IMG/VR virus record: IMGVR_UViG_2529292829_000009
Direction: 5' to 3' (one strand)
Length of the DNA stretch: 11,715 nt
Origin: a virus
Lineage: Duplodnaviria; Heunggongvirae; Uroviricota; Caudoviricetes
How positions within the stretch are numbered: the stretch's first letter is position 1; every line of letters begins with the position of its first letter. The translations under genes were made by a program, and so were the position numbers. The notes below the pieces were generated by a model. It was given only the letters and a program-made list of their open reading frames with translations. It was not told the origin of the DNA and ran no database searches. This document shows positions 1 to 11,715 of the stretch, piece by piece.

Positions 1-240
1 ACAGATACTGAGGCACAGCATAACGCCGCAGTAGAAGCAGCAGAAGCACAGCGCCAGTCACTGATTGATGCAGCAATGGCTTCCATTAGTCTGATTCAGC
101 TGAAATTACAGGCCGGACGGAAACTGACTCAGGCAGAAACAACCCGACTTAACGCCGTGCTGGATTACATTGACGCGGTGACGGCAACAGATACCAGCAC
201 CGCGCCGGATGTCATCTGGCCTGAACTGCCGGAGGCGTAG
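1..240 (+). CDS. Tail fibre assembly protein (Tfa/gpG-like), C-terminal fragment; 5' end outside window
   Basis: Open frame 1 from position 1 to TAG at 238..240; translation ends ...[30 protein letters not shown], the C-terminal motif typical of phage Tfa chaperones; same orientation as the downstream tail operon. Confidence 0.7.
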
Positions 241-640
241 GCCATTCAATATCGGGTGCTGTTGAAGTATCAACACGCATCAGCAGCACACGGTATTTCT
301 TCCATTCGGTGAGAGTTGAAGTTTCTTCATCAGTTGCGATATCAGCATCAACAGCATCCTGACGCCAGGATATTTCACTGTCAGCTTTTTCCCGTAATTG
401 GGATTTTTTAACTTCAGCAATAGCTATTAATTCCTTTTTGGTCGGCTGAGGAATATCTATCAGTGCTGGTTTTCCATTCAGTGTTCCAATCTGTTTTCCT
501 GGTGGAATATCCATAAATAACTTTTTATGTTCTTCCTCACTGACTATTACACCATCATCAGGCCACAGACCTGATGCCTCAAATTTTTCTTTCTCCGATA
601 TGGGGAAAAAGCCATTTGCTTTAGCGCTCCATACGTACAT
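212..640 (-). CDS. Tail fibre assembly protein (Tfa), alternate cassette inside the invertible segment
   Basis: 142-aa ORF ending ...[39 protein letters not shown], matching the conserved Tfa C-terminus; convergent with and overlapping the + strand tfa fragment; start ATG 1 nt downstream of the stop of the 642..977 ORF. Confidence 0.8.
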
Positions 641-641
641 A

Positions 642-949
642 TCAATACCCCACCGCTATAATGTCCACATTAAATCCCCCGGGACCTGCCTGCCAGATGC
701 TGGCCCCTGTTAATGATTTTGTTTGATGAACAACCGCCACATTTGCTGGCGATAGTGTTTCAGTTGTTACAGTACCGATATCATTCCAGTTAATTGAGAT
801 GGAATAGTTCGTTGTTGTAAACGACCGGGGGAAAGTTATGTGTCTTGCATTGGTGCCAACAGGAAATCCAAGATAAACACGCTGAATTATCATTCCTCCA
901 GGTAACATAACCCAGTTAGCACCTTCTCCAAAACCAACGTTTAAGAAAA
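642..949 (-). CDS. Tail fibre protein C-terminal variable cassette (promoterless, no genuine start of its own; would be fused to the constant 5' part of the tail-fibre gene only after inversion)
   Basis: Minus-strand frame open from the crossover site down to TGA at 642..644, immediately followed by tfa; the ORF-track start at 977 lies outside the crossover site and is probably not a real start; arrangement mirrors Mu Sv'-U' and P1 cassettes. Confidence 0.5.
924..949. other. 26-bp hix/gix-like crossover site for the DNA invertase (TTCTCCAAAACC-AA-CGTTTAAGAAAA)
   Basis: Imperfect dyad of two 12-bp half-sites around a central AA; by my recollection of hixL (TTCTTGAAAACCAAGGTTTTTGATAA) about 20 of 26 positions match; lies inside the 5' end of the silent fibre cassette and about 55 bp upstream of the invertase start. 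Confidence 0.65.
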
Positions 950-1004
950 TGCAGAGGTAACAGCTAACTGGCATCATCTCCGGTTTTTATTCAGGGGGAT
1001 GCTC

Positions 1005-1571
1005 ATGCTTATTGGCTATGTACGCGTGTCAACAAATGACCAGAACACCGATTTGCAACGTAATGCACTGAACTGCGCGGGATGTGAGCGAATTTTTGAG
1101 GATAAAATCAGTGGCACTAAGTCCGACAGACCGGGGCTGAAAAAACTGCTCAGGACACTATCGGCAGGTGACACACTGGTTGTCTGGAAGCTGGACAGGT
1201 TGGGGCGCAGTATGCGGCATCTTGTTACGCTGATAGAAGAGTTGCGCCAGCGTGGCGTGAATTTCCGAAGCCTGACTGACAGTATTGATACCAGTACCCC
1301 AATGGGCCGTTTCTTTTTTCATGTCATGGGTGCCCTGGCTGAAATGGAACGCGAACTGATAGTTGAACGTACCAGGGCAGGGCTGGCTGCAGCTCGTGCC
1401 AAAGGCAGAGTAGGTGGGCGTCGTCCTAAGTTGACCACCGAACAGTGGGCACAGATTGGACGTTTACTCGAGGCCGGAGAATCAAGACAGCGTATTGCAC
1501 TGATTTTTGATGTGGGCGTTTCTACCATTTATAGAAAATTTCCGGTGAATGAGAGCAATGAATCGCCCTGA
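1005..1571 (+). CDS. pin: Serine DNA invertase, Hin/Gin/Cin/Pin (Din) family
   Basis: Translation from ATG 1005 begins MLIGYVRVSTNDQ (resolvase/invertase N-terminus with the catalytic Ser) and carries a C-terminal helix-turn-helix; GGGGG Shine-Dalgarno at 994..998; closely resembles e14 Pin as I remember it. The ORF-track start at 999 adds two residues and is less likely. Confidence 0.9.
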   Translation: MLIGYVRVSTNDQNTDLQRNALNCAGCERIFEDKISGTKSDRPGLKKLLRTLSAGDTLVVWKLDRLGRSMRHLVTLIEELRQRGVNFRSLTDSIDTSTPMGRFFFHVMGALAEMERELIVERTRAGLAAARAKGRVGGRRPKLTTEQWAQIGRLLEAGESRQRIALIFDVGVSTIYRKFPVNESNESP

Positions 1572-1608
1572 GTCAGCATTATTTTGATTTTTCCTGTAAG
1601 CGGACAAA

Positions 1609-1635
1609 TACCGTTATTTTGTATGAATAACGGTA
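1609..1635. repeat. Perfect 10-bp inverted repeat (TACCGTTATT, 7-nt spacer, AATAACGGTA) in the pin-FI intergenic region
   Basis: Read directly from the sequence: 1609..1618 is the reverse complement of 1626..1635. Confidence 0.6.
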
Positions 1636-1637
1636 CA
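1620..1637 (+). promoter_or_regulatory. Candidate Ogr-binding element (TGT-N12-ACA) of the late promoter for the FI-FII-E-T-U-D operon
   Basis: TGT at 1620..1622 and ACA at 1635..1637 separated by 12 nt, centred about 85 bp upstream of the FI ATG, consistent with a -55-centred activator site plus a short leader as in P2/P4 late promoters. Confidence 0.5.
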
Positions 1638-1713
1638 ACTGCGCTTAGCTGTTTGTCAGGCACAATCACTTCAACATAGGGCGAAGCCTAATCCAATCAG
1701 GAGGTTCGCCACT

Positions 1714-2886
1714 ATGGCTCAGGATTACCACCACGGGGTGCGCGTTGTTGAAGTCAACGAAGGCCCCCGATCCATTACCACGGTGAGCACCGCCATCGTG
1801 GGTATGGTCTGCACGGGCGATGATGCCGATGCAAAAATGTTTCCTCTTAATAAACCCGTGCTGATCACTGATGTGCTGACTGCCAGCGGTAAAGCGGGTG
1901 AGTCCGGTACTCTGGCCCGTTCGCTGGATGCCATCGCTGACCAGGCAAAACCCGTGACCGTTGTTGTGCGTGTGCCGCAGGGTGAAACGGAAGACGAAAC
2001 CACGACCAATATCATCGGCGCTGTGACTGCTGAAGGTAAAAAAACAGGCATGAAAGCCCTGCTAGCTGCCCAGTCACAGCTCGGCGTTAAACCGCGCATT
2101 CTCGGCGTGCCAGGTCACGATAACAAAGCCGTTGCGACTGAGTTGCTGAGCGTGGCTCAAAGCCTGCGTGGGTTTGCCTACCTGTCAGCATATGGCTGCA
2201 AGACGGTACAGGAGGCGATCACTTACCGTGAAAACTTCAGCCAGCGCGAAGGAATGCTGATCTGGCCTGACTTTACTGGCTGGGACACGGTGCTGAATGC
2301 CGAAGCAACGGCATATGCCACCGCCCGTGCGCTTGGTCTGCGCTCCAAAATTGATGAGCAGACCGGGTGGCACAAAAGCCTGTCCAACGTGGGCGTGAAC
2401 GGTGTCACCGGAATTTCTGCAGATGTGTTCTGGGATCTGCAGGACCCGGCAACCGATGCGGGACTGCTTAACCAGAACGACGTCACCACGCTTATCCGCA
2501 AAGACGGTTTCCGCTTCTGGGGTTCCCGCTGCCTGAGTGATGACCCGCTCTTTGCCTTCGAAAACTACACCCGCACGGCGCAGGTACTGATGGACACGAT
2601 GGCAGAAGCGCATATGTGGGCGGTGGACAAACCGCTGAACCCGTCGCTGGCCCGCGACATTATCGAAGGTATCCGCGCCAAAATGCGCAGCCTGGTCAGT
2701 CAGGGCTATCTCATTGGTGGTGATTGCTGGCTGGATGAGTCGGTGAACGACAAAGACACGCTGAAAGCCGGAAAACTCCCCATCGACTATGACTACACGC
2801 CAGTGCCGCCACTTGAAAATCTGATGCTGCGTCAGCGCATCACCGATCAGTACCTGGTGAATTTTGCCAGCCAGGTCAGCGCGTAA
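1714..2886 (+). CDS. FI: Tail sheath protein (P2 gpFI family)
   Basis: 390 aa; N-terminus DYHHGV...STAIVGMVC and C-terminal ...[28 protein letters not shown] match P2 FI as I remember it; AGGAGG Shine-Dalgarno 9 nt upstream. Confidence 0.92.
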
Positions 2887-2895
2887 GGGGACAAC

Positions 2896-3411
2896 ATGGC
2901 TTTACCACGCAAATTAAAACACCTGAACCTGTTTAACGACGGGAACAACTGGCAGGGGATCGTTGAATCGCTGACGCTGCCGAAATTCACCCGCAAATAT
3001 GAGAAGTATCGCGGCGGCGGAATGCCGGGTGCAGTGGATGTGGATCTGGGGCTTGATGACAGTGCGCTGGACACAGAATTTTCCATTGGTGGTACTGAAC
3101 TGCTGCTGTTTAAACAGATGGGCAAAGCCACGGTGGATGGCATCCAGTTGCGCTTCACCGGCTCTATCCAGCGTGACGATACCGGAGAAGTGCAGGCCGT
3201 GGAGCTTGTGGTGCGTGGGCGTCACAAAGAAGTGGATTCCGGCGAGTGGAAGACGGGCGAAAGCAACACCACCAAAGTGACCAGTACCAACAGCTACGCG
3301 AAGCTGACTATCAATGGTGAGGTGCTCTATGAAGTGGACCTTATCAACATGGTGGAAATTGTGGACGGTGTGGACCTGATGGAAGCGCACCGCAACGCAC
3401 TCGGCCTCTGA
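2896..3411 (+). CDS. FII: Tail tube protein (P2 gpFII family)
   Basis: 171 aa starting MALPRKLKHLNLFNDG..., typical of P2 FII; AAGGGGA Shine-Dalgarno; immediately downstream of FI. Confidence 0.92.
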   Translation: MALPRKLKHLNLFNDGNNWQGIVESLTLPKFTRKYEKYRGGGMPGAVDVDLGLDDSALDTEFSIGGTELLLFKQMGKATVDGIQLRFTGSIQRDDTGEVQAVELVVRGRHKEVDSGEWKTGESNTTKVTSTNSYAKLTINGEVLYEVDLINMVEIVDGVDLMEAHRNALGL

Positions 3412-3422
3412 TGTATCTGAAC

Positions 3423-3440
3423 GGCGCGGGATTCCGCGCC
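3423..3440 (+). other. GC-rich hairpin (GGCGCGG-GATT-CCGCGCC) between FII and E
   Basis: Perfect 7-bp stem with 4-nt loop, 12 nt after the FII stop; no following U-tract, so not a classical intrinsic terminator. Confidence 0.5.
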
Positions 3441-3465
3441 AGAACCCAATTTACAGGACAACAAA

Positions 3466-3768
3466 ATGAGCGATAAGCAGACTGAAAAGACCATTCAACT
3501 GGATACCCCTATCAAGCGCGGTAAAACAGAAATTACCGAAATTGTGTTGCGTAAACCTCAGTCTGGTGCGCTGCGCGGCACACGCCTGCAGGCCATTATG
3601 GATATGGATGTCAACGCGATGATGACCGTGATCCCCCGCATCTCCAGCCCGGCACTGACTGCACAGGAAATTGCAGAGATGGACCCGGCAGATCTCACCG
3701 CTATGTCGGTTGAGGTTGTCACTTTTTTGTTGAAGAAGTCGGTGCTTGCCGGTTTACCGACAGCCTGA
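3466..3768 (+). CDS. E: Tail assembly chaperone gpE (zero-frame product)
   Basis: 100-aa ORF at the position of P2 E between FII and T; carries the T_TTT_TTG slippery heptamer near its 3' end. Confidence 0.8.
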   Translation: MSDKQTEKTIQLDTPIKRGKTEITEIVLRKPQSGALRGTRLQAIMDMDVNAMMTVIPRISSPALTAQEIAEMDPADLTAMSVEVVTFLLKKSVLAGLPTA

Positions 3769-3902
3769 CGGTTGACGATCTGGTGGCAGATATCGCCACC
3801 ATTTTTCACTGGCCGCCATCCGTTACTGACGTTATGCCGCTGACCGAAGTGCTGGAATGGCGGTATAAAGCGATTCAGAGAAGCAGGGCCAACGATGAGT
3901 GA
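3466..3902 (+). CDS. gpE+E' fusion made by programmed -1 ribosomal frameshift at the slippery site 3723..3729
   Basis: After a -1 slip on TTTTTTG the frame stays open for 57 codons (FVEEVGACRFTDSLTVDD...LEWRYKAIQRSRANDE) to TGA at 3900..3902, overlapping the T start at 3895; same architecture as the P2 E/E' pair. Confidence 0.65.
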
Positions 3903-6900
3903 TAATAACCTGCGCCTGCAGGTCATTCTTAATGCGGTTGACAAACTCCCCCGCCCATTCCGTGCTGCACAGGCCAGTTCGAAAGAGCTGGCTGGCGCAA
4001 TCAGAAACTCCCGTGACGCATTAAAGCAACTCAATCAGGCGGGTAACAGCCTGGAAAAATTTCGCAAGCTGCAGGCAGATAACAAAAAGTTAGGCGACAG
4101 GCTGAACTATGCCAGACAGAAGGCTAATTTGCTTAGCTCTGAGCTGGAAGCGATGGAACAACCATCACAACGGCACCTTGTGGCTTTAGGTCGGCAAACG
4201 CTGGCAGTCCAACGCCTGGAAGAACAACAAAAATATTTGCAGAAGCAAACGGCGCTTGTGCGTGCAGAACTGTACCGGGCGGGAATTTCTGCGAAAGATG
4301 ATGCGGGAGCAACTGCCCGTTTAGCCCGTGAAACATCACGTTATAACCAGGAACTTTCGAAACAGGAGGCACGGCTGAAGCGACTGGGGGAAGCTCAGCG
4401 CAGGATGAATGCGGCGCGTGCCAGTTATGCCCGTTCACTGGAGGTGCGTGATCGTATTGCAGGTGCCGGAGCCACCACCACGGCTGCAGGGCTGGCAATG
4501 GGTGCGCCAGTGATGGCAGCAGTAAAAAGCTATACCAGCATGGAAGATGCCATGAAAGGTGTGGCAAAGCAGGTCAATGGTCTGCGTGATGATAATGGCA
4601 ACCGCACTGCGCGTTTTTACGAAATGCAGGATGCCTTCAAGGCTGCCAGCGAACAGTTGCCGATGGAAAACGGTGCGGTGGACTTCGCTGCACTGGTTGA
4701 AGGTGGTGCGCGCATGAACGTCGCAAACCCTGACGACAGCTGGAAAGACCAGAAACGTGACCTGCTGGCCTTCGCCAGTACGGCAGCAAAGGCGGCAACA
4801 GCCTTTGAGCTGCCAGCGGATGAACTGTCAGAAAGTCTGGGGAAAATCGCCCAGCTCTACAAAATACCTACCCGCAATATTGAACAGCTCGGCGATGCGC
4901 TGAACTATCTGGATGATAACGCCATGTCGAAAGGGGCGGACATCATTGATGTGATGCAACGTCTGGGCGGTGTGGCTGACCGTCTGGATTATCGTAAAGC
5001 GGCGGCGCTGGGTTCCACCTTCCTGACACTGGGAGCTGCGCCGGAGGTTGCAGCCAGTGCAGCAAACGCGATGGTGCGTGAATTATCCATTGCCACCATG
5101 CAGAGCAAGAGTTTCTTTGAAGGGATGAATCTGCTGAAACTCAATCCTGAAGTGATTGAAAAGCAGATGACGAAGGATGCGATGGGAACTATCCAGCGTG
5201 TTCTGGAGAAGGTGAACGCACTACCGCAGGATAAGCGACTGTCTGCCATGACCATGTTGTTTGGTAAAGAGTTTGGCGATGACGCGGCGAAACTGGCAAA
5301 CAACCTGCCGGAACTACAGCGCCAGCTAAAACTGACAGCGGGCAATGATGCGCTCGGTTCCATGCAGAAAGAATCCGACATCAACAAGGACTCACTTTCT
5401 GCTCAGTGGTTGCTGGTTAAAACCGGAGCGCAGAATACCTTCAGCAGCCTGGGCGAAACGCTGCGCCAGCCGCTGATGGATATTCTGTACACGGTGAAAA
5501 GCGTTACGGGAGCGTTGCGTCGCTGGGTGGAAGCTAACCCGGAACTGACGGGCACACTGATGAAAGTAGCCGCTATTGTGGCTGCGGTTACCGTAGGCCT
5601 CGGCACTTTGGCTGTGGCGCTGGCTGCAGTGCTGGGGCCGCTGGCAGTCATCCGTCTGGGGTTCTCTGTGCTGGGTATCAAAACGTTACCTTCCGTTACG
5701 GCAGCAGTAACTCGAACCAGCAGCGCGTTGTCCTGGCTGGCTGGCGCACCACTGGCACTGCTGCGACGCGGGCTTGCTTCATCGGGCAACGCCGCAGGTT
5801 TACTTACTGCGCCGTTGTCGTCTTTGCGCCGCACGGCATCACTGACGGGAAATGTCCTGAAAACTGTAGCAGGTGCGCCGGTTGCACTTTTGCGGTCTGG
5901 ATTATCCGGTTTACGTGCTGTTGCTGTGATGTTTATGAATCCTCTGGCGGTACTGCGCGGTGGACTGGCCGCCGCAGGCACGGTGCTGCGAGTACTGGCA
6001 TCTGGTCCACTGGCGATGCTGCGCGTTGCCCTGTATGCCGTATCTGGTCTGTTAGGTGCTCTGCTCAGTCCGATAGCTCTTGTGGTTACTGCACTGGCGG
6101 GCGTGGCGCTGGTTGTCTGGAAATACTGGCAACCCATCACCGCATTTCTTGGTGGCGTGGTGGAAGGATTCAAAGCTGCGGCAGGTCCAGTCAGTGCAGC
6201 ATTCGAACCGCTTAAGCCCGTGTTCCAGTGGATTGGCGACAAAGTACAGGCGTTGTGGGGCTGGTTTACTGATCTGCTGACGCCCGTTAAGTCGACCTCT
6301 GCCGAACTGCAGAGTGCAGCGGCAATGGGGCGGCGATTCGGGGAGGCACTGGCGGAAGGGCTGAATATGGTCATGCATCCGCTGGACTCCCTGAAATCCG
6401 GCGTTTCCTGGTTGCTGGAGAAACTCGGCGTTGTCAGTAAAGAGGCCGCAAAGGCGAAACTACCGGAAAGTGTGACGCGTCAGCAACCTGCGACGGTGAA
6501 TACAGACGGTAAAGTGATGATGCCATCGGGTGGTTTTCCGTCATGGGGATATGGCTTTGCGGGGATGTATGACAGCGGCGGCTATATCCCGCGCGGGCAG
6601 TTTGGCATCGTCGGTGAAAACGGGCCGGAAATTGTTAACGGCCCGGCAAACGTGACCAGCCGGAGAAATACAGCTGCACTGGCTGCCGTTGTTGCCGGAA
6701 TGATGGGCGTTGCTGCCGCGCCTGCAGAGCTTCCACCGTTGCATCCTTTGGCACTTCCCGCGAAAGGCGGCGAAGCGATGGTGAGTCGTGCAGCCACTGT
6801 GCCGCCCGTTCAACGGATTGAGGCACCGACGCAGATCATCATTCAGACGCAGCCAGGACAAAGTGCGCAGGATATTGCGCGGGAGGTGGCACGCCAGCTT

Positions 6901-6972
6901 GATGAACGTGAACGCAGGCTGAAGGCAAAAGCCAGGAGTAACTACAGCGATCAGGGGGGATACGACGCATGA
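3895..6972 (+). CDS. T: Tail tape measure protein (P2 gpT family)
   Basis: 1025 aa; coiled-coil-rich N-terminal region, hydrophobic Ala/Leu/Gly-rich repeats in the middle, a Gly-rich C-terminal motif (GMYDSGGYIPRGQFGIVGENGPEIVNG); position between E/E' and U. Confidence 0.88.
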   Translation: MSDNNLRLQVILNAVDKLPRPFRAAQASSKELAGAIRNSRDALKQLNQAGNSLEKFRKLQADNKKLGDRLNYARQKANLLSSELEAMEQPSQRHLVALGRQTLAVQRLEEQQKYLQKQTALVRAELYRAGISAKDDAGATARLARETSRYNQELSKQEARLKRLGEAQRRMNAARASYARSLEVRDRIAGAGATTTAAGLAMGAPVMAAVKSYTSMEDAMKGVAKQVNGLRDDNGNRTARFYEMQDAFKAASEQLPMENGAVDFAALVEGGARMNVANPDDSWKDQKRDLLAFASTAAKAATAFELPADELSESLGKIAQLYKIPTRNIEQLGDALNYLDDNAMSKGADIIDVMQRLGGVADRLDYRKAAALGSTFLTLGAAPEVAASAANAMVRELSIATMQSKSFFEGMNLLKLNPEVIEKQMTKDAMGTIQRVLEKVNALPQDKRLSAMTMLFGKEFGDDAAKLANNLPELQRQLKLTAGNDALGSMQKESDINKDSLSAQWLLVKTGAQNTFSSLGETLRQPLMDILYTVKSVTGALRRWVEANPELTGTLMKVAAIVAAVTVGLGTLAVALAAVLGPLAVIRLGFSVLGIKTLPSVTAAVTRTSSALSWLAGAPLALLRRGLASSGNAAGLLTAPLSSLRRTASLTGNVLKTVAGAPVALLRSGLSGLRAVAVMFMNPLAVLRGGLAAAGTVLRVLASGPLAMLRVALYAVSGLLGALLSPIALVVTALAGVALVVWKYWQPITAFLGGVVEGFKAAAGPVSAAFEPLKPVFQWIGDKVQALWGWFTDLLTPVKSTSAELQSAAAMGRRFGEALAEGLNMVMHPLDSLKSGVSWLLEKLGVVSKEAAKAKLPESVTRQQPATVNTDGKVMMPSGGFPSWGYGFAGMYDSGGYIPRGQFGIVGENGPEIVNGPANVTSRRNTAALAAVVAGMMGVAAAPAELPPLHPLALPAKGGEAMVSRAATVPPVQRIEAPTQIIIQTQPGQSAQDIAREVARQLDERERRLKAKARSNYSDQGGYDA

Positions 6973-7454
6973 TGATGGTGCTGGGATTGTATGTGTTTAT
7001 GCTGCGCACCGTGCCGTATCAGGAGCTGCAGTATCAGCGCAGCTGGCGACATGCGGCAAACAGCCGGGTTAACCGACGCCCGTCAACGCAGTTTCTGGGA
7101 CCGGACAACGACATGCTGACGCTTTCTGGTGTTCTTATGCCGGAGGTAACGGGCGGCAGGCTGTCGTTGCTGGCTCTGGAGCAGATGGCAGAACAGGGAA
7201 AAGCATGGCCCCTGATTGAAGGCAGCGGCACGATTTACGGCATGTATGTGATTGAGGGACTGAATCAGACTAAAACGGAGTTTTTCCGCGACGGTATGCC
7301 GCGCCGGATTGAGTTCACCCTGTCGCTCAAACGGGTGGATGAATCCCTGTCCGATATGTTCGGTGATCTCAGTACGCAACTGAATAATCTGCAGGACACG
7401 GCAACATCTGCCTTAAGTGATATCAGTAAAACGGTGGGAGGGCTGCTGTCGTGA
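6969..7454 (+). CDS. U: Tail protein gpU
   Basis: 161 aa; ATG overlaps the T stop (ATGA); GGGGGGA Shine-Dalgarno upstream; conserved position between T and D in P2-like phages. Confidence 0.85.
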   Translation: MMMVLGLYVFMLRTVPYQELQYQRSWRHAANSRVNRRPSTQFLGPDNDMLTLSGVLMPEVTGGRLSLLALEQMAEQGKAWPLIEGSGTIYGMYVIEGLNQTKTEFFRDGMPRRIEFTLSLKRVDESLSDMFGDLSTQLNNLQDTATSALSDISKTVGGLLS

Positions 7455-8551
7455 ATTTCAGCTCTGAACTGCTTAACAAAGGCAACAAAACTCCCGCATT
7501 CAGCATCAGTATTGAGGGCAGGGATATCACTACTGTGCTGGATAACCGTCTGATGAGTCTGACGTTGACGGACAATCGGGGCTTTGACGCGGACCAGCTT
7601 GATCTGGAGCTGGACGACGCCGACGGAAAAATCGTGCTGCCGCGCCGTGGTGCGGTCATTACGCTGGCGCTGGGCTGGAAGGGGCAGCCGCTTTTCCCGA
7701 AAGGGACATTCACGGTGGACGAGATTGAACACACTGGCGCGCCGGACCGCCTGACTATCCGGGCGCGAAGTGCTGATTTTCGGGAAACGCTGAATACCCG
7801 CCGTGAAAAATCGTGGCATAAGACCACCGTCGGGGAAGTGGTGAAGGAAATAGCCGCGCGGCACAAGCTGAAGATGGCACTGGGTAAAGACCTGTCGGAT
7901 AAGCCCGTGGAGCATATAGACCAGACTAATGAGAGTGACGGCAGTTTTCTGATGCGGCTGGCGCGACAGTACGGTGCCATCGCGTCGGTGAAAAATGGCA
8001 ATCTGTTATTCATCCGGCAGGGGCAGGGCAAAAGCGCCACTGGTAAACCTCTGCCAGTGATCACTATCACACGCAAGGACGGCGACAGTCACCGATTTAC
8101 CCTGGCAGATCGCGGAGCCTACACGGGCGTAATTGCCAGCTGGTTGCATACCCGCGAACCTGCGAAGAAAGAAAGCACCACGGTGAAGCGTAAGCGCAGA
8201 ACTAAGAAGCAGAAGAAAGAGCCAGAAGCGAAGCAGGGCGATTATCTGGTGGGTACGGATGAAAACGTGCTGGTACTTAATCGCACTTATGCCAACCGGA
8301 GCAACGCCGAACGAGCGGCGAAAATGCAGTGGGAACGCCTGCAACGCGGCGTTGCGTCATTTTCGCTACAACTGGCAGAAGGGCGGGCAGATCTCTACAC
8401 GGAAATGCCTGTGAAGGTCAGTGGTTTTAAACAGCCGATAGATGATGCGGAATGGACCATTACGACTCTGACACATACCGTCAGCCCGGATAACGGTTTT
8501 ACGACCAGTCTGGAGCTTGAAGTGAGGATTGATGATTTCGAAATGGAATGA
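7451..8551 (+). CDS. D: Late control gene D protein (gpD; VgrG-N-terminus / baseplate-hub-like tail protein)
   Basis: 366 aa; GTG start overlapping the U stop (GTGA) with a GGTGGGAGGG Shine-Dalgarno; last gene of the FETUD operon, immediately before ogr. Confidence 0.85.
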   Translation: MNFSSELLNKGNKTPAFSISIEGRDITTVLDNRLMSLTLTDNRGFDADQLDLELDDADGKIVLPRRGAVITLALGWKGQPLFPKGTFTVDEIEHTGAPDRLTIRARSADFRETLNTRREKSWHKTTVGEVVKEIAARHKLKMALGKDLSDKPVEHIDQTNESDGSFLMRLARQYGAIASVKNGNLLFIRQGQGKSATGKPLPVITITRKDGDSHRFTLADRGAYTGVIASWLHTREPAKKESTTVKRKRRTKKQKKEPEAKQGDYLVGTDENVLVLNRTYANRSNAERAAKMQWERLQRGVASFSLQLAEGRADLYTEMPVKVSGFKQPIDDAEWTITTLTHTVSPDNGFTTSLELEVRIDDFEME

Positions 8552-8641
8552 CTCTTCGCAATGGAGAACTTTTAAGTTTGTAAAATGGAATAATGCGGTA
8601 TCATTGTTGTGAATTTAGCAAAAATGGGGAGAACTCGAAAA

Positions 8642-8860
8642 ATGATGATTTGCCCACTGTGTGGAAGTGCCGCCCATACTCGCAGCAGTTTTCAGGTATC
8701 TTCATTGACCAAAGAGCGTTACAACCAGTGCCAGAACATTAACTGCAGCCATACTTTTGTTACCCATGAAACTTTTGTTCGTTCGATTGCAACGCCAAAA
8801 GAGTCAAATCCGGTTCAGCCGCATCCAATGAAATCAGGACAGGTGGCGCTCTCTCTTTGA
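8642..8860 (+). CDS. ogr: Late gene transcriptional activator Ogr (C4 zinc finger, Ogr/Delta family)
   Basis: 72 aa from ATG 8642 with a GGGGAG Shine-Dalgarno 10 nt upstream; Cys4, Cys7, Cys30, Cys35 give C-x2-C-x22-C-x4-C; the motifs CPLC...TKERY.QCQN.NC match P2 Ogr. Confidence 0.85.
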   Translation: MMICPLCGSAAHTRSSFQVSSLTKERYNQCQNINCSHTFVTHETFVRSIATPKESNPVQPHPMKSGQVALSL

Positions 8861-9095
8861 CGCTGCCGCCATTTTGTCGCCATCATTAAAAAACAGTGCT
8901 TCTAACTTCATGATTTTAAAAGGCATAAATTTCAGGCAACAAAAAACCCATCAACCTTGAACCGAAATGGCGGGGGTGATGGGCTCCACAAAATGGGGAC
9001 ATCAAAGAAAAGCAGTGGCACTAATTAAGACTGATGCCCTGCGGAAAAGTTCTGCGGTTGTGCAAAAAAATTTCATTTTCAGGGCAACTTCAGTT
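8861..9095. other. Prophage/host junction region (attR expected here; core not identified)
   Basis: AT-rich 235-bp non-coding gap between the last phage gene (ogr) and the 3' end of host ybjL; in P2 the attachment site lies directly downstream of ogr. Confidence 0.4.
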
Positions 9096-10781
9096 TTATC
9101 CTAATCCTGGCCATACCATGACGATGATTGTCCCTGCCAGCGTCAGCAGGACGTTGGCGATTGCATAGGTGCCCGCATAGCCCAGCGCCGGGATGTTACT
9201 GCGAGCTGTATCACTGATGATCTCCATTGCCGGCGCGCAGGTACGTGCGCCCATCATTGCGCCGAACAACAGCGCGCGGTTCATTCGCAATACATAAGCA
9301 CCGAACAAGAAACAGATAACCACGGGCACCAGACTGACAATCAATCCGGCAATCAACATCTGACCGCCAATCGCGCCCAGGCCGTTATTAATACCGCTAC
9401 CGGCGCTCAGACCAACGCCTGCCATAAACACCATCAAGCCGAACTCTTTCACCATGCTTAATGCACCCTGCGGAATGTAACCGAAGGTCGGGTGGTTAGC
9501 ACGCATAAAGCCCAGCATAATTCCGGCGAATAACAACCCGGCAGCGTTCCCCATGCCGAAACTGAATGTGCTGAACTGGAAGGTGATCATCCCGATCATC
9601 AGCCCAATAACAAAGAAGGCGCAGAATGCCAGCAGGTCAGTGACCTGGCTGTGAATCGAGATAAAGCCGATGCGATCGGCGATGGTTTTTACGCGGCGGG
9701 CATCGCCGCTGACTTGTAAAACGTCACCTTTGTTAAGCACGACGTTGTCATCTATCGGCATCTCAATCTGGCTACGAATGACGCGGTTAAGGAAGCAACC
9801 GTGATCGGTCAACTTCAGTTGTGCGAGACGTTTACCTACAGCGTTATGGTTTTTAACGACCACTTCTTCAGTGACGATACGCATGTCGAGAAGGTCACGA
9901 TCGAAAACTTCTTTACCGTTACGGAAGCTGGGATCGAGTCGGGCATGGGCGTCGGGATAGCCTACCAACGCTATTTCATCGCCCATTTGTAGCACGGCAT
10001 CACCGTCTGGATTTGCCAGAATCCCGTTACGTCGAATACGTTCAATGTAGCAGCCGGTTTGTCGATAAATACCCAGTTCACGCAGATTTTTGCCGTCGGT
10101 CCAGGCCACCAGTTCCGGGCCGACGCGATAGGCGCGGATCACCGGTAAATAAACCTTACGGTTGGCATCAGTGTCCAGGCCACGTTCGCGGGCGATTTGC
10201 TGGGCGCTGGTCTGTAAGTCCTGATGCTGCAATTTCGGCAAGTAACGCGCACCAACAATCAAACTCACCAGACCGATTAAATAGGTTAAGGCATACCCGA
10301 GGCTCAGATTATCCAGTGCCAGTGAGAGCTGCCTGCTTTCCATGCCGGAATGACGCAGTGTATCGCCAGCACCGACCAGAACCGGTGTCGACGTCATAGA
10401 GCCTGCTAACATACCGGCCGTCAGGCCAATATCCCAGCCAAACAGCTTACCTAACCCTAAGGCGATCACCAGCGCACTGCCAACCATCACCAGTGCTAAC
10501 ATTAGGTAATTTTTCCCATCGCGAAAAAAAATGGAAAAAAAGTTCGGTCCGGCTTCGACCCCGACGCAGAAAATAAACAGCATAAAGCCAAGATTAAGCG
10601 CATCGGTGTTAATGCTGAAATGTTGTTGGCCTAATAACAGCGATACGACTAAAACGCCAATGGAATTACCCAGTTGGATCGAACCAAGTCGTAACTTTCC
10701 GAGACATAGCCCAAGCGCGAGGACCACAAATAATAACAGAATGTAATTCCCATTTAACAATTCGGCGACGTTTATATTCAC
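9096..10781 (-). CDS. ybjL: Putative transporter YbjL (AAE/YidE-YbjL family membrane protein with two cytoplasmic TrkA-C/RCK_C domains)
   Basis: 561 aa with hydrophobic N- and C-terminal halves around a soluble central region; GTG start (CAC on + at 10779..10781); matches E. coli YbjL in length and sequence as I remember it, and in its neighbours ybjM and grxA. Confidence 0.9.
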
Positions 10782-11050
10782 GGAGGCTAACTTCTTGTTT
10801 ACTAGTAAGCTGTTGAAAGAAATGGTAATTTACGATAATGTTTTTTACCAGAATTCAGGGCGCAGATTCATTCAGCGCACCTAAACGATAGTAAAGTAAC
10901 AATATATTTTACTAGTGTAATCACATTAGGTATCAACGGCTATATGAATTGCGTTGGCCTATATTAGCATGGAATGCGAAGCGGCTTTATCTTACTGAAC
11001 GCCACACTGGCGAAAAATGTGTTCGATAGACGCAGTGTCAGGAGGAACGA

Positions 11051-11428
11051 GTGAAACATAAACAACGTTGGGCGGGGGCAATCTGCTGTTTTGTCCTCTT
11101 CATTGTGGTGTGCCTTTTTCTGGCGACGCACATGAAAGGCGCTTTTCGGGCTGCCGGGCATCCTGAAATCGGCTTGCTATTTTTCATTCTTCCTGGAGCA
11201 GTCGCCAGCTTCTTTTCACAGCGTAGAGAAGTCCTGAAACCTCTGTTTGGCGCAATGCTGGCGGCACCCTGTTCGATGCTCATTATGCGGCTGTTTTTTT
11301 CACCGACGCGCTCATTCTGGCAAGAGCTGGCATGGTTACTAAGCGCGGTGTTCTGGTGTGCGCTGGGGGCACTGTGTTTCTTATTTATCAGTAGTTTGTT
11401 TAAACCACAGCACAGAAAAAATCAGTAA
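11051..11428 (+). CDS. ybjM: Inner membrane protein YbjM
   Basis: 125-aa hydrophobic protein; GTG start preceded by GGAGG at 11041..11045; sits between ybjL and grxA as in E. coli K-12. Confidence 0.85.
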   Translation: MKHKQRWAGAICCFVLFIVVCLFLATHMKGAFRAAGHPEIGLLFFILPGAVASFFSQRREVLKPLFGAMLAAPCSMLIMRLFFSPTRSFWQELAWLLSAVFWCALGALCFLFISSLFKPQHRKNQ

Positions 11429-11448
11429 AGCCCTCAACGCGAGGGCTT
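11427..11448. terminator. Probable bidirectional intrinsic terminator between convergent ybjM and grxA
   Basis: Hairpin AAAGCCCTC-AACGC-GAGGGCTT overlapping the ybjM stop; on the minus strand the stem is followed by a T-rich stretch (TTTACTGATTTTTT), a good terminator for grxA. Confidence 0.6.
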
Positions 11449-11457
11449 GTCAGACGA

Positions 11458-11715
11458 TCAGGCGTCCAGATTTTCTTTCACCCATGCAGCAAAATCGGTA
11501 TAGCCGCCGATATGTTGCTGATCGACAAAAATCTGCGGCACGGTTTCTACGGGGTTACCTGCCTTTTGTTGTAGATCTTCTTTAGTGATCCCTTCCGCAC
11601 GAATATCTACATACTGATACTGAAAATCATCGCGTTCATTGCTCAATTTCTCAGCCAGATCTTTTGCACGCACACAGTAAGGGCAACCCGAACGACCAAA
11701 AATAACGGTTTGCAT
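11458..11715 (-). CDS. grxA: Glutaredoxin 1
   Basis: 85 aa, MQTVIFGRSGCPYCVRAKDLAEKL... with the CPYC active site; the start codon is the last three bases of the window (ATG on the minus strand at 11713..11715). Confidence 0.95.
   Translation of the reverse strand: MQTVIFGRSGCPYCVRAKDLAEKLSNERDDFQYQYVDIRAEGITKEDLQQKAGNPVETVPQIFVDQQHIGGYTDFAAWVKENLDA

Follow-up and report, generated by a model that had tools for sequence, protein, structure and literature searches.

Background

The closest described relatives of the locus reported here are phage segments in which an invertase exchanges the end of a tail fibre. In the G segment of Mu, with its invertase Gin, and the C segment of P1, with Cin, the constant N-terminal part of the fibre lies outside the segment and two opposed pairs, each of a tip and a chaperone, lie inside it; the sites are 26 bp long and an enhancer is located in the 5' end of the invertase gene. 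The same plan is seen or predicted here. Among P2-like phages, inversion of the Fels-2 segment between Salmonella strains LT2 and LT7 has been documented (PMC7953296), and in the P2-like prophages of enteropathogenic E. coli (EPEC) E2348/69, invertase-driven phase variation of the tail-fibre C-terminus was demonstrated when clonal cultures were sequenced and examined by PCR (Goldberg et al. 2014, PMC4272514). A 2024 preprint describes invertases in the Z/fun hotspot. Finally, inversion of the P segment of the E. coli element e14 is reported to yield StfE2, which consists of a leader, MPFACYFFIFINVG, followed by a gp53-like tip and reportedly blocks adsorption of T2 (PMC12529663).

We analysed a window of 11,715 nucleotides (IMG/VR record IMGVR_UViG_2529292829_000009). 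We conclude, with a probability of about 0.88, that its positions 1-1571 are the right-hand half of a known phage DNA flip-switch of the Gin/Pin type, carried by a P2-like prophage of E. coli. The switch is real but ordinary. An initial annotation, made from the sequence alone, had called it a known class of system, and rightly so: precedents exist in Fels-2, in the P2-like EPEC prophages and among the invertases of the Z/fun slot.

Organization of the locus

The following features were identified in and next to the switch.

1..240, + strand: 3' end of tfa, last 79 codons (C-terminal 79 aa), in the expressed orientation (Pfam Caudo_TAP, E 1.4e-20)
212..640, - strand: tfa', alternate tail-fibre-assembly gene, complete, 142 aa (Pfam Caudo_TAP, E 1e-33; PHROG 188, E 1e-54)
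642..935, - strand: Sv', alternate fibre C-terminal cassette encoding a receptor-binding tip, 97 aa plus stop (Pfam Gp53-like_C)
924..949, no strand: right-hand 26-bp site of the pix/hix type, TTCTCCAAAACC AA CGTTTAAGAAAA, crossover core at 936-937 (consensus match)
950..1004, + strand: spacer between site and invertase, with the ribosome-binding site AGGGGG at 993-998 (read directly)
1005..1571, + strand: serine DNA invertase of the Gin/Cin/Pin/Hin/Fin group, 188 aa (Pfam Resolvase, E 2.4e-53, and HTH_7, E 6e-15)
1023..1094, no strand: putative Fis-dependent recombinational enhancer within the invertase gene (homology to the P1 cin enhancer)
1620..1637, + strand: TGT-N12-ACA dyad ahead of FI, where P2 has the activator site of its late promoter pF (read directly)
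1714..2886, + strand: tail sheath gene FI, first gene of the late operon FI-FII-E-E'-T-U-D, which is followed by ogr (Pfam Phage_sheath families)

The five features listed in the initial annotation were all recovered at, or a few bases from, the positions it gave. It had suggested profile searches of the ORFs, and these matched Caudo_TAP, Gp53-like_C and Resolvase plus HTH_7; in NCBIfam, no specific model exceeded its cut-off for any of the four proteins. The two tail-fibre-assembly genes both belong to Caudo_TAP and are convergent, as had been described, with a tail-to-tail overlap of 29 bp. The tfa fragment matches positions 55 to 131 of the 131 positions of the profile, the gene being truncated by the start of the contig. 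For tfa', the closest match among 50,697 phage records was only 57% identical.

The prophage is P2-like (Peduoviridae), resides in E. coli and is integrated beside ybjL; host DNA resumes at about position 8925, adjoining that gene. The genes from FI to ogr match the expected Pfam families, are all full length and follow the order of the P2 record. The switch module ends before the dyad at 1620-1637, which we take to be an Ogr-type site. Measured upstream from the FI start codon (ATG at 1714), the dyad is at 77-94 bp and, in the P2 record, the pF activator site is at 69-97 bp. In the same record, fun(Z) is found immediately upstream of pF/FI. The proposal that the module, lying between tfa and FI, occupies the Z/fun slot of P2 is in agreement with this record, with the order H-G-G'-H'-invertase-FI of Fels-2 and with the 2024 preprint. 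The prophage with the most similar ogr|ybjL junction, in NZ_CP024275, was considered as a proxy and rejected, as the ~9 kb read there passes from the integrase through early and replication genes and contains none for morphogenesis.

When the tape-measure protein was looked up by exact match, only the source contig, AQDU01000089.1, was returned. This contig begins within the invertible segment, one base ahead of the window, and so stops short of the left site, of the constant part of gene H and of the tip that this strain currently expresses. Sequence comparisons were based on two genomes, namely L001, the closest complete relative (98.4% identical), and L005, in which the segment is flipped. 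The full arrangement with two pairs is present in L001, L003 and L005, and the window holds the right pair together with the chaperone of the left pair. Sv' and tfa' are identical to their counterparts in L001.

Recombination site and inversion

A hix-like 26-bp site had been predicted at 924-949. It proved to be unique: it differs from the consensus TTCTCNNAAACCNNGGTTTNNGAGAA at two positions and is the only match in the window at up to three mismatches, and none of 200 shuffled sequences contained any match to the Hin/Gin-type consensus. A partner site with a TT core is present inside gene H in L001 and L005, and also in e14. In L001 the arms are at 11178-11209 and 12918-12949, the left site being inside H. 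At up to four mismatches, the number of sites per locus is exactly two in L001, L005, e14 and Fels-2, and one in the window. On these counts we rejected, for this type of element, a shufflon of three or more sites of the kind present in one EPEC prophage.

If the segment is a switch, inversion should fuse the cassette to the constant part of the fibre, as the initial annotation had proposed. Joining the constant part of H from L001 to the reverse complement of window positions 642-935 gave a frame that stays open to the stop codon (...LLTYLG|FGEGANWV...), and exactly this flipped junction was found in 19 complete E. coli genomes. The arrangement of the window, with the cassette beside the invertase, was found in 82. 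In L005, window positions 1-937 are inverted with 99.1% identity, and their join with H falls precisely on the core dinucleotide. The breakpoint maps to 922-937, and the inner half-sites, including that of the window site, are swapped as reverse complements. Breakpoints in the 2-bp core together with swapped inner half-sites are what reciprocal exchange predicts. L005 shows the mirror arrangement with the same tfa' protein, encoded directly downstream of the fused H gene, and the fused product is annotated as an intact tail protein of 447 aa. Judging from these complete genomes, the segment does invert in this type of element. The reading as a G-segment-type switch is thereby supported, its predicted fusion, breakpoint site and genomic position all having been borne out.

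Genome L002 (CUVET23-RF4) was at first a candidate for a clean flipped example; it was dropped in favour of L005, its assembly being chimeric and palindromic and containing frameshifts. Among seven near-identical dog-clinic isolates, one has the segment assembled as a palindromic chimera. This assembly possibly reflects a mixed culture, as would be expected from reads of both orientations.

The alternate fibre tip

The minus-strand frame 642-949 had been regarded as an alternate fibre C-terminal cassette, and its match to Gp53-like_C is above the cut-off (E 4.3e-6; 27.6 bits compared to 24.9 in Pfam), with a PHROG match to tail fibre at 4e-5; in the 19 flipped genomes it is fused in frame to H. 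The mechanically called ORF reaches an ATG at 977, outside the segment, and the exchangeable part of the cassette stops at the crossover core, 936-937. Among homologues of Sv', the tip is always C-terminal and follows directly after the YLG(F/L)xEG junction. The two tips of the switch are unrelated in sequence, and may recognize different receptors.

By sequence, nothing significant was found for the Sv' tip in phage genomes or in the PDB. Its AF2 model, of moderate confidence (pLDDT 72), gave as best Foldseek matches the C-termini of R1 and R2 pyocin fibres, with probability 1.00, TM-scores normalised to the query (TMq) of 0.53-0.58 and weak E-values (3e-3 at best). These best matches suggest a predicted fold like that of the receptor-binding fibre tip of R-pyocins. 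The Sv' alternate tip is a rare allele confined to E. coli, and of mild novelty.

The invertase and its control region

The gene at 1005-1571 had been assigned to the Hin/Gin/Pin family of serine invertases. Both domains, Resolvase and HTH_7, are present, and the residues R7, S9, D64, R65 and R68 of the intact catalytic set are shared without change by Gin, Cin, PinE and Fin. The protein matches the Gin crystal structure 3UJ3 over residues 1-183 (E 4e-92), and is identical at 98% of positions to the enzyme of L005, 86% to Fin of Fels-2, 85% to PinE, 77% to Cin and 73% to Gin. Translation from 1005 is confirmed by the AGGGGG at 993-998, which ends 6 nt before it, and by an alignment with Gin that begins at residue 1.

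The spacer 950-1004 is a block conserved in e14, Fels-2 and Mu, in which ATGGCAT is invariant, and presumably contains the invertase promoter. A sigma-70 scan for promoters of the invertase and of the minus-strand cassette gave a single match, on the minus strand and downstream of the invertase, so that neither promoter was found. The cassette had been called promoterless; the scan agrees with this, and the absence of a sigma-70-like match on the minus strand is the sole basis for the term.

Window positions 1023-1094 are homologous to nucleotides 19-90 of P1 cin, designated as the enhancer in the P1 record, and are 79% identical to them. Two Fis-like motifs are found within, at 1027-1041 (TGTCAACAAATGACC) and 1075-1089 (GCGCGGGATGTGAGC), with their centres 48 bp apart. 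Their positions agree among the five invertase genes examined, and their distance from the crossover, ~97 bp, is that found in Mu and e14. Of the third codon positions within the motifs, 5 of 10 are invariant, compared to 5 of 32 outside. We infer from these features that Fis may bind the enhancer, through motifs that are degenerate and lie within a strongly conserved coding region.

Proposed mechanism and alternative explanations

In the mechanism that we propose, the invertase would bind two inverted 26-bp sites, the one at 924-949 and one inside gene H upstream of the window. With Fis on the enhancer in the 5' end of the invertase's own gene, both sites would be cut at the 2-bp core (AA/TT) and the ~1.75-1.8 kb between them inverted. 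Since H would be transcribed from outside the segment, each orientation would pair its constant N-terminal part with a different one of the two C-terminal tips, the matching chaperone being placed directly downstream. In the orientation captured here, Sv' and tfa' (642-935 and 212-640) would be the silent pair.

A first alternative is that the module is of the right kind but is a fossil, flipping having ceased in this lysogen, for instance through loss of, or damage to, the left site or H, or owing to a defective prophage. The left half is beyond the contig end, prophages at the same ybjL site can be heavily deleted, as in NZ_CP024275, where the ~9 kb read reaches from the integrase to past the replication gene and lacks morphogenesis genes, and the orientations among the relatives are skewed 82:19. 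However, all the visible parts are intact, namely the catalytic residues of the invertase, the right site, tfa' and Sv'; the invertase is 98% identical to that of the flipped genome, and the late genes from FI to ogr are all full length. We consider this explanation unlikely, and the switch is probably active in the strain of the window.

A second alternative is a role in defence, besides or instead of host-range switching. Here the lysogen would, in the present orientation, produce from ORF 642-977 a protein of 111 aa (short leader and lectin-like tip of the R-pyocin type) that coats or masks a surface receptor in the manner of StfE2. The precedent of StfE2 in e14 (PMC12529663) speaks for it, as does the fact that the ORF is the positional analogue of StfE2, with a leader identical at 13 of 20 residues and a gp53-like C-terminal domain. 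Moreover, the Sv' tip can be aligned with the StfP tip at 28% identity, and the ATG outside the segment has been kept in e14, Fels-2, Mu and the window. Against this, BLASTP found no similarity between the StfP and Sv' tips, no sigma-70-like promoter was found for the ORF on the minus strand, and its ATGs are only 0-3 nt from a GGAG. The codon differences between the leaders of e14 and the window are 1 synonymous and 5 non-synonymous, and the conservation of the leader therefore looks to be at the DNA level (invertase control region and outer half-site) rather than at the protein level. The published effect of StfE2 comes mostly from over-expression and docking (PMC12529663). A defence role thus appears very unlikely; if it were true, an apparently intact P2-like prophage would use its fibre switch also as a phase-variable defence against phages or superinfection, as recently claimed for e14.

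Lastly, the duplicated convergent genes for fibre and chaperone, and the alternative arrangements in other genomes, could stem from homologous recombination of the ordinary kind, or from mosaic exchange among prophages, in place of site-specific inversion. Frequent modular exchange is shown by the last 79 residues of Tfa, 97 to 100% identical among e14, L001 and L005 (the window has 100% identity with Tfa of L001 and 97% with TfaE of e14) with N-terminal halves that differ, and the one Sv' tip occurs on several different fibre backbones. Such an origin is nevertheless extremely improbable, given that the ends of the rearrangement fall on the 2-bp cores of the two 26-bp sites, with half-sites reciprocally exchanged, that the segment in L003 and in L005 lacks any further long inverted repeat at its flanks, and that the adjacent invertase is 73-86% identical to enzymes known for such inversion.

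Implications

The inverting fibre switch raises no new mechanistic question; its consequences are practical. Where annotations of E. coli P2-like prophages place a 'recombinase family protein' beside a 'gp53-like domain-containing protein' and a second 'tail fiber assembly protein', the latter two should be read as the silent half of a switch, and not as independent genes. Such segments also break or scramble assemblies, as illustrated by the contig end inside the segment of the window and by the palindromic chimera of a sibling. A lysogen carrying the switch could release phage with either receptor-binding tip, which bears on host-range prediction and on the engineering of prophage-derived phages or tailocins. 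The Sv'/tfa' pair is absent from all deposited phage genomes, and modestly extends the known set of receptor-binding modules.

Comparison with known systems

The likeness to R-type pyocins concerns the tip only. The C-terminal domain of their fibres, which are related to those of P2 (PDB 6CL5, 6CL6 and 6CT8), is the closest predicted fold to Sv', at 20-24% identity, whereas the sequence-level search of the PDB gave no match. Mu and P1 share the plan of the switch but differ in its contents: their segments measure 3 kb and 4.2 kb, respectively, their S/U cassettes are unrelated to those of the window, and their phage backbones are other ones. The core is TC/GA in gix and TT/AA in cix. In P1, cin lies at the end of the segment opposite the constant part, like the invertase of the window.

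Among P2-like elements, one EPEC locus has three sites and, as a shufflon, yields four variants (PMC4272514), whereas the relatives of the window have exactly two sites. Fels-2, together with the SopE-phi-type Salmonella phages that carry Fin, has both the same layout, H-G-G'(reversed)-H'(reversed)-invertase-FI, and the same genomic slot. The outer left half-site of Fels-2, TTCTCACATACC, is also that of the window-type element. The differences are that the Fels-2 sites have a TC/GA core like gix of Mu, compared to TT/AA in the window type, that its cassettes are much longer (segment of ~2.7 kb) and unrelated in sequence, and that its chaperone G' is only 38% identical to tfa'.

The P-invertible segment of e14 in E. 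coli K-12, with PinE, is located in a defective lambdoid element, whereas the module of the window lies in a P2-type late region (H ... FI). TfaP is only 33% identical to Tfa', and the StfP tip, 28% identical to Sv' in a multiple alignment, shows no similarity to it by BLASTP. In several respects e14 resembles the window: the gene order (stfP-tfaP-tfaE-stfE-pinE) is the same, tfaP and tfaE overlap tail to tail by 29 bp, as do tfa and tfa', and a gp53-like tip is found among the two cassettes of both. The sites are nearly identical with a TT/AA core in both, the right site of e14 differing from 924-949 at two positions and having the same AA core, and the spacing from crossover to enhancer is that of the window.

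Features of the switch region

Two Tfa genes, a minus-strand cassette, a hix-like site and an invertase had been listed in the initial annotation, and all five were recovered by Pfam, PHROGs and a consensus scan.

Features of window 1-1571
1-240, plus strand: Tfa (chaperone), last 79 residues; Pfam Caudo_TAP tail-fibre-assembly, E = 1.4e-20
212-640, minus strand: Tfa', complete, 142 aa; Pfam Caudo_TAP, E = 1e-33
642-977, minus strand: ORF with a Gp53-like_C fibre-tip domain; Pfam E = 4.3e-6, exceeding the Pfam cut-off
924-949: 26-mer recombination site, TTCTCCAAAACC AA CGTTTAAGAAAA; Hin/Gin-type consensus match
1005-1571, plus strand: serine invertase; Pfam Resolvase and HTH_7, E = 2.4e-53
1027-1041 and 1075-1089: putative Fis-like motifs; degenerate consensus match inside a homologue of the Cin enhancer

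The HMM comparison assigned the ORFs to the Tfa, tail-fibre and resolvase/invertase families as proposed, and PHROGs agreed with Pfam (tail fibre assembly, tail fibre and DNA invertase, the last with E = 1e-100); similarity of frame 642..949 to tail-fibre C-termini is seen in both its Gp53-like_C match and its PHROG. With up to 3 mismatches allowed, the site at 924-949 was the sole Hin/Gin-type consensus match in the window, and none was found in 200 shuffled sequences. The invertase start at 1005 is favoured over an ATG at 999, since AGGGGG lies 6 nt upstream of 1005 and the protein started there aligns with Gin from residue 1.

Reconstruction of the invertible segment

The window forms the first 11.7 kb of AQDU01000089.1, a 186-kb contig of the draft NCBI assembly GCA_000355575.2, which starts 1 base before window position 1 (window 1 is contig position 2), within the invertible segment. 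Because of this break, the left partner site and the tip now expressed by the source strain fall outside the window, and activity of the switch in that strain is a prediction. The break coincides exactly with the point where the conserved TfaE-type C-terminus of Tfa (79 residues) begins, and probably results from a repeat shared with another (e14-like) prophage, or from mixed-orientation reads.

At least 80% of window region 1-1720 is covered in 64 complete genomes. In the prophage of E. coli S1-CAM-01-A (98.4% identity over window 1-1720), an intact 501-aa tail-fibre gene H precedes a 197-aa tfa, and the last 79 residues of this Tfa are identical to those of the window. A single long inverted repeat is present, one arm of which (11178-11209) lies within H while the other (12918-12949) corresponds to the window site; the inverted partner that had been expected inside an H-like gene is thus found in a relative. 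This left site reads TTCTCACATACC TT GGTTTGGGAGAA; as inversion requires, its TT core and the right-hand AA core are reverse complements of each other. From core to core, the segment measures 1,746 bp in this prophage and 1,800 bp in that of strain WP8-S17-ESBL-05; its right-hand 937 bp are contained in the window. In the S1-CAM-01-A record (NZ_CP145714.1, 10142-11647), PGAP breaks the intact H ORF into two 'incomplete' pseudogene fragments, which looks like an annotation artefact of the kind provoked by invertible fibre genes.

Evidence for inversion

A junction was constructed by joining the end of the H constant part, at the core, to the reverse complement of window 642-935, the alternate fibre-tip cassette Sv'. 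It forms a single open frame, reading ...GKDVAGLLTYLG up to the core and then the tip ending in ...AVGY and a stop, and three clean complete genomes carry this junction (98-99.7% identity). A shorter junction probe was covered to at least 80% in 19 genomes, including prophages having another H constant part, so that the proposed fusion of the cassette to the constant fibre part after inversion is borne out. The window-type arrangement, with the cassette abutting the invertase, occurs in 82 genomes; both orientations therefore exist.

The annotation of the WP8-S17-ESBL-05 prophage is the exact mirror image of the window arrangement: after a 447-aa H comes the same Tfa' protein, then the other tfa and tip in reverse, and the invertase beyond this reversed pair is 98% identical to that of the window. 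By BLAST, its positions 4311-5247 correspond to window 937-1, inverted (99.1%), and 6097-8606 to window 922-3431, collinear, which places the breakpoint within 922-937. The left inner half-site of S1-CAM-01-A, GGTTTGGGAGAA, is TTCTCCCAAACC on the right in WP8-S17-ESBL-05, and the converse also holds, the inner half-sites being swapped between the two prophages as reverse complements. Such a swap marks a reciprocal exchange at the core rather than homologous recombination.

Six of seven near-identical isolates from one veterinary setting were in the window-like orientation, clean and of almost the same genome size. The segment of the seventh, CUVET23-RF4 (NZ_CM172035.1, 2978-4845), came out of assembly as a near-perfect palindrome riddled with frameshifts, in which each end bears the Sv'-tfa' pair; this is probably an artefact of building a consensus from long reads in mixed orientation.

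Invertase and putative enhancer

The invertase is 86% identical to Fin of Fels-2, 85% to PinE of e14, 77% to Cin of P1 and 73% to Gin of Mu, with R7, S9, D64, R65 and R68 invariant throughout; the Gin crystal structures 3UJ3 and 4M6F match its residues 1-183 (E ~1e-91). According to the P1 record, the Cin enhancer spans nt 19-90 of cin, and the homologous stretch, window 1023-1094, shows 79% identity. In each of the five genes compared, invertase nt 23-37 and 71-85 match a degenerate Fis consensus (K-NN-YR-NN-W-NN-YR-NN-M). The centres of the two motifs are separated by 48 bp, the canonical spacing between the two Fis sites of the Hin, Gin and Cin enhancers, and in the window, as in Mu and e14, ~97 bp separate the first motif from the crossover. 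Third codon positions were invariant in 5 of 10 cases inside the motifs, compared to 5 of 32 outside, a weak sign of possible constraint beyond coding.

A possible role of the invertase-proximal ORF in the lysogen

Inversion of the e14 P segment is reported to make StfE2, a protein that keeps T2 and some other phages from adsorbing and that consists of a 14-residue stfE leader, encoded between the site and pinE, and the gp53-like StfP tip (Kirigo et al., PMC12529663). ORF 642-977, on the minus strand, may likewise encode an StfE2-like protein with a side role in the lysogen. Its product (111 aa) starts at its own ATG outside the segment, which makes it a positional analogue of StfE2, and has a leader identical to the StfE2 N-terminus at 13 of 20 positions, with a gp53-like tip after it; an ATG outside the segment is kept from Mu to e14, and also in Fels-2 (e14 and Fels-2 having a similar leader). 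However, its Shine-Dalgarno spacing is poor, the differences from the e14 leader are mostly non-synonymous, the Sv' and StfP tips share only ~28% identity, and a scan found no promoter-like site on the minus strand. We consider such a role improbable, and it would not displace the host-range interpretation. The description of the cassette as 'promoterless' agrees with the scan, but the StfE2-like reading qualifies the term. PGAP annotates ORF 642-977 as a separate 'gp53-like domain-containing protein'.

Distribution of the cassettes

Turning to the cassettes of the host-range switch, the visible Tfa is of the e14 TfaE type (97% identity across the last 79 residues), and in relatives differing Tfa N-terminal halves and differing Sv tips are joined to this same conserved C-terminus. 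Among 50,697 phage records, Tfa' had no match above 57% identity and Sv' no significant match; the PDB held no sequence match to Sv'. All proteins found for Sv' when 5.8 billion were searched by word index came from E. coli, at 81% identity or more, and just 23 proteins reached E ≤ 1e-3 when 1.84 billion representatives were scanned exhaustively with HMMER. In the full-length homologues whose sequences were read, the Sv' domain forms the extreme C-terminus, in most of them immediately after a YLG(F/L)xEG motif, which the recombination site encodes, and several different fibre backbones occur.

In another P2-like prophage (NZ_CP098178.1, 2757-6081; 373-aa H, invertase annotated at 197 aa), the Sv' tip (98% DNA identity) is fused to a shorter, different H constant part; the tip module thus moves between fibre backbones at the site-encoded junction. 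A 122-aa database protein, P0037, has most of a related fibre-tip domain joined directly to a Tfa-like C-terminus; it is a chimera or pseudogene, and suggests a deletion between tip cassette and chaperone gene.

An AlphaFold model of the Sv' tip, built on ten homologue sequences, is all-beta (pLDDT 72, pTM 0.63). In the PDB it most closely resembles the C-terminal parts of R1 and R2 pyocin fibres, which belong to P2-related tails (Foldseek probability 1.00, TM-score normalised to query 0.53-0.58, identity 20-24%, E-values of at least 3e-3); H-type lectins, Helix pomatia agglutinin and discoidin among them, follow as weaker matches. The matches support a sugar-binding receptor tip, but with a model of moderate confidence and such E-values they are only suggestive. 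The presumably silent Sv'/Tfa' pair, as a rare allele, and its possible StfE2-like role are the only mildly new items.

The prophage and its integration site

Downstream of the switch module, the P2-type late genes FI, FII, E, E', T, U and D are intact and are followed by ogr. The right end of the prophage, ogr then ybjL, lies within window 8861-9096, host DNA being back from ~8925, beside ybjL, ybjM and grxA. This flank is 95-99% identical to essentially all E. coli genomes, and the same ogr-ybjL junction is carried by 1,115 of 5,426 complete genomes. Late genes, junction and flank together identify a P2-like prophage of E. coli at a very common integration site.

A TGT-N12-ACA dyad at window 1620-1637, 77-94 bp upstream of the FI start codon, matches in position the pF activator-binding site annotated in the P2 record; the late promoter thus seems to have been kept on the far side of the invertase gene. 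The tape-measure gene T (3895-6972, plus strand) encodes 1,025 aa, ~210 residues more than P2 gpT (2,448 nt in the P2 record); the exact protein was found in one contig only among those read in the look-up. The best-matching ogr-ybjL junction (99.3%) is that of NZ_CP024275.1 (995500-1004500), where the ~9 kb read run from an integrase through early and replication genes to hypothetical genes, with morphogenesis genes absent. That prophage would then be a remnant left by deletion at this integration site.

Comparison with known systems

Fels-2 has exactly the same layout, H-G-G'(reversed)-H'(reversed)-invertase-FI, and inversion of its fibre genes between LT2 and LT7 has been described (PMC7953296). 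As the initial annotation held, the switch lies between tfa and FI, where P2 carries Z/fun: in the P2 record, fun(Z) is directly upstream of pF/FI. A 2024 preprint on phage hotspots reported that a DNA invertase is often found in the Z/fun hotspot, with adjacent genes inverted (10.1101/2024.10.15.618418), and Goldberg et al., using sequencing and PCR, detected reproducible inversion phase variation in EPEC E2348/69, in two of its P2-like prophages (PMC4272514). Among the classical systems, the e14 P segment comes closest in sequence, with the same gene order and 29-bp tfa overlap and nearly identical sites, the TT/AA core being common to both (e14 inverted repeats as quoted in PMC12529663). 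The interpretation as an invertase-driven fibre switch is supported, and we infer the receptor specificity of its tips. With near-identical, already annotated copies in about a hundred complete genomes, the switch is, as had been stated, an already known one, both its class and its genomic slot having been described before.

Follow-up and report, generated by a model that had tools for sequence, protein, structure and literature searches.

The stretch of DNA analysed here, called the window, is the whole 11,715 nt of IMG/VR record IMGVR_UViG_2529292829_000009, and all coordinates are counted from its first letter. It corresponds to nt 2–11716 of the draft contig AQDU01000089.1 (GCA_000355575.2), 1 nt from the contig end, which falls within an invertible segment at window position 1. 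Analysis of the gene content showed an intact P2-like prophage tail module, with host genes after it. The genes found at the locus are listed below.

1–240, plus strand: 3' part (79 codons) of a tail-fibre assembly gene, from the cassette expressed at present and truncated by the contig end (Pfam Caudo_TAP)
212–640, minus strand: tail-fibre assembly (chaperone) gene of the silent cassette (Pfam Caudo_TAP, E = 1e-33)
642–935, minus strand: silent alternative C-terminal fibre cassette, 97 codons, Gp53-like_C (Pfam PF21882 match)
642–977, minus strand: 111-codon ORF running through the crossover site and including the silent cassette, with a mechanical start at ATG 977 (Gp53-like_C fibre-tip domain)
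1005–1571, plus strand: serine DNA invertase, 188 aa (Pfam Resolvase and HTH_7)
from 1714, plus strand: sheath, tube, gpE/E', tape measure, gpU, gpD and ogr, then host genes including ybjM and grxA

The gene order, namely fibre, tfa, tfa', cassette', invertase and sheath, matches that of Fels-2. The segment contains two convergent Caudo_TAP genes, each cassette being accompanied by its own assembly chaperone gene; these genes share 29 nt at their 3' ends (212–240), as they also do in the relatives and in e14 (tfaP/tfaE). The relatives used for comparison (designated L001 and so on) are complete E. coli genomes 96–98% identical to the window, together with contigs encoding exactly the same invertase or the same cassette ORF; those holding both segment ends make up the 19 related loci referred to below. 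A full-length 197-aa counterpart of the truncated assembly gene was found in L001 and L013–L020. The cassette expressed in the relatives encodes a different tip (501-aa fibre type), whereas Gp53-like_C is encoded by the silent cassette.

The end of the prophage late region is marked by an Ogr/Delta-type gene (8609–8860), followed by host genes at 9096–11715, encoding an Asp-Al_Ex transporter (minus strand), YbjM and GrxA, which places the prophage/host junction at roughly 8.9–9.1 kb. The prophage lies beside smpB instead in L013, L014 and L019, and therefore at least two integration sites are used. Outside the window, differing cargo genes are inserted in the relatives between the tail-completion gene S and the baseplate gene V; they encode a TIR_2-domain protein, a 283-aa protein without a Pfam match and an AAA ATPase (15337–16137 in L016 and L020, 3663–4514 in L003, position 1–577 in L012 and L025). 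The S–V interval of these otherwise similar P2-like prophages looks like a variable, possibly defence-related, hotspot.

Between the silent cassette and the invertase gene, 55 bp upstream of the invertase ORF, the window contains the sequence TTCTCCAAAACCAACGTTTAAGAAAA, that is, TTCTCCAAAACC-AA-CGTTTAAGAAAA, composed of the following elements, for which no strand is assigned.

924–949: Din-family (pix-type) crossover site of 26 bp, bounding the invertible fibre segment on the invertase side (position weight matrix, identity to e14)
924–935: inner half-site TTCTCCAAAACC, within the invertible segment, moving with the cassette and encoding GFGE on the minus strand
936–937: central AA dinucleotide, TT on the minus strand (partner core TT, natural exchange, P1 annotation)
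938–949: outer half-site CGTTTAAGAAAA, fixed beside the invertase gene (unchanged between L003 and L006 and between L012 and L025)

The first-pass annotation had described a 12-2-12 imperfect dyad with an AA core at these positions, and the sequence bears this out, the arm TTCTCCAAAACC and the reverse-complemented other arm TTTTCTTAAACG agreeing at 8/12 positions. The 26-bp site is unique in the window at up to 3 mismatches. A half-site position weight matrix was built from 8 distinct half-sites of Mu gix, P1 cix and Salmonella hix, read from real records and including none from the prophage family of the window. With this matrix the site scored 28.2 bits; of the six training sites, scored in-sample, five reached 27.3–30.9 bits, and the sixth, a weak hix site, 20.4 bits. 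The second-best 26-mer in the window scored 15.3 bits, and in 1000 random windows generated with a first-order Markov model the maxima averaged 10.3 bits, the highest being 19.6, so that 28.2 bits was reached in 0/1000. The dyad at 924–949 is far beyond chance.

Alignment with gix, cix, hix and pix sites, which had been proposed as a check, revealed a common 12-2-12 architecture, with 24/26 identity to the e14 site beside pinE. The comparison sites, read from sequence records, are as follows.

Mu (annotated G-segment boundaries): TTATCCAAAACC-TC-GGTTTACAGGAA and TTCCTGTAAACC-GA-GGTTTTGGATAA
P1 (crossover annotated at the central position, AF234172): cixL CAATCCTAAACC-TT-GGTTTAAGAGAA and cixR TTCTCTTAAACC-AA-GGTATTGGATAA
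Salmonella hix: TTATCAAAAACC-TT-GGTTTTCAAGAA
e14 of K-12: CTCTCGAAAACC-TT-GGTTTGGGAGAA and TTCTCCCAAACC-AA-CGTTTATGAAAA
Fels-2: TTCTCACATACC-TC-GGTTTAGGCGAA and TTCGCCTAAACC-GA-GGTTTATGAAAA

The hixL 26-mer TTCTTGAAAACCAAGGTTTTTGATAA has an exact match in a genome of S. enterica subsp. diarizonae, while a text search of papers gave no literal match to it. The outer half-site CGTTTAAGAAAA is kept in e14 as CGTTTATGAAAA, and in both elements it carries a C beside the core (CGTTT), where G is usual; this C is a point against the assignment, tempered by its presence in e14. The inversion repeats of the e14 P segment, a segment shown experimentally to be inverted by PinE and PinQ, are TTGGTTTGGGAGAAGG and CCTTCTCCCAAACCAA (PMC12529663); window positions 922–937, CCTTCTCCAAAACCAA, differ from CCTTCTCCCAAACCAA by one mismatch. 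The counterpart of 924–949 in e14 is the site beside pinE, and in Mu it is the gix nearer to gin. When the window is compared with prophages or phages that have this invertase and other cassettes, homology starts at 916–923, the left edge of the site; accordingly, the site and the invertase are conserved as a unit, with interchangeable cassettes. Taken as a whole, 924–949 is a genuine crossover site of the Hin/Gin/Cin/Pin type and delimits a flip-flop segment on the invertase side.

The minus-strand ORF 977→642 reads IFLNVGFGE through the site, in frame. This peptide had been placed at the 5' end of the silent cassette; the minus-strand translation and the frame are right, but the residues IFLN lie outside the cassette. 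They never enter a fibre, because their codons constitute the outer half-site, which is fixed beside the invertase gene, and the share of the cassette in the site is only the core and the inner half (..V/L-GFGE..).

A search of the window allowing up to 3 mismatches found no partner site, and no further sequence of the Din type exceeded 15.3 bits. The partner lies outside the window because the draft contig ends inside the invertible segment, and for this reason it was looked for in the relatives. In all 19 related loci the fibre gene harbours the partner TTCTCACATACC-TT-GGTTTGGGAGAA, inverted relative to the invertase-side site and in some of the loci with G at position 6; its core TT on the plus strand is the complement of AA. 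The distance from the partner to the invertase-side site is 1732–1923 bp. By analogy, the partner of this strain is expected on another contig of the draft assembly, approximately 0.8 kb upstream of window position 1.

The fibre frame passes through the partner as ...L-T-Y-L-G-L-G-E-G-A..., and the silent copy reads ...N-V-G-F-G-E-G-A.... The core TT occupies codon positions 2 and 3 in both copies, in the codon CTT for Leu of the fibre gene and in the codon GTT for Val of the silent ORF, and exchange therefore gives ...LTYL/GFGEGANW... in frame (the slash marks the junction). The expectation of the first-pass annotation that inversion makes an in-frame fusion with the constant part of the fibre gene was thereby borne out: in 19/19 related loci the constant fibre frame is open into both the expressed and the silent cassette, and the fibre ORF, of 447–528 aa, is open as found and after in-silico inversion. 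Neither absence of the partner nor an out-of-frame fusion, the two findings named beforehand as speaking against the site, occurred in any relative. Fusion of the silent cassette in silico to the constant fibre part gives a 447-aa ORF, and the same junction is present in real genomes; in L025, in which the segment is inverted, a fused 447-aa fibre is followed by a 142-aa tfa, the chaperone of the silent cassette. The fibre ORF of L006 is shortened, to 474 aa from the expected 509. In RefSeq, the uninterrupted 501/507-aa fibre ORF of L001 (3142–4647) and of the same region of L002 is split into two ‘incomplete’ pseudogene fragments, which is an annotation artefact in a repetitive, mosaic fibre gene.

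Comparison of closely related prophages showed both orientations of the segment. L003 and L006, which encode exactly the invertase of the window, have flanks at least 99.9% identical; their 1.87-kb segments are 99.84% identical in opposite orientations, and the only overlap between direct and inverted alignments is within the 18 bp at each site. Between L012 (strain CUVET24-CCU22) and L025 (strain WP8-S17-ESBL-05), the prophage is 99.6–99.9% identical, and the segment is again inverted. The left site reads ...CC-TT-GGTTTgGGAGAA in L012 and ...CC-TT-GGTTTtGGAGAA in L025, and the right site reads TTCTCCaAAACC-AA-... in L012 and TTCTCCcAAACC-AA-... in L025. The inner half-sites, marked by an A/C (G/T) polymorphism, trade sides and the outer halves stay fixed, and hence the exchange took place within TTGGTTT, a 7-bp interval containing the core. 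A synthetic inverted junction, in which the constant fibre part of L001 was fused at TT to the silent cassette of the window itself, was found over its full length with 99.4–99.7% identity in 3 complete E. coli genomes; at a coverage of at least 80% it was present in 19 complete E. coli genomes. The window-type junction was present in 82. The segment inverts, with exchange at the core, in this prophage family. In this particular strain the segment would be expected to invert as well, by analogy with these relatives. Phase-variable inversion in P2-like prophages of EPEC was reported from whole-genome sequencing (PMC4272514).

Three further candidates for inversion were rejected. L003 and L004 do not form a pure inversion pair, one cassette differing as well (93.8% identity and a 57-nt length difference). 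The sister isolates CUVET23-RF4 and CUVET24-CCU22 were considered as a within-clone inversion, but the RF4 segment is approximately 81% identical both ways, with many indels. A 3.7-kb ‘segment’ of L007, considered as a shufflon, proved to be a scaffold gap of Ns.

Several draft assemblies have peculiarities at the sites. In L011 (E. coli CUVET23-RF4), the region 3978–5845 is approximately 81% identical to its sisters both directly and inverted, and its flanks are 99.9–100% identical; this segment is probably a consensus of reads from both orientations. The contig L021 begins exactly at the core TT of the fibre-side site, the contigs L022 and L010 begin 21 and 15 nt inside the segment, and in the L007 scaffold the N gap (6269–9918) is flanked by the two sites. 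Breaks of draft assemblies at these repeats fit a mixed orientation in the sequenced cultures, since such mixtures would produce them.

The predicted recombination machinery comprises the invertase gene and two candidate elements in and before it.

969–977, plus strand: conserved motif TGGCATCAT between the site and the invertase start, common to the window, e14, Fels-2 and Mu
1023–1094, plus strand: putative recombinational (Fis) enhancer, homologue of the annotated P1 cin enhancer (cin nt 19–90)

The invertase contains the Resolvase domain (E = 2.4e-53) and a C-terminal HTH_7 domain, with the nucleophile Ser9 within YVRVSTNDQ, and is 86.8% identical to Fin of Fels-2, 77% to Cin of P1 and 73% to Gin of Mu; an identical protein is encoded in 813 blocks of the contig collection. 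The region 1023–1094 aligns without gaps to the 5' coding regions of P1 cin, Mu gin, e14 pinE, the Fels-2 invertase gene and Salmonella hin. It contains two G-N13-C 15-mers, at 1026–1040 and 1075–1089, the first of them approximately 97 bp from the core; in the native Hin system the nearer site is approximately 100 bp from the enhancer (PMC3798978). Extra synonymous conservation over the putative enhancer was not significant (2/15 vs 2/66 invariant codons, p = 0.15). By homology, inversion would depend on Fis and the enhancer here as well.

The spacer between the site and the invertase gene aligns with those of e14, Fels-2 and Mu, all of which contain the motif in the form TGGCAT(C/G)AT. The motif is possibly an extended -10 element of the invertase promoter; a scan with the sigma-70 consensus called no promoter for the invertase gene or for the minus-strand ORF. 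A weak terminator-like hairpin with a T-run (AACTGGCATCATCTCCGGTT TTTATT) at 966–985 on the plus strand overlaps the conserved motif. The complement of the motif is ATGATG at 977–972 on the minus strand, an in-frame start outside the segment, which is behind the 111-aa ‘gp53-like domain-containing protein’ of annotation pipelines.

The reading that best explains these data, to which we assign a probability of about 0.93, is that 924–949 is the invertase-proximal site of an invertible fibre segment of approximately 1.75 kb in a P2-like E. coli prophage. Dimers of the 188-aa invertase would bind 924–949 and the inverted partner inside the fibre gene, and a synapsed tetramer would form with the participation of host Fis bound to the enhancer in the 5' end of the invertase gene. 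Staggered cuts of 2 bp at the central AA/TT, the presumed point of cleavage and exchange, 180-degree rotation of one subunit pair and religation would then flip the segment. For the Din family, this mechanism, including invertase dimers, a Fis-bound enhancer, a 2-nt stagger and 180-degree subunit rotation, has been reviewed (PMC3798978), and the cleavage chemistry at AA/TT is proposed here by analogy with it. Inversion would swap the C-terminal receptor-binding domain of the fibre in frame, from ...LTYL/GLGEGA... to ...LTYL/GFGEGANW..., and place the matching chaperone gene (212–640) behind the fibre gene, the outcome being two host-range variants of the phage. Since the C-terminal domains differ and the chaperone genes are paired, a change of host range is predicted as the consequence of inversion.

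Among other explanations, the ORF 642–977 may be not silent and may encode a free 111-aa gp53-like protein translated from its own ATG (977 or 974), the site then toggling two expressed products. This is unlikely. Its 14-aa leader does resemble the leader MMPFACYFFIFINV of e14 StfE2, with a gp53-like domain following in both, and an in-frame ATG is present at the equivalent position in Fels-2 and Mu; StfE2, a chimera of the MMPFACYFFIFINV leader and a gp53-like domain, was reported to have anti-phage activity when expressed from a plasmid, blocking adsorption of T2 (PMC12529663). However, in the window GGAG abuts the ATG at a spacing of 0–3 nt, which makes a poor ribosome-binding site, the promoter scan found no promoter-like site reading in the minus-strand direction, and 13 stop-free codons arise by chance with a probability of about 0.5. 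The conserved ATG, moreover, complements TGGCAT(C/G)AT, whose position better suits a -10 element of the invertase promoter. Such expression would in any case add to the inversion mechanism and not replace it. It seems improbable that the ORF 977→642 is expressed as a free StfE2-like protein masking outer-membrane receptors and protecting the lysogen from other phages; were it so, the crossover site would switch between a virion host-range function and a host-defence function, and other Pin-type invertases present in the cell could flip it in trans as well.

Another explanation accepts 924–949 as a genuine Din-type site by descent and supposes that the switch is frozen in this strain through loss or mutation of the partner, a silent invertase or a defective prophage. 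The partner is not observable in this draft contig, many prophage switches decay (stfE of e14 is annotated as a pseudogene in K-12), and the shortened fibre ORF of L006 points in the same direction. We consider a frozen switch very unlikely: the invertase ORF is intact and its exact protein is widespread in the contig collection (the 813 blocks given above), the P2-like tail module is intact throughout the window, 19/19 relatives retain the two sites and the two frames, and several draft assemblies break exactly at the sites, as populations of mixed orientation would cause them to do. It is scarcely credible that the dyad is no DNA signal at all, having arisen by chance or as a by-product of conservation of the G-[FL]-G-E-G-A linker at the start of the fibre tip. 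The inner halves of the site and of its partner both encode G(F/L)GEGA, and therefore coding constraint alone would keep part of the repeat; the outer half and the spacer, however, lie outside any fibre and are conserved with e14, an element unrelated to P2, and the matrix score is far above the null. Together with that score, the natural inversions, whose breakpoints lie within the site, effectively refute an origin through protein conservation or chance.

The assignment of 924–949 to the boundary of an invertible fibre segment marks the exact limit of a phase-variable region. This accounts for the breaks of draft assemblies at this place, for the orphan ‘gp53-like’ ORFs and the fibre-gene pseudogene fragments in pipeline annotations, and for the loss of homology at 916–923 between prophages that are identical elsewhere. 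The practical value lies in annotation and in the prediction of two host-range variants from this prophage. The system itself is already known, belonging to a long-known family in a Fels-2-type P2-like context, and mechanistically it offers nothing new.

Of the known systems, the P segment of e14, approximately 1.8 kb long and with the sites of PinE lying within stfP and stfE, shares with the window an invertase-side site differing at 2 of 26 nt, the AA/TT core, the unusual C of the outer half, an equal distance from site to invertase, a similar spacer, paired tfa genes and a cassette of the gp53-like type; PinE and the window invertase are near-identical over their N-terminal 135 residues. 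The backgrounds differ: e14 is lambdoid and defective, and its fibre gene is truncated, whereas the switch described here lies between H (fibre) and FI (sheath) in a P2-like tail module that appears complete. On the fibre side, the outer half is TTCTCACATACC in relatives of the window and CTCTCGAAAACC in e14. Fels-2, a P2-like prophage of Salmonella, has the order gpI, fibre H, G, G', H', invertase and FI sheath, the closely similar invertase Fin (86.8% identity) and the same fibre-side outer half TTCTCACATACC, but it differs in the core, TC/GA as in Mu, in the length of the segment, approximately 2.7 kb, and in its cassettes.

The G segment of Mu resembles the window in its 26-bp 12-2-12 sites, one of which lies at the junction of the constant and variable parts of the fibre gene S and the other near the invertase gene, approximately 67 bp upstream of its start, as well as in having alternative cassettes (S/U and S'/U'), in the 73% identity of Gin and in the position of the enhancer, putative in the window, at the 5' end of the gene for the invertase; it is distinguished by the core TC/GA, the outer halves TTATCCAAAACC, a segment of 3 kb and an unrelated phage backbone. 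In the C segment of P1, the inner half-site TTCTCTTAAACC is nearly the same as TTCTCCAAAACC of the window, the core is AA/TT, cin has an annotated enhancer (nt 19–90), and Cin is 77% identical to the window invertase; in contrast to the window, the 4.2-kb segment lies downstream of cin, whose 3' end overlaps with cixL. The H segment of Salmonella also has 26-bp sites with an AA/TT core; its proximal site is approximately 100 bp from the enhancer (PMC3798978), close to the spacing of the putative enhancer of the window. Hin, however, flips a promoter controlling flagellin genes, with no coding fusion, and its gene lies inside the invertible segment, whereas the invertase gene of the window lies outside it.

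Follow-up and report, generated by a model that had tools for sequence, protein, structure and literature searches.

The junction at 8861−9095 as the attR site of a P2-family prophage in the 3′ end of the small RNA gene rybB

The 235-bp spacer at 8861−9095 between the convergent genes ogr (+) and ybjL (−) is, with a probability of about 0.95, the attR site of a P2-family prophage with a lysogeny module of the 186/Fels-2 type, integrated by a tyrosine integrase into the 3′ end of rybB. Position of the junction, attachment core, integrity of rybB, structure of attP and prevalence of such insertions are established. The finding itself is already known, being a known kind of element at the known rybB site, and its importance beyond a correct annotation is small. 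The prophage boundary can be placed to the base, at 8937/8938 on the phage side with the end of the core at 8951. Additionally, the sRNA gene rybB, for which the RefSeq feature tables list “none” under the corresponding stretch, is restored to the annotation.

The window, i.e. the whole stretch of 11,715 nucleotides that was analyzed, holds one end of the prophage. Core repeat and integrase were read in related lysogens and phages instead, the att-region DNA of which is 96−99.5% identical to the window or to one another. The features on which the argument is based are the following:

7451−8551, + strand: D gene, a P2-type late gene (Pfam Phage_GPD)
8642−8860, + strand: ogr, late-gene activator of the ogr/Delta type and last gene of the prophage (Pfam PF04606 Ogr_Delta, E 5e-22)
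8861−8937, + strand: phage arm of attR, corresponding to the ogr-side arm of attP; aligns with the attP of phage KP12 and the attR of other lysogens, not with the empty site of MG1655
8864−8874 and 8875−8885, + strand: two tandem integrase arm-type sites of the 186 type, predicted by sequence match to the consensus
8925−8951, + strand: extended core homology of 27 bp
8938−8951: common core of attP and attB, zone of strand exchange; 14 bp, perfect
8938−9019, − strand: rybB, complete gene of an Hfq-dependent sRNA of the sigmaE envelope-stress regulon (Rfam RF00110)
8945−8985, − strand: intrinsic terminator hairpin of RybB, from the fold of the minus-strand RNA
8952−9095: host DNA in the spacer
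9026−9052, − strand: putative sigmaE promoter of rybB (−35 GAACTT at 9052−9047, −10 TCTTA at 9030−9026)
9096−10781, − strand: ybjL, host gene of the aspartate:alanine antiporter family (Pfam Asp-Al_Ex, E 7e-84, and TrkA_C; RefSeq annotation)

Position of the junction and extent of the core

A megablast search with 8600−9400 against 5426 complete E. coli genomes revealed two classes of matches. The full query, with both ogr and ybjL under it, was matched in 1115 of these genomes, which represent attR. The remaining matches (about 4300 complete genomes) begin at query base 326, equivalent to 8925 of the window, and have ybjL alone underneath. Of the 5426 genomes, 1105 matched a probe for attL with a coverage of at least 80%, and in unoccupied genomes the match to the attL query is exact up to the last T of AACAAAAAACCCAT and then stops. 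Approximately 20% of the complete E. coli genomes are occupied at the rybB site. In the matching RefSeq genomes the ogr homologue is labelled as an ogr/Delta-like zinc finger protein.

A comparison of MG1655 with the window base by base showed differences at 8929, 8933, 8936 and 8937, followed by identity from 8938 to the end of the window with the exception of 8976 and of 11554 in grxA, i.e. two differences in the 2778 positions of the host part. The initial annotation had described ogr and ybjL as convergent and the prophage as ending within the 235-bp spacer. Both statements are borne out by the empty sites, which match from 8925 onwards only and perfectly from 8938. The comparison with an uninfected rcdA−ybjL spacer and with the integrase end of the prophage, proposed there as a check, located the core exactly at 8938−8951.

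In an alignment of six sequences AACAAAAAACCCAT is the sole block common to attB (MG1655), attP (Klebsiella phage KP12), attL (M9682-C1 and 52F4) and attR (the window). At the empty site of MG1655 the rcdA stop is followed by ...GATAAGTTTTAGAT (ending AGAT), AACAAAAAACCCAT and CAACCTTGAACC..., the rybB side beginning with CAACCTTG. At the left prophage ends of M9682-C1 (L001) and 52F4 (L006), host DNA ...TTTTAGAT (ending AGAT) passes through AACAAAAAACCCAT into TTATGTAAAyGGGTT...int. The core repeat of M9682-C1 is located at 22424−22437 of L001 with int at 22512−23564; this direct repeat adjoining a tyrosine integrase is also found in 52F4. By its Pfam domains (Int_N, Phage_integrase) the integrase of the related lysogens is a tyrosine recombinase. 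The free attP of KP12 (L004 1424−1640) shows the order ogr, arm, core, hairpin, int: the ogr stop and 77 bp, ...TTTCAGAC (ending CAGAC), lead to AACAAAAAACCCAT and TTATGTAAACGGGTT..., with the int stop codon 59 bp on. Its match to the window ends after 8951.

The two lysogens used for the left end, the closest of those examined, carry altered prophages. They were consulted for the att ends alone and do not stand for an intact phage. M9682-C1 (L001 32155−34710) is the genome closest to the junction region (99.5%), and its rybB-site prophage is degraded: it holds two IS1 copies, most late genes are lost, and D is reduced to a fragment of 114 bp. In 52F4 (L006 23800−24300) the integrase is replaced by a different allele, an extra small ORF is present, and the 3′ end of the canonical int gene, arm block included, persists as a remnant beside the core at attL. 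Further peculiarities of the 52F4 prophage are an internal deletion, with fragments of lysozyme and fil now adjacent, and a gene of the SIR2 family located between baseplate V and the virion morphogenesis genes.

The start of the megablast matches to empty sites at 8925 reflects the extended homology ATAAATTTCAGGCAACAAAAAACCCAT of 27 bp. In the attB of E. coli four substitutions within its left 13 bp (8925−8937) leave a perfect core of 14 bp. Identity with attP extends over ATAAATTTCAGGCAACAAAAAACCCAT, the full 27 bp of 8925−8951, in Escherichia sp. MOD1-EC7003 and E1V33. Similarly, in most hosts other than E. coli, including two other Escherichia species, the host flank left of the core, ...ATTTCAGGC, equals the phage arm (loci L009−L022). 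When one genome per GTDB species was scanned for the exact pattern, the junction of core and phage hairpin was present in 14 species representatives, belonging to about eight enterobacterial genera: Escherichia (the two non-coli species), Klebsiella, Raoultella, Citrobacter, Leclercia, Silvania, Scandinavium and other Enterobacteriaceae.

The four variable positions 8929, 8933, 8936 and 8937 are informative with regard to the crossover. In E. coli lysogens each of them has the phage base in attR and the host base in attL; the exchange therefore takes place right of 8937, within the 14 bp. Inspection by eye for inverted repeats of core type around these 14 bp gave nothing convincing.

The rybB gene and its terminator

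The Rfam scan of the whole window returned a single match, RybB (RF00110), at 8938−9016 on the minus strand with 100.3 bits and an E value of 3.9e-20. The match spans the full model, 1−79 of 79, at a gathering score of 40. The 5′ end of the gene is presumably at 9019 (GCCACUGC...), as placed from the published RybB sequence. Upstream of 9019 the motif GAACTT, 16 nt and TCTTA was read by eye and is the same as in MG1655; the promoter is presumably sigmaE-dependent, as is known of rybB. The position of rybB between rcdA (ybjK) and ybjL is conserved, and 8938−9095 is identical to the MG1655 spacer except for 8976. The initial annotation was thus right in placing a prophage/host junction here, but not in placing it next to ybjL: it adjoins rybB, and a complete sRNA gene with its own putative promoter stands between the prophage end and ybjL.

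On the minus strand the core is ATGGGTTTTTTGTT and corresponds to the final 14 nt of both rybB and the Rfam RybB model. The attachment core, which the initial annotation had not recognized, is accordingly the 3′ end of rybB, an attachment site both published and annotated in GenBank. ARAGORN found no tRNA and no tmRNA in the window, and a target of either type was rejected on this basis.

The dyad reported at 8947..8983 with a long loop is real, with the arms CCCATCA at 8947−8953 and TGATGGG at 8977−8983. It is the terminator of the host gene rybB and not an att-site feature of the phage. Of its stem, only the five terminal bases on the 3′ side fall in the core, which is completed by the U-tail. 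The inverted repeat widens to arms of 10 nt (8947−8956 and 8974−8983) with 90% complementarity and 17 nt between them; in the fold of the minus strand the hairpin is followed by UUUUUUGUU, the U-tail at the Hfq-binding 3′ end being U6GUU. The claim that it is the only dyad does not hold, as the spacer 8861−9095 contains two more weak inverted repeats. An intrinsic-terminator scan over both strands of the window found none; the loop limit of the tool, 8 nt, excludes the RybB hairpin, and the scan was limited to the window, outside of which the phage hairpin described below is situated.

The sole unusual detail of the junction is a rare SNP in the terminator stem of RybB. At 8976 the window has G in place of the T of K-12 and of practically all other E. 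coli; in the RNA this is an A-to-C change on the 5′ side of the stem, by which one pair is broken. The number of perfect dyad pairs is reduced from 10 to 7, compared to an outer stem of 12 uninterrupted pairs in the K-12 version, and the minimum free energy of the fold amounts to −19.9 kcal mol−1 for the window versus −24.1 kcal mol−1 for MG1655. Because the SNP breaks this stem pair, a reader of the sequence sees seven perfect pairs and a long loop, as had been noted. The 71-mer 8940−9010 bearing the SNP occurs in one of 5421 E. coli records, STEC17-190, where the rybB site is empty, the backbone is different and the flank differs elsewhere. Judging from this distribution, the change is rare and has apparently arisen more than once, unless it is a sequencing error. 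It may alter the termination of RybB or the binding of Hfq in the strain that carries it.

Structure of attP, integration and related phages

The phage arm of attR begins with the two tandem arm-type sites TGCCGCCATTT (8864−8874) and TGTCGCCATCA (8875−8885). Published consensus sequences for such sites are tgccGCCActt for the 186 type and tgTGGaCa for the P2 type (PMC3448106), and the first copy, TGCCGCCATTT, matches the former. In the attP of KP12 a block of 20 nt, CTGCCGCCAaTTTGTCGCCA, is found on both arms (L004 1426−1445 and 1609−1628, 95% identical), the second being located inside the 3′ end of int. Each block consists of two tandem copies of the motif and corresponds to 8863−8882 of the window. 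On the basis of this arrangement the integrase would bind the arm repeats.

Further elements were observed on both arms. Between the arm-type sites and the core, the phage arm contains at 8899−8922 an AT-rich imperfect palindrome, CTTCTAACTTCATGATTTTAAAAG, the minus strand of which holds an IHF-like motif, AATCATGAAGTTA, assigned by eye with one mismatch. The palindrome may be a site for an accessory factor. The int-side arm of the KP12 attP carries two tandem AAAACAATAAGTT units that resemble IHF sites.

Downstream of int, the phage has a hairpin of its own (AACCCAUUUAcauAAAUGGGUUUUUUGUU; stem AACCCAUUUAcauAAAUGGGUU, then UUUUGUU), which is completed by the 14-nt core in attP and in attL. Two folds of it gave −9.4 and −9.0 kcal mol−1 with z-scores of −2.9 and −1.9, and U6 follows it. 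A natural A/G variant in its 5′ arm retains pairing as G-U. We infer that this hairpin is the terminator of the cI−int lysogenic transcript.

From these elements the following course of integration can be proposed. The attP, situated between ogr and int, duplicates the 14 nt with which rybB ends (ATGGGTTTTTTGTT in the orientation of rybB); its identity with the host reaches up to 27 bp where the 3′ flank of rybB is ...GCCTGAAATTTAT. The arm-type sites (TGCCGCCAyTT TGTCGCCA...) flank the core on both arms of attP, one pair of them being that at 8864−8885. Strand exchange inside the 14 bp, presumably with the exact cleavage points within the core, leaves a complete and unchanged rybB at the ogr end and a stub of 14 nt of rybB at the int end. 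It is because the core equals the last 14 nt of rybB that integration rebuilds the gene intact. The rebuilt rybB is a hybrid, the last 14 nt of which may be supplied by the phage. In the phage, the same 14 nt form the 3′ end of the stem and the U-tract of the hairpin downstream of int. If the phage hairpin acts as a terminator, the core would provide the terminator tail on the host side as well as on the phage side, and neither terminator would be lost on integration.

Prophages at this site have been described repeatedly. Archer et al. 2011 named “rybB ncRNA” as the insertion site of the P2-type prophages Rybb*W, Rybb*B (with retron Ec86) and Rybb*Cr (PMC3032704). Nilsson et al. 2011 reported PhiECO1 (HS), PhiECO2 (ATCC 8739), PhiECO3 (CFT073) and PhiSEN1 at one shared site and assigned them to the Fels-2 group, among the phages with CI repressors of the 186 type (PMC3448106). 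Kpn38RybB of Hudson et al. 2014 is another P2-like prophage at rybB (PMC4048246), and hotspot #29 of Hochhauser et al. 2023 comprises Felsduovirus prophages only, integrated within rybB in 109 genomes (PMC10121019). In the GenBank record KY271398 (Klebsiella phage 4LV2017) attL and attR are annotated; the attR, CAGGCAACAAAAAACCCAT, is the same as 8933−8951 of the window and is followed by the Klebsiella rybB (Rfam match of 103 bits). The prophage of the window shares with the rybB-site P2-like prophages the locus between rcdA and ybjL, the core, the ogr−attP−int layout, the arm sites and the CI/CII/Fil lysogeny module of the 186 type. There is no qualitative difference; it is set apart by a late region at most 97.4% identical to any of the complete E. 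coli genomes and by the rare terminator SNP in the adjacent rybB.

With coliphage 186 (in a tRNA-Ile gene) and with Fels-2 and SopEPhi (in ssrA) the type of integrase, a tyrosine recombinase, is shared, as are the arm consensus tgccGCCActt and the principle that a small RNA gene is regenerated upon insertion from the copy of its 3′ end in attP. In contrast to their tRNA and tmRNA targets, the target here is an Hfq-dependent sRNA. The perfect core is also shorter, with 14 bp in E. coli compared to up to 50−110 nt in the tRNA-site relatives PhiESP and PhiKPN (PMC3448106). The general point, namely that temperate phages with integrases of the 186/Fels-2 type insert at the 3′ ends of genes for small stable RNAs and bring along their own version of that end as a substitute, is already established.

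Phage P2 itself (locI) has the same ogr−attP−int layout at a different host site, and its core (AAAAAATAAGCCCGTGTAAGGGAGATT) has a length of about 27 bp, comparable to the extended core of about 27 bp found here. The P2 core gave no match in the window at up to three mismatches, and direct reading of 8861−8937 revealed no P2-type arm repeat resembling TGTGGACA. An att system of the P2 (locI) type was rejected since both this core and the arm repeats tgTGGaCa are absent; the arm sites are of the 186 type and not of the P2 type. This is in accordance with the earlier assumption that the phage uses a site other than that of P2. Relatives of P2 are also found at a second sRNA locus, cyaR (ryeE), namely Wphi2, P2*B and the ogr−D′ remnant of K-12 (PMC3032704).

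Transcription across the junction and choice of the target

The arrangement of the genes raises the question of a regulatory role, in which transcripts of ogr or the late operon would continue across attR in antisense to rybB and enter the 3′ end of ybjL, with altered expression of these host genes. The genes ogr and rybB are convergent with 77 bp between them, so a plus-strand transcript from ogr would cross rybB in antisense before reaching ybjL. The window scan with its loop limit of 8 nt found no intrinsic terminator on the plus strand between ogr and ybjL, and on this strand the RybB hairpin is followed by CTCCACAAAA, without a T-run. However, in 186-type phages and P2 the lysogen does not express the ogr homologue; its expression is confined to lytic growth, when effects on host regulation matter little. 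The plus-strand fold of 8861−9000 is also not unusual (z = −1.2), and the arrangement simply follows from the position of attP beside ogr in all P2-like genomes. A regulatory role of the junction is therefore unlikely.

A more specific version appears less probable still: upon induction, convergent late or ogr transcription could deplete or mask RybB and thereby shut one arm of the sigmaE response, and phages would choose the site partly for that reason. We regard this as very doubtful. The single paper retrieved in a literature search for work connecting RybB with ogr transcription was that on the genome of E. coli W.

With regard to the target, the prophage might recognize the rcdA−ybjL intergenic region as such, the overlap with rybB being incidental and the sRNA having no part in site choice or core selection. 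The core in E. coli is short with its 14 bp, the extended identity of 27 bp lies downstream of rybB and outside the mature RNA, and the mapping of the site by Nilsson et al. does not name the sRNA (PMC3448106). Against this, core and Rfam RybB model agree to the base at the 3′ end of the gene. Phages of the same type are also integrated at the 3′ end of rybB in Klebsiella, where the flank just left of the core is different (L005). In the 14 species representatives the core is invariant, whereas host DNA farther than about 10−20 bp to its left shows no relationship from one genus to another. In addition, the 3′ ends of RNA genes (tRNA, tmRNA) are documented targets of this group of integrases (PMC3448106). 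We consider a mere coincidence with rybB highly improbable and retain the 3′ end of rybB as the target. Finally, the case named in the initial annotation as contradicting its reading, in which 8861−9095 is entirely phage or entirely host with the true junction elsewhere, has virtually no chance of being correct, as it is already refuted by the breakpoints of the empty sites at 8925/8938 and of the free KP12 attP after 8951.

Two observations concern the remainder of the window. It combines a K-12-like backbone with a prophage late region to which the collection of complete genomes contains nothing closely similar; over the window, the highest identity with a complete E. coli genome is 97.4%. 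Further upstream, the tail region comprises the following genes:

212−640: tail-fibre assembly gene (Caudo_TAP), in opposite orientation to the invertase
642−977: gene for a tail-fibre C-terminal part (Gp53-like_C), in opposite orientation to the invertase
999−1571: serine DNA invertase (Pfam Resolvase and HTH_7)

From its gene content, the segment 212−1571 appears to be a host-range segment that can be inverted in the manner of Mu Gin or P1 Cin, placed in a P2-like tail region.
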